A stretch of 64,000 bases of DNA from Camelus dromedarius (Eukaryota), in the NCBI RefSeq assembly GCF_036321535.1, contig NC_087436.1, forward strand, positions 24,864,001-24,928,000, written 5' to 3'. This document shows positions 1 through 64,000 of the stretch, one piece after another (the first letter of the stretch is position 1; every line of letters begins with the position of its first letter). The notes below the pieces were generated by a model. It was not told the DNA's origin and did no database searches. It saw nothing but the letters and a program-made list of their open reading frames with translations. The translations under genes were made by a program, and so were the position numbers.

Positions 1-643
1 TAAAACTGGAAAAGTTTCATGTGCCTTTGCAGGAAATATATTGAATCTGATTAAGTTTTCCCATTACTTGGGTTCCCATCTGTTAATCTGTCATCTGCTA
101 ACAAGAATATGGCAGTAAGTCTTCTATCATCAATTTATTAGTCAATTTTTCTATATGCAAAGTGGGTACAGTTCTGTCAGCCTTCAGCTTTCATAGAGTA
201 TATATACCTCATTCATAAAGGTACAAAGAAATATTCATCATCAGGCAATGGTTAAAAAATCTTTGGAAATAGAACTTTACAAATGCAAAGTTAGCAGTAT
301 ACGTTTCATGGCTAAAAACCAAAGTAGCACTAGATCCTTCCATTTCTAGAATTCCATAATTTTGTTTTTATGATATCTGCAAAGTGGGACAAATGTAGAA
401 TTATTGTCTTTTTAATATTTACTAAGAAGAATCCTTCAAAAAGAAGTCTACCATGTTCAGCATAAATGGAATATCAAAGGCTTTTGTTAAAATGAAATGA
501 AGGATTTAGCGATATAAATATTTCTTGAATAATTAGCTTTGGAATAAAAGACCAAGAGAAATAACAACAAATAAATTCTTCAATTGTGCTTTTCTTCAAG
601 ACACTATTGGTTTTTGTGAGTTCTTTCTCTGTCTGCTTGCAAG

Positions 644-846
644 TTTATTTATTTATTTTTTCTTTCTCCATTATAAAAAATTGAAGTATAGTTGATTTAC
701 AGTGTTTGTTAGTTACAGGTGTACCACACAGTGATTCAGTTGTACATGTTGTTTTTCATTACAGGTTACTATTAGCCATTGAATGTAGTTCCCTGTGTTA
801 TACAGTAGGACCTTGTTTATCTGTCCTGTACTTAGTAGTTTGCATG
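644..846 (-). mobile_element. L1 3'-end fragment (5'-truncated)
   Basis: T-rich tail, then 'ttgaagtatagttgatttac...tagttccctgtgttatacagtaggaccttg', the reverse complement of the L1 3'UTR end that recurs across the window. Confidence 0.8.
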
Positions 847-1046
847 CGCGTTTATATATATGTATATCTATGTTTGTGTGTGTATGATATTATTACAACT
901 GGAAGAACTGTGTGGATCATCTACTACCACTCTGATAACTTAGAGAAACCTCTATCTAATAGAATTCATGCCTTGAGTTCCTGGCACAGTAGGACGAAAA
1001 TACACATCTCCTAACTGCAAATCTAGTAACATTTCCTCTCTGCTTG

Positions 1047-1102
1047 TTTCTGTATTTCTTCTTTTTTTTCCTTTTCTTTTTTCTTTCTTTTTTTTTTTTT
1101 TT
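1047..1102. repeat. Pyrimidine/poly-T low-complexity tract
   Basis: Run of T/C ending in a long T homopolymer. Confidence 0.85.
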
Positions 1103-1609
1103 ACAATGGAGAGGTAGAGAAAAAAATACCTGGAAAGATTTTTTATTATCTGACATCACAACTCATTTTTTCCTATTGAAATGATTTTTTTCTATGTAAG
1201 CAATAGGTTATTTGGTAGTTGGGCATGGTTATCTAAGGCCATGGGTTCATTGTATCATGTATTCAGTGTTGAATTACAAAACCATTTTATTTTATATGTT
1301 AGTATCCACATCATATTTGTTAATCTGTCATTTTACAATAGTCATTAAAAATAGAGGGAACAGTTTCTTATAGTTTCTGGTACTTTTTACCAAAATAATT
1401 TTCCCAATGGACACATCATTTATCAAGCATTCCATCTGTCCTGCACCTTCTACCCCTAACAAAATGCAATCACTCAAAAAAACAGTTACAAACTACATTT
1501 ATCTGCTAATCATTCTTCAGCACTCAGGTCAATAGTCTTAATGAAGTGCAGTCTCTTTTCTACCAAAAAAAAAGTCTTGTGTTGCATGAAGTACAGTTTT
1601 ACAGAATAG

Positions 1610-2075
1610 TGTCTTTGGTAGATAAAAATGGCCACAAATACTTTACAATTTCTTCTATCAAGAGGTGGAGCAATTTCCCTGCTGCTCATTATGTCTGAGC
1701 TATCTTTTCCCCACTGCTTGTGTCTGGGGTATCTTGAGACTCACTTTGATCAATACATTATGGCAAAAGTGACATTATGTGAGATCTGAGCCAAGACCTT
1801 AGAAGACTTGGAAGCTTTTGTTTTAGTTCTCTTAGAACCCTGCCTCCTGGAGGGTGAGAGAGACCCAGATACCCCGCTTATCTCAGCCATTCCAGTTGTG
1901 CCAGCTAAGATCCCAGACATGTAGTGAGCCCAGGTGACACCACATGGAGCAGAGATGAAACTGTTCCAGGTGAATCCCTTCCAAATTGCTGATCCACAGA
2001 ATCACAAGCAAATTTTTACTTAAAGCCACTAAGTTTGGTGGTAGTTTCTTATACAATAAGAGGCAAGTAGATCCT
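1610..2075 (+). mobile_element. MaLR solo LTR (MLT1F/G/H-like)
   Basis: 'aaaatggccacaaatacttt...tcaagaggtggag' near the start; 'ccaaattgctgatccacagaatc...aagccactaagtttggtggtagtttctt' at the end. Confidence 0.75.
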
Positions 2076-3261
2076 GTACAGAAGAATTGTCCCTTCACCT
2101 CTGCCTTCCTTTTAATCAGCTGTTCTGATGATGTCAATTTTCCTCCTCTGGGTCCTTTAAAAATCTTTCATTCATTATAACATACTCTATGCAATCCATT
2201 TGCTATTAACTATTTATATGGACACAGACTTTTAAAAAAATCTTAGTTTATTTAATTCTCCTAGAACTCTTATGAAATAAATAGATCACTGTGATATTCC
2301 ATTTTAAGAATGTGAAGCAATGCTTTACATTATATTATAATACCTTTTTCTTTTTTTTTCCATAGAGGCTTACTTTGCTTGGTAGACATGACCTGACTGT
2401 TCCTTTAATTATGCAATCGGATAGGTGAGCAAACTTAATACCTTCATGGAATTTCTGTCATTGCTGAGACCTTGCTAGTGTTCCTCTCTTTTGCTGAATT
2501 ATTAGATATAATATAATAGGTAATCGTATGGGAAATAATCACAAAGCCCTAAAAGAATGCTTTACTTTGTACAGAACCAAAGGATAGGCACAATTACAGA
2601 TTTTCAAGTTTATTTGTGGAAGATTTTAAAAAAATTACCTTATTTGTATTCCATTCCTAACATTTTTTCTCCATAAATTCTTGTACTTTAGGACTTAAAG
2701 TTATCTGCTTTGGCTTTTTTTTTAATGGATTGTATGAATTGGTTAACTGCTAAACTTTATTTTATCTTAGAAAGTTTATTAACAAGCATGTTTTGTTTCT
2801 TGATATTTGGAGACCTGCTTCATGTTTCAACAACATGTCTAGTTGTAGAACATACTGTTTTCCCATTCCTAAGCTAACATAGAGACATGCCCTGAAATTT
2901 GTGACCTAGGAACATGTTAATTTATGATTGAAATCTCAGTCCTGAGGTCTGTGAAACTACCAAAATAGTATAAAATTTGTGTGGCTATGCCCTTTTTCTT
3001 GGAATAGCATAGCTTTCATCTGTTTTTCAACCAACTTGTTGCTCCTCAATTTTTGAACCAGTATCTTAGGAGCTCAGATTTTATGACAGTTCTCTATTTC
3101 TGCTTCAGTTCCACCAAGAATGTTGATCCCATAGCCTGACTCACATAATACAAATAAGTAATTTCCTTCAAAAGAGCAGTCCATTCAAGGGCACATAATC
3201 ATCAACAGTTGCTGTTAGGAAATGAACAGTGAAATTATATCAGGGAGGAAATTCTTCTATA

Positions 3262-3857
3262 TGGTATTAGTCAATTTGAGCTGCTATAACAGAACACCAT
3301 AGATTGAGTCACTTAAATGGCAAGCATTTACTTCTCTGGAGTCCGAGAGTTCTGGAGTTCTGGAATCTGGAAGTCTAAGGTTAGGTTGTGTTCTTGGTGA
3401 AGGCCTTCTTCCTGTTTTGTTTTATTTTTTCCTCATTGTTAATACAGTCAGTTTTTTTTTTTTTCAATTGAAGTATAGTCGATTTACAATATTGGGTTAG
3501 TTTCTGGGGTATAGCATAGTGATTCAGTTATTTTCACTGAAAATATTTTTCATTATAGGCTCTTACAAAGTACTGAGTATAGTTCCTTGTGCTGGACAGT
3601 TGGACCTTGTTGTTTATCTATTTTATATGCCGCAGTATGTATCTGCAAGTCCTGAATTCCCAGTCCTCTTCCTGGTTTGTATCTTCACGTGGAAGAGAGG
3701 AAGAGAGCTAGTTCACTTCCTCTTATAAGGGTAGTGGTCCCATCATGGAGAATATACTCTCATGACCTAATTACCTCCCAAAGGCCCTGCCTCCAAATAC
3801 CACCACATTCAGCCTTCAACATACGAATCTGGGGGGACACAAACATTGCCTAAAGCA
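3262..3857 (-). mobile_element. MaLR solo LTR (MLT1A-like) interrupted by an L1 3' end
   Basis: 'gtattagtcaatttgagctgctataacagaacaccatagattg' and 'ctcatgacctaattacctcccaaaggccc...ggggggacacaaacatt'. Confidence 0.8.
3421..3666 (-). mobile_element. Short L1 3'-end insertion with 14-bp TSD
   Basis: TSD tcttcctgttttgt (3407-3420) / tcttcctggtttgt (3667-3680); poly-T followed by the L1 3'UTR reverse complement. Confidence 0.85.
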
Positions 3858-5709
3858 GATATTAAGTCATATTATATTTCATTAGAATTGCAAGGTATAG
3901 GAAAATCAGAATTACTTGGACCTCTCACCAGACAAATGAGTAGGAACTCTGAGGAGCAATGCTTAGGAATCTATACTGAGACAAATTTCTTTGATGATTT
4001 TAACAGACACTGAAATTTAAGAACCATCAATAGACAGTATATTGGAAAGCTACAATCTGTTTTTCTCTTTACATGAAAAATGAAATCAAATACGCAAAGA
4101 ATATAGGACTATTTCAAAATACAGTGGGAGTTATAATCAGCTAGTCATGTGATCAACCAAATGTAATTAATTTCATGCTGGATTTGGTCATGGTCTTTTT
4201 TTTTAAGTGATGTTGTGCACGCACAGTAAAGGGAAAACTGACATCCTTTTGTTGAGACTGTTTATGAGATGCTATCTTTTGAGAGAACATTTAGATGGCA
4301 CTGTGTCTGTCTGGTGGGAAAAGGTTTTCAGCTCTTGTCTGTTGATCTTGAGGTTTTGTTGCACTAGGGAATGAAATACTCAGTGTGTTATATCCACAGA
4401 AGCAGAAAGTGCTTTCTTTCCCTAGCTCCTTCTTCCTAAGATGTCATATCTTGAAGAAAAACAAAACAGAAAAGGAACAAATTTATTCTCAGGGAGCTTG
4501 GAGGAGCATGAATTATTTATTCTCAGAAACCCTCTACTATCTTTGCATGAAAGAGAGCCCTATTATTAAAAGTGAATGTTTCTTTTTCTGCATGTCAATA
4601 ACAGGGAGATCAGAATGGACTGGCTGTTAGATAGCTCCCTCCTTGGAGACTCAGCTCCCCAAGGCAGCCTCTGCAGCAGCCAAGTTATTTTTAAGACAAT
4701 AAAATCATTGGAACTGATATATTAACACCCAAAATTGATGTGACAGAGGTCTGCCACTGAGGCAGTCTAAAAGGAAGAAAAGGCCATTAAAATGATCCCA
4801 AATACCTTTTAATTATGAATTAACACATTTGCATAAATCACAGCGCAGAGAATTGCTGGGTGCATTTGTGGAGGGTGTGTTTAAATTGCCTAGGTTTATG
4901 AGGTTCCTTATTTTCTTTCAGCTAGGTCGAGCAGTAAATTCTCTGCTTCCTTCATCGTAGAGCACAGGAAGTCAATTCTTGCCTGGGGAAAAATTTAAAT
5001 TTTCCCTTGATACCAGTAATCTCGTTTTCTTTCCCGGCAGTTGTGCAAATGAGAACAATTGTTTTGTCTTTTCCAGTTCATACTGGGCTTCTCTAGAGGT
5101 AGAAAAACATGGAGCTTCCTTGATACAATAAATTTTGGTGAGGAAGAGGCAGCTGGGCACTTCAGTCCAGGAGGGATAGAAAATAAAAGGAGAATTACAA
5201 ATTGGGCTTGTCATTTGCTGGGCAGTGGCTCTGGGAGTCCCAGCCTCTGGTGGCCTACCTAGAAACCTGATTCTTTTTGCTCTAGGAAAAGTGGTAAGAT
5301 ACAGACTGTAGGCATTTTATTTTCTTCCTGGAAATAAAACACCAGGTGTTTGGAATCAGTTCTTCTTGTCTTTTCCATAGTTCAGGGAGACCCCGGTAAT
5401 TGAATCATTGTTACAGAGCCCTTTGTGTGTTCAGCGTATGCCTACCATCCTACCAGAGAAAAGGCAATGTTTGTTGACTTACCTTTGTTAAAATAAGTAA
5501 CCTTTTAAAGAAAAATGTCAAGGCTGGTGGAGGGCAAAATTCTAAAGAAAATAGTTGATCTGTGGTGTCCCAGCCACCCACCCCCATCTTAGACACTTCC
5601 ACTTCAGTGAGTGCTCACAGCCTTTATGCCACGGACAACCTTTCCCACTCATATTTCCATACTTCTTTCCTTTCTGCCTTCCTGTCTTTTTCTTATTATT
5701 ATCTAAGAG

Positions 5710-6090
5710 CTTGATATATTTCTATGAAGCCAAAGATTAGACACAACCCAAAGGCCCATCAGTAGAGAGGGCTGGCAATGTACAGTGTGGCATATTCATT
5801 TAATGAAATACATGGAGCTGTAATAAAGAATGGAGGCACTCCATGTACTGATAAGAGCTGATCTCTAAGGTTCATTCTTAAATGAAAAATGAAAGGCATA
5901 GGACAGTGCGTACATCGTATCTTTTGTGCAAAAATGTGGTGGTAGAATAAGACTCTGTATCTTTATTTACTTGTATATGCTTAAAAAAAAACCCATCTAG
6001 AATGAGACATTAAAAAAAAAAAAAACCCATAATAACAGTGGCTAATGTGAGGTGGGAGGTGGTTAGCTTGGGAGAGAGATTTCAATGCAT
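5710..6090 (+). mobile_element. Ancient L1ME/L1MC 3' fragment
   Basis: 'acaacccaaaggcccatcagtag...gctgtaataaagaatggag...aataacagtggct' resembles an old L1 3'UTR. Confidence 0.6.
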
Positions 6091-6349
6091 CCTTTTGGGT
6101 TAACATTTATTTATTTATTTATTTTTACATTTAAAATAAGCTTTTCATTGAAGTGCAACATACATTCAGAAAATTACAAAGAGCTCTGTTCTGCCACTCA
6201 AAGGGCTCATCTGTGCACCGTATCTAGAAAGAGAACATAACACCATCTCAGCAGCCCCCCTGCTGCCAAGAATCTCATTTGCCCCAGGTGCCCTCCAGTC
6301 ATTACCTGTTCCTATTATCATGGCTTCTTACTCTGGTTAAAAATTAATC

Positions 6350-6763
6350 TGTAAAAAAAGTGAAATCATGATTCTCATTCGAATATAAAATGTGTATGGG
6401 TCAACAATTATTGTTTAACTCATTAATTAATGAGGACACTGGTAAAATATCAAAAAACAGTTCAAAGAGAATCCAGAGAATAGACACATGTATGAACAAT
6501 TTGGACCGTTGAAATGAATTAGCTACTAGATGCAAAATTAGGCAATATCCACAGGGCAGTAGTCAATTCCTCTTCACCTGACAAAATTCAATTGTGTATA
6601 GACAAGAATAATTTGCATTACTATCCATTTTCTGCAAAAACTTGTAGAGCTATAAAGTAGCTCAAAGACAAGGAAAGGAATCGGCCCCTGTGGAATCAGA
6701 TAACCCAGCAGGCAGGGTACCTGGGGCTATGCCCGTTATTTCATTGCAAAGATACCGAGTAAC
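6350..6763 (+). mobile_element. Ancient ERV1-class solo LTR (LTR37-like)
   Basis: TGTAAAAA start and 'tcatgattctc...aactcattaattaatgagg...cagttcaaagagaat', recalled as LTR37-like; interrupts the L1ME fragment; orientation uncertain. Confidence 0.5.
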
Positions 6764-7032
6764 TTTTTTTTTTTGCCCATTTTGAAGTCTTTCACTATTT
6801 TTTCCAATACATCACACATGAATTTTGTCTGGTTTTGAACATTGTGTAAAGAGACTCACACGTAAAATTCTGGCTCCTTTCGCTCAGTCTTGTGTTTATT
6901 ACATTTGTTTGTTTCATTGAGTGCAGTTTTTGTAAATTCATTTGCATTGTGTGAATATGCCACAATTTATTTATTAACTCTATTGTTCATGGACACTTAG
7001 ATTGTGTCTTGTTTTGAGCTGAGAAACTAAAC

Positions 7033-7256
7033 CTGGAGTTGGTAAACATTTTTCTGTAAAGAGATAGATAATAAATATGTTTGGCTTTGTAGGCCTTTCA
7101 GTTTTAGTTTCAAGCTGTCAATTCTGCTGTTGTTGTAGGAAAGCAGTCATGTCAATACATAAATAAACAGATGGGGCTGTGTTTCAGTACATCTTTATTT
7201 ACAAAAACAGATAGAGGGCTGAATTAGGCAAACAGGCTGTAGTTGGCTGACCGCTA
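7033..7256. mobile_element. MER58A-like hAT-Charlie MITE
   Basis: 'gttggtaaacatttttctgtaaagagatagataataaatatg...ctttatttacaaaaacag...ggctgtagttggctgacc'. Confidence 0.8.
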
Positions 7257-7318
7257 CACCTAACCTTCCTAAAATTTACTGCCTGTTTTAATATAATTTT
7301 ACCATTTTAGGAAACATT

Positions 7319-7710
7319 TGACCAAGAAGGTACCAGTTAACAAATAACTTTATTGTTTAAAGACCTTACCAAGAATTCTATTTGAACAAAAGTCAGACTG
7401 TTCAACCTTTCAATAAATAGCACCAAACACTTTCCAAGACACTTGGGAAGTCTCACCTTAAAATACTTACCTTCCTGTGTCAATGGTTATATATCTGGAT
7501 ACTTAACAAAATCCCAATCAAGCTTCCCATATTGAAAGACCCATCGTAAACCAAACCTAAACATCATAAATATCCCCTCCTCCTGGTAAGATCCCTCCTC
7601 CTGCTAATACTGGCTAGATAATGCTCTCCTTTACTGTGGTAAGCAATAAACTCAGCTCTGAATTATTAACAGATTGTGTGGATATACTGTGGGGGAGCCA
7701 ACATTTGACA
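7319..7710 (+). mobile_element. ERV1-class solo LTR (MER90/MER110-like)
   Basis: CCAATC, TATA-like 'cataaata', 'gtaagcAATAAActcagc', ends 'tttgaCA'. Confidence 0.6.
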
Positions 7711-8279
7711 GAGCTCTCCCGACTAGTGCTGTGATGGGCATTCTCATGGGTGTCTTTTGGTAACATCTGTGTATGTTCCTGCTGGGAAAGTATCTGTGGG
7801 AGAAATTGTTGGTCACAGGGTATATGGATGTTCAGTTTAGGAGATACTACTATCCAGTTTTCTAAAACAGTCGCTTTCAGACTTTTTGACTTTTGATGGC
7901 ATCATCTGTTTAAAAACTAAGTTACAATGCAAAGAACAAGGATATAAAAAAAAGCAGAGTCAAAAAAGTCAAAATGTGATTCTCTAGCAATCAATCAAGG
8001 AAAAACTATATTTTATGGACAAAAATATCCTGGTTTTTAGAAAGATGTATGTTAGGTGGAAGCAAATCTAATTCTTTGAAGTCTTTTGCAGCTAGGACCA
8101 AATATACCACAAGAGTGTTTGAGTCTTTCTGCTCTAATTCCATGTTCATTAAGCACACTTTCAATTATGAATTCAGTTTCCCGAGATACCTTACATGCCA
8201 GACACCCCTTATACTTTGCCTCACATCCTTTTGGACTCACTTCTGATTTCAACTACAGCTAGAGGGACTAGTTGTGATC

Positions 8280-8470
8280 TGTGCAGGTTTTGACTAATAT
8301 TGTGCTGATGATATCATGCCCCAAGCGTGCCTTGCATGACTTCTGCTTTTGGCCTTAGGGCTTCTTCAGTGACACAGCATGGGACACAGAAGGGAGTCCT
8401 GAAGTGGGGATGCTGGAGAGTTAGCATTTCTCAGGACAGTCCTCAACCACTGATGGATAAACACTTCTCC
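8280..8470 (+). mobile_element. ERVL LTR fragment (LTR16-like)
   Basis: 'gagagttagcatttctcaggacagtcctcaaccactgatgga' resembles an LTR16-type motif. Confidence 0.5.
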
Positions 8471-8474
8471 AAGT

Positions 8475-9834
8475 TATGGGTCAATGCCTGAGCCAATTCT
8501 AGCCCTTGAGCTCATTCCAAGAGGCTCTTACACACATAAAAGTTGAGTTCTTTTACCATTTAACCCAAGCACAAATGTGATGTCTGTGATCCATACTCAG
8601 TGGCACACATTTATATTCTGGAAAAATGTAGTAAATTTGGTGTGAAGTTTGGAGCCTTATCGCTGGGCCAGAGAGGAGAACTGACTCCGTAAATCCCTCT
8701 GAGAATCTCATTTCTGAATAGTGGCTGCAAAGCCTGTCTAGATTTTGGGAGGTCCTATAGGAGATGCTGCAGTTCCAAGCCCACGTATTATCCCTGTACA
8801 TCAGCTCCTGGCCAGCAGTCATGAAAAATGCCCACACTGTATGCTAGTGCAGTAACTCAGATGCTCTGCTTTCTACTTGCAGGGCAACCAGGCTGTTGAC
8901 CTCCATGTGACTCCATCCTACACCAGTTATTTCCCAAACCTTCACATAAAGCAAGCTCCTCATACAATTATAGTTTTAACTTCCACAGTGGCCCCATACT
9001 ATTTATGAACAATTTGCACCATGATAGCTGACCTGGCCTTAAAAGACTTCCTCCGCTGCCCTCTCTGTGACAAAACAAGGACACTGTGGAGCCACAGCTT
9101 GGAGGCACTGCATGGGAGGAAAGGGATTCAGATATCCAGATGGAAGACTGAGTTTGTCTGTTCTTATGCCATAGACATGCTCTTTGAGCATAAAGTCCGG
9201 AAAGTTCCTGGACCCCTTGCAAATGTTTCAGGTCATAAATGGGGAGACACCCCTTCTCTTGCTTCCTTCTTCCAGGTGTGTATTGGAGACCCTGTCTGGA
9301 CCCTGCCTTATACCCCATATACAGCATGACCTCCTCAAAGGTTACAAAGTGCAGGATCTGGTGGACTAGGAGGTCTGTGTACTGTATACTGTGCCTCTAA
9401 GCCCACGTTTCACCTTCAGCATGTGACTACTAGAAGCCTTTCACTAGTCACATCCAGGGAATCTCTGGTCCCCTCCTATTAGAAGGCCCAGATTCTATCT
9501 GTCATATTCTTTGTACCTCTTCTTTGTAGTTCTGTGAGTTTTTTCTTTCTCTTTAAAATATCTCCTTTTCTGTTTCTCTCTCTTATTTTTCTCCCTGGGT
9601 TGGCAGTTACAACTTTGGGCTTTTATTGAATAGAGTTCTATGTTTCAGATGCTTAATTTAAATATAATGGGGGCAACATTGATTCCAATACATCTTGTGG
9701 AATTTTTTTTCCATAGTGAGCAAGTGTATGCTGATAAAGCTCTATGATCTTAGGTGAAAGTATTTTTGTCCTGGATCTGGGAGCAATCCTATTCAATAGT
9801 TGGGTTCTGATCCCATCACTGTGACTCCTATTAC
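8475..9834 (-). mobile_element. Probable ancient Gypsy-type retrotransposon internal region (degenerate PBS and decayed gag)
   Basis: Minus strand: ...ATTACA, then TAGGAGTCACAGTGATGGGATCAGAACCCA (PBS-like, 9830-9801); downstream frameshifted peptides PETF, ESVL..AIRLQT, FVLGLNGK and LELAQAL in capsid-like order. Confidence 0.45.
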
Positions 9835-9889
9835 TGTAATGTTGCTTTTCTTAGTGTGACAGATGTGAACTGTTCTGTTACATTGGGGT

Positions 9890-10321
9890 TGTATCAGTCA
9901 GAGTCACAGCAGGAAACAGAAGACATACTTGAAAGAGGTTAATTCAATGAGAGTTTATTCTCAAAGGCTCTATTTTAAAAGGCATGGAATAGGGGAACCA
10001 CAGGGAATGGTATAGTAACTTGGCATGACAGAAGTGGAAATGTTACCACCCTCGGGCATGCAGAACTTAGAGGGAGTGGTGTAGCTTTAGCCTCCTGGGG
10101 AAGAGCAGTAACTTTACAGGGGTATACCCAGCTTGAATTGACCTTGCAGGGAGGGAGTCTCTATTCTTCTTCACAGAACCACCTGGGCTTCCCATTCACT
10201 GAGCTCAACTGGAAAGCAGAGGATTTTGATGTCAGCCACAAGTCAGCTGCCTGGGAGCAGAGACCAAGTGGAGGAGAGAGTAGAGTGGCTTTGGAGGGGC
10301 AAATGGGAGATATCTGGCACA
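9890..10321 (-). mobile_element. ERVL solo LTR (LTR33-like)
   Basis: TG...CA termini; minus strand starts 'tgtgccagatatctcccatttgcccctccaaagccactctactctctcc'. Confidence 0.75.
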
Positions 10322-10738
10322 AAAATACAGGTTATGTGAATCTGTATTCATCTAAGTCATGATTAAATATCACTTAAGCCTCACCACTGTGGGTGGGGAA
10401 CCCAATATTATTAGTTATTAGTCAACCTTTATTTTGGGTTACATATAGAGCAACTTCTGCTGTCCTCACAAGATGTCTTCTGGCCATCCCTGCTGGCTGC
10501 ACATAATGCCCTGTGGAAGGCTGGTCCTTCATTGCCTCTCTGGAATTGCTGCTCAGGGCAACTCAGCTTCAATGTCTGCTGAGTGTTCCTTTTCAGTTCA
10601 CAGGTCCTCCTCTTGGAAACCATGAGCCTTCTTCCATTTCCCACTCCTCATGGTGGTCCCTTCACCCACACTTGAAACACAGGGTCTCCTTCATTTCCCT
10701 CTTTTGACAACCTGGGTAAATCTCTTGTGGACTTAGAT

Positions 10739-11620
10739 CAGCATCATAACACTCACATCCCTATAGGGACCAGATGGGTATCAGACGAATACTGAGGGGG
10801 TAAAAGTATAAGGTGGAGCTCTTAGTCCAAGAAATGTTTCACATTCTTTTTACTCTAAAGTCAGGCAAATGACAGGGCAAGCATGATGCTAAATGACAGC
10901 TGAAGCTCCAATTCAAGAAATAGTGGGGCACTAGCTTCTCTGCTTTAGCTGTTTGCTGCCATTTGGGAATGTAGGTTATTTTAAGACACTGGTAATTCAG
11001 ATTTTCATGTAAAACCTCTCAATTTTTAAATTCTGACAGTGGGGAGCTATGGCATAGTATGAAGACAAATACTACAGTCTCACATGGGGAAGATAAAGAA
11101 ATAAAAAAAATTGGGGGTAGGATTTACAGAGCTGAGGGTCAAGGAGAGGAGGCACGTAGTGCCCTGTCCTTTCAACACCCCATAGTGGAACTGGCTGAGT
11201 CAGGTGAAGCTTCTGGATGTGCAACTTCCTTTGGAAGAACTGTACACACCTGCTACTTTACTTCTAATCATGCAAGTGTGAAAAACTATCTGGGAGCAGG
11301 GAATAGAGTTTCGAGTGTAGGCACCAAGCAGTATGTAGTAAAGACCAGCTATGCAGGGAGTTATTTGGAAATGCTAGCTGTTACCTTTAAAAGCCGTAGA
11401 AGTTGGATTTGCCCTTCTGAGAGAAGGAAGCGCTGGTCCCATGTAAAGTTGGGCTCACCAGATGCTGGTTAGCTCTTTGCTAAGAACTTGAGCTCCGTTG
11501 GATAATCCTGTTTGTTTCTCTTCACTTCAGGTAATTCACAAATTTCAAAACACTGAATGCATATCCAACAAAGAGAACAAAACAAAACATGTCTTTGGGT
11601 TACCAGTTTGAGAACTCTTG
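10739..11620 (+). mobile_element. MER102-like hAT element split by a ~490-bp insertion
   Basis: 'ctgccatttgggaatgtagg...cagattttcatgtaaaacctctcaatttttaaa' up to 11039; resumes about 11530 with 'aattcacaaatttcaaaacactg...ccagtttgagaactcttg'. Confidence 0.6.
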
Positions 11621-11899
11621 AGCAGACTTTGGAAACCAAAATGCCTACTTAAGGGATTTTCTGCAAAGGTAAAGAGCCCCCTTATATCTCCTTTCAACCC
11701 TCACACTGAAAAGGCATTCTCCTTTCCCCTGAGGTCAGGAAAACCCAATTATTAGAAATAAAAATTAAATGATTGAATATTTTTCTGGGGGAAGAAGGGA
11801 TACATTTCACTTAGTTCTGATTAATCAGCAGATAAAAGCAAAACACAGGTAATCTTTCAATACCCTGTTATAATCAATTCTTAATGAATGACTTTTCTA

Positions 11900-12288
11900 T
11901 TCTAGTAGAGTCAAACAGTAATCAGTATTGAGGCTGCAAAGAACAGAGAGCTTTATTTGGGGTCTTAAGGATTGCAATTTAGGAGGCATAGATTTGGGTA
12001 AAACCAAAAGAGCAGGACTTGTAAAGACAAAAGTCACAGGTTGTTAAAGTTGCCTGCTGAGAAATGTGATTGACTCTGACACAAGTTGGGAAATATTTGT
12101 CTTTAAGAAATCACAAGTTATTTTAGGGTAAGTGTCAGATAAGTAGCTCGAGTATGACACTAAGTGGTCAAAAGGTCAGATTCCATTCAGGCTGAGACCT
12201 GCACAAGTCACACTTCCTCAGTGGCCTCCTTGCTCCATTTTAGAGAGCTCTCTGAGCAATACCAACTCCATTTTGATTTCCCTTTCAC
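11900..12288 (-). mobile_element. ERV1-class solo LTR
   Basis: Minus strand begins TGTGAAAGGGAAATCAAAATGGAGT; AATAAA near its 3' end (forward 'ctttatt' at about 11952). Confidence 0.6.
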
Positions 12289-12577
12289 AAAAGAAAAATT
12301 AGAATTTTTTCTTTTTGAAATTGACCATAGAAGGAGAATGTTGTGATGGGAGGAAATGATTGGGCTATAGGATCCTCTTCTTTTCTTCATGGATTCGTCT
12401 TTTTTTGGAGTACTTGCTCATGATGGCTGTGGTGCCTGCCCTCACTGGCTCAGGACTGGGGCGTGGGCAGCAGATAACTGCTCCCTGTTAATTCTCTAGA
12501 CCATTTCTTTGTTTCCATAACACAGCTAGACAGGGCTGTCCTGTTTAAGTAAGACTAGTGATGCCATGAGAAAATAG

Positions 12578-12685
12578 TTATTCACTCATTATTTAGCAAA
12601 CATTTATTGGTGCCAGGCATTGTGCTAGGGTTAGAGATTTATTGGTGAGCAAAACAGACACAGTCCCTCCCTTCCTGGTACTCCT
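12578..12685 (-). mobile_element. L2 3' end
   Basis: 'ttcactcattatttagcaaacatttattggtgccaggcattgtgctagg...acagtccctcc'. Confidence 0.7.
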
Positions 12686-13499
12686 CCAGGGCTCATCAAA
12701 ATGGGGTGATATAAACTGGATAATCTTAATTATAATACATGGCTTGCTCCATCCTGTCTTCTATTAGACAGACCTTTCTTAGCTCCTGGCCTTCTTCCAG
12801 GTGGTGGAAGCTGCCTTACTTATCCTCAACTGCATGGATATCCACTGCCCTCAAAATCCAGGCCCAGGAGAAGAAGGACCAGGCTTGTTCATTGTCCAGC
12901 CTCCATGAGCCATCTGGCTTAGTTTCCTCGACAATTTTCCATCCCTGGGCATACTTTCTCTCCCTATGAGTGTTCTAGCCTATTTCCAAAGGATACAGAT
13001 ATCAGAATGCAACATAACAACCATAGATACATAACACAGAAATGGGGTTGTGGTGGGGTGTCACTTCACAATTATATGCTTGAAATTTCCTTCTTTTAAA
13101 GAGAAGATTAAGAGTTGACATGATATTGCAGAAAAACAATACAGTTGATCAGGTCTGGAACCTATTATCTCTGAATATTACTTTTAATAAGCATATTCTG
13201 CTTAGTTCTGCACTTGGAAATTAAACTTAACAGCTCTTTGATGTTTGGTATAATTTTCAAGGAATTCTGAGCATTGACTTCCATTGGGTAGATCTAGAAA
13301 TTAGCTTGCTACTCATTTTGAACTTGACCAATACTGAGCAGATTTTTTGTTACATCCAATTTTGTTAAGGTGTTGAAAATACAGCAACTGACTCAGAAAC
13401 TAATATATGAGAACTATGCTATACATAAGGAATTTAAAAAATAATTATAAAATATATAACATGTGGGGTATATGTGTGTTTATATGTGGTATGTCTAAC

Positions 13500-14039
13500 T
13501 GTATCAGTCAGAATTCATTTGGAGAAGCAGAGTCACTCTATGTATTGTAAAATAAAGAATAAATGACAGGAGTAAGTCCTTATGGGACTATGGGAAGAGC
13601 TGGAGAGGAGAAGGTCCAGAAGTGGGAGTCAGATTAGAGAAGAGCCCTCAGTCTGCCCGGAGCCCTGGCGTAGGTGGACAAACCAGTGCTTCCCCACCAG
13701 GCTCTTGCATTGGGGGAGTTCATGGAGAGGCCTTTGGGAAGCTGTTGCCCCTAGGGGTCCCAGTGCTGCATCTGGTTGTTGGCTGGGGGGCCACTCTTGG
13801 GCATCAAGGCCAGCAGTCATGATGCAGAGTGGAGGAGAGGGAGGGTACACCAGGACTTTGGGGCACCTTGTCTCTGACCATACCGTATCTGACTGTGTTT
13901 ACTCTTTTACTTCCGCATTCCAGATTTTTGTACTAGTTCCTTTATTTTGGTTAACTCTAACCTAGAACTGTACAGAGAAGGCTATTTTTGGGACACAGAA
14001 TTTGTATCTTAAATCAACTTGACATTGTACAATCCAGCA
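13500..14039 (-). mobile_element. ERVL solo LTR (LTR40/LTR52-like)
   Basis: Starts 'tgtatcagtcagaattcatttggagaagcagag'; ends 'aactctaacctagaactgtacagagaagg...aacttgacattgtacaatccagca'. Confidence 0.55.
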
Positions 14040-14050
14040 AAATAAATATT

Positions 14051-14600
14051 TGAGTAAAGGGGGCTAACATCTTTGGCATAAGGATTATTTTGAGCTGAAG
14101 GCACCTGAAAAACAGATGCAGGGAGAGGCTTCCTGTGAACTCCTCTTATCTGCCTGAGGACAGACCCTCCCAAAGGAACTTAATTGTCATAAATCCCTTC
14201 CCTGGGAATTTCATCAACCAGAGAAGATTGACTCTTACCACAGGAGAGGAGACTAGACGTCCCTGCCACTTTGACTTTTTTGTTACAAACTGACAAAGTT
14301 TGTCACGAACTATCATTCCTCCCATCTATTCTTCCAAGGGCTCATTCATCTTTCCTAAAAATGATTTACTTTCCCCATAAGTGGTTTCCATCTCCACTCC
14401 CTGCTTTCCCTGTTAAGTCAGAATATAAGCTCTCAAATCTCACTACTTCCTTGAATATTCATTTTTTTTCTGTGATGTTCACATGCAAGTAATATTAGAA
14501 ATTGATGAATTTTCTCCTGTTAATCTGCCTATTGTCATTTGAGTTCATAGACTCGGTTATTGAGCATAGGAGAGTAGAGGGACAATCTTTCCTTTCCTTT
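14051..14600 (+). mobile_element. ERV1 solo LTR (MER34/MER39-like)
   Basis: 'tggcataaggattattttgagctgaaggca' and 'ttttctcctgttaatctgcctattgtca'. Confidence 0.8.
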
Positions 14601-15382
14601 GTAAGGAAATACACACACAATATTAGCCTCTTGTGATTTATTACAAAACTTTTCTGAAATGACCCCAAGAGTACACTTACATGGACACTATGACTTCTAA
14701 GGAGTTGTTACTCTTTTCAGTAATAACTTATCTTAAAGTGATGCTAAGTAGGATTTTTTTTTAAGCAACCAGAGAGTCTAATAGATTTTTGTCTCTCTTG
14801 GGTGCGTATCTTATTTGACAGAAAATCTTCCTCATCATAAGTGCTTAAAATCGCACGTGAACCTGCGACAGAGACTGTACCATTTCCTCCATTTCAGAGC
14901 CTGTGTGGATGTCAGCAGACTTCTCATCAGTTAGAAACTCTCACAAGTCACAAGTTCTTGTTGTCTTTTTAGGTGTTCAGTCTTTGCTGAGTGAAGTCCA
15001 TTGAGAGAACACATCCACCTCTTTAACTCTTGCACCCTCCAGAGAACCGGCAACAAATGGTGGTGTTCTCAAATGACAAACAAAAGGTTTTACTTGGCAA
15101 GGGCGGCAGAATCTGAGGCAAAGGCCGTCATCAGGGATCTTCCTTAATGATTGCTGTCGATTCATGACTACAGAATTCTTGAGATTCTTGGGTAAATACT
15201 GCTCCAACGAACACATGATTACAACCAAAGGAATTTCAGATTTTTTCATCCACAGTTTGTTTTCTTGTGTTGAAAAGAGAAGGTTGCTTCTCATATTCTG
15301 AAAAGTTTATCCGGATACTCCTTTTACTTGATTTGATGAGAAAAATCTCCAGGTGTTGTAGGGGCATAAAGCCGAGGGAGAG

Positions 15383-15565
15383 GAAAGAACTGGGTTTCTA
15401 TCCGCAGCTTTTACTATCTGTGGCCTTGGGCTATTAACCATTATTGGCTTGTTCCCTATTCTTTTTTCTGTCCAATGGGCACCTTAAAGGATTTTGTGAG
15501 GACTGAATGAGATAAGTAATTCAAGGACTTAGCTAACTGTAGGTACTCCATAAATGTTCGTTTCT
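15383..15565 (+). mobile_element. MIR SINE
   Basis: 'tgtggccttgggc...aggattttgtgaggactgaatgagataa...ccataaatgtt' MIR core and 3' end. Confidence 0.6.
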
Positions 15566-15773
15566 TTACTATGCTACTCAATACAAAGTTATTTTATCAT
15601 GGTGATAATGCACCTTCTCTCTTAAAGCAGTCACAAAGAGGCTTTTATGGGCATTGATTTTCCTCATAAATAAAGACTGATGCTTCCTGTGTAGGTAATA
15701 ATAGATTTACGTAAAGCTCCTGACTGGCCTCTTCAGCTTTTGGTGTTGAGGCGGGACCATCGCTGATACAGGT

Positions 15774-16166
15774 TGTCAGAATAAGAGGTGTGGAAGTCAA
15801 TTTTTAGGCCTAAATGGAGCCGCTCCTTTCTGGGGTGCCATGTCAGCAAACGGAACTTTCATGCTCCTGTAAATGTTCTGCTTGACGTGAAACACAGTAT
15901 CTCCAGTCGGCCAATCTCTACATGCCAAGTCAACTCTGCACTTGATGCATATTTCCTTGATCTTTCTAAATAAGGTCAGATAGACAAACCCAGCCAATCA
16001 CACCCTGTTTCTGCCTTGCTGTTTCTAACGCTCACCCGTGTCCAAAATCCCCGGGGAAGGGAGCTCTCCTGCTTGTGAGGCTGTGTACCCCTCTAGTCCT
16101 TGGATGGTTTGCCCTCGAATAAAGGACATCACTCTCATTACTCAGTTTTAGTTTTGTCATTTGACA
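15774..16166 (+). mobile_element. ERV1-class solo LTR
   Basis: TGTCA...TGACA inverted termini, two CCAAT boxes, AATAAA about 45 bp before the end. Confidence 0.8.
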
Positions 16167-16519
16167 GAGGGTCCTGGAAAGGGAAAAAAGATCTTTTAGT
16201 CACGTTCTGGAAGATGTCTGGTATTGTTTTATGGGATGATTGGACTGTTGTTTTGCTTACCAGCAGGAAGAAAGTCTAAAGTTAATGTATTCAGATCTCA
16301 AACAGTCAGGCACTGGATTGATTCAGTCATGTGTAAGTGGAGATGGTTGTGTCCTTTACAGAACACAAGCAATCACTGACTGACTAGATTTCTCATTGGG
16401 CCCATTTCTACTTTTTTCACTCTAGACCTAGGTCAAAAAACATCTTGATGTTTTCCTCCTATTCTCGAAACCCACAGGAATATTTCTTGACTGAAAATCT
16501 CATATGCCAATTAAAAACA

Positions 16520-16769
16520 AAGGGATATATTGGGAGTTAGAGATTTACAGATACTAACTACTATATATAAAGTAGATAAACAACAAGTTTCTTCTGTATA
16601 GCACAGGGAACTATATTCAATATCCTGTAGTAACCTATAATGAAAAGGAATAGGAAAAGGAATATAAGTATTTATATGCATGACTGAAACATTATGCTGC
16701 ACACCTGAAATTGACACAACATTGTAAACTAATTGTACATCAATAAAAACCCTAAAAACCAAAAAAAAA
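16520..16769 (+). mobile_element. L1 3'-end fragment with A-rich tail
   Basis: 'ttgggagttagagatttacagatactaactac...tatagcacagggaactatattcaatatc...acattgtaaac...caataaaaa'. Confidence 0.9.
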
Positions 16770-18859
16770 GGAGCCTAGAAAAAAATACCGGAGTCCTATA
16801 ATACCCCAAATAAAATATTTTCAGTATTTTTATGCAGATGAATACAAGTTTCTAGCTATTTCATTGCCAGATTATTCTTCACAATCCCGGGGGTGAGGAA
16901 CTCAGATATGAGCCAAACTCTAGATTTACATTAGGTATCCTTGGAAATTATTTAAATAAGATATAACATAATGTACCACTGAGGCTATAATTTACTTTTA
17001 TGTGAGGTTCTATTGTAAAAGAGTTTTAAATAGCTTCTGAGTATAGCTTATGAGTTAGGAGAACTTGTCTCTATAGATAATCATTAAATTTTATATAAAT
17101 TTATACATAAAATTATATCATGATTACAAATCACACATATTAATTAGCATATCAAATGTATTTATTTCAACTTTTACTGGGACTAGAATCAGAAGTTCCT
17201 TAATTGAGATGATTTGAATGATTTGAACTGCGGTTTGGCTTTAAAAGACCTTTGGACAAGGAGTCAGAAGACCTGGGCATTGTCATGTCACCTCTCTGGG
17301 TCAGACAGTGGCCTTGTCTTAAAATGAGCAGACTCTTCTGATGGCCTCTAAAGGCCCTTTAGGATGTCATGGTTATAGGAAATCACCTTCAGCACAAGCA
17401 CTAGAAGATATCCTTGCTGATTAGTTTTTCTCAAATCAGAAATGCAATCCCCCTCTTCCTATTATTTTAATTGATTTTACAATATAAAATCCATTCAAAA
17501 TCTTTTGCCTAGTCTCTTTTCTCCCACTTAATAATGGTTCACTTGTTAGCCCTTGTGATAGGTAGTAGGGCAAAAGTAAAAAAATCACGAAATAAATGGA
17601 GTTGGAAGGGACCATGACAGATCATCTGGCCTGGCCATCTGCAAGTACAGCATGTTTTAGTGCTTGCTTGAGCTATAAATAACCACAGTATCCAGCCAAG
17701 TCTGCATCACTTTAACATGGCCCAAAGTGCCGGTCAAACCTAGGAACTTTCCTTTATTTATCCTTGGAACTCTTTTGCTTGACTTGGCTGAAGTTTCTGG
17801 AAAACCATCTAATTCTAGAATAGAGTCTGAAATGAATACGTGTAGAAAATTGGAATCTATAGGCAAGGCAGAATCCAGATACTTTTACGTAAACCTTGTC
17901 CATTTCTACCTCTATCCCTCTCTTGAGGGCAGTCCCATCTCTGCCTCTGACCTCTTGTTTCAGCCTCACTGCTTTGGGGCTTAAAGAGATCATGCGCAAA
18001 GAGCTAGCACCATGCCAAGCTTGGAGTAGGGGCTCAAGAATGGCTTTGCACAACTTCTACGATATGAGCTGCTTGAGTCTTGCTATTTTTCTGCACACCT
18101 AGAATAGTGCTAGGTGTACTGGAGGTGCTTGGTAAATGCTTAGTAAACTTACTAACTTGCTCTTTTCTTTTTCTGTCCCTCCACTCTCTTTCTGAGGGTC
18201 CATTTCTCTCTTCTCTCCCTTGAAGAAACCAAAGTTATTAAGGGGAAAAGGAGATTGGTGTGGGGGCCCTTCTTCAGTCACTTGTCTTGGGTGAGAAAAA
18301 TGGAAAATTTGGGTGAGTGTTGTCATGGGACAGGATGAAGGAGCTTCTTGGAGAAAGATTCTCTGGTTGATTTGTGAGTAAGGATTTCCAGAGGAAAAAG
18401 CTCATCTAAGCTAGTTTATTCCAACCACAAATTCCACCTTGAGATGTTTTAGAGAGGGATGACAGAGTGGCTCTGATAAGAAGCAGCTGGAGTTTAGCAG
18501 TTAACTCCTGTCTCTGAGTTCCCCTCGAGGAACCCAGTTACCTGGTGGGCACATGGTTCCCTGAAGGAGAGGCCTGCCTGGCTTTTTGGTGTCTGGCAAC
18601 CCTAGTCCTTGCACTGGGTCCCCTTGTCCTTCAAGTTCCTTAAGGTCTACATTTTTCTGTCTTTCCTGCCCCAGAGTGTTTCTAATGCTCGGTGATACAC
18701 AGGGATCTTCTCAAGAATGTTCAGGCTCTCTTGTGAAGGGCTCTTTTCAATTGCAAAGAGAACAAGCCATAAAGTCCTTGGGGCGCAGACACTTCTTACT
18801 CCGCCCAGCTTGCTTCCTCCCTACTTCTAATTTGCAAACAGAACCTGAGTCAGATTAAA

Positions 18860-19727
18860 CTCCTTGTTTGTCCCGAAGCCCTTCATGCGCTCTCACGTTT
18901 CTCAGTCTTTGCCTGTGTCTTATATTCTGCCTAGAATGCTCTTCCCTTAGCCTGGTATGTTTGAGGTTGAAAGTAGACCGTTCAAAGATACCCCTGGTCT
19001 GATCTTTGAGCCTGTGAATGTTACCTTCTATGGACAAAGAAAAGTAAAGGGTCAGTGGATATGTGAAGTTAATGAGTTTAACCTGGGAAGATAATCCTGG
19101 ATTACCTGGGTGGGCCCTAAATGCAATCAGCTGTTTCCTTTTAGGAGGGAGGCGGAGGGAGACGATCCACGTGGCGGAGGAGGAGCCACTGGAAGACGAA
19201 GGTCGAGCTGGGAGTGCGGTGTGCAGAAGCAGAGGCACTCCGGCAGCCCCCAGGTGCTGAAAGGGGCAAGGAACAGCTCTCTGAGGGCCTCCGGAGGAAG
19301 CGCAGCTCTGCCAAAGCCCAGTGTTGCTGATACCAGACTTCGAGCCTGAAGAACCGTGAGTGAATACATTTCTGCTTCTCTAAACTACCAAGCTTGTGGT
19401 CATTTGTTGCAGCAACCATAATAAAACGAATGCACTTTCATGCCAGGCTAGCCCTACTTAATCTCTATAGCTTAGTTGTTACCTCCTCCAAAAAGTTCTC
19501 CCGTACGCCCCTTCGGTCCAAGTTAAAGGAACCTCTTCTATGTTCCCACAGCAACTTGCGCTCGCTTTTATTAAAGAACCCATCACCTTTGACTGCTAAT
19601 GCCTCGTAACTTGTTTATTTCACCCCTAAGTCTTAGCAACCTGAGGGTGAGGACGGTGGCTTTCAACTCACGCTCTATGCTGCGGAAGGGGCTGGCACCC
19701 TGGAGGTTCGTTGTAAACGCTGTTGAA
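18860..19727 (+). mobile_element. L2 3' region interrupted by MLT1D
   Basis: 'tctgcctagaatgctcttcc' before the LTR; 'gttacctcctcc...gagggtgaggacggtggc...gtaaacgctgttgaa' after it. Confidence 0.55.
18958..19433 (+). mobile_element. MaLR solo LTR (MLT1D-like)
   Basis: 'cctgtgaatgttacctt', 'gataatcctggattacctgggtgggccctaaatgcaatca', 'gtggtcatttgttgcagcaacc...gaatgca'. Confidence 0.85.
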
Positions 19728-20260
19728 GACACGATGGCATGTGATTTTTATCATTCTGTCAGCTGCAATTCTCATTGGAATGCAGTATTACCATATCATA
19801 CTTTATTTTCGTCGTCCGATTGGGAAGATTAATCACACACTATTTTCAGGACTCCTAGGCAAGTTTACGCCTACCGAGAGGGTGTGGGGCGCCGTAACTG
19901 ACTTCCGGCGGAGGCAGCTGTGATGCTGGCAGGCTCCAGCATGGCCCCCTCCGCACTCCTCAGTGGTGACGGCTCTTATTCCTTCCAGTCTCTCCTCTTG
20001 CTGGTGTCACTGGACCAAGATGTGTCAAATCTAGTCCTAGTCTCTCCTCTCATGTGAGGGGCTCAGCCCAGGTTTTTGCTCAATTCCTTCATGTTGTTTA
20101 AAGTCTGCTTTCCTGCTTCTGGTTCCTGGCGTCGTAATTGCCGATTCCGGATGTGAAATTCTGTGCGTTCCATGTGCTTTGTATGGGTTGGAGCCCTGTG
20201 ATGAAGCCGGTGTTGTGTGAGCATTAAGCTCATGGTGTTGTTCAGGCCACGTAACAGGGA
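19140..20260. promoter_or_regulatory. CpG-enriched promoter-like island
   Basis: About 43 CpGs in 1.1 kb by manual count, far above the rest of the window; ATTGG (CCAAT) at 19774 and 19819; ETS motifs ACTTCCGG 19901-19908 and CCGGATGT 20147-20154. Confidence 0.55.
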
Positions 20261-23174
20261 GAGTGACTGGGTTTCTGGATTTTCATCAGAAGGTTGTTGC
20301 AGGAATCTGGATTAGCTAGCCATGAGGACCCGGCCCCAGTGGATGATAAATGAGTGGGAAGGGATTAAATCAAAACACATGCTGTTACTTACATTTCCAG
20401 CCCATATCAGTCTGAATTTTCTATTTAAGCATAATAAATGGCCAGTGATACTAGTTTGCAACTGCTGTGATTTGGGGAATCTCAGGCCTGCTCACAGTAC
20501 CCCCCCACCCCCGTTTTTTCTTCCGGGAGTTGGGTCTGCTTGGTGGAACATCTCCCCAGCTTTTTTGCTCCAGGTTTCTGATCAGACAGACCCACCAAGG
20601 ACTCTGTCGATTCCCACCTGAAGCTCCAGTCCACTCTGACTGTCTGGAACAAAGGCTTCACTCTTCTGGCCCTGCTTTTGCTTTCATCCCATCATCCCTA
20701 ATTAGATTAGAACCTTCACTTAATTCCCTACACCAAATTGACACTAAACTCTGCATTTATTAAAGTTTTACTGACAGTTCAGGAATAATGGCGGAAAACA
20801 CCATGGGAATTTACAACCAGTTATGAGACATGTGTGTTCTCCATCTCAGGCCCAATTTGGCCTTTGGAGCCATATCCCCACCCCTGACACTACCTCTTTC
20901 CCCATTTCCCCCTTCCAGGGCTTTAGGGAGCTGCTTTGGAACCTGAACCCAATTACCATGCAGCTCAGAGAGAGAAAGAGGAAGTTTTCAGACTATTTTC
21001 TGATTCAGGATGCTTGGATGTGGGAATGTCCTCTCCCTTCAGGGGGAACCACACAAGGTCTTGCAGGATAGCACGCAGCAGGTTGACATCTATGCATTCT
21101 GGCTTTGCTGCCTTTTGAAAAACCACAGCATGAGAGCTAACAATGGTCCAGCACAGCTCCTTTTTACAGCTGCTCCTCCAAAGTGAATGGAAGACAAAGC
21201 CTGCAAATTTTTCTGGCAATCTTTTCAATGTTAGGTTTCTACTTACTGTAAAAGGCAGTGAAACACCACCACCAACACAAAACAAACAAAACCCTCCAAA
21301 TTAACAAGAGATGATTTAAAATACAGTGCACTGAATCAGTCTCGCAGAACCGGAATAATACCTTCTCTGGCCCCACACTCCGCTCTCTTCTCTCCTACCC
21401 AGATAAAGCCAGCTCCTAGGCAGAGTCCTGTTTGCATCTCAAAACAATACCCTCAACTTGTCTAAAACAACTTTCTAAAACAAAACAGGTTGAAAGGGAC
21501 TTCAAAGCCTCCTTCAGGATCAATGGATCGATTCTTTACGTTTGTGTAATTAAAGGATCCATTCTGATGACTTCCCCCCAAAGAACTCGTGTTCTGCAGG
21601 TGCCTTTCTGCTACCATTGACAAGGCTTAAAAAGACCTTGAGGCTTTGAAATGATAGTTTTCCCAGGTTCTGCTCATTAAGTCTTCAAAAACCCTGATAT
21701 CCAGGCCTCAGTAATAAAATAAAGCCTTTTCCATATGGAACTTCTGGCAAGAACAGGTGGTTCCCTGATACAATAATTAAAGCGGAGAAAGATTAAGGTT
21801 CTCAAACCTGGGGAAGTGATAGAATAATGTGTGAGATTGATAGACTTGTGGTGAGAAGGGAGAATGGTTTGGGATGGTAAGATAAAAACTTGAGGTTCAG
21901 GTGTAATTGATGACCTTTTTTTGTCAACTCCAGTCCCAGGATGTGGGATTTGGGTGAAATTTTAGCTTTGATTGTTTCCAAATCCAGCAGCAGACATGAA
22001 GAGTCCTGTCATTAGAATATAACAGAATAGCCTTTTTATTTTAGGCTTTGGAGGTAAGAAATGAGTTGAATTTTTGCAGCTCAGGGGTCCCCTAAACATC
22101 GGAGTCATTGTGTAAGACTATTCATTAGAGCAGAATTCTCAGCTGAAATGGGATTTTGCAGAATTTACAGTTATCAGAGTTGCCCAGTTTAGACAAGTTA
22201 GCAGATGGTTTTAGTACAATTTTAAAAACTATATTAATAGTCTCCTTAATACAAGCTGAAGACACCTGTCAAAAATCATTATTTTATTGCCCAGCATTTC
22301 TCTAGAATTTGGTAATATGAAGCAAGGTCTCACCAATAACACTATTCCATTTTCATCATTATGCTTAATTATTTTGCTACTTTATCTGCATATATATAGA
22401 CTCTAATCCATTAAGTATAATTACAATTGTATTTTAATTACTAAAGTGTTTTATTTTGAAACTTCCTAGAGGGTTATTTCATTTTCTCAGGTAGTAAGCA
22501 AAGAGCCAATTCTTACCCTTACCAAAGTGACTTGCTTTCTCTTAACAGTTTTTTTTTTAAATTAGCAATAGTGATAATTGTTCTTGAGATTTAGATAGTA
22601 TATTGAATGTTTGATTTTCTGTTTGTCAATAAAACATTTCTTTTTCCTGTTTTTTCTTGATTCTAGACCTTTCTCTTATTTAGATGCAAACACACTTAGC
22701 TGTTAACAGTACCCTTTAATCTTTCTGCAGTGTATTCCTTGATGCCTGTCTTAATCTTTAAACAAGCTTCTCTTTAAATTTCAATACACTTGAAGTAGGT
22801 TCCTTTAGCTTATGAATGACTTATTTATTGATACCTATTTTCTTGTTGGATTAAAAAATAATTATATTGGTGTATGCTTGATCAACTTCTTAGTAAATCA
22901 CTTCAATGTTCATATCCTTCTGTCTTCAATTTAAGGTAATGAAAATTTATCAATCTACTGTAGACACACCAAAACGTAACTTTTCCTGCTGGGTCTCAAT
23001 AACCTTCATGCATCTGCTACCTAAAATGCAATGATAATTTTTTCTTGTTTCAGAAAACATTGGGAAATGATTGTTATTGTTTCCCAAGGTATCCCCAATT
23101 TTTCAATTTCATTCAAACTCATCTGAATTTGTGAGAACTTTAGCTTTTCTTTGAACTTTTTTAGAAATTAGTAA

Positions 23175-24420
23175 GAGCACTGGGAGAAAATATTTGCAAA
23201 CCATATAGCTGTAAAAGAACTTGTGTCTAGGCTATATAAAGAGCTCTCAAAACTCAACAGTAAAGAAACAAAGAATCCAATTAGAAAATGGGCAAAAGAC
23301 ATGAACAGACATTTCACCAAAGAGGACACATAAGCACACACACAAAAAGTTGTTTAACATCGTTAGCTACTAGGGAAATTCAAATTAAAATCACAGTCTG
23401 TTTGATTTGTAAATAAGTCTATTTGTGTCATTTTTTTGGATTTCACATATAAGTGATATCATATGGTATTTTTCTTTCTCTTTAAACACAACATTGTAAA
23501 TTGACTATAGTTCAGTTAAAAAAAAAAAAAGCCACAGTGAGATCTTATCACACACATATTAGAACAGCTAAAATTAACAACCTCAAATAGTAGCAAGAAT
23601 ATGGAGAAACTGGGATCAGTCGTCTATTGCTGGTGTGAATATAAATTGATACAGACACTGTACAACATAGTCTGATGATTTCTTATAAAACTGTATGTGC
23701 ACTTAGCATAAGGACCAGGAATTACACTAAGATTTTTATTTCTCTGGAGTAAATGCCAGTGTCTATGCAAAAACCTGTATGCAGACATGTACAGCAGCAT
23801 TATTTGTAATAGCCTCAAACTGGAAATGACCCAAATATTCCTCAGTGGGTGAAGGGTTAAACAGACACTGATACATCCATGCAATGGAATACTACTCAGC
23901 AATTAAAAAGGAACAAACTATTGATACATTCCGCAACTTGGATGGCTCTGAAGGGCATTTATGCTCAATGGGAGCAAAAAGCCAATCTCAAAATGTTACT
24001 GTATGATTGCATTTATATGAAATTCTTGAAAAGATATAACTATAGAGACAGAAACAGCATTGAGAAAGACTGAGTGTAAATATAAAGGAGTAGTGTGAGA
24101 GAGTTCTTTGGTGATGGAACAGGTCTGTACCTGATGGTGGTTGTGGTTACACAAATTTTACATGGGATCAAATTGCATAGAAACACACACATACATATAC
24201 AGGAAAGCATATAAACACTAATGAAAACTTAGTGTGTTTGCAGTCTAGTTAATAGTATTGTTCCAATTTAAATTTCCTGGTTTGACAATGTTGTATGTTA
24301 CATAATATGTTAGCATTAGAGAATCTGGGGGAGGGTTCAAGGAATTCTATGTACTATTTCTATATACTATTTTTATAACTTCTCATGAATTTGCAATCAT
24401 TTTAAGGTAAAATTAAAAAA
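23175..24420 (+). mobile_element. L1MB/L1MC 3' region (ORF2 end and 3'UTR)
   Basis: 'gggagaaaatatttgcaaaccatat...aaaatgggcaaaagacatgaacagacatttcaccaaagagg' through 'tatgtactattt...taaaattaaaaaa'. Confidence 0.85.
23398..23530 (+). mobile_element. Short 5'-inverted (twin-primed) L1
   Basis: Antisense L1 3'UTR 23398-23481, then sense 3' end with poly-A; TSD aaaatcacagt/aaagccacagt at a TT/AAAA site. Confidence 0.75.
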
Positions 24421-24794
24421 ATGAGTAATGGAGAACTTAAAATACTAGCTAGCCATTTCAGTAATATGCTGCATACAAAAATCTTTAGAATAGTAAGTTG
24501 CTCAAGGAAATTCATGAAATAGAATGATTTTTTACTATGTCTGAAAATCACAATACTGGATTACTTATGAATATATTATGGCTTAATATGATGAAATAAA
24601 ACTGACACTCAAAATAGACTACACTCATAGTATATTTGCCTCGTCACATGAAGTAGAACCATATTTTCATTGTCTGCCCTCTTGAGAGGAAGGGAAAAGG
24701 AGGAGGAGTAGGGTTTAATGGGGAAGGAAGTTGTTACTTGATAGATCTATGAATTAGTAGGAAGTTTTATTTAATTTGCTGGAAAATAAGGAGT

Positions 24795-25000
24795 CTATTA
24801 GTCAAGATAATTAGAGCTCTCTGCTGCAACAAGCAAATCATGAAATCTCAGTGGCTTACCATGTGAAGGTGCCATCCTGTAGGATGTTTATAAAGGCCAG
24901 GCCTGGGAAGTAGCTTTCATCACTTCTACCAGCATGCCCTGGGCCAGAACCTTGTCACCTAGCAACCTAACTTGAAGGGAGGCTGCGATATGTAATAAAG
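24795..25000 (-). mobile_element. Old MaLR LTR fragment (MLT1J-L-like)
   Basis: 'gctgcaacaagcaaatcatgaaatctcagtggctta...ggccagaaccttgtcac...gaagggaggctg'. Confidence 0.6.
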
Positions 25001-25269
25001 GACCACATGAATGTGCTACAAAGAAAAGGAAAGAAATTAGAGGGAAACTTGTACACCCTCCAACAACTGCATTAATTTACATCCCTTCAACATAGTAACA
25101 TACTGTTATTTTTAACATCTTATACATTCATTTTGTTTATCTCACTCCCTTGCCAGCATTAGCCCATTTCTTTTTTCTACTTTGGAGTGAAAATCCTGGG
25201 AGGAATTGTCTCTCTTCACTGTCTTCCATTCCATGTCTAGTGACTCTACTTACGACTTCACTCCTTGCT

Positions 25270-25560
25270 GCTTCTCAGTCTCCTCTGCTGATTCCATACC
25301 TTTTCCCCAGTCCTTTAATGTTGGTGCACCCCAGGTCTTAGCGGTTAACCCTTTCTCTACCCACAACTCACTCCCTTGACCATCTCATTGAACGCCAGCA
25401 TTTTAAATACCATCACTATTCCAATAACTCTCTATCTCCAGCACAGACCTCTGAGACAGGCTTACATAATCTGGCTGCTGCTACCTTCTCTGTATCTCTT
25501 CCTCCCACTTGTTCATTCACTCTGCTCTAACTACCTGACCTTAAGCTCCCTCTACCTGGC
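25270..25560 (+). mobile_element. L2 fragment
   Basis: 'aatgttggtgcaccccaggtctt...ttttaaataccatc...tctccagcacagacctc'. Confidence 0.6.
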
Positions 25561-26112
25561 ATACTTATCTTCCAAGGCTGTAGGTTTTGGCCAGCAAAGC
25601 CCACTGTGGATGAAAGGATTACTGAAGACTATCAAGTCAAGAGAGGTGAGAGGGAGCTGGAGACCAAGTCTCTGAGACCCCCTTAGACTCTCTTATTTAT
25701 TGAGCACGATCTTCAAACAGAGTGACATATGTCATTGGAATTTGAACAGAGCAAGGCATTAAGTCATAAATCTTAAGCAATTTAAATAAAAGGTTAAACT
25801 GTTCTAGGTTAAGATCTGTTAAGAGATAATGAAAGGACTGGGAAGTGTAGGAATCTCATGAATCAAAGATTCATGTCATAGATAAGTGAAGCATGCTCTG
25901 CGGTCTTCTGCTGCGCAATGCGGCCCTACAACTTACTAACCCATGACTGTGCTCCCACACAAGGCTTTCATTCCTTATAGGTTTTAGCTCTGCTTTTACT
26001 TTCTTATATTTCCTTGATGATCTATATAAAATTGAAGTCTACCCCTTACCCTGAATTCCTTAGTCCTTTGGCTACTTTATTTCCTCAAAGTCATTGATCA
26101 CTCTGATACACT

Positions 26113-27170
26113 AGTACATTAGCCCCCAAAAAGAGAGTTGGGCTGTCCTTTGAAGCCAGGCATTGACTTCTCCTCTCTAGCTATGGGAGTCCTAGAAGGC
26201 ATATTCAGCCAAAAGAAGGCTGTTTTGTCTCCATTGAAAATTTGTTGTTTGATGTAGCCATCTTCATTATATCTCAGTTAGATTTCCTGGATAACTTGCT
26301 GCAGTTTCTACATTGGCCATTGCTACTTCACCTGGTACTTTGATGTTACAGAAAAGGTTTCTTTCCTTAAGCCTCATGAACCAGCCTCTGCTAGCTTCAG
26401 GCTTTTCTTCTACAGCTTCCTCAGCTGTCTCAGCCTTCATAGAACTGAAGAGAGTCAGAGTCAGGGCCTTGTTCTGGGTGAGGCTTTGGCTGAAGGGGAT
26501 GAGGTGGCTGGTTTGATCTTCTATCCAGACCACTCAAACTTTCTCCATTTCAGCAAAAGGCTGTTTCACTTTCTTATCATTCACATGTTCACTGGAGTAG
26601 CACTTTTAATTTCCTTCAAGAACTTTTCCTTTGCATTCACAACTTGGCTAACTATTTGGTACAAGAGGCCTAGCTTTCAGCCTGTCTCACCTTTTCAACA
26701 TGCCTTCCTCATTAAGCTTCATCATTTCTAGCTTTTGATTTAGAGTGAGAGATGTGTGACTGCTTCTTTCACTTGAACACTTAGAGGCCCTTGTAGGGTT
26801 ATTAATTGGCCTCATTTCAATATTGTTGTGACTCAGGGAGTAGGGAGAGAGATGGGGGAGTGGCCAGTTGGTGGAGCTGTCAGAACATACGCAGTATTTA
26901 TTGATTAAGTTCGCTGTCTTATATGATTACAATAGTAACATCAAAGATCACCAATCACAGATCACTGTAAGAAATAGAATAATAATGAAACAGTTTGAAA
27001 TATTGCAAAAGTCAACAGTATGTGAATAGGGACACAAAGTGAACAAAAGATGTTGGTAAAAATGATGTCAAAAGACTTGCTCAACACAGGATTGCAACAA
27101 ACCAATTTGTAAAAAGTGCAATATCTGTGAAATACAGTAAAGCAAAGCACAGTGAGACAGGCTATACCTG
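26113..27170 (-). mobile_element. Tigger1 (TcMar-Tigger) 5' part with decayed transposase
   Basis: TIR-like CAGGTATAGCC at 27170; ORF 26267-26533 '[40 protein letters not shown]' matches the Tigger1 CENP-B-type HTH region. Confidence 0.92.
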
Positions 27171-28145
27171 TTACCTGACAGAATACCTGAAAACAAATTA
27201 CAAAACAAAAATTATTGAAGTGAAAAAGCCATGTTGCAATGGAAACAACAATAGTCTAAAATCACAATACTAAGTTAAACAAAGCTTAGCAATTTGTTTG
27301 TTAGATATGGTGAGAAAGGTGAAGTAAAATCAATCTGAAGATTTTATTAGGTTGGGAGAGTGGAGAAGGCAAGCTATCCTAAAGGTCTGATCTAATTGGG
27401 TTAGGGTCAGGAGCAAATGAGACATAGAACATCTCATTGGTGGAAATAATTGGCATATTGTGAGTTTCAAGAAGGAAAGTTGTCACTAGCAGAAGTAAAG
27501 AGTACAGTAAAATGTCTAAATAAAAAGAAGAAAAATCAGTGAATACTGACTTCATTAAATTAGCCCAAAATCAGAAAGGAAAGAAACAACAAAATTAAAT
27601 GATACTAAATGTTAGGGGCAAAAATAAAACCTAGTAAATTAAATGTGAATAGGCTGTCAAAGATAGTTGTATCAGGTAAAAAAACAAAATCCAAAAATGT
27701 ATTATTTACAAGAAACATTTAAAGCAGGATGATAGAAAAGATGTTTAAAAACATAAATCGGGTTAAAGAAAAAGCAAACAGAAAGCACTAGTGGCAGTGT
27801 TAATATTAGACCATAGTTAATCAAACTAAAGTTAAAAACACTTAAACAAGACAAAAAACATTAACAGTATAAATAGGAATATGGATTATGTAATTATGGG
27901 AAGCAAAATTTATGAGTAAATTATAAATCAGGCTGTACTAAATAAACATCAGAATATTAAAATAAGTAATGCAAAAAAAAAAAACTTAGAAATACAAGGA
28001 AAACCTGATAAGCATTCAAGTATAATGGGAAATTTCCATACACATCATCCAAATGGGCTGAATCTAGCACCCCAAAGTAAGCAAGAATATATAAAATAGA
28101 AATAATATAACCAATACATATGATTTTACCTTTTACCCCTATTTC

Positions 28146-28537
28146 TCTATATTAAGCAGCAAAGGCTGCCATAACAAAACACCACTGGGTGGCTAAAACA
28201 ACAGAAACTTATTTTCTCATGGTTCTGGAGGCTGGGAATCCAAGATTAAAATGTTGGTGGGTTTGTTTTTTCCAAAGGCCTGTCTCCTTGTTGGAAACGA
28301 CTGCTTTCTTGCTGTGTCCTCACATGGCCTTTTCTCCATTCATGTGGTCTCCTGGTATCTTTGTCTTCTTATGTGGATATGTGAACACTAGTTTTGTTGG
28401 ATCAGGGTCCCATCCTCATGACCTCATTTAACCTTAACTACATCCTTAAGGACCTTTTCTCCAAATACAGTTTCATTGGTGGTTTGGGCTTTAACTTATG
28501 AATTCTAGGGGTGGGGGACAAATTTCAGTCCATAACA
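28146..28537 (-). mobile_element. MaLR solo LTR (MLT1A/B-like)
   Basis: 'ggctgccataacaaaacaccac...ttctcatggttctggaggctggg...atgacctcatttaaccttaac...tcagtccataaca'. Confidence 0.85.
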
Positions 28538-29856
28538 TGCTCAGACTTTAGATCTACATATGGTATATCTACACTTTTATTTTCATGGAATATTTATAAA
28601 AATTGATTTTTTACTTGACCCCCCCCCCCACACAGCCTTTAACCAAGTCAAAGGCAAAAAAATGGAGAGTCAAAATGTTAATGATAATTCAATTAAAAAA
28701 CAAGGTGATGAAAAAGTATCAACTATTTGAAAATTAAGAAATATTCCCATAATTAACTCTGAAATTAAAAAAGAAATTCAAACTGATATAAACTATCTTG
28801 AAATAATAAACAAAAATATTCATATAAAAATCTTTTTTCAGCAAAAGCTACATTAAGAGGAAAATATACAGCATTGAATGTCGTAATTCTTAACACTAAA
28901 AATACAGGAACCTGATACACAGTTTTAGAAATTAGAAAAAGGAGAATAAAATTAACCAAAAGATATTGGAAAGATACATAGTAAAGATAGAAGTTGAAAT
29001 GGATGTAGAAACAACAAACAGAGTTGAAAGGAAAATAAATTCAAGGGCTCGTTCTATGGAAAGACTGATTAAATAGATGAAATCTTCCACAAGTCTGGTG
29101 AAGAGTGAGAGAGAAAATACAAAGTGGATAAAACACAAATGAAGAAGGACTTTAAACATTATAAAGTAATACTTACTGGTGCTCTTTGGTAATAAATTTG
29201 AAAATCTAGATGAAATGGATGGTTTTGATCAAAAGGTACGTTTTATCAACAGAAAAAATGTTTGATTGGACCCATTGTTGTAGAAGGGACTGGAAAAGGC
29301 ATTTAAAGATCGACTATTAAAACAGGCACCCGAGTCCAGATGGTCTCACAGCTGAGTTTCTAGCCAGCCTTTAAAGAACAGATGATTACAGTGTTACTTA
29401 AACTATTCCAGACGTCAGAACGAGACTGAAAGTTCCTCAAATTCTATGGAAACAGATGAACATTAATAGCAAAACTCTCACCAATACAATACAAAAAGAA
29501 CCCCTCCAACCAAAGGCTGTTATCACTGTTGAATATAGATGCAAACATTCTAAATAAAATAAGCAAATTCAATTCAGCAGTATATCAAAATAATATACCC
29601 TCTGACCAATTAGGGTCTATTCCATAATGAAAATATAATCAAATATCAGGAAATCTATCAACATAATCACATCATAGAACATAAACTCTATCAGGTATCA
29701 AAGTGCATGAGGGAAAGAATTTGGCAAGTTTTTTAACTGCTGTATCTGCAGTACCTGGAACAACACTTGTCCTGTGTTGTCTACTCAATAAGTATTTGCT
29801 GATCAAATGGATTATGTTAATTAACTCAAAGGAGAAAGACTATATATAATAATATC

Positions 29857-30081
29857 CAATGGCATGTAGTAACTGTTGAACAAACAACTCTCCACCAAAA
29901 AAAAAAAAAAAATTGCCTTAATTTGTTGCATTGGCTGATTTCCATGGTGCAAGTACTTCCATTGTGGCCATTTTAAAACACTTCAGCCCTTAGCCAATGT
30001 GACACCACTGAATGGAGTTGAGAAAGGATTTGCACAGTTGGATCTCCTCAGCCTAGGTGAGCTAGCTCAGGCCCACCACTG
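29857..30081. mobile_element. MER63A-like hAT MITE
   Basis: CAATGG...CCACTG termini; 'gatttccatggtgcaagtacttccattgtggcc', 'cactgaatggagttgagaa'. Confidence 0.7.
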
Positions 30082-32119
30082 ATGACATGGATTGATGCTC
30101 AAAGGGCATTTGGATAGTGGGCAGCCACTCTTAAACAAGTAATAGATGGCTTTTACTTAAATGTGATAAGTTATGTTTGCTAAAACCTCCAAATAAATAC
30201 AATTTAATTATGGAACCACTGAAACTATTTCAACTAAAATCAAGAGCGAACAGAAATTGCTATTATAGTATTCAACAGTGTTTTGGAGAGACTTGCAAAT
30301 GTGGGAAAATAACAATGTTAAGAAAATGAGTATACATTGGAAAAGAAACGACATCTCTTTGGGCAAACAATATACTAGAGAAATCAAGGTACTCTGTTTT
30401 GGTTTTTGTTTGTTTTAATAAAGTATAAAGGATAACAATAAAAAAAAAAGAAATAAAGCAGAACCAAACCAAACCAAGCACTGTTAGAATTCATAAGAAA
30501 AGCTGGTGAAGTGATTGAATACAAAATAAAAAACTGATACTTCTATATCAGCTCTCCACAACTAGCAATAGAGATGGCAAAAGTAGCCCATTAACAAAGT
30601 CCTTATTTTCTGTTATTGACCATACACACCCTCAGGTATTGATGCTCTTCAAAGGTAGCATCCCAATTTGGACTAATCAAAAGGAAACACATGAAGGATG
30701 ATGTGGAGGTCAAGGATATGTCACTAGGATGAGGGGGACAAGCATGGAGTAAGGATTTTATGACACTGATTACTTGGAAATATAAAAAAATCTGTTTTTT
30801 AAGGTCTCAAAGCAGGGGCAATTTGTTTTGGTCTTTACTGTTATTGCCAAATATTAGGATTATACCTATTTTTTACATACTTGGACTCTTATAATAGTTG
30901 TTATGGTCCTTAAGATTCAGAGTAGCATGAAAAAGACAGGCTGGTCTGGCTCATAGACTCTTAAGAGAGTTTGTTGCCTTCATGATACCTGGTGCAGTAA
31001 GTGAATGTAATATATCATTCTCAGGTGTATCTCAAAGAAGGAAATGTTCACCAAGTTGCCATGCATGTTAATACTTTGATATCTTCTCTGACATTCTGCT
31101 ATTTTACCTCTTGTCATTATCACCTGCCATATGTCAAAATGTTTGGGGGATGGGGAGACACCTTAATATTTATATTGCTGGAGCTTCAGTTTTTCAGATA
31201 ATCTTGGTCTATGATACCTTCAATGAACAAGTCATACATTTCCAGTGATTCTAGATTCCTGGTAACCCCATAACATATTAAGGCTTCGATTGGTTTATTA
31301 AAAGTCCTACATTTCATAGATTTCCTGCCACAAACAGTGGAAATCTTTATCCAGGGAGTAATAAAAATTGTTGAGGTGGGGTGGGTGCTACTGGGACAGT
31401 ATTTTAAGGCACTTGTTTTTGGACTTAGCTGTGTTTTTGAATCACTTGTGGAGGTATGGTTAGAATTAAAATGAACTTAGGACACTGAAAGGAATAAGCT
31501 TTAGCAGTTTGGAAGATCTCCTTATATAGGATGGTTGATCCAAAGTGTATTTACATAGTGAAATAAATCACCATGATTCCCAAGGCTACTGTTCTAACAC
31601 AGTGCTGGGAACGTTCAGTGGGAAATAAAGAGGTGGTTTTACAGCTTGTGGACACACGTCATGAACTCTAGACAAATAATCTTAGTAGTTCCAAATGTGA
31701 ATGTCATCAAGTGTATCTTCATGGAAGAAAAGATTCAGAAATGCTGATATATATAAGACTTTACCAGTATGCCTTTGTGCAGAGAAAATCAGTTGTGCAG
31801 AGAAATGAATATATGGCTCTGAGAATGCTTTTGGCTCGTAGGTGTATCCTAGAATGCTCTATTTTTTGACTTTAAAATTGTTTAGGTATTTGGCTTAGTT
31901 TTACTTGACATGGCTTTCACAGAACATATTATAAATTTAAAAACATCTTAACATGTATGCAGGTAATATTACAATGAAAAGAATGTAAAAAATGGAAACT
32001 GTGTCTGTTCTGATGGGAATGTAGACTAATGCTGTATCCTGGTGAACTATCTAGTAGTAGTTAGAACATTTGAATTCTGCCCTTGATATAGATCCTAAAG
32101 GTCTGCATAGGTCCATAAG

Positions 32120-32217
32120 GAGAGTGACCACACAACCTGATTTTCCTGAACAGGTCCATAATAGTACCCCCATTCATTCTCAGAAGGGGTCTGGCTTGGA
32201 CAACATGGTCCTCTCAC
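32120..32217. mobile_element. MER94-like hAT MITE
   Basis: 'gagagtgaccacac...aatagtacccccattcattctcagaagggg...atggtcctctc'. Confidence 0.55.
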
Positions 32218-32349
32218 CTATAAGTGTCCAGAATGAGGTTGTTCATTGCAGTGTAGGGAGGCTTCTTCATGGAGAGAGGAAGTAGGGAAAACACGATGGA
32301 AATACACAAATTCTAAACAGCAGTCAGAATAAAAAGATTAGATTTTTTT

Positions 32350-34597
32350 TAACGTTTTTTAATTGAGTTTTAGTCATTTTACAATGTTGTGTCAATTTCC
32401 ATTGTAGTGCACAATTTTTCATTTATACATAAACATGTGTATATTCATTGTCACATTTTTTTTTTCACTGTGAGCTACCATAGGATCTTGTATATATTTC
32501 CCTGTGCTATACAGTATAATATTGTTTATCTATTCTACATATGCCTGTCAGTATCTACAAATTTCCCAGTCTGTCCCTTCCCACCCCCCACCCCCTTGGC
32601 AACCACAAGTTTGTATTCTATGTCTATGAGTCTGTTTCTGTTTTGTATTTATGTTCTTTTTCCTTTTCTTTTTTTCTTTTTTTTAGATTCTACATACGAA
32701 CGATCTCATATGGTATTTTTCTTTCTCTTTCTGGCTTACTTCACTTAGAATGACATTCTCCAGGGACATCCATGTTGCTGCAAATGGCGTTGTTGTCAGT
32801 TTTTATGGCTGAGTAGTACTGCATTATATAAATATACCACACTTTCTTTATCCAGTCATCTGTTGATGGACATTTAGGCTGCTTCCATGCTTTGGCTATT
32901 GTAAATAGTGCTGCTATGAACATTGGGGTGCAGGTGTCTTTTTGAAGTAGGGTTCCTTCTGGATATATGCCCAGGAATGGGATTACTGGGTCATATGCTA
33001 AGTCTATTCCTAGTCTTTTGAGGAATCTCCGTACTATTTTCCACAGTGACTGCACCAAACCGCATTCCCATCCGCAGTGTAGGAGGGTTCCCTTTTCTCC
33101 ACAGCCTCTCCAGCATTTGTCATTTGTGGACTTTTGAATGATGGCCATTCTGACTGGTGTGAGGTGATACCTCATCATAGTTTTGATTTGCATTTCTCTG
33201 ATAATTAGTGATATTGAGCATTTTTTCATGTGCCTATTGATCATTTGTATTTCTTCCTTGGAGAATTGCTTGTTTAGGTCTTCTGCCCATTTTTGGATTG
33301 GGTTGTTTGTTTTTTTCTTATTAAGTCGTATGAGCTGCTTATATATTCTGGAGATCAAACCTTCGTTGGTTTCATCATTTGCAAAAATTTTCTCCCATTC
33401 CGTCGGTTGTCATTTTGTTTTGCTTATGGTTTCCTTTGCTGTGCAGAAGCTTGTAAGTTTCATCAGGTCCCATTTGTTTATTCTTGCTTTTATTTCTATT
33501 GCTTGGGTAGACTGCCCTAGGAGAACATTTTTGAGATGTATGTCAGATAATGTTTTGCCTATATTTTCTTCTAGGAGGTTTATTGTATCTTGTCTTATGT
33601 GTAAGTCTTTAATCCATTTTGAGTTTATTTTTGTGTATGGTGTGAGGGAGTGTTCTAGCTTCACTGATTTACATGCTGCTGTCCAGTTTCCCTAACACCA
33701 TTTGCTGAAGAGACTGTTTTTATTCCATTGTATATTCTTGCCTCCTTCATTGAAGATTAGTTGACCAAAAGTTTGTGGGTTCATTTCTAGGTTCTCTATT
33801 CTGTTCCATTGGTCCATGTGTCTGTTTTTGTACCAATACCATGCTGTTTTGATTACTGTAACTCTATGGTATTGTCTGAGGTCTGGGAGAGTTATTCCTC
33901 CAGCCTCTTTCTTTCTCTTCAGTAATGCTTTGGCAATTCTAGGTCTTTTGTGGTTCCATATAAATTTTATTATGATTTGTTCTAGCTCTGTGAAATCTGT
34001 CCTGGGTAATTTGGTAGGGATTGCAGTAAATCTGTAGATTGCCTTGGGCAGTGTGACCATTTTAACAATATTGATTCTTCCAATCCAGAAGCATGGGATA
34101 TCTTTCCATTTTTTTAACCTTCTTTAATTTCCTTAATCAGTGTTTTATAGTTCTCCATGTATAAGTCTTTCACCTCCTTGGTTGGATTTATTCCTAGGTA
34201 TTTTATTACTCTTGGTGCTATTTTAAAGGGGATTGTTTCTTTACTTTCTTTTCCTGTTGATTCATTGTTAGTGTAAAGAAATGCAGCTGATTTTTGTACG
34301 TTAATCTTGTAACCTGCTACCTTGCTGAATTCTTTGATTAGTTCTAGTAGTTTTTGTGTGGACCTTTTAGGGTTTTCTATATATAGTATCATGTCACCTG
34401 CATATAGTGACACTTCTGCCTCTTCTTTTCCAATTTGGATCCCTTTTATTTCTCTCTCTTGCCTGATTGCTGTGACTAGGACTTCCAAGACTATGTTGAA
34501 TAGGGGTGGTGATAGTGGGCAGCCTTATCTTGTCCCAGATTTTAGTGGGAAGCTTTTGAGTTTTTCACCTTTGAGTACTATGCTGGCTGTAGGTTTG

Positions 34598-34635
<38 letters not shown>

Positions 34636-34761
34636 CTTTTATGCTGTTGAGATATGTTCCCTCTATACCCACTTTGGTGAGAGTTTTTATCATAAATAGG
34701 TGTTGAATTTTATCAAATGCTTTTTCTGCATCTTTTGAGATGATCATGTGGTTTTTGTCCT
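32350..34761 (-). mobile_element. Relatively young 5'-truncated L1 (2.4 kb, C-terminal ORF2 and 3'UTR), inactivated
   Basis: ORFs 34114-34488, 33692-34060, 33410-33664 and 32741-33358 are consecutive ORF2 pieces ([29 protein letters not shown] zinc knuckle) broken by stops/frameshifts; TSD ttagattttttt/ttagatgttctt. Confidence 0.97.
34599..34634. repeat. (TA)n microsatellite inside L1 ORF2
   Basis: Perfect TA dinucleotide run. Confidence 0.95.
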
Positions 34762-36263
34762 TTAGATGTTCTTAACATAGCATCATGTTTTTAACATTAA
34801 CCTTAGTCAAAAAGTAAATAGCCAGATGGAAATAGATACTGTTTTATAAAAATAAATGCAAAAAGAGAACAATATGCATGTTGCAAGACCACATGTAAAC
34901 AGAAAGATACACATCAAACACATTACAACTGTTGGTTTAGGGGAGAGAAAGGAATGTGAGTGGGTTATGAGAATTAAAAGGGAATGAAATAAAACAAGGC
35001 AGTGCCTTGTATGGACCAGTGCTAATAACGTGCTGTGAACTGAACTGTATGATTAAGACAACACTCTGTATTTGATGTCCAAAAAAAGTACCCTGTAGTC
35101 TGTAATTATATGATACATGATACAAATATAAAGAATGTATCTTTTAAAATATTTTTTTTACAAGCCAGAATTAAAGCATTATGCGTAACTAACCCAGGTA
35201 TGAGAAATTGGCCGTAACATGAATATTAATGAATCTTTGCCAAAATAGAGGCTTCTGTTTTAAGACTCTCTAATGTGAGAAATTTATAAAGCTATAGGCA
35301 GGGATTGGGGAGGTGGCTGAAGGAATTAGATAACCCCTGGATAGAAAAACTCATTTTAGCTTTTTATCCGCCCTCACAGCCAGCCTCAGAACAGCAGTAA
35401 TTTTCCACAGCCTGTGTAATTATCAATGTAGTCTTTCATTTTCAGTAGGCAGGCATCTTGCACCTCAACTCTTTTAAGAAAATAAATACCTTAAGTTTGA
35501 ATCTCTCCTCTGGAGCCTTGATGATACACTTGGAGGATTTCACAAAGAGAAGCTGTGTTGATCTTCCCTATGGACTCTCCGGGATTCCCCGGCAGGAGGC
35601 CTTGGCTGACAATTCTAGCTAGGTTTGGGGATAACCTAGGCTTGACAGTTGTCACTTGATGAAGCTTGGTAGGTGAGCTCCCCTGCCCTCTGTATGTCCA
35701 TCTGTTTCTGAATGCTTGGCAGGAGAATGTGGCTTTTCTGACAAAGGTCCAGTCTTCCCTACAAAGAATATATGTCCCTGAACCTTCGACTGGAAACTGG
35801 AACCAAGTCTCATTTCTAGTTGGCTCAAGCATGCATTCTCATTCTCATTAATGTAAATAATTGTTCTGATCTTACAAATGAGAGGTTTTTTTCAAACTAA
35901 TATTAAATTTCAGTGTGCCAGTAATTATTGACCTTCAATTGCTACTTTTTACATTTATTTATTTGTTTAAAGTCTAGTTGATTTACAATGGCCATTTATA
36001 AAGATGGCAATGTGACAGATTTTATTTGATTTTTAAGCAAAAACTTGACATTCAGAAATTTTTTAGAGCTAACATTAGCCAGATATTCTTGGTATTGAGA
36101 AAAAAGTTCAGGCTAAGTAATACAAATACCTACAGAAGATATGACTATACTGCTGCCATCTTGGAGCGAGGCCAACAATCCAGTTTTAGACTTTCTATCA
36201 TATAGTGAGATAGATGGTAGTATATTAGAGGTTTGAATTAACTAAGTTTGACAAATTATACAA

Positions 36264-36670
36264 TTAATGGCAACATTTACTGAGCACTAACTATGTGCCA
36301 GGCAGTATATGAAGTGATTTATAATGTATTGTCTCATTTGGTTCTTACTTAATCACACAATGTGAAGGTCATATCAAAATGCTCGTTTTACAAAGGACAA
36401 AACTGAGGTGTAGAGAAGTCAGTGATTAGCCTAAAATCATGTAGCGAGTAAGCCGCAGAGTCAGGATTTGAACTGAAGCCTCTCCAACTCCAACCCCCCC
36501 CCACTCTTTTTTTTTTTTTTTTTTTTTGGAGAGGGGAGGTAATTCAGTATTTATTTATTTGCAGGTGCTGGGGGTTGAACCCAGGACCTCATGCATGCTA
36601 AGCATGTGCTCTACCATTAAGATACATCCTTCCACCCCAACCCCTGTGCTCTTAAATTTTTATGACTGCC
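36264..36670 (-). mobile_element. MIR SINE interrupted by vic-1
   Basis: 'aacatttactgagcactaactatgtgccaggca...ttttacaaaggacaaaactgagg...gcagagtcaggatttgaac'. Confidence 0.85.
36506..36638 (-). mobile_element. vic-1-type camelid tRNA-derived SINE
   Basis: Poly-T, 'ggggaggtaatt..tatttatttattt', B-box complement 'ggggttgaacccaggacctc', 'atgcatgctaagcatgtgctctacc'. Confidence 0.8.
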
Positions 36671-39600
36671 TCTAAACTGAATTGAACAATAAGAATGATT
36701 CTCAAGAGTGCAAATCAGCCAGCAGAAAAGCAAAAAATTAAAATGATTCTTTAAATAAGGAAGCATTTTTGTTGAGATAAATAATTTATTAGGTATGTAT
36801 CATATGACATCTAACTTGTAAATGTAACATCAGTCAACCCATTTAGAGCTGAGTTATATGTTTTATGTGTAGATTGTTTTAGGAATAACACATCTAGGGT
36901 CAAAAAGGTATTGGGAATTCATACTACAAGATCAAATGAACTGTGAGTTAAACCAGATAGCTTATATTTTTCAGTGGCATAAACAATTTGAAATAATGCA
37001 GTGAATATTTTATTTGCCATTTAAATTTATCTCTGATATCTAAATGATGAGTGATTCTGAAATAAAATTTGTGTCCAAATTAATAGTGAATCACCTCGTC
37101 TCCTCCAGAGCTTCCCTAAATTTTGTTTGCTTTTTGATTATGACTGTAGTGAAATCAATTACACCCCTAGTATTCTAAAGTGTACTGTAATTTAATATTA
37201 ATTATGATTTAAATATTTCATTTAGAAAATGCCTTTGTAAATAAACTAGAACATATTCTGGGTTATCTTTATGAATTCATGTGACTTGTGTTTTAATATG
37301 CTTCTTGGAGTGGAAAAGAAATAGGTAAAGTTATAAATAGTCACTCAGAATGGAGCATAACCCTGGAAGACTCCTTTAGAAGTCCTGCTTATGTGTGAGT
37401 GAATGGGTAAAAAATGTTGACTATCAGTTGTTCTAAAGGACTAGTTTTGTCAAATGTGTGTGTCTGTATCTGAATGGGTTGTTAGGTATCTGAGTTATGT
37501 AGAAGATACTTTAAATTTAATGTTTTATTTGGATTATAACCAAAAATTGGTATAAACCTTCTGGACGAACTGTATTTCATACTGCTTCAGTGCTTGTGTG
37601 TATTTATGATTGTTTCATACCATGTAAAGGCTGAACAGTGTCTTAGCACACTGCACACATGGAGGTTTTTCATAGTTGTTTAAATACAGAAAAACAGTGG
37701 ACAAACAGTTATAATATGGCATGTATCACTATAGGCCTGCAAAGCTCAAAATCACCTGTGCCTTAGAAATTAGCGATGTTATGATGTGGGGTGAATGTTT
37801 TGCCTGGATCCCACTTTTGTTCATGCCATTCCACAACAATTTATTAGAAGTTAAGTATAATTGTGTGTGTGTATGTATGTATATGGAACTTTCCTTTCCT
37901 AGTTCCTTCTATAATTGGGCCAGATGCCAATTGCAGATCAGATTCTAATAATGCCAGGAATCTAATCTTGTATTCAAGGAAGCAAGATAACTTTATAGAA
38001 ATACCAAGAGGAACCTCTGTTCTTATTTGCTGATTTGTATATATAAATGTGCAATCTGATTATCCTGAAGTAGAACATAAAGATTTGAGGTTATTAATAA
38101 CCTTTTGGGGAAAACACCTATATAAAAGTCATCTGTCACTTTTATCATCATTGAAGTTAAATTGTAGATACAATAAATGGGAACTAGATCTAAAATATAT
38201 CTTTCTCATTAAAGCTGCTGTTTAGTTTCCTGTTCAGTTTCAACAAAATAACATCATTTGGTATTAATGTAATTTTTATATTGAATAAGAACACTAAGTA
38301 TACATGTGTACATTTTATTCATATTTAATTTTCAGTATACATATTAAATTGGTATTGGAATAAAATAAAGTTCATATTGTGAGACCCTTTTCCTTTGAAA
38401 GAAACATTCACTAACCAACGAATATGCCCATTAAAATACTGTTATTCAGACAATAAATATATAAGCCTTTTTAGCTATAGAATTTAGTTGTCTAATTATA
38501 TAAGTCATTCAAACTCAGTTGTATAAAAATCTCGAGGGACAGAGTTTACAGAAATTTTTTTTAGCCTTTCACAAAGCATCTACATCTAATATGCATGTAT
38601 TAGTGTTTACGTGTATATAAGGAGCTAACAAATTTGCAGTTTTGAAAAATTTTGTCTAGCAAAAATCTGAAAGCAGTCATAGTGCACAATCAATAGATAA
38701 TGCCTTTGAATCTCCGTAGCATTTCAGTTGGATTTTTTACCCCAATTTTATTTTATTCAGTAAGAGCTGCTTCATGATCTGCTGTTTCCTAAAACGGAGC
38801 TCCTGAAACCCATCTCCAGTCATGCTGTGATTTTTTTCATTTCAGATCTAGGCTACCTTTTGACTTCTTTATATAAAGGCATGAGAGGAGAGTGATGGAC
38901 ATAGGGATTCAATGGTGATTATACGTAATTCTTTGCTTAATCTGCTTTGCAACTTGAAACTACTTTGCAGCTCGATGTATTGTCTCCTCTTCTATAGGTA
39001 TATATCTAATCTAGGGATAAAAATTGAGAAATAAATGAGGTAAAAATAAAGCATTGTTCAAAGGAGCTTTTTTTTTTTTTACTGCCTTGGAGTTTGGGAA
39101 TGATTGCTCTCTACATTGGCATTTGAGAGAAAAATTTGGCTATTATGGTTTTTCTTGTTATTTTTATTAAGTGAATGAAAAAGGATGGTAGCACTGGGGT
39201 GTTGGAACAGCAAAGTGAGGGGCCCCCAAGGACCTTGATACCCATTTTTGAAGTTCAATTCCAGTCACTGAGATTAGGGCAGCCCTTCCAAAATGAGGGT
39301 CACCAATGCATTTGTGATTTAGACTATTTGTCTGGATGCTGTCAGGGAAACAATTGGCTATTATTGAACAGAGCTGCTGATTTTCTCTTTGCACCATTTT
39401 TTTCCCTTTTGTTTTGGTCGTTTCTGAATGGTGAAGTCTGACAGCAAGTGAAAAAAAATGCTAGTTACATGGAAGAGAGAGGAACATGGAGACGGAAAGG
39501 GAACAGATAAAAAGAGATGAGAGAGAGAACAAGACAGCTTTTCAATTTCATATGGCACTATTTTTGTCTTGAGTAACTTAGTTTAATTGAAATTTTATTT

Positions 39601-39899
39601 ATGGAGCATGTACTATGTAACGAGCATTGTTCATTGATGTGGGGGTACAAATAGGATGGGATGAAAATCTGTGTCATCAAGGAGCTCGTTCTCCAGTGTG
39701 GGAGGTTGAAGGGAGGAATGGAATCACCATTTTCCCAAGAGTTGGCCTCATCCGCAGCCTCTCCAAAGGGTTAGCCCTCACCCTGTCCCTGGTACCTGGC
39801 CCTGGCCATCGTTGGTTGGTTGTGAATAGACACAGAGCGCAGAGGAAGCCAGTCTATTGACTAAGCAGTGACTAAAGATTCACCATGAATGAGTGAGCC

Positions 39900-40960
39900 T
39901 ATGATCAGACTCTCTCCCATCTCTCAGCAATGCTTCCCAGTTTCTCTCGAAAATATATCTCACATCTGCTCACTTCCTGCTGCCCATCCGACCATGACCA
40001 GCATACAGCCAGAGCCTCCTACTGGGTTTCTTCATCTTCCCTGTGAAGTCCATTCTCCAGTTAGAGTGATGTTTCGAAAACATGATCAGATCATGTCACT
40101 CTTCTACTTAAAAGAACCTCAGTGGTTTTCCTTTGCACAGGCCACCCTGTTCAGCCCCTGCAATTCCTCTTCTTCATCACTCCTCTCATCAGCTTGCTCT
40201 CCCTCCTCCAGCCATTCCACAATTCCTCCTTGTTGCAGTTCCTCCAGTATGCTAAGGTGATTTCCACACTCCAGTCTCTGCACAGGATGCCCTTCCTGAC
40301 GCGTTACTCTTCTGTTCACCTTCCACATGCTGGCTCCTCTGAATATTTTCAGTCTCAGCTTAAATTTTAACTTCTAGTATACAGCATAATATCCCAATCA
40401 TGCATAAATATATACATATATTCATTTTCATAGTCTTTTTCATTAAAGGTTATTACAAGATATTGAATATAGATCCCTGTACTATATAAAAGAAATTTTT
40501 AAAATCTATTTTTATATATGGTGGTTAACATTTGCAAATCTCAAACTCCCAAATTTATCCCTTCCCACCCCCTTTTCCCCTGGTAACCATAAGATTGTTT
40601 ACTATGTGTGCGAGTCTGTTTCTGTTTTATAGATGAGTTCATTAGTTTCCAGAAATTGACACATTGTAACTGACTATACTTTAATTGAAAACAAAATTTT
40701 TATCTTCTAGCAGATGCCTTTCCAACACCCTTACTAAAGTAGGTTCCACTTCTTACCCTCACTGCACCCTGTGATTTTCTTCCCAATACTTTTTTTTTTA
40801 AAACAATTTCAGCTATACACAAACACATACACGCACACACACGTACTTGGTGCTTTCTGATTGTCTCACTTAGTAGATTGCAAGTAGTATTATTGTCGAC
40901 TCTAGATCCTATACCTTACACAGTGCTTAGATCTGTATATGAAGCAGGATAAATATGTTC
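39900..40960 (+). mobile_element. L2 3' region interrupted by an L1 insertion
   Basis: 'catgatcagatcatgtcactc', 'cagtctcagcttaaat', 'atgcctttccaacaccc', 'acagtgcttag...ataaatatgttcagtaaa'. Confidence 0.7.
40378..40694 (+). mobile_element. 5'-inverted (twin-primed) short L1 with 16-bp TSD
   Basis: Antisense L1 3'UTR 40378-40647, then sense terminal piece; TSD aaattttaacttctag (40362-40377) / aatttttatcttctag (40695-40710). Confidence 0.85.
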
Positions 40961-41097
40961 AGTAAATAAGCAGGTTTACATTAAGACACAAAGAAATTGT
41001 CTATCAGTGGGGAATCTGGGAGTTAGCAGATAATAATACTGTCAGTTGAAGGTGACCATTTTGGGTCCCAAGTAAACTTAGCTGTGTCACACAGGCT

Positions 41098-41510
41098 GAT
41101 GATGAAAGCTTTGGAGTCATACGTCTGGGTTCATATTGTAGCTCCATCACTTCCTAGCAGTGTTACCTTAGGTAATTCACCTCTGTGAACTCCCTTTCTT
41201 AATATGTAACATGGAGGTAATAATATATTTTTACAAGAATGTGTGCTAGGTAATTGGCATGAATAATAATGAATAACATTTATTTGATACTTCTTTATGC
41301 CAGGTCCCAGGCTGAGAACTTTACAGACCTGTCTCCCTGGATCTCTTTATCAGTCCTGCTAGATACAAACTATCATCCTTATTTTACACACGAGGAGCTT
41401 GAAAAAGAGGATAAATTTAAGGTCATAGAGCCAGTAAGTGGCAGAATCAGGAATAACTCAGGACTTTAAATTACAGAATCTAAACTTACAAGTCCTAAGC
41501 TATATGGGCT
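41098..41510. mobile_element. Two MIRs in tail-to-tail orientation
   Basis: Plus-strand MIR 'ctttggagtcatacgtctgggttc...' to about 41265, then minus-strand MIR 'aacatttatttg...ccagtaagtggcagaatcagga'. Confidence 0.65.
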
Positions 41511-42579
41511 TCCATATGATATGTGGAACAATACTTCTAAATGTAAATAAAGAGTTATTATTTATAATGTAAGCATAGTATTTAGTATGTAAGTAGATAA
41601 AAGACATCTTAAAACATCAACGTAGCATATGGTTCCTAAAAGAGACAACTTTGCAAAGAGTGGTTGTCTTTGTTTTGATTTCTACATCTAATCCCATGAG
41701 GCCCAATTGAACTCTCTACCCTCTTCTTGCAGTATTTATGATTGTTTTACTCTCTGTAGTGTTTGGTGAACTACATTCTTGTTTGTTGCATCTTCTCTGG
41801 GTCTCAGTGGATTGTTCTTTCTTGAGGTTTGTAAATTTTTTTTGTTGTTGTAAAATCATCTTCTATGGGTGTTGTTTCATTCTGGAACTTTCCATGGGCA
41901 TTGAACTGTGGAAGTGTCCTCACTGAATAGATTTCCATTTGCTTCTGCCTGGACTCTGTGAATTTAACAAGATAGACCAATTTTTATTTTGGGGTTTCTT
42001 TATAACATAGAAAATGAAGATTTAGACCCAAACTCATTCTGGCATGGGCCTCAGGTTTTGACTTGTGATTAAAATCTTTCTTACCTCCCATCCCCACCCC
42101 AATAAGACCAATAAATAAAAGTTCCTTGCAACTTTCTCTTGGCTAATGATCAAAATATTTGTAGTGTCATTTTCACAGATGGGCCAGATCGCTGAGATTG
42201 TTGGATTTATTCAGGGTTTTAGATCCTGTTTCCCTTTTTTTTTTTTTCTTTTTTTTTTAATTGGCCAAATGCTACTTATTGTCTCCATGTACAGCTGTTA
42301 GAACCTCAGCCTCTACTTGCTTTAGCCCTTATCTGGAGCTGAATCCCTTATGGGCAGCATCCTCTGCTTATTGTATTGTCTTTCCCATCATGCATGGTTT
42401 CTATGACCCAGAAGCTACTCTTCTTTCTTTTGAGGGAGCTGTCTGAATTTTTGTGTGTGCTTTATTTTATGCAGAATTTCCATGTGTTTGTTGTGAGAAG
42501 TGAGCTCATTTACATCATCTTAGTCCATCATGTTACCCGATATCCCAAAGTGTAGAAGCACGAAGTGAAGGATTTCTTG

Positions 42580-43010
42580 TATGTGGATGGAACATGTTAT
42601 GTTGAAGGAGAGAGAGGATTATGTGGCTAGAAAGGTAGGGTGGATCCCGAGAAGCCATGCAAAGGGATGGGCTTTATTCTGTAGACCATGAGGAGCCACG
42701 GAAGACTGTTGAGTAAGTGTATAATGTAATACATTCTACCTTTTTAAGAAACTAACTGGATAACATCATAAATAATGAATGGAAAACCAAGAGATCAATG
42801 ACATGGAAACAATTAGAATGCTACTGAGAATGTCTAAGACAAAGATGATTTAGAGATTGGCCCCAGCCTTGGAAACAGAAGGGAGAGGTTAGACCTAAGA
42901 GAAAGGGAAAAGACACACCCCACAGCACTTGGAGACTTGAGGAGGGACAGGGGATCAAAGGTAACTCCTATGCTTCTGACCTGGATGATCAGAAGGATAT
43001 TTGGTCGGAT
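42580..43010 (-). mobile_element. L2 fragment
   Basis: 'gctttattctgtagaccatgaggagccacggaag...gcttctgacctggatga'. Confidence 0.55.
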
Positions 43011-44151
43011 TTATAATACTTTCTTGGAAATATAGGTTATCACTGATGACAGGCATGGCATTAGCCCACTCCCATGCTGTAAATATCCCAAATTATGGTG
43101 GCATCTAGGAGAACCAAGACTGTGGCCTGGCTAGGTAAGCAGGCAGTGTGATGGGCTGGTGGACTGACTTCTGGCTCAAAGGTAATGTTTAACAATCCTG
43201 TTTAGTGGATTATATTAAGTGTATCAAAGCTAGGTAGAAATCATCTAATGTTGTGGATTCTATACTTAAACTGTCAGGAAGCAGGGTTTGAGTCCTTTAG
43301 CTCCATTCACATTAACTGCATCTTCTGGGCTGCCACTTTTTCTGTGATGGGAGGATAGTGGGTTTCAAAGGTGAATAGTTTTTTTCTTTTCTCTGTCTGG
43401 GAATGAAATATTTGGTCTATAGGTGGAGAGAAGTGAAATTAAATGAAACCATACAAAGTGACTGAAAAAAAAAAAGCACTGTATGTTAGCAGTTTATAAA
43501 CATTTTGTGCTGACAAAGCTCAGCAAGCCTGGACAGAAATACTTGCACAAATCTGATTATAAGGCTTCCCTCACTGCAGCAGGAACTGGCTCAGCAAAGG
43601 GAATCAAAAGAATAACCTGATATAATTTATCCTTTTGCTTTTTCTTTTAAGGAGAGATGCTTGGTAGGAAAAGCATGGAGATTTCACCATCTTGTAACAG
43701 TGCAAATCCGTAAGATTTCTTTGTCTTGGGGAACTGCATCTGCGTTGTAGAGATGGGGAGGGGTAACGCCTCAGCCAAGCCTGTTGAGACTTCACCACAA
43801 ATGAGCTCCATCAACAAAGGCTTTTTACCTGCTTCCCCCAGTTCTTTCTTCCAACTGCTTTTATTTCCTTTAGGGTTGAAACCCATAAACTCCAGCAAAA
43901 ACATTCAGAGACTTGACTTTTTGACTTGAAAAGGATGATTACAAGCTAGTGTCTGTGTCTTCAAAGACCAGGTCTCCAATTTAGCCCTGAGCTCTGAGGA
44001 CAGTCACAGCTGCATGGCATCTCGCCATGGGAAGCTTTGGGGTCAAAAGCAACAGCATTTTTGAGTGGAGAAAGCTTTGATTGAAGATCAAGATTTTTTT
44101 TTAAAAAAACAATCCTACTGCGAGTCAACCATTTATGAATTGTCCTCAAAG

Positions 44152-44280
44152 AACGCTGAACTGGGAGTCAGGAGGGCTAAATTCCTGGTCTTCTTTCTGC
44201 CACTACCTATCAGTGTGACCTTAAGCAAGACCCTTGACCTCTTGGGGCCTCGGTTTCTTCATTTGTAAAATGAGGGCGAC
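44152..44280 (+). mobile_element. MIR SINE
   Basis: 'ctgccactacc..tgtgaccttaagcaag...cctcggtttcttcatttgtaaaatgagg'. Confidence 0.8.
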
Positions 44281-44294
44281 AGAACAGATTAGTG

Positions 44295-44470
44295 AGTCCC
44301 AGATGCCGGTCAGTGATGAGATGCGTTCAAACCCCTGAAAACTTTGAAATCTTTCCAGGCAGAACTCTCAGAGATTTTGATTTGTCAGACTGGGGTGTAT
44401 GTCAGGAATCTTTCATTTGCAAAGCTCCCTGGGGGATTCAGCTATGCAGCTAACGTTGGGAACCATGGTC
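44295..44470. mobile_element. MER5-like hAT MITE
   Basis: 'cagagattttgattt...caggaatctttcatt..aagctccctgggggattc..tgcagc..gttgggaacca'. Confidence 0.55.
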
Positions 44471-44477
44471 CAGGTGA

Positions 44478-46290
44478 TTTTTTAATTTTGTTTTATTTCT
44501 AAAATTCTTTTGAAAAAAAAAAATCTCAAACCCAAAAAGGTTCCAAAGAGTACAATGAGCTCTCTTACATTCTTCGTCTAGACTCACCAATTGTTAACAT
44601 TGTCACACTTGTGCTCTGTATGTGTGTGTATGTGTGTGTCTGTATGCACTATTATTACTAATATTTTTTTCTGAGCCATTTGAGAGTAAATTACAGACAT
44701 CATGATGCTTTACCTCAAAATACTTCAGCATGCATCTCCTTAGAACAAGGACATTCTCTTTTATAATCATGGTACAAAGATCAAATTCAGGAAATTTAGC
44801 TTTGATTCAATATTATTATCTAGTATACAATCTGCTTTCAAAATTTACTGATTTTCCCTATTCTGGTCTTTGTATCTAGTTAAATTTTAAATACATTTAA
44901 AAATTTTGAAATTATTGCCTTCTTCTAGAAGAGTTGAAAGTAAGTACAAAGAATTTTATTCCTGAACCATTTGAGAGTAACTTGTCAATCTGATGCTCTT
45001 ACAGCCACGTCCCCCTGTACTCTAGTGTGTGTTTCCAACAAAGACTTTCTTCAACATAAACTACAGAACAATCATCAAACAGAGGAAATGAATATTAATA
45101 CATGACTGTTGTCTAGTCCTCAGTTTTGCCAACTAGCTCAATAATATCTCGGATAGAAAAATACCCAGTTCAGAATCGTGTGTTGCATGTAGTTGTCACA
45201 TCTCTTTAGTCTCTCTCACTCTGAAATAGCTTCTCTCAAATTTCCTTGATTTTTATGACCTTGATATTTTTGAAGATTGCGGGCCATTTACTTTGTAGAA
45301 CACCCTTTAGCATGGGTTTGTTTGATGTTACTTCATGATTCAGGTTGTGCATGCTTGTCACGGCTATTGCAGCTATGATTCTGTGTTCTTTTCATTGTGT
45401 CTTATTAGGTGGCACACAATTTGGACATGTCTTATTATTGAAAAATCTTCCACTTGGATCACTTGATGAAGGTGGCACCTTCCAGGCTTCTCCACTGCAA
45501 GATTACTCTTTCTTCCTTCATAATTAATGAGTATTTTGAGGGGAGCTACTTTGAAACCATGTAAATGTCTCATTCATCTTCAGACTTTCAATTTATTCAT
45601 TCATGGGCTTATGGTTTCCTATTATATTCAGTGGGTGATAATCTGTCACTATCATTATTTTGATACTCAAATTTTCCTGATTTGGCAGTAGAAGCTGCTT
45701 CAAGCTTTGACATATGTCCCTATCATTCTTGGAGTACTTTCTTGCTCTCTGATACAAAAAAATTGTCTAGGGTCATCTTGTACTTTCTCTCCCCAGCCCT
45801 GGATTCAAATAGCTCTTCAGAAGTAGCCCTAGTTCTTTTTACTGGAAAATGGAATTTAGGAGCCCAGATATGGGCAGTAAGTGTGTTCATTACTGTTGGT
45901 ATGTTGCTGCTACTAGTTCTAGGGAATGTGTGTGTCGTGTGTGTGTGTGTGTATGCACACACATGTGTATATATACATATATACATACCCACAGATGTAC
46001 ATATATACACACATATGTATGTACTTGATATATGTAAATACCAGCTCACCAACATCCCCACACACATATTAAAATATTCAAACACCTATTTATATCTATA
46101 TTTAATCTGTCTATCAATAATTATCTATTGAAAAGTTCACACCCATACTTCCAGTTCTTACTCAGTACAGCACTATCATGTGGCTGTTCTAGTTTTCTTA
46201 CTTTTCATAATTGTAACCCACTTCTCCAATGATGAGATAACTGCACCCCTTCTTTCATCTGTTTATTCTTTGATCACTCCCTGTATTAGC
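44478..46290 (-). mobile_element. L1MC/L1MD-type 3'UTR fragments, nested
   Basis: Repeated 'gagccatttgagagtaa', 'aacaaggacattctctt', 'cacttggatcacttgatgaaggtgg'; TG/TA/CA microsatellite at about 45927-46030. Confidence 0.75.
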
Positions 46291-47492
46291 CAGTTTCCCA
46301 TCTCCGCTGCTGTTTCCTCTCCCACATTGAGTCTCTCCTCTCTGGTGGGGCTGGAGTATCTCAGAGCATGCCACTCCTCTCTCCCACCCCAGGGAAGCTG
46401 ATTACCCTGCTCACTGTCTGATACCTGCACCAGGCTGTCCCCTGTGCAGATCCCTCCTCTCCTCACTGCCGCTCTGACCCTCCTTGTGGGAGGGGTCATC
46501 TCCTAGTGTGGAGAGACTCTCCACACCTCTCAGGCTCTCCCTCACCATCCAGCTGATGCTCACGTGAGGCTCAGCTCCCACTGCCTGAGCTCCGACACTC
46601 CATACAGGCTGCCCTGCTGGTGGGGGTACCTTTCTGGCTCTGGTCAGGCTCTGACAGCCCTCTCTGGACCCTGGGCTGCTCCTACCCTGACACGGGTGCC
46701 TACTTGTTCTGCCCCGGAGAAAACAGTACCCCGTTTCTGCTCCTTGCAGTTTAACAATGAAGAAGGTAAGCTAGGTCATACAGACTTTATTTACCAAAAA
46801 CCCAGGACCAAGGATGGAGGAGAGTGTTAAATAAAGACTGTTTTAAAAAATTAATCATAGAGTATCAAATAACCTGGAGAATTTAAAATTAAAATTATGT
46901 GTAAGTTAAATAGCCATTGCTTGATGGACATTTCATTTTATTTGAGCAATATTTCTGAGTTTATTGTAACTCTGAATAGACTGAATCTGATCTGGGATTA
47001 TAGAGAAAACATCGCCATACAGGAGCCTTGGAAATTCTTATTTGGGGCAGGAGGTATTTCATGATACCAGATTTCTTTAAGGAGAACTTAAAATTTGGAA
47101 ATGTGAACTACTTACGTTAAAAAGAACACTCTTCATCTCCCTTAAGGGCTCACTTTCAGAAAATGCCTTTAATGGTAAAAGGATGGGTTTTATTATAGGA
47201 CAGGAAGAAATGTGACTTACTGGAATGGGTAACCGTAGGAGGTATAGATCTTTTATGGGGATTTTTGAAAAGAGATAGGACTTAGGGGGATAAGCTGGAG
47301 GCCTCTGGAACTCTCTGGTATTTTGTACCACATAAGCGAACACCAGTTTGGGGCTTATAAGCAAAAAAGCTGGTTTAAACACTGGAAGCCTTGTATATGT
47401 TATCCATTAGGTTATTTGCTATATAGATAAATAATAAATTTTGATGAAGTCAATAATTAAAAACTTATAGGAGTTGTAAGTTATTTGTTTTT

Positions 47493-50400
47493 TTAATGTT
47501 TTTTTTTTAAAAATAAACTTCGTTCTTTTAGGGCAGTTTCAGATTCATAACAGAATTGAGCAAAAAATAGAGAGTTCTCACATAGCCCTTCCCACCCACA
47601 CATATATACTCCCCTAGTCTCAACATCCCTCATCAGCGTGGCATTTTTGGTACAATCGATGAAACATGGGCACACTATTATCAACCAAAGTCCATAGTTT
47701 ACGTTAGGGTTCACTCTTGATGTTGTACATTCTATGGGTTTTGACAAATGCATAATGACATGTAGCCACCACTGTAGTATCATACAGAATAATTTCATTG
47801 CCCAAAAAATCCCTTGTGCTCCATCTATTCATTCCTCTCTCCCTCTCTCTCCCCAAATCCCTGGAAACCATGATCTTTTTATTGTTTCTGTAGCTGTGCC
47901 TTTTCCAGAATGTCATTTGGTTGGAATTGTACAGTTTGTAGCCTTTTCAGACTGGCTTCTTTCATTTAGTAATATGTCTTTTAAGTTTCTTCTTTGTCTT
48001 TCATGGCTTGATAGATTTTTTTTTTTACTGCACATATATTTTTAAATTTACATATATGTACTATTCATTGTTTCTAAGAACGTTTGGAGCTTTAGCTTTT
48101 TAAACTTACATAGTTATCAAAGGAATAAAGCCAACCACAAGATAAGAATTAACTGAAAAAGATACACCATGCTGTCAACAGCAACATTATTTATAATTGC
48201 CAAGATACGGAAGCATCCTAAGTGCACATCGATAGTTGAATAGATAATGGAGATGCAGCATATGTATGTGTGTGTATGTGTGTGTGTGTGTGTGTGTATA
48301 CATATACATATATATATGTAATGGAATACAGCTCACCCATAAAAAAAGAAGGATATTTTGCCATTTGTGGCCCTTCATTCACTTTTTTTTTTTTTCACTT
48401 CAAAAACCGAATTTTATAACTGGCAGAGACATTTCCATTACATCAAAAACAACAAAATACTTAGAAATAAACTTAACCAAGGAGGTTACCTATACTCTGA
48501 AAACCGAAATGACACAGAGAAATGGAAAGATTTCTTGTGCTCTTGGATTGAAAGAATCAACACTATCAAAATGGCCACACTACCCAAAGCAATCCACAGA
48601 TCCAACACAACCCCCATTAGAATACTCGTGACATTCCTCAGAGGACTAGAACAAACAATTCCAAAATTTATAAGGAACCACAAAAGACCCCAAACAGCCA
48701 AAGCAATCTGTAGGTCTCTTTTTTTCCCTCTTCTTTTTGTTCTCTTTTCTTATGGTTTGATGACTAGAGAAGATCCTTTAACATTTGTTGTAAAGCTGGT
48801 TTGGTGGTGCTGAAATCGTTTAGCTTTTGTTTATCTATGAAGCTTTTGATTTCTCCATCAAGTCTGAACAAGAGCCTTGCTGGGTATTCTTGGTTGTAAG
48901 TGTCCCCCTTGCATCACTTTAAATTTATCTTGCCACTCCTTTCTGGCCTGTAGAATTTCTGCTGAAAAATCAGCTGATAACCTTATGAGAGTTCCCTTGT
49001 ATGTTATTCATTGCTTTTCTCTTGCTAGTTTTAATATTTTCTCATCCTTAATTGTTATCAATTTGATGACTGTGTGCCTTGGTTTGTTCCTCTTTGGGTT
49101 GATTCTGTGTGGTACTCTCTGCACTTCCAGGACTTGGGTGACTGTTTCCTTTCCCAAATAGGGGAAGTTTTCGGTTATTATCTCTCCAAAAATTTTCTCA
49201 GGTCCTTTCTCTTTCTTCTTTTTCTGGGACCCCTATAATGTGAATATTAGAGTGTTTCATGTTGTCCCAGAGCTCTCTTAAATTATCCTCATTCCTTTTT
49301 ATTCTTTTTTCTTTTTTCTGTTCTGAAGTTGTGATTTCCATTAATCTGTCTTCTGCCTCATTTAGTCTATTCTTGGTTCCTTCTAGTGTATTGTTCATTT
49401 CAGTGATTTTGTTCAACTCTGTTTGGGTGTTCTTTATATTTTTCAACTCTTTGCTAAAAACTTCACTGTGCATCTGTACTCCTCTTGAGTTCTCTGATCA
49501 TCTTGGCCATCATTACTTTGAACTCTTTCTCAGATAAATTACTTATCTCCTCATCACTTATTTCTTCTTCTGGGATTTTATCTTGTGCCTTGAACTGGGA
49601 GATATTCCTTTGCCACCTCATATTGTCTGTCTTTCTACATGTTTGTAGATTCCTTCTACAGGCTTTGGGATTATTGTTTTCTTATTTCTAGCATCTGCCC
49701 CTGGTGGATGAGGCTGGACTAGAGGCTTATGCAGGTTTCCTGGCAGGAGGAGCCGGTGCCTGCCCACTGCTGGGTGAAGCTTGCTCATGGACCTCTGGTG
49801 GGTATGGCTGTGTCTAGAGGCCTTTGTGGCTTAGGAAGTCTGCTGATGGGTGGGACTGTGTTCCCACTCAGTATGTTGTTTGGCCTGAGGCTTCCCTACA
49901 GGCTGTTGGGTGGAGCTAGGTCTTGGTGCTAATGATCCAATCAAGAAGGCAGCCTCCAGGAAAGCTCATGTAGATTAACACTCCCAGACCACCACCAGCT
50001 TTTATGTCCCCAGAGTGAGCCACAGCCATCCCCCACATCCCCAGGAGACCCTCCAAATCCAGCAGGCAGGTCTGGCCCAGGTTCCTATGAAATCACTGCC
50101 TCTGCCCTTGGAGTTGGTGCACATGAGTTTCTGTGTACGCTTCTCAAGTGAATGGAGTCTGTTTTCCCTAGTCCCATGAAGATCCCAGAGCCAAGCCCCT
50201 CGGCCTTCAAAACCAGATGTCCTGGTGTCCAATTCTTTTCCTCATGCCAGGACCTGAGCTGGGGAGCCTAAGGTGGGGCTTAGAGCTCTCACTCCTTTGG
50301 GAGGGCCCCTGCAACTTAACAAATCTTCAGCTTGTGGGTCCCCCACCGCAGGAGTATGGGGTCCAAATATATCACAAGCACGCCCCTCCTACTGTCCTGC

Positions 50401-50554
50401 TGTGGTTCCCTCTTTGTTTCCATTTGCAGAAGATCTTTCTTGCTAGGTTCCAGTCTTTTTTGATGGTTCTTTAGCACTCAGTTGTGGTTTCATTGTAGTC
50501 ACGAGGAGAGGCACACTCGTGGTCCTACCACTCTGCCATCTTGACTGTAACTAA
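47493..50554 (-). mobile_element. TSD-flanked composite L1-derived element: 5'UTR + ORF1 only + captured 3' segments (HAL1-like or serial transduction)
   Basis: TSD gtaagttatttgttttt (47476-47492) / gtaagttatttattttt (50555-50571); YY1-type CAAGATGGCAG at the 5' end; ORF1 49621-48764; antisense L1 pieces; L1MC 3' end; A-tail. Confidence 0.8.
48764..49621 (-). pseudogene. Frameshifted L1 ORF1 within the composite element
   Basis: MRWQRNISQFKAQDKIPEEE...KEFKVMM; ...LRELWDNMKHSNIHIIGVPE...; ends LQQMLKDLL* (TAG at 48766-48764). Confidence 0.88.
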
Positions 50555-50675
50555 GTAAGTTATTTATTTTTAATGTAGGATATTTTATTAGTGTGACATC
50601 ATCAAATGAATCAAAATGAATGTTTTGATTGTGAAGAATTCATGAGATGTTTGCCTTGATTCCAATTCCTGGGAC

Positions 50676-50785
50676 CAAGGTTGCCATTTATGGCCTCAAG
50701 GATTGTGCCCTGGATAATTCCAGGGGGTTGTTCACACAGGTTGTGATGTGAGTAGTGCACCTGGAGGGGTGCAGTGAAGCATTTA
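50676..50785. mobile_element. MER91-like palindromic hAT MITE remnant
   Basis: Imperfect inverted arms 'ttccagggggttgttcaca...tgtgagtagtgcacctggag'. Confidence 0.5.
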
Positions 50786-51059
50786 TGAAAGAGATACTTA
50801 TTTTGCCATCATTTGTCTGTTTCCTTCATACTTAAGCAGCAGAGGAAAAGGGCTTGAACCCAGGAAAGGGAGAGAGATTATTGACATTGGCTGTAGACTG
50901 AGCATATCAACAGGCTCCTTCTGTAGTCTAAAGCCCAAGTCCAGAACCCTTGGAGTAGAAGTGGACACACTGCTGCTTAAGATGTACATGAATATCCTGA
51001 CATTTAAACAATGTAAGTGGTAGGAACTTTGTATGTCAGTGAGGGGAATTAGAAAGGAA

Positions 51060-51090
<31 letters not shown>

Positions 51091-51524
51091 GCAGCATAAT
51101 TACGTTTTACTGAATTAGCAAAGTAGCATGACCTTCGAGCTAGTCTTTGGGAGACCAGGAGAACTGTCTCTCTACCAGGCAGCCTGCCCGCCCTGCTGAT
51201 GCAGCATCTGTGGAACTCCAGGGAGTCCACTTTGAGCGTGTTAAGAAGGAACTCTGTTAGATTAAATCCCTTCTTCCATTTACAGAAAAGGAAACACTCT
51301 GTAAAGCCAGTCTTAACCAGCAGACGGATTTGAAACATTTGGCAAGATGGGTTCTGAAATACAGGCTGAGTCTTGTGTTTTGCTTCATTGAGGCCGTAGC
51401 CAGCCAGAGGCCAGGGCCACCTGAGGCATACGAAAGGGCAAGGCTTTATGAAGTTGGGCTATTTCATATGGCTTTCTGTCTTCATTTTTTTTTTAACCTA
51501 TTACTCTTGGCATCAAAATCCAAT

Positions 51525-51733
51525 TTTTAATTAATTATAAATTATTTAATTATTTAATGTAATTATTTAATAATTACATCTACTATATAATTAGTAAAAA
51601 TGATTAATAATTATAATATATACATTTAATTATTTAAAGTATAGTCAATTTATAATGTGTTAATTTCTGGTGTACAGCATGGTGACTCATTTATACGTAT
51701 ATATATTCCTTTTCATATTCTTTTTCATTATAG
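51525..51733 (-). mobile_element. L1 3'-end remnant with AT-rich degenerate tail
   Basis: AT-only tract, then 'aagtatagtcaatttataatgtgttaatttctggtgtacagcat...tttttcattatagg'. Confidence 0.75.
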
Positions 51734-54700
51734 GGTCTCAGTCTTCAGTTTGATGCATTTTTGACGTTGATTAAGAGAATTAAGCAAGTCACATGCTGAT
51801 CTTTTAGCAACAACTAGAGCTTGATAGTACAGCAGAAATGACAGTTGGCAGTTGTTGAGTGCCAACTCTGTACCACGTGCTGCTCCAGGCTCTTTCTTGC
51901 ATTAGTTCACAGCCTCCTTACCTCTGCTCTCTGAGGTAGTTCATCACATCTAAGATGTCTTCAATTGTGAAATTACAAGATAGGAGACCTTCATATAAAT
52001 CTGGAATCTCCACCCTCAGGATAAGGGTAAATGAAAATAAATTGATCGCCCAGAAGAGGAAAACTCGCATGGATCAATCTTGGCACTGGGTTCAGGGAGG
52101 ATGGGAAATTTTCCTGTCAGGAGCATGTGAAAATCCTCTCTGTAAGTAAGAAAATCCTCTTCCAAGTAAGATCCCTCCTCATTTCAGAAATGTTAAAATG
52201 TGAATGCTTTTATCTGTCAGTGGATGAAATAGGTTATTTGTATCAGCTTCATTTTACAGATGAGGAAAACGAGGCAGAGACATGAAATTGTCCAAATTCA
52301 TTAAGTGGGAAACGTGGGATACAGAACCTGTACTCTTGACCTCTGAACTTGACCCCTTCCAGAGGATTATATCAGCCTAGTGTATAAATAATGCATGTGA
52401 GGAAATGGTTATGTATATTAGTCATGTCAGAGAGGAAATTTCATATATAAGGGTAGGGAATCAGAATGGATTTTTTAGGTATAAAAAATAAGAAATGAAG
52501 TGTCTATAAACTCATCATCCTGTACTTGGCCCCTCTCATCATGCTTTTGCCAGAAATGTTTTCAAATATCCTAGCATCATATTTTTCCTAAAAAAGAGGG
52601 CTTTTTCTTGGATGCCCTTTTGACTGTTTAATTAAAAGTTAAAGCACATAAGGGAGGAACATTTTCCCTCACCCTTTCTCATCCCTGTTTAGCAAAGGGC
52701 ATGCTCCATATTTCTTAGACTGAAAATATTTCCTCTGATATGCACTTGTGACCATATGAAGAAATCCTTCGTTCTCAACACTCATAGCTAGATAATATGG
52801 CATAGGTTTTTCTCAAAGAAGATAATTGAAGTTAATATAAGTAACAGAATAGTCATTTTTGAAGATAAACTTTTATCTCCTCAAGGTGTTTTTCTAGACC
52901 CTAATTTTATTTCGTCTTTCATTTATTTATTTATTTTTACTGCATTGTTAAATTGAAAGATAAAAGTATATCACTTTTGGCTTGCTTTGAGATGATCTCA
53001 TTAGTATTTAAATAGCATTTTTAACAAAATAATATGGCTATGGGACGAATATGATGAAACTGGCTCTTGTAAAGATTGAGATGCTTCTCAGTCATTCAGA
53101 TTAATGGGATTATTACTTCTGGTTTAGATAAACAGAGTTAATTACTCCTGAGTTGTAGCAATTTCTGTAGTTTTCTTAAACTCAGCACAGGAGAGTGGAC
53201 CACTGCTTTCATACACTTGTGTTATTGGACTTCTCATTACAGTATACTTTTTAACATTTAGTTTTTCAATAGAATTTTTTTCCAAAAATAAGGAGGCATG
53301 TTAGAGGCTCTTACATGTTTCCTAAAGTATCTCTAATTTTGGGCGTAAACTTTTGATTGCTCATAGTTTTTTTATTTCCACAAAGTCAGATACTTTCTTA
53401 GCTGGGCACTGGATATGTAAGGTGCTGTCCCTGCTCTGAAATATCTTACATTCTAGGGTCATGACACAGGTAAAAACACCGTAAATGTGATAGGCTGTAA
53501 AATAGGGTTTATATAAAGTTATAGTTTACTGGCAGGATAGAAAATGACCTGAATCCTAGAAAATAGGATTGATGGAGGAGTCATTTGAAGGCCATCACAG
53601 ATGAGGAGACATTTACCAAGTAGAGTGGAGGACCCAAATGTGCAAAACTATAGTGTCCCTTTGCAGTGATGTGTAGCCGGCAGGGATGTAGTGCGTGGGT
53701 TGGGGTGGGGCTGCTGTGAATGGTGAGTCTGCACAGCAGCTGGGATCAAATTAGCAGGAGCTTCGAATCTGATCCCAAATATGATAGTAAGTGTCATTTC
53801 AGATTACCTTTCCAGCCTTTTTGGAACAGTTATCATTTTTTATTTGCCTTATTTCAAGTTGGGGAGCTTTTCTGTTTTCACTGTTGCTCCTGCTTTGTGC
53901 TAGGAAAACCATAGAGGAATTTTCCAGTGAAGGGTTTGTCCTGGGGCCAGCTGGGGTGGGCAGAGCTCATTAAGCTCATGGTTTTGAAAGCACACCCATG
54001 ATTTAATAGTTAGGAAATGCGCCCAGGGACTCGAAGGACTCAAACACTGAGGGATGGTGGTTGGAGTTTTCTGCCTGTGCTCCCAGGACATTGGCTGTGC
54101 TAGGAAATGGTGAAAAAAGGGCTAACGAAGGATGCCAACGGAACCCTCCATTTCGGGCTGTCATCCCAGGGAAGGTCTGGAGGGAGTAATGAGGCGAACA
54201 ATCAAGTTGCTCTAGTCTGAAAAGGTTAAAGCAGCTTCAGGGATCGCTATTTGTGCTTCATGAGTACTGAATGTCATGCCAGTCATAAGCAATATGCAAT
54301 CTGGAGACAAAGAAGGAATTAGTCCTCCGCATCAGTGAAAGGCTGCCCAGCTTCACAGTGGATGGTGAAGCCTGTGAATTCTTTTCCTTTTGAACTGAGT
54401 CGCAAAGACTCAAGCCAGTGGTGAGTGGATCTTGTCAGTCTGTCGGCAGCGTTTACTGAATTCTTGCCGTTTGCATACCATATTAATGGGTTTAAACAAG
54501 CCTTCAGAATCTTAGAATACATACCCTATGATGTCAGTGAGTAGCTTTGTGTTACTAGCCTAACCAAACCGAGCTGTGCTTTTGCTGAGGTTTAGATTTG
54601 GAACAGACCATAAATTCCACAAATCCAAGGTTTTGACTTGGTCAGAGCAATGAAACTATGAAGAGAGGTAATCTCGTGTTAGCATCCCAAGAAGTCTTGT

Positions 54701-55104
54701 TCCAGTTGTTGTAACAGCCACTATCTTCCGTCAGTGATTTTGGTGTTCTTCAGATTCCACTTGCTATATATTAGTGAACACCTATTGTATGTCAGGCACT
54801 GTCTTCTGCCCTGGAGCTGTAACGTTGAAATTAGCTAGTATGAGAATAGTTATTTCTCTAGAATTTTTCCGTGTGGTCTGCCCTACACAGAGGGCTCAAT
54901 GACACCCTATGACTCTTTCCATCAGGGAAAAACATGTAAGAAGAATCTCCAGCATGTCTTCCACCCAGTGCACACAGGAGAGTCTCAAGGCATGGCGGAA
55001 TCAGAATCTTGGGAGCATGTGCACTAGGTGTGCACATAAAACATCCTCCCTGCTGATTGGGATTCCCTCCTCCTCCTCCTCATACTCTTTGTTCGTGTAA
55101 GAAC

Positions 55105-55650
55105 TTCTGCTTCTCAAACTTTGAAGCGTATACTATTAAAAAATAATTAGAGAAGACAATTGAAGTGATACAAACACACTTTATTTAACACTTCACGAGG
55201 TAGACAGTCTCCATCCAAAGTATTGCAAAATGAGACAGAAGGCAGGAGGCTTTCATAGGTTAAAGAGTGAAGAACAGGAAGAGAAAAATAGAAAATATCT
55301 GATTGGCTGGGGCCATGTAGTCAACCTTGTTTGGGGTAAGAAGGAACAAGAAAAGACGTATAGAGCCCAGAGTTGGCTTGGCATTTGGGGATTGTCTGAC
55401 CCAATGTCCTGTGTTTCTGAGCAGGCAGAACATTTACATGTTCTCTTAAGTTTCAATTGGCTGGTGAGGCATCCTAGGCAGGTGCAACTCCTTCTTGGGC
55501 TTAGGAAGTTATTTCAACAGTATGAATCATTTGGGGATCTTGTTGAAATGAAGATTTAGATTCTGTAGGTCTGAATGGGTCTTGGGATTCTGCATGGCTG
55601 CATCTCTTCTAGGTGATGCTGGTGCTCCTGGACTGCACACCACACTCCAA
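55105..55650. mobile_element. MER5A split by an LTR
   Basis: 'cttctcaaactttgaagcgtat' | 'gaatcatttggggatcttgttgaaatgaagatt..gtaggtctg...ggtgatgctggtgctcctgg..caccacact'. Confidence 0.75.
55134..55519 (-). mobile_element. ERV1-class solo LTR related to the LTR at 15774-16166
   Basis: Minus strand starts TGTTGAAAT; shares 'tgtaaatgttctgc', 'gaaacacag', 'atgccaagYcaactctg' and 'cccagccaatca' with the 15.8-kb LTR; AATAAA near the end. Confidence 0.75.
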
Positions 55651-57129
55651 GGCCTCCCGTTGGATAGAAATAGCCTTCAGCAAGCACTTGATTACTCTGT
55701 ACTCCGCTTTGAACCAGTTCTCTTTCAGGGGCTGTTGGTTTTTATTGATAGAACACAATCTGGTTTAAAAAAAAAAAAAAACAAGGAAAAGTGTATCCTG
55801 GAAAGGTAGAAAGACATAGTTTCACAAATAGGTCTTAAGTAGTGTGCAAAACTGACCTTTCTGAGGAAATAAATCTTGGGGAGGAAACCACATGAAAGAG
55901 GCGAGTGACGTTTTGAATCAGCACTGAAACGTGAATGCAGAGGTGGCATGTGGCGTGGACCTGAGGGTGAATAAGCAGCGTTTTTCACTCTGAGGTTGGA
56001 AATTCTCTTCCAGGTCAGCAAAACTCAGTGTTTTTCTGGGTTTCTGGCTAACATGGCTTCCTGAGAGGGGAACTGTAGCCCTGGTAAGCTTTTAAAAGGC
56101 AGCAGAAATTGTGAGAGTTGCAAACCCTTTTCTCATATTTGTGCTACTCAGCAGGCTCATTATTTGATTCACTCATCCCAAGTGGACACCCTTGGGGGAG
56201 GGGCGAGGGGAATTTTTGCAGAGGTAAGTTTCCTGCATATTGTAAAAAATGGATTTACTTTTGGGGACGTGAGGCCTAATTATAAATAAACCCTGGCTGC
56301 CTTCATATCAGCAGTCCTGGATTAGTTAAGAGCTTTACTTGTGTGTGCCAAAACACATTTTTCAAAAATAGCTGAAACTATGTAATCAGCAGCTTTGAGT
56401 TTGACAGAGAACACAGACATCAGGACACATTTCTTTGTCCTTGTACCCTCTGCTCAACTACATGTGACTCTCCCAACTAAGAAAGGGTTGATGGTGTCTT
56501 CTGAATAGTTACAGAATTTTACCATGCTTACACTTGGCACTCTCAACATTTTGTTCCTTTTCTTTTACATTCCTTTTTTTCATTTTTCATCAGAGATCAA
56601 TACTTCCAGTTCCTGCAACTCTTTTCTTTTTTCCTTAGAAGTTATAGCAGCTACTTCTCATGAAAATGAAGTCCAAGAAACTTTCAATATCATTTGAATG
56701 AAATCTGGAACTGGCTAAAAATATGTCCTTGTGCAAGGATTTCAGTTTGGCTGACTGCAACACTAGTGTCCACCGAGGGTTGGTACTTTTAGAACTGAAT
56801 ATAAACTCAACTCCCCAAAGACATCTGAGAAAGGTCTCAAACCTAGTGCCTCTTTAAAATATAGATCATATCTGTATGTAGTTGTGTTCCTGGGCCCTTT
56901 AAAAATATTTCCTTTAGGAGTAGACATCAGTGAACATCAACAAATGGAATAACAAAGAAGCTAAAATATTCTTCAGACGCTCAGGGCAAACACATGTCAT
57001 TGAAAAAAATCACAATAAAAAGAACACTCGTCTAAAAAATACACTATTATCCAATTCCTCCACCTTTCAGAAGGGTAAGAGCCTACTGCTATAAATCAGT
57101 GAAGTTTATGTCATTATTTCACTCGACAG

Positions 57130-57289
57130 TGGTGTTTCTCCAAGTGCGGTCTGCTGACTTGGGACATTTGTTAAAAATGCAGATCTCCGGGCCTAACCTC
57201 ATATCTTCTGAATGAGGATCATCGAATTCTGCATTTTCAATAAGCATCCCTAATTAAATATTATGCAATTGAAGTTTGAAAACTACTAG
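57130..57289. mobile_element. MER5A-like hAT MITE
   Basis: 'gtttctccaagtgcggtc...ttgttaaaaatgcagatctccgggcc...ctgcattttcaataagcatccc...aagtttgaaaactact'. Confidence 0.8.
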
Positions 57290-57971
57290 CAAATTAGGTT
57301 GAAGGGAAAAGCCTGCTGTAAGTTTTCCCCAGGATTAGCGAGAAAGCTCTTTCAAGAATGGTAGGTAAAAATTAGCTGAAATTGTCACCTGTCTTTCCTC
57401 CCTTCAATCTCTAGAAACTTTTCCTCTACCCAGGTATACCATTAAGTTTTGCTTCTAAATTTATCACTTAGTTAAGAAAGTAAATAAAAGCCCCAAAACT
57501 TCTTTTCGTGCTTTAGTTATAAGCGATTTAATCAGAGCTCATAAACATCCCAGGGGTCCTAGAATATTTCAATATTTGTAAATACATAAATAGTGAAAAA
57601 ACAAACAAGCAATCAAACCTTTTTTTCTTTGAAACTAAAAGGAAGATCTAGATTTAACAAAATAGTAGATGCCAGTCTTAATTTAGTGAGTAAAATACTT
57701 TCTTTGTGCCTAGGTGTTAGTATTTCTTCAAGTATCAATTTCCCTCGAATCTTGCCTTCTGAAAAAAAAGTATATATATTTAAGATATATATTTTTATAA
57801 TATTTCTTGACCTAGTTTTCTAAGTTTTAATTTGCTTTTTAGTAATATTTAAATAGTGAAACAATATCTCACGTGGGAAACTCAGTAGGCAAAATAGATA
57901 AAAATTGTGTGTGTGTGTGTGGTGTTGGGGGCAGAGCCCACTCACTCAGTTGCCATTTCGGTCTCCTAGAG

Positions 57972-59062
57972 TAAGGGTCAGCAAACTATGGCCCAATGGC
58001 CAAATCCTACCATTTCCTGTTTTTTTTGCAAATCAAGTTTTATTGAACACAGTTATGCCCATTTGTTTATGTATTGTCTGTGATTGCTTTTGTGCTACAA
58101 CATCCGAGTTGAGTAGTTGAGACAGATATTTCTTTCTTTCTTTCTTAGGGGGAGGTAACCAGGTTTATTTTTACTTATTTTAATTTTTAAAATATGTATT
58201 TTTATTGAAGTGTAGTCAGTTTATGATGTTGTGTCTTTCTGGTGTACAGCACAATGCTTCAGTCATACATGAACATAATATACATTCATTTTCATATTCT
58301 TTTTCACCATAAGTTACTATAAGATACTGAATATAGTTCCCTGTGCTACATAGTATGAACTTATTGTTTATTTTATATAGTTAGTATCTGCAACTCTCGA
58401 ACTCCCAATTTATCCCTTCCCACCCCCTAGAGACTTATTTTTTTATTAAAGTATAGTTGATTTACAATGTTGTATTAATTTCTGATGTACAGCATAGTAA
58501 TTCAGTCATACATATTATATATATATCCCTTTCACATTCTTTTTCATTATAGGCTATTACAAGGTATTAAATATAGTTGCCTGTGCTATATAATAGGACC
58601 TTGTTATTTATCTATTTTGTGTATAGTAGTTAGTATTTGCAAATCTCGATTTCCCAATTTATCCCTCCACACAGGCTTTCCTGTACCAAACTGGTAACCA
58701 TAAGGTTGTTTTCCATGTCTTTGAGTCTGTTTTATAAATAAGTTCATTTGTGTCCTTCTTTTTTCTTTTTAAGATTCCATATATGAGTGACATCATTTGG
58801 TATTTTTCTTTCTCTTTCTGGCTTATTTCACTTGCATGCTGATCTTGAGGTCCATCCATGTTGCTGCAAATGGCATTATTTTATTCTTTTTAATGGCTGA
58901 GCAGTATTCCATTGTATATATTTGTATATACCACACTTTCTTTATCCAGTCATCTGTCAATGGACATTTAGGTTGCTTCCAGAGAAACAGATTTACTTAA
59001 GCAAAATGTAAATAAAATATTTGCTATCCGGCCCTTTACAGAAAAAGTCTGCCAGTTACTCT
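57972..59062. mobile_element. MER58A split by nested retro-insertions
   Basis: 'gggtcagcaaactatggccc...gagttgagtagttgagacaga' to about 58126; resumes about 58982 'aaaatatttgctatccggccctttacagaaaaagtctgcc'. Confidence 0.85.
58128..58981 (-). mobile_element. Stack of a vic-1 tail remnant and two L1 3' ends
   Basis: 'gggggaggtaaccaggtttattt' (about 58148-58170); L1 3' end about 58181-58427; second L1 3' end about 58436-58981. Confidence 0.85.
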
Positions 59063-62000
59063 TCCAGAGGGGACAGTGCTTGAGATGCTCATCTCTTTGG
59101 CTTTGGGATGTGCATCTCAACCACTGCACGTCACCTCTGTCCACATTAAGTATTTACTACAGTACACTTTGTGATGAGGATGATGATAATTTTCTATGTG
59201 TTCCCTGCCATGAAAAGGTAAAAAGCCCTTCCTTAGGGTCATGATTCAGCTGTTATAGAGCTGGCCTTGTATTTCCTAATAGACAGACAGTGAATGATAC
59301 AATTCCTTAGGAAATCTTTGGGAATATTTCTTCTCAGTATTTTTTCAGTCCACATTGTTTGGGTTTATCCCTTCCCTGGGAAAGTTTATTTTGACACTTT
59401 TTAAACAGTGTTAATTCTTTTTTTTTTCTGGCCTTCAGCTAGTTGGAGGTGGATCTCTCTAATCAATGACCAGAGCAATCTGAGACTGAGATCGAGGTGG
59501 TAGAAGATGACTTTCTTTCATATCTATTTCCATCTGTTAAAAATAGGCAGACAAAATATGTAAATGGTCTGACTCATCAGTAATGGGTCCTAGTGACAAG
59601 AAGTTAAAACCTTGTCATTTCTATCTTACAAGATTGGCTTAAGCCAAACCACCATACAGCATAGTTCTTTGGTACTCAGAAAACGTATGTGTTTAATCAG
59701 TGATGTTGTATGACTTAGCTGTGATTCTCCACTTGGTGTTATGTGTGGAGCCAACCTGCCTTTGAAAAATTGTTCCCTAAATGTGACAATTTTGATCACC
59801 CCTGTGGTACGTAGAGATAAAGTGTATATTTTTTCCTAATCTAGTGCATAACTCCTTTGTAACAAGGTCATACAAAGTAGGTCATATGGGAGAGAATACA
59901 CTAAACTGTTGAATTTCTAGTCTCTGCAAGAAGTTCATCCCACTCCATTTTATTTTATGTAACAAGTAATTCTGAATTGCCAACTAGAAGACACTGAGCT
60001 TGGTGGTACAGGGATAGTAAAGTCACGTGTGCCTATTATTGTTGGTCTGAAATGACATTGTAGAGTTAAAGAGGTTGTCTCTGGCTGATAGTGCAGGAGG
60101 CTTTTGAAATCTTTGTAGTATGGGCTAAAGGTGACACTCTGGAAGTCTCAGTATCCTGCCTTTAACAAAACCCAATTCTAGACTGACTTTTAAGTCTAAC
60201 ACTGACTGGTGTCCTGAAAGTCACAGGTTGTTGCTGTTCATAATTGCTTTTGATGCAGCTCAGGACAGCACTGTATTCTCCTCCTTGGGACTTATCACAG
60301 TTTAACTCCTAGGTCTCATCCTGGATTCATAAGAAGACCTATTATAACAGAGAAATAGCTTATTGTAATGCCTTACCTGCCAGGAGAGAAAATAGAATTA
60401 GTTATTCCTTGTGGTACTTAGACTTTTAAAGCAGAAGAGGTCCATATTTTAGCTACGTGGTGGGCCAAGATTAAAAAGGAGGTTCCAACCACTTATCCTC
60501 TTAACAGCCACCTGTAGGCCCAAGACAAGATAAGTCCCCTGTCCAGGTGTCCTTCCCTGGGCGGAGACTGAGGGGCAGTGGGCACCGTATCAGTTGGGCC
60601 TCCTGGACTGTAGGTTGTCTACTGCTGGGCTCCGATCTAGAAGCCAAGGAGTTGAATTGATCTTTCCAAGCATCCTCTAAAGGAGCCAAATGTGTGCTTC
60701 AGCCAGAGACCAGTCTTGGTCTTCTTATGATGATCTTGCTGTCCCTTTGGCATCAGGGCGAGCGCCCCATCTTTGCTAATCCACCTCTCTCAAGGTGGCC
60801 ACATCAAAAGGAGCTCACTCTTAACTGGCTTATTCCTTCCAACTGGGAGTATTCTAGAAGCAGAGGCACTTCTTGTTGGATGCTTTGTCTTTTCTAACAA
60901 AGCAAAATATCCTAACAAATAAAAAGAGAGAGGCTCTATTGCTATTGATTTCCTTCTCTCAAATAAATATATAACCTAAATATTTTCCAAATTTTCAAAG
61001 TACTTGTTTTGCTTTTTTCTAAGGTGGAATAATGAAAACAGTGTACTTAGCGAAATCTCCTTGTCCCCTAGTAGCTTGTGGTCTGCTGAGGGAGACAGCA
61101 CTGTGGTGACAGAGGCTGGATGAGTGGTCCTGGCAGGAAGTGGCAAGCATCCTACTGGTCGGCAGCTCCTCTTTAGGGGGATCAGGATGTCTTCTCTTTG
61201 TCAGAGATGCACTTTGGGGTCCCTCAGTGGGCACAAGATACTAGGTAGGGTTAAAAACATACGAAAATAACTATTCTTGTATTTCATGAATATGGAATTT
61301 CATTAGGAAATGATAAATAGGAATGAAAAATACAATTTAAGTGGGTGTTTATCAAAATAAATAAAAACAGTTTTTCAACCGGAAACCTCCTGGCTCTCTT
61401 ATGTTTCACAACATGCCTGATCCCTTCACTGATGAATTTACTTCCCTCAGTATCTGTATTTGCGTAGTAATTTACAAAAGACTTAAATAACTAAAGAATT
61501 TTTTTTTCTTTTTGGTAAAAATGTCGTACAAAGTTGAAGTTGGAGCATCTTTCCCTTTTCTCCCTTCAAACCTTTCTCCATCCTTGATTGAAATTTCCTA
61601 ATTGCACCCATTCTTTATATATCCTTCTGTGCTTTCTGAGCAGTTCCCCAGGTGGTTAGAAATGTTATTTGAAAGACACAGATACAGATGCATGTTATGC
61701 AATTAATAGGCCTTCACTAAGTGGAACCAATAGACCATTAAAATGAATCTGAGCTGTCCAAGCTCTCTCTCTTTCCATCTTTCTCTCTCCAACAATAACC
61801 TGCCACAATGGCTAAAGTGATATGAAAACCTGTCTCTTCAATCCCACTCTGTTTGAAGTGCCAATGAAGAAGAGGGCACAGATAATGATTTCCCGCTCTC
61901 AGCAACGAATGTGCACATACTTCCATCCCAAGTACACCTCCTGTTGAGGCTGCTGAATCAGGAGTTGCACCATTTACAAGAGAAAATGGAATAATTTGCC

Positions 62001-62747
62001 TACTCCAACCCAGAGAGAGGTCGTCTCTTGCAATAAATGGCCTGGCTGTATAAATAATAAAGTATAAATGGGCCTGAAGCTGCTGGGATTTTTGTGTGCA
62101 GGAAATAGGATAACTCTCAGGAATTGATGGCACTGTTTCCCAGCTAGAGTCCAAGGGCTATTTAGTTAGTAATGGCCATAACAGAAATGGTTTCATGTCA
62201 AGATGGAACCGCAAGAGCTAGGCAGAAAGAGAGCAACGGATATTAAAAGATGTCAACTACCAGCATGAGTATATTACAACCGGTGGCTCTAGGTAAATGG
62301 AGCACACCAGAGCATCAGCCATGGGAGAGCCAGCCATCGGAAAACCTCGGAGGCCAATATCAACTCACATCTCCTGCATCCCTGAGATACTTGCTGAGGA
62401 AGGCGAGAAAGCATAATTTATGAGCACTGGAGGCCTGATCTGTTAACACATTATTATCTTTGTCAGTTGGAGTAATTACCGACCTGACAATATTATGGAT
62501 AGACATTCAGAGTAACAAACATTCCTGGGGTGATTGCAGGAAGTACAGTCAGGTTTCAGGTTGCCAAAGTGACCAGTCCACTCTTGTCCATGTCCCGGGG
62601 CAGAAAGGTAGGCATGCTGAACTTGCTGGCTGAGGTGTTAAAATGCAAGGGGTATGCCTCCCTGGAAGTATCTCCAAAAATTAGGCAGTAGCAAATCTTC
62701 AAACATCCCTTATATCAGATTCTGCTCTCAAGATAAAATTGTTAGTA

Positions 62748-62985
62748 GTTTCCACTTAATGAGCACTTACTACGTACAGATGTGCCCAAAGATTTACACA
62801 CTTCATCTCATTCAGTGTTCTCAGTGACCTTCTGAGGTAGGCAGTGTTATTACTTGCATTTTATAGATGACTGAAGTGAGACCCGAGAGGCTAACTGGCA
62901 AAGAGAGTTGGTAAATACAGAGTCGGGAGTCAAACCCAGTGTTGCCTGATTCCAGAACTTGAGCTTCAACTACTATGCCATATTG
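62748..62985 (-). mobile_element. MIR SINE
   Basis: 'cacttaatgagcacttactac...tgaggtaggcagtgttatt..cattttatagatgactgaagtgagacccgagagg..gagtcaaacccag'. Confidence 0.85.
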
Positions 62986-63079
62986 TCTCAAGCAATAATA
63001 AGAATGAAACAACAAATAACAGAGCATCCTCAGCTAACATTTATTGGATATTTGCTATGTGCTAAACATCGGGCTGAAT

Positions 63080-63490
63080 GTTGGAATAAATCAGGATGGG
63101 ATAACTACTGCAACAACCCTTATCTTCAGTGTCTTAACACAAAAAATTATTATTGCTACGGCATGTCCCAGTGCCGTGAGGTAGGCAGAGGTGTAGGTGT
63201 GTGGTGGGGCACAAAGACTCAGATCCATGTGGTCATTCAGAGACCCAAGCTTCTTCCCGCTGAATGTTCAACATGTGGACTTCAGAGTTACCATAAAATG
63301 AAAGAGAGAGATGACGAGAAAGGTACACCTGCTCCTAACTGCCTTAGCCCAGAATTGACAGCACCCATGGGCTCACAGTCTAGAGTCATGTTGAGTCACA
63401 TGGCCCACCTAGATAGAAGGTTATTGCAGAATGTACCGTGACTGCGCCCAGAAGGAGTAAAACATTCGGTGAGCATCTAGTTTATCTTTA
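63080..63490 (-). mobile_element. Old MaLR LTR (MLT1J-L-like)
   Basis: 'atcttcagtgtcttaacacaaa...gtcattcagagacccaagct...agtcacatggcccaccta...tgcgcccagaaggag...ggtgagca'. Confidence 0.65.
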
Positions 63491-64000
63491 ATGTGGTATT
63501 TTACCTGAATTAAGCTCGTTCTTAACACCAACTGTAGGGAGATTTTATTTCTGTGATACAGGTGAGGAAATAGAGCTACCAGGGAGGCTCCATTTTCTTA
63601 AGCTCACACAGCCAGGAAATGTTAGATGGGATGGCAACTCTCATGCAACAAAATAAGTTTGTTTGAAAAAAACCCAAACCCTTCATCTTGTGTTTGCTGA
63701 TGGTTTACTGGAATCAGCAACAGCGTTTCTCTCTGCAGTCATTCCCTATATCCAATAGTTGGTTCTCCAGATCTACCTGCTTATTGTAGCCCCCTCAGTA
63801 GCGTTGTTCTTTCTTATCTCTTGGTCTTTTCATGAGCTGCTGTTCCCCTATCTCTTGACTTGGGCCCCTCTGACACATCCTTCACATCTCAGCTTAGATA
63901 TCCTATCTCCATTTCAAAGCCTGAGATTCAGAGATTCTACAGTGAGCTCTCTTTTCATTCTGGGTTTCCCATATCACAGCACATGCCACACTGGTTTTTA

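Follow-up and report, generated by a model that had tools for sequence, protein, structure and literature searches.

An ORF1-only L1 mosaic of likely HAL1 type with clustered A-to-G changes in its antisense ORF2 segment

The window analysed in this study (the whole stretch of DNA, 64,000 nucleotides) holds a minus-strand composite in which an L1 5' half with ORF1 is followed by antisense L1 scraps and the 3' end of a probable old L1, raising the question of whether these parts moved as one unit and, if so, whether that unit belongs to an ORF1-only family or is a one-off chimera. The initial annotation had proposed either a HAL1-like family or serial 3' transduction.

Boundaries and composition of the composite element

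The two copies of the target-site duplication (TSD) that bound the unit (Table 1) are identical at 16 of 17 positions, as initially annotated, and constitute the sole match at up to two mismatches in the 64-kb window; among control 17-mers ending in TTTT, 3 of 1012 had a partner with at most one mismatch inside 5 kb. One copy is flush with the L1 5' end and the other lies directly past the A-tail. If a 2-base difference in the A-run is tolerated, the repeat gains five bases and measures 22 nt (50555-50576) and 24 nt (47476-47499), in which case the tail may be just ~A9-10. The hallmarks of target-primed reverse transcription (TSD, A-tail and endonuclease-type site) are present, with an ambiguous exact nick position: the canonical TTTT/AA nick claimed earlier is possible, whereas the longer TSD gives a less typical ATGT/AG.

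The TSD encloses all of the parts, backing the earlier view that the mosaic was mobilised as a single unit. It is very improbable that the old L1 3' end and the ~120-nt piece were already resident, that a truncated L1 landed alongside them, and that the TSD arose by chance. Such a history would suit the A/T-rich repeat (T at 11 of 17 positions), the absence of a canonical poly(A) signal (AATAAA) near the end of the old L1 piece, and the second copy described below (P0121), which leaves the junction to that piece uncovered; however, the uniqueness of the repeat, the rarity of comparable control matches, its possible length of 22 nt and its precise placement at both ends of the element argue against coincidence.

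Table 1. Features of the composite element, in window coordinates
Feature	Position	Strand	Remarks
5' TSD copy	50555..50571	-	possible extension to 50576
11 nt preceding CAAGATGG	50544..50554	-	not G-rich, unlike pig L1A 5' ends
L1 5'UTR with internal promoter, cetartiodactyl L1A-type lineage	49622..50543	-	CpG o/e 0.11
ORF1, 858 nt	48764..49621	-	three frameshifts, one internal stop
Short inter-ORF spacer	48710..48763	-	truncated; stops ahead of any ORF2 start
L1 ORF2 scrap, antisense to element	48400..48709	+	small deletions, clustered T>C; left edge approximate
Internal A13 tract	48383..48395	-	shorter in P0121, as inferred from protein
Second antisense L1 scrap, ORF2 C-terminal end	48150..48371	+	interrupted by (CA/TA) microsatellite
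~120-nt piece	48027..48149	-	no match in searches locating the antisense L1 scraps
Internal A11 tract	48016..48026	-	relic tail or native L1 A-run
Old L1 3' end forming the element's 3' end	47509..48015	-	putatively L1MC-like
A-rich tail	47493..47508	-	perhaps partly longer TSD
3' TSD copy	47476..47492	-	possible extension to 47499

In the 5' half, CAAGATGG sits 11 nt inward from the TSD, and the distance from TSD to ATG is 933 nt, agreeing with the ~930-bp L1 5'UTR first claimed. The CpG-depleted 5'UTR has blocks that are colinear with those of the pig L1A1 and HAL1_SSc 5'UTRs when compared by eye. ORF1, annotated as full-length but frameshifted, matches the Pfam domains Tnp_22_trimer, Transposase_22 and Tnp_22_dsRBD, each at or above the gathering score, in keeping with that description; tblastn with full-length relatives returned four colinear pieces and therefore three frame changes (near 49470, 49200-49225 and 48886), in addition to an in-frame stop at 49010. 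Its coiled coil is one heptad short of most relatives, 107 of 120 homologues having seven more residues there. The frameshifts, the stop and the CpG loss mark this copy as dead. The spacer is of the short type, like that of pig L1A1 (68 bp), and is found in P0121 too, and a sense ORF2 had rightly been called absent, with antisense scraps being the only ORF2 matches within the unit. The named ORF1 matches are porpoise and narwhal, and the affinity indicated by sequence comparison is cetartiodactyl only; the label camelid is one that we take, tentatively, from repeat motifs and an earlier sequence reading.

Both of the antisense L1 fragments and both A-tracts reported initially were recovered in the 3' half. 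The ORF2 scrap matches at 48517-48714 with 54.5% identity over 66 aa (E 1.8e-18) and, at 48441-48713, has 67.8% DNA identity to the window's own L1, while the second scrap matches in two blocks (48156-48267 and 48302-48371) with the microsatellite between them. The terminal piece, originally placed at 48010-47510, is presumably of L1MC type, judging from the general form of L1MC 3' ends. Once T>C-type changes are set aside, the two copies have just 5 departures from the L1 majority residue in common over 63 columns, and three of these are frequent among other L1s; the antisense ORF2 scrap is therefore judged not to have been old at capture.

A second copy and competing origins

A second natural sequence, P0121 (149 aa, translated from a contig of 1027 bp), matches the window with an E value of 1.3e-62 and 101 of 125 aa identical (81% protein identity). 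It is colinear over the second scrap (16/21 residues identical), the A-tract (29/37), the deleted ORF2 scrap (54/63) and the antisense spacer (7/8), with its C-terminus running on in a different frame of the window's spacer. P0121 spans two mosaic junctions and has the small deletions of the window copy; it lacks the flanks, the TSD and the L1MC-side junction. Because the junctions linking second scrap, A-tract, ORF2 scrap and spacer are the same in P0121, the mosaic appears not to be single-copy, and the HAL1-like branch of the initial proposal is favoured over a one-off chimera by this comparison.

Simulation places the DNA divergence of the pair at ~6-12%, the probability of at least 22 aa differences being 0.001 at 4% and 0.005 at 5% divergence, and that of at most 22 being 0.003 at 15%. 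At this divergence P0121 is most likely a paralogue of the window element, and the TSD with its one mismatch in 17 agrees with the corresponding age. For P0121 to be an orthologue of the insertion in another species, with the element single-copy, appears hardly credible: although the stretch is widely shared, with 0.54-0.58 of its words occurring in 20 of the 23 runs listed, from three organism labels and 12 studies, the estimate exceeds the ~3% expected of camelid orthologues and falls below the 15-20% expected of pig, ruminant or whale orthologues. The split of living camelids is dated to 16.3-17 Mya.

The serial-transduction branch is not supported. The internal A-tracts had been interpreted as relic tails of successive 3' transductions; neither AATAAA nor ATTAAA lies upstream of A13 or A11 (A13 has only a TATAAA ~17 nt upstream), and the length of A13 differs in P0121, to judge from the protein. 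Comparison of A11 with the native A-run near the L1 ORF2 end scored 77, against 73.7 +/- 6.0 for shuffles. Also rejected were twin priming, since its order is the reverse of the sense-then-antisense order seen here, and a single internal inversion, since one inverted block would not have left the two antisense scraps ordered as they are.

No third copy was found among the 150 listed representatives or among the best 120 of 553 shorter matches, which are ordinary L1 fragments with no more than 3 of the 10 diagnostic residues, and the ESM Atlas yielded nothing further. Junction motif scans of metagenome and viral contigs gave 0 matches, a result that is uninformative because P0121 carries one extra residue at the scanned junction and the same collections returned no confirmed L1 relative. 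An exon scan turned up no host gene. With just two copies known, and P0121 without the flanks that would prove independent insertion, a broken L1 could have given a read-through transcript that was retrocopied once and later duplicated as DNA (segmental duplication), or the pair could be a single donor and its daughter; neither case would involve an amplifying family or a part played by ORF1p. We consider this unlikely: protein collections probably sample decayed mammalian repeats poorly, so that a repeat would be likelier than a two-copy locus to yield an independent match; P0121 has the A>G changes described below and therefore cannot be the unedited donor, if these are editing; and size and layout agree with the pig HAL1 pattern. 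The window element likely represents a multi-copy ORF1-only retroposon family, and is best read as a dead member of such a family, HAL1-type and lineage-specific.

The HAL1 (half-L1) class of mammals is reportedly the subject of work by Smit in 1999 and by Bao and Jurka in 2010. The window element has the L1-derived 5'UTR (by eye) and full-length ORF1 of this class, no ORF2 coding capacity, L1-type insertion hallmarks (with the nick site ambiguous) and, as to copy number, one flankless second sequence sharing two junctions. As described in the accessible parts of two papers, HAL1 elements are non-autonomous L1 derivatives encoding ORF1p only, of several independent origins and likely mobilised by L1 (PMC5753468, PMC5786205). 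The window element is likewise an L1 derivative encoding ORF1 only; its 3' half differs in being largely antisense L1 scraps, one of them A>G hypermutated, an arrangement not found described for HAL1 in those parts. Pig HAL1_SSc (3016 bp, with a 944-bp 5'UTR, a 906-bp ORF1 and no ORF2; listed as L1A6, PMC6501411) is similar in its ~3.0 kb length, ~940-bp L1A-type 5'UTR (by eye), full ORF1, absence of ORF2 and A-tail. Identity with HAL1_SSc was nevertheless rejected by eye against the full consensus: its 3' half comprises the first part of a long spacer, an AT-rich stretch and the 3' end of a pig L1, with neither the antisense ORF2 scrap nor matching junctions. This different 3' half points to a separate origin, the parent being a related L1.

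TSD-flanked composites also form when transcription reads through to a poly(A) site downstream or when two RNAs are joined (PMC4859970, PMC13174262); in the transduction and template-switch chimeras covered there, the L1 3' end or ORF2 is retained and foreign sequence lies 3' of the L1 tail or 5' of the L1, whereas the window element retains the L1 5' half and has lost ORF2. A Repbase-annotated 190-kb camelid locus carries L1-1, L1-2 and L1-3_Vpa together with 6 HAL1 rows, all under tree-shrew or bat names, which is a weak indication. HAL1 has 0 occurrences in the main text of two camel TE papers, although the supplements of PMC8605555 could list the family. The literature search found neither a camelid HAL1 nor ADAR footprints in HAL1 or L1 copies; the 2010 work of Bao and Jurka could likewise list the family.

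Clustered A-to-G changes in the antisense ORF2 scrap

The antisense ORF2 scrap is hypermutated A-to-G on the RNA strand of the element (T>C on the plus strand), a pattern that was noticed by eye first and tested afterwards. T>C-type amino-acid changes make up 10 of 22 in the window and 11 of 18 in P0121, against a mean of 1.9 and a maximum of 6 in the comparison set (147 of 149 L1 ORF2 fragments, each covering at least 50 of the 63 columns). They account for 10/15 shared and 0/8 private changes (Fisher p 0.003); among the ten residues concerned, one (W>R) is not a single T>C in the window copy. At the DNA level, relative to the window's own L1, T>C stands at 17/45 and A>G at 6/79, where, judged by eye against pig L1A1, the reference itself has changed at ~4-5 of the 17; one of four control fragments also shows T>C over A>G (p 0.03). 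Roughly 30-38% of A in the scrap is changed. ORF1 has no such excess (4/29 and 1/12), and the second antisense scrap has no significant one (7/30 vs 7/46). The hypermutation had been missed in the earlier sequence reading.

The excess is common to both copies and absent from ORF1, suggesting ADAR editing of the founder RNA, which we regard as moderately probable. A substantial, if not a probable, alternative is that the cluster arose without ADAR, through ordinary transcription-linked strand bias, reverse-transcriptase error or capture from an aberrant L1 copy already bearing the changes. ADAR favours U or A as the 5' neighbour and avoids G, whereas the neighbours of the changed sites (U 7/13, A 5/13, C 1/10, G 4/8; unpolarised) reveal no clear preference. 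Additionally, a complementary partner for long dsRNA was found neither in the present element, whose inverted repeats are imperfect and at most 33 nt (fold z -1.35), nor in 46-52 kb, and ADAR1 reportedly inhibits L1, apparently without editing it, according to a review (PMC12925331). Against these other sources stand the size of the bias (about five-fold), its restriction to one antisense scrap, the conservation of the affected residues in 79-91% of L1 fragments, and the cessation of A>G changes once the window copy and P0121 diverged. The clustered, strand-specific excess expected of an ADAR footprint is present, with the partner strand absent from the element and from 46-52 kb.

For Rous-associated virus as well as avian leukosis virus, ADAR A-to-G hypermutation in retroviral DNA affects nearly 50% of A (PMC12925331). 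The window case is similar in its clustered A>G, its dsRNA-capable segment and fixation by reverse transcription; it would differ in that a non-LTR family inherited it from a founder event in the germline, and in having no partner strand inside the element.

Proposed history and significance

An L1 of the short-spacer cetartiodactyl lineage would have lost ORF2, its spacer becoming joined to ~1.2 kb of other sequence with the old L1 3' end terminal, either by read-through transcription and ORF2 deletion or by a template switch from L1 RNA to an antisense-L1-containing RNA. The antisense ORF2 scrap of the founder RNA would have paired with sense L1 RNA, where A-to-I editing by ADAR is a somewhat probable cause of the cluster, and reverse transcription would have fixed the edits as A>G. 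A master transcribed from the L1 promoter may then have produced its own ORF1p and borrowed the ORF2p of autonomous L1s in trans for target-primed reverse transcription, with A-tailed, TSD-flanked copies as the outcome, two copies being known. The window copy afterwards decayed through frameshifts, a stop and CpG loss. We tentatively propose, at somewhat below even confidence, that the element belongs to a camelid HAL1 family not yet catalogued, and that ADAR hyperedited the founder RNA along the stretch where the antisense ORF2 segment paired with L1 RNA, leaving a record of germline A-to-I editing that every copy would inherit; the segment perhaps drew the RNA into L1 particles, leading to the ORF2-losing junction, or aided in finding ORF2p.

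The HAL1 lifestyle is already known, and what is new here is the A-to-G hypermutated antisense ORF2 scrap; without it, the element would be a routine addition to the repeat library. As a HAL1 family, it would constitute a further independent origin of ORF1-only elements, from the parent 5'UTR lineage of the pig family, and would permit a paired test of why ORF1-only elements retain ORF1. If the A>G changes are editing, the scrap would be a dated genomic fossil of ADAR acting on germline L1 sense-antisense duplexes, with the edited RNA nonetheless founding a family, and would bear on whether ADAR restricts L1 via editing.

Composite structure and insertion as one unit

The minus-strand composite is bracketed by direct repeats (50555-50571 and 47476-47492) that are identical at 16 of 17 positions, with no other site at two or fewer mismatches in the 64-kb window, upholding the near-perfect target-site duplication (TSD) described in the initial annotation. 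Among control 17-mers ending in TTTT, just 3 of 1012 had a partner at comparable match within 5 kb, and allowing a 2-base A-run difference lengthens the repeats to 22 and 24 nt, which strengthens the case for a duplication. The nick reads TTTT/AA or ATGT/AG depending on how far the repeat extends, and tail length varies likewise. Since the TSD flanks the entire unit, the whole mosaic moved together, as had been proposed; the internal A-tracts, previously read as marks of serial 3' transduction, lend that idea no good support. The 11 bases preceding CAAGATGG (50544-50554) are not G-rich and resemble the target-site end; at this 5' junction they may be a templated addition.

The full-length, frameshifted ORF1 without a sense ORF2 that had been annotated was recovered: ORF1 carries three frameshifts and one stop, and ORF2 is lost, documenting ORF2 loss and later decay of this copy. 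Retained ORF1, lost ORF2 and a TSD-flanked unit are the structural marks of HAL1 (half-L1, ORF1-only) elements. Exactly one coiled-coil heptad is missing in frame from ORF1 at ~49340-49360 (-); it is present in 107 of the 120 homologues compared, the short form recurs in 4, and its absence may have come from the parent L1, be typical of the family or be private to this copy. The old L1 3' end is presumably of L1MC type, and by sequence comparison the element's relatives point to cetartiodactyls and no narrower group.

Features of the element and its surroundings (window coordinates)
Feature	Position (strand)	Length	Remarks
5'UTR	(-)	933 nt	inside TSD
ORF1	(-)	858 nt	all three Pfam L1 ORF1 domains
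Spacer		54 nt	after ORF1
ORF2 scrap, antisense	48400-48709		after spacer; 54.5% identity over 66 aa to window's own L1
A13 tract			between ORF2 scrap and second scrap
Second L1 scrap, antisense	48150-48371		between A13 and ~120-base stretch
Intervening stretch		~120 bases	between second scrap and A11; no match found
A11 tract, old L1 3' end, tail			3' part of element, in this order
Older L1 ORF2 fragments	23170-24070 (+); 6930-7060 (-)		controls
5'-truncated L1 (window's own L1)	32340-34800 (-)		3' part of ORF2 and 3'UTR; long open stretches; (TA)n ~34600-34634; reference
Pure T tract, long	51063-51090		no obvious attached element
AT-rich segment	51522-51663		short palindromes

Elsewhere in the window, adjoining same-orientation L1 3' ends of differing lengths (58140-58990) are preceded by a G-rich end, which we take to be SINE-like; similar L1 3' ends occur near 0.7, 3.5, 16.5, 40.4 and 51.6 kb. 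About 700 bases off the element's 3' end lies a candidate 16-nt micro-exon (46750-46765, +) with a pyrimidine tract, AG and GTAAG, for which an exon scan identified no host gene.

A second copy and its probable family

Relatives were sought with a chance open frame (plus strand, 48343-48810) spanning two element junctions. One of 17 candidates proved close: P0121, a 149-aa translation of a 1027-bp contig (E 1.3e-62). Against 1.84 billion representatives, it was likewise the sole match below 1e-30 among those listed. It is identical to the window frame at 101 of 125 residues. From the second scrap through the A-tract, the deleted ORF2-scrap part and the ORF2-scrap core to the antisense spacer it is colinear with the element, with 16/21, 29/37, 54/63 and 7/8 residues identical by segment; its spacer junction is longer by one residue, and its C-terminal residues match a different frame of the window's spacer. 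At the sequence level, a second copy exists.

Under simulated neutral change, the distance between the two corresponds to ~6-12% DNA divergence (4% rejected, p 0.001; 15% rejected, p 0.003), whereas living camelids differ by ~3%. With the camelid split reported at 16.3-17 Mya (PMC6726744, PMC12849490), this divergence makes P0121 most likely a paralogue. Segmental duplication is a possible alternative, as P0121 reaches neither the flanks nor the point where the old L1 tail joins. No third copy appeared among the 150 representatives listed or the best 120 of 553 shorter protein matches. Counted as shared words, 20 of the 23 sequencing runs listed (three organism labels, 12 studies) contain 0.54-0.58 of the stretch's words; because flanks form just 19% of the query, the element's sequence appears widely shared. 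Membership in a multi-copy ORF1-only retroposon family is considered likely.

The pig family HAL1_SSc (3016 bp, 5'UTR 944, ORF1 906; PMC6501411 supplements) resembles the element by eye in size and 5'UTR lineage but differs in its 3' half, so the element's probable family is distinct from it, though HAL1-like in mode.

A localised A-to-G burst

Relative to the window's own L1, the ORF2 scrap shows T>C at 17/45 sites and A>G at 6/79; in the element's RNA, T>C here corresponds to A>G. Comparison by eye with pig L1A1 indicates that ~4-5 of the 17 stem from reference-side change. T>C in four control fragments was 9/40, 12/117, 12/116 and 5/26; in the last (6930-7060, -) it also differs from the A>G rate (p 0.03), and, read on the antisense strand, all five changed sites have U as their 5' neighbour.

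A protein-level test took majority residues across 149 further L1 ORF2 fragments as its baseline and so avoided any single reference. T>C-type changes numbered 10/22 in the window and 11/18 in P0121, compared with a mean of 1.9 and a maximum of 6 in the 147 other fragments with enough coverage; in well-conserved columns alone the values were 9/18, 9/14 and a maximum of 5. Such changes made up 10/15 of those common to both copies and 0/8 of those private to one copy (p 0.003), which places the burst before the split of the copies. No excess was found in ORF1 (4/29 and 1/12) or the second scrap (7/30 vs 7/46). The common ancestor of both copies therefore underwent a localised, strand-specific A>G burst; the ORF2 scrap was otherwise nearly intact, so its source L1 was young at that time. 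Across the junction and antisense scrap, 87 codons are open on the element strand (48486-48749, -), and at least one antisense-L1 stop there seems by eye to have been lost through A>G (TAG to TGG).

Possible origin and editing

The element would have been transcribed from the L1 promoter, with ORF1p made in cis and ORF2p supplied in trans, following the HAL1 model of reliance on L1 machinery (PMC5753468, PMC4161310, PMC5786205). Its founder may have arisen by read-through of a full L1 into a flank bearing an inverted L1 scrap, followed by ORF2 loss, with 3' transduction as precedent (PMC4859970), or by a template switch between an L1 RNA and another RNA annealed to it, within described mechanism classes (PMC13174262). 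Either route would pair the antisense scrap with a sense partner, creating an ADAR substrate.

ADAR editing is a somewhat favoured cause of the burst. Similar A>G clusters have been reported in inverted repeats of avian retroviruses (PMC12925331). Counting against editing, no partner strand of the ORF2 scrap was found in the element, changed sites in the scrap show no clear neighbour preference, one residue counted as T>C-type is, in the window, not explained by one T>C substitution, and the pattern was spotted before it was tested.

Titles and abstract openings in the literature yielded no camelid HAL1 and no ADAR footprint in such elements; the family may already be catalogued. The HAL1 lifestyle is already known, and the element is a real feature and most likely a further instance of it; only the possible editing fossil comes as a surprise.
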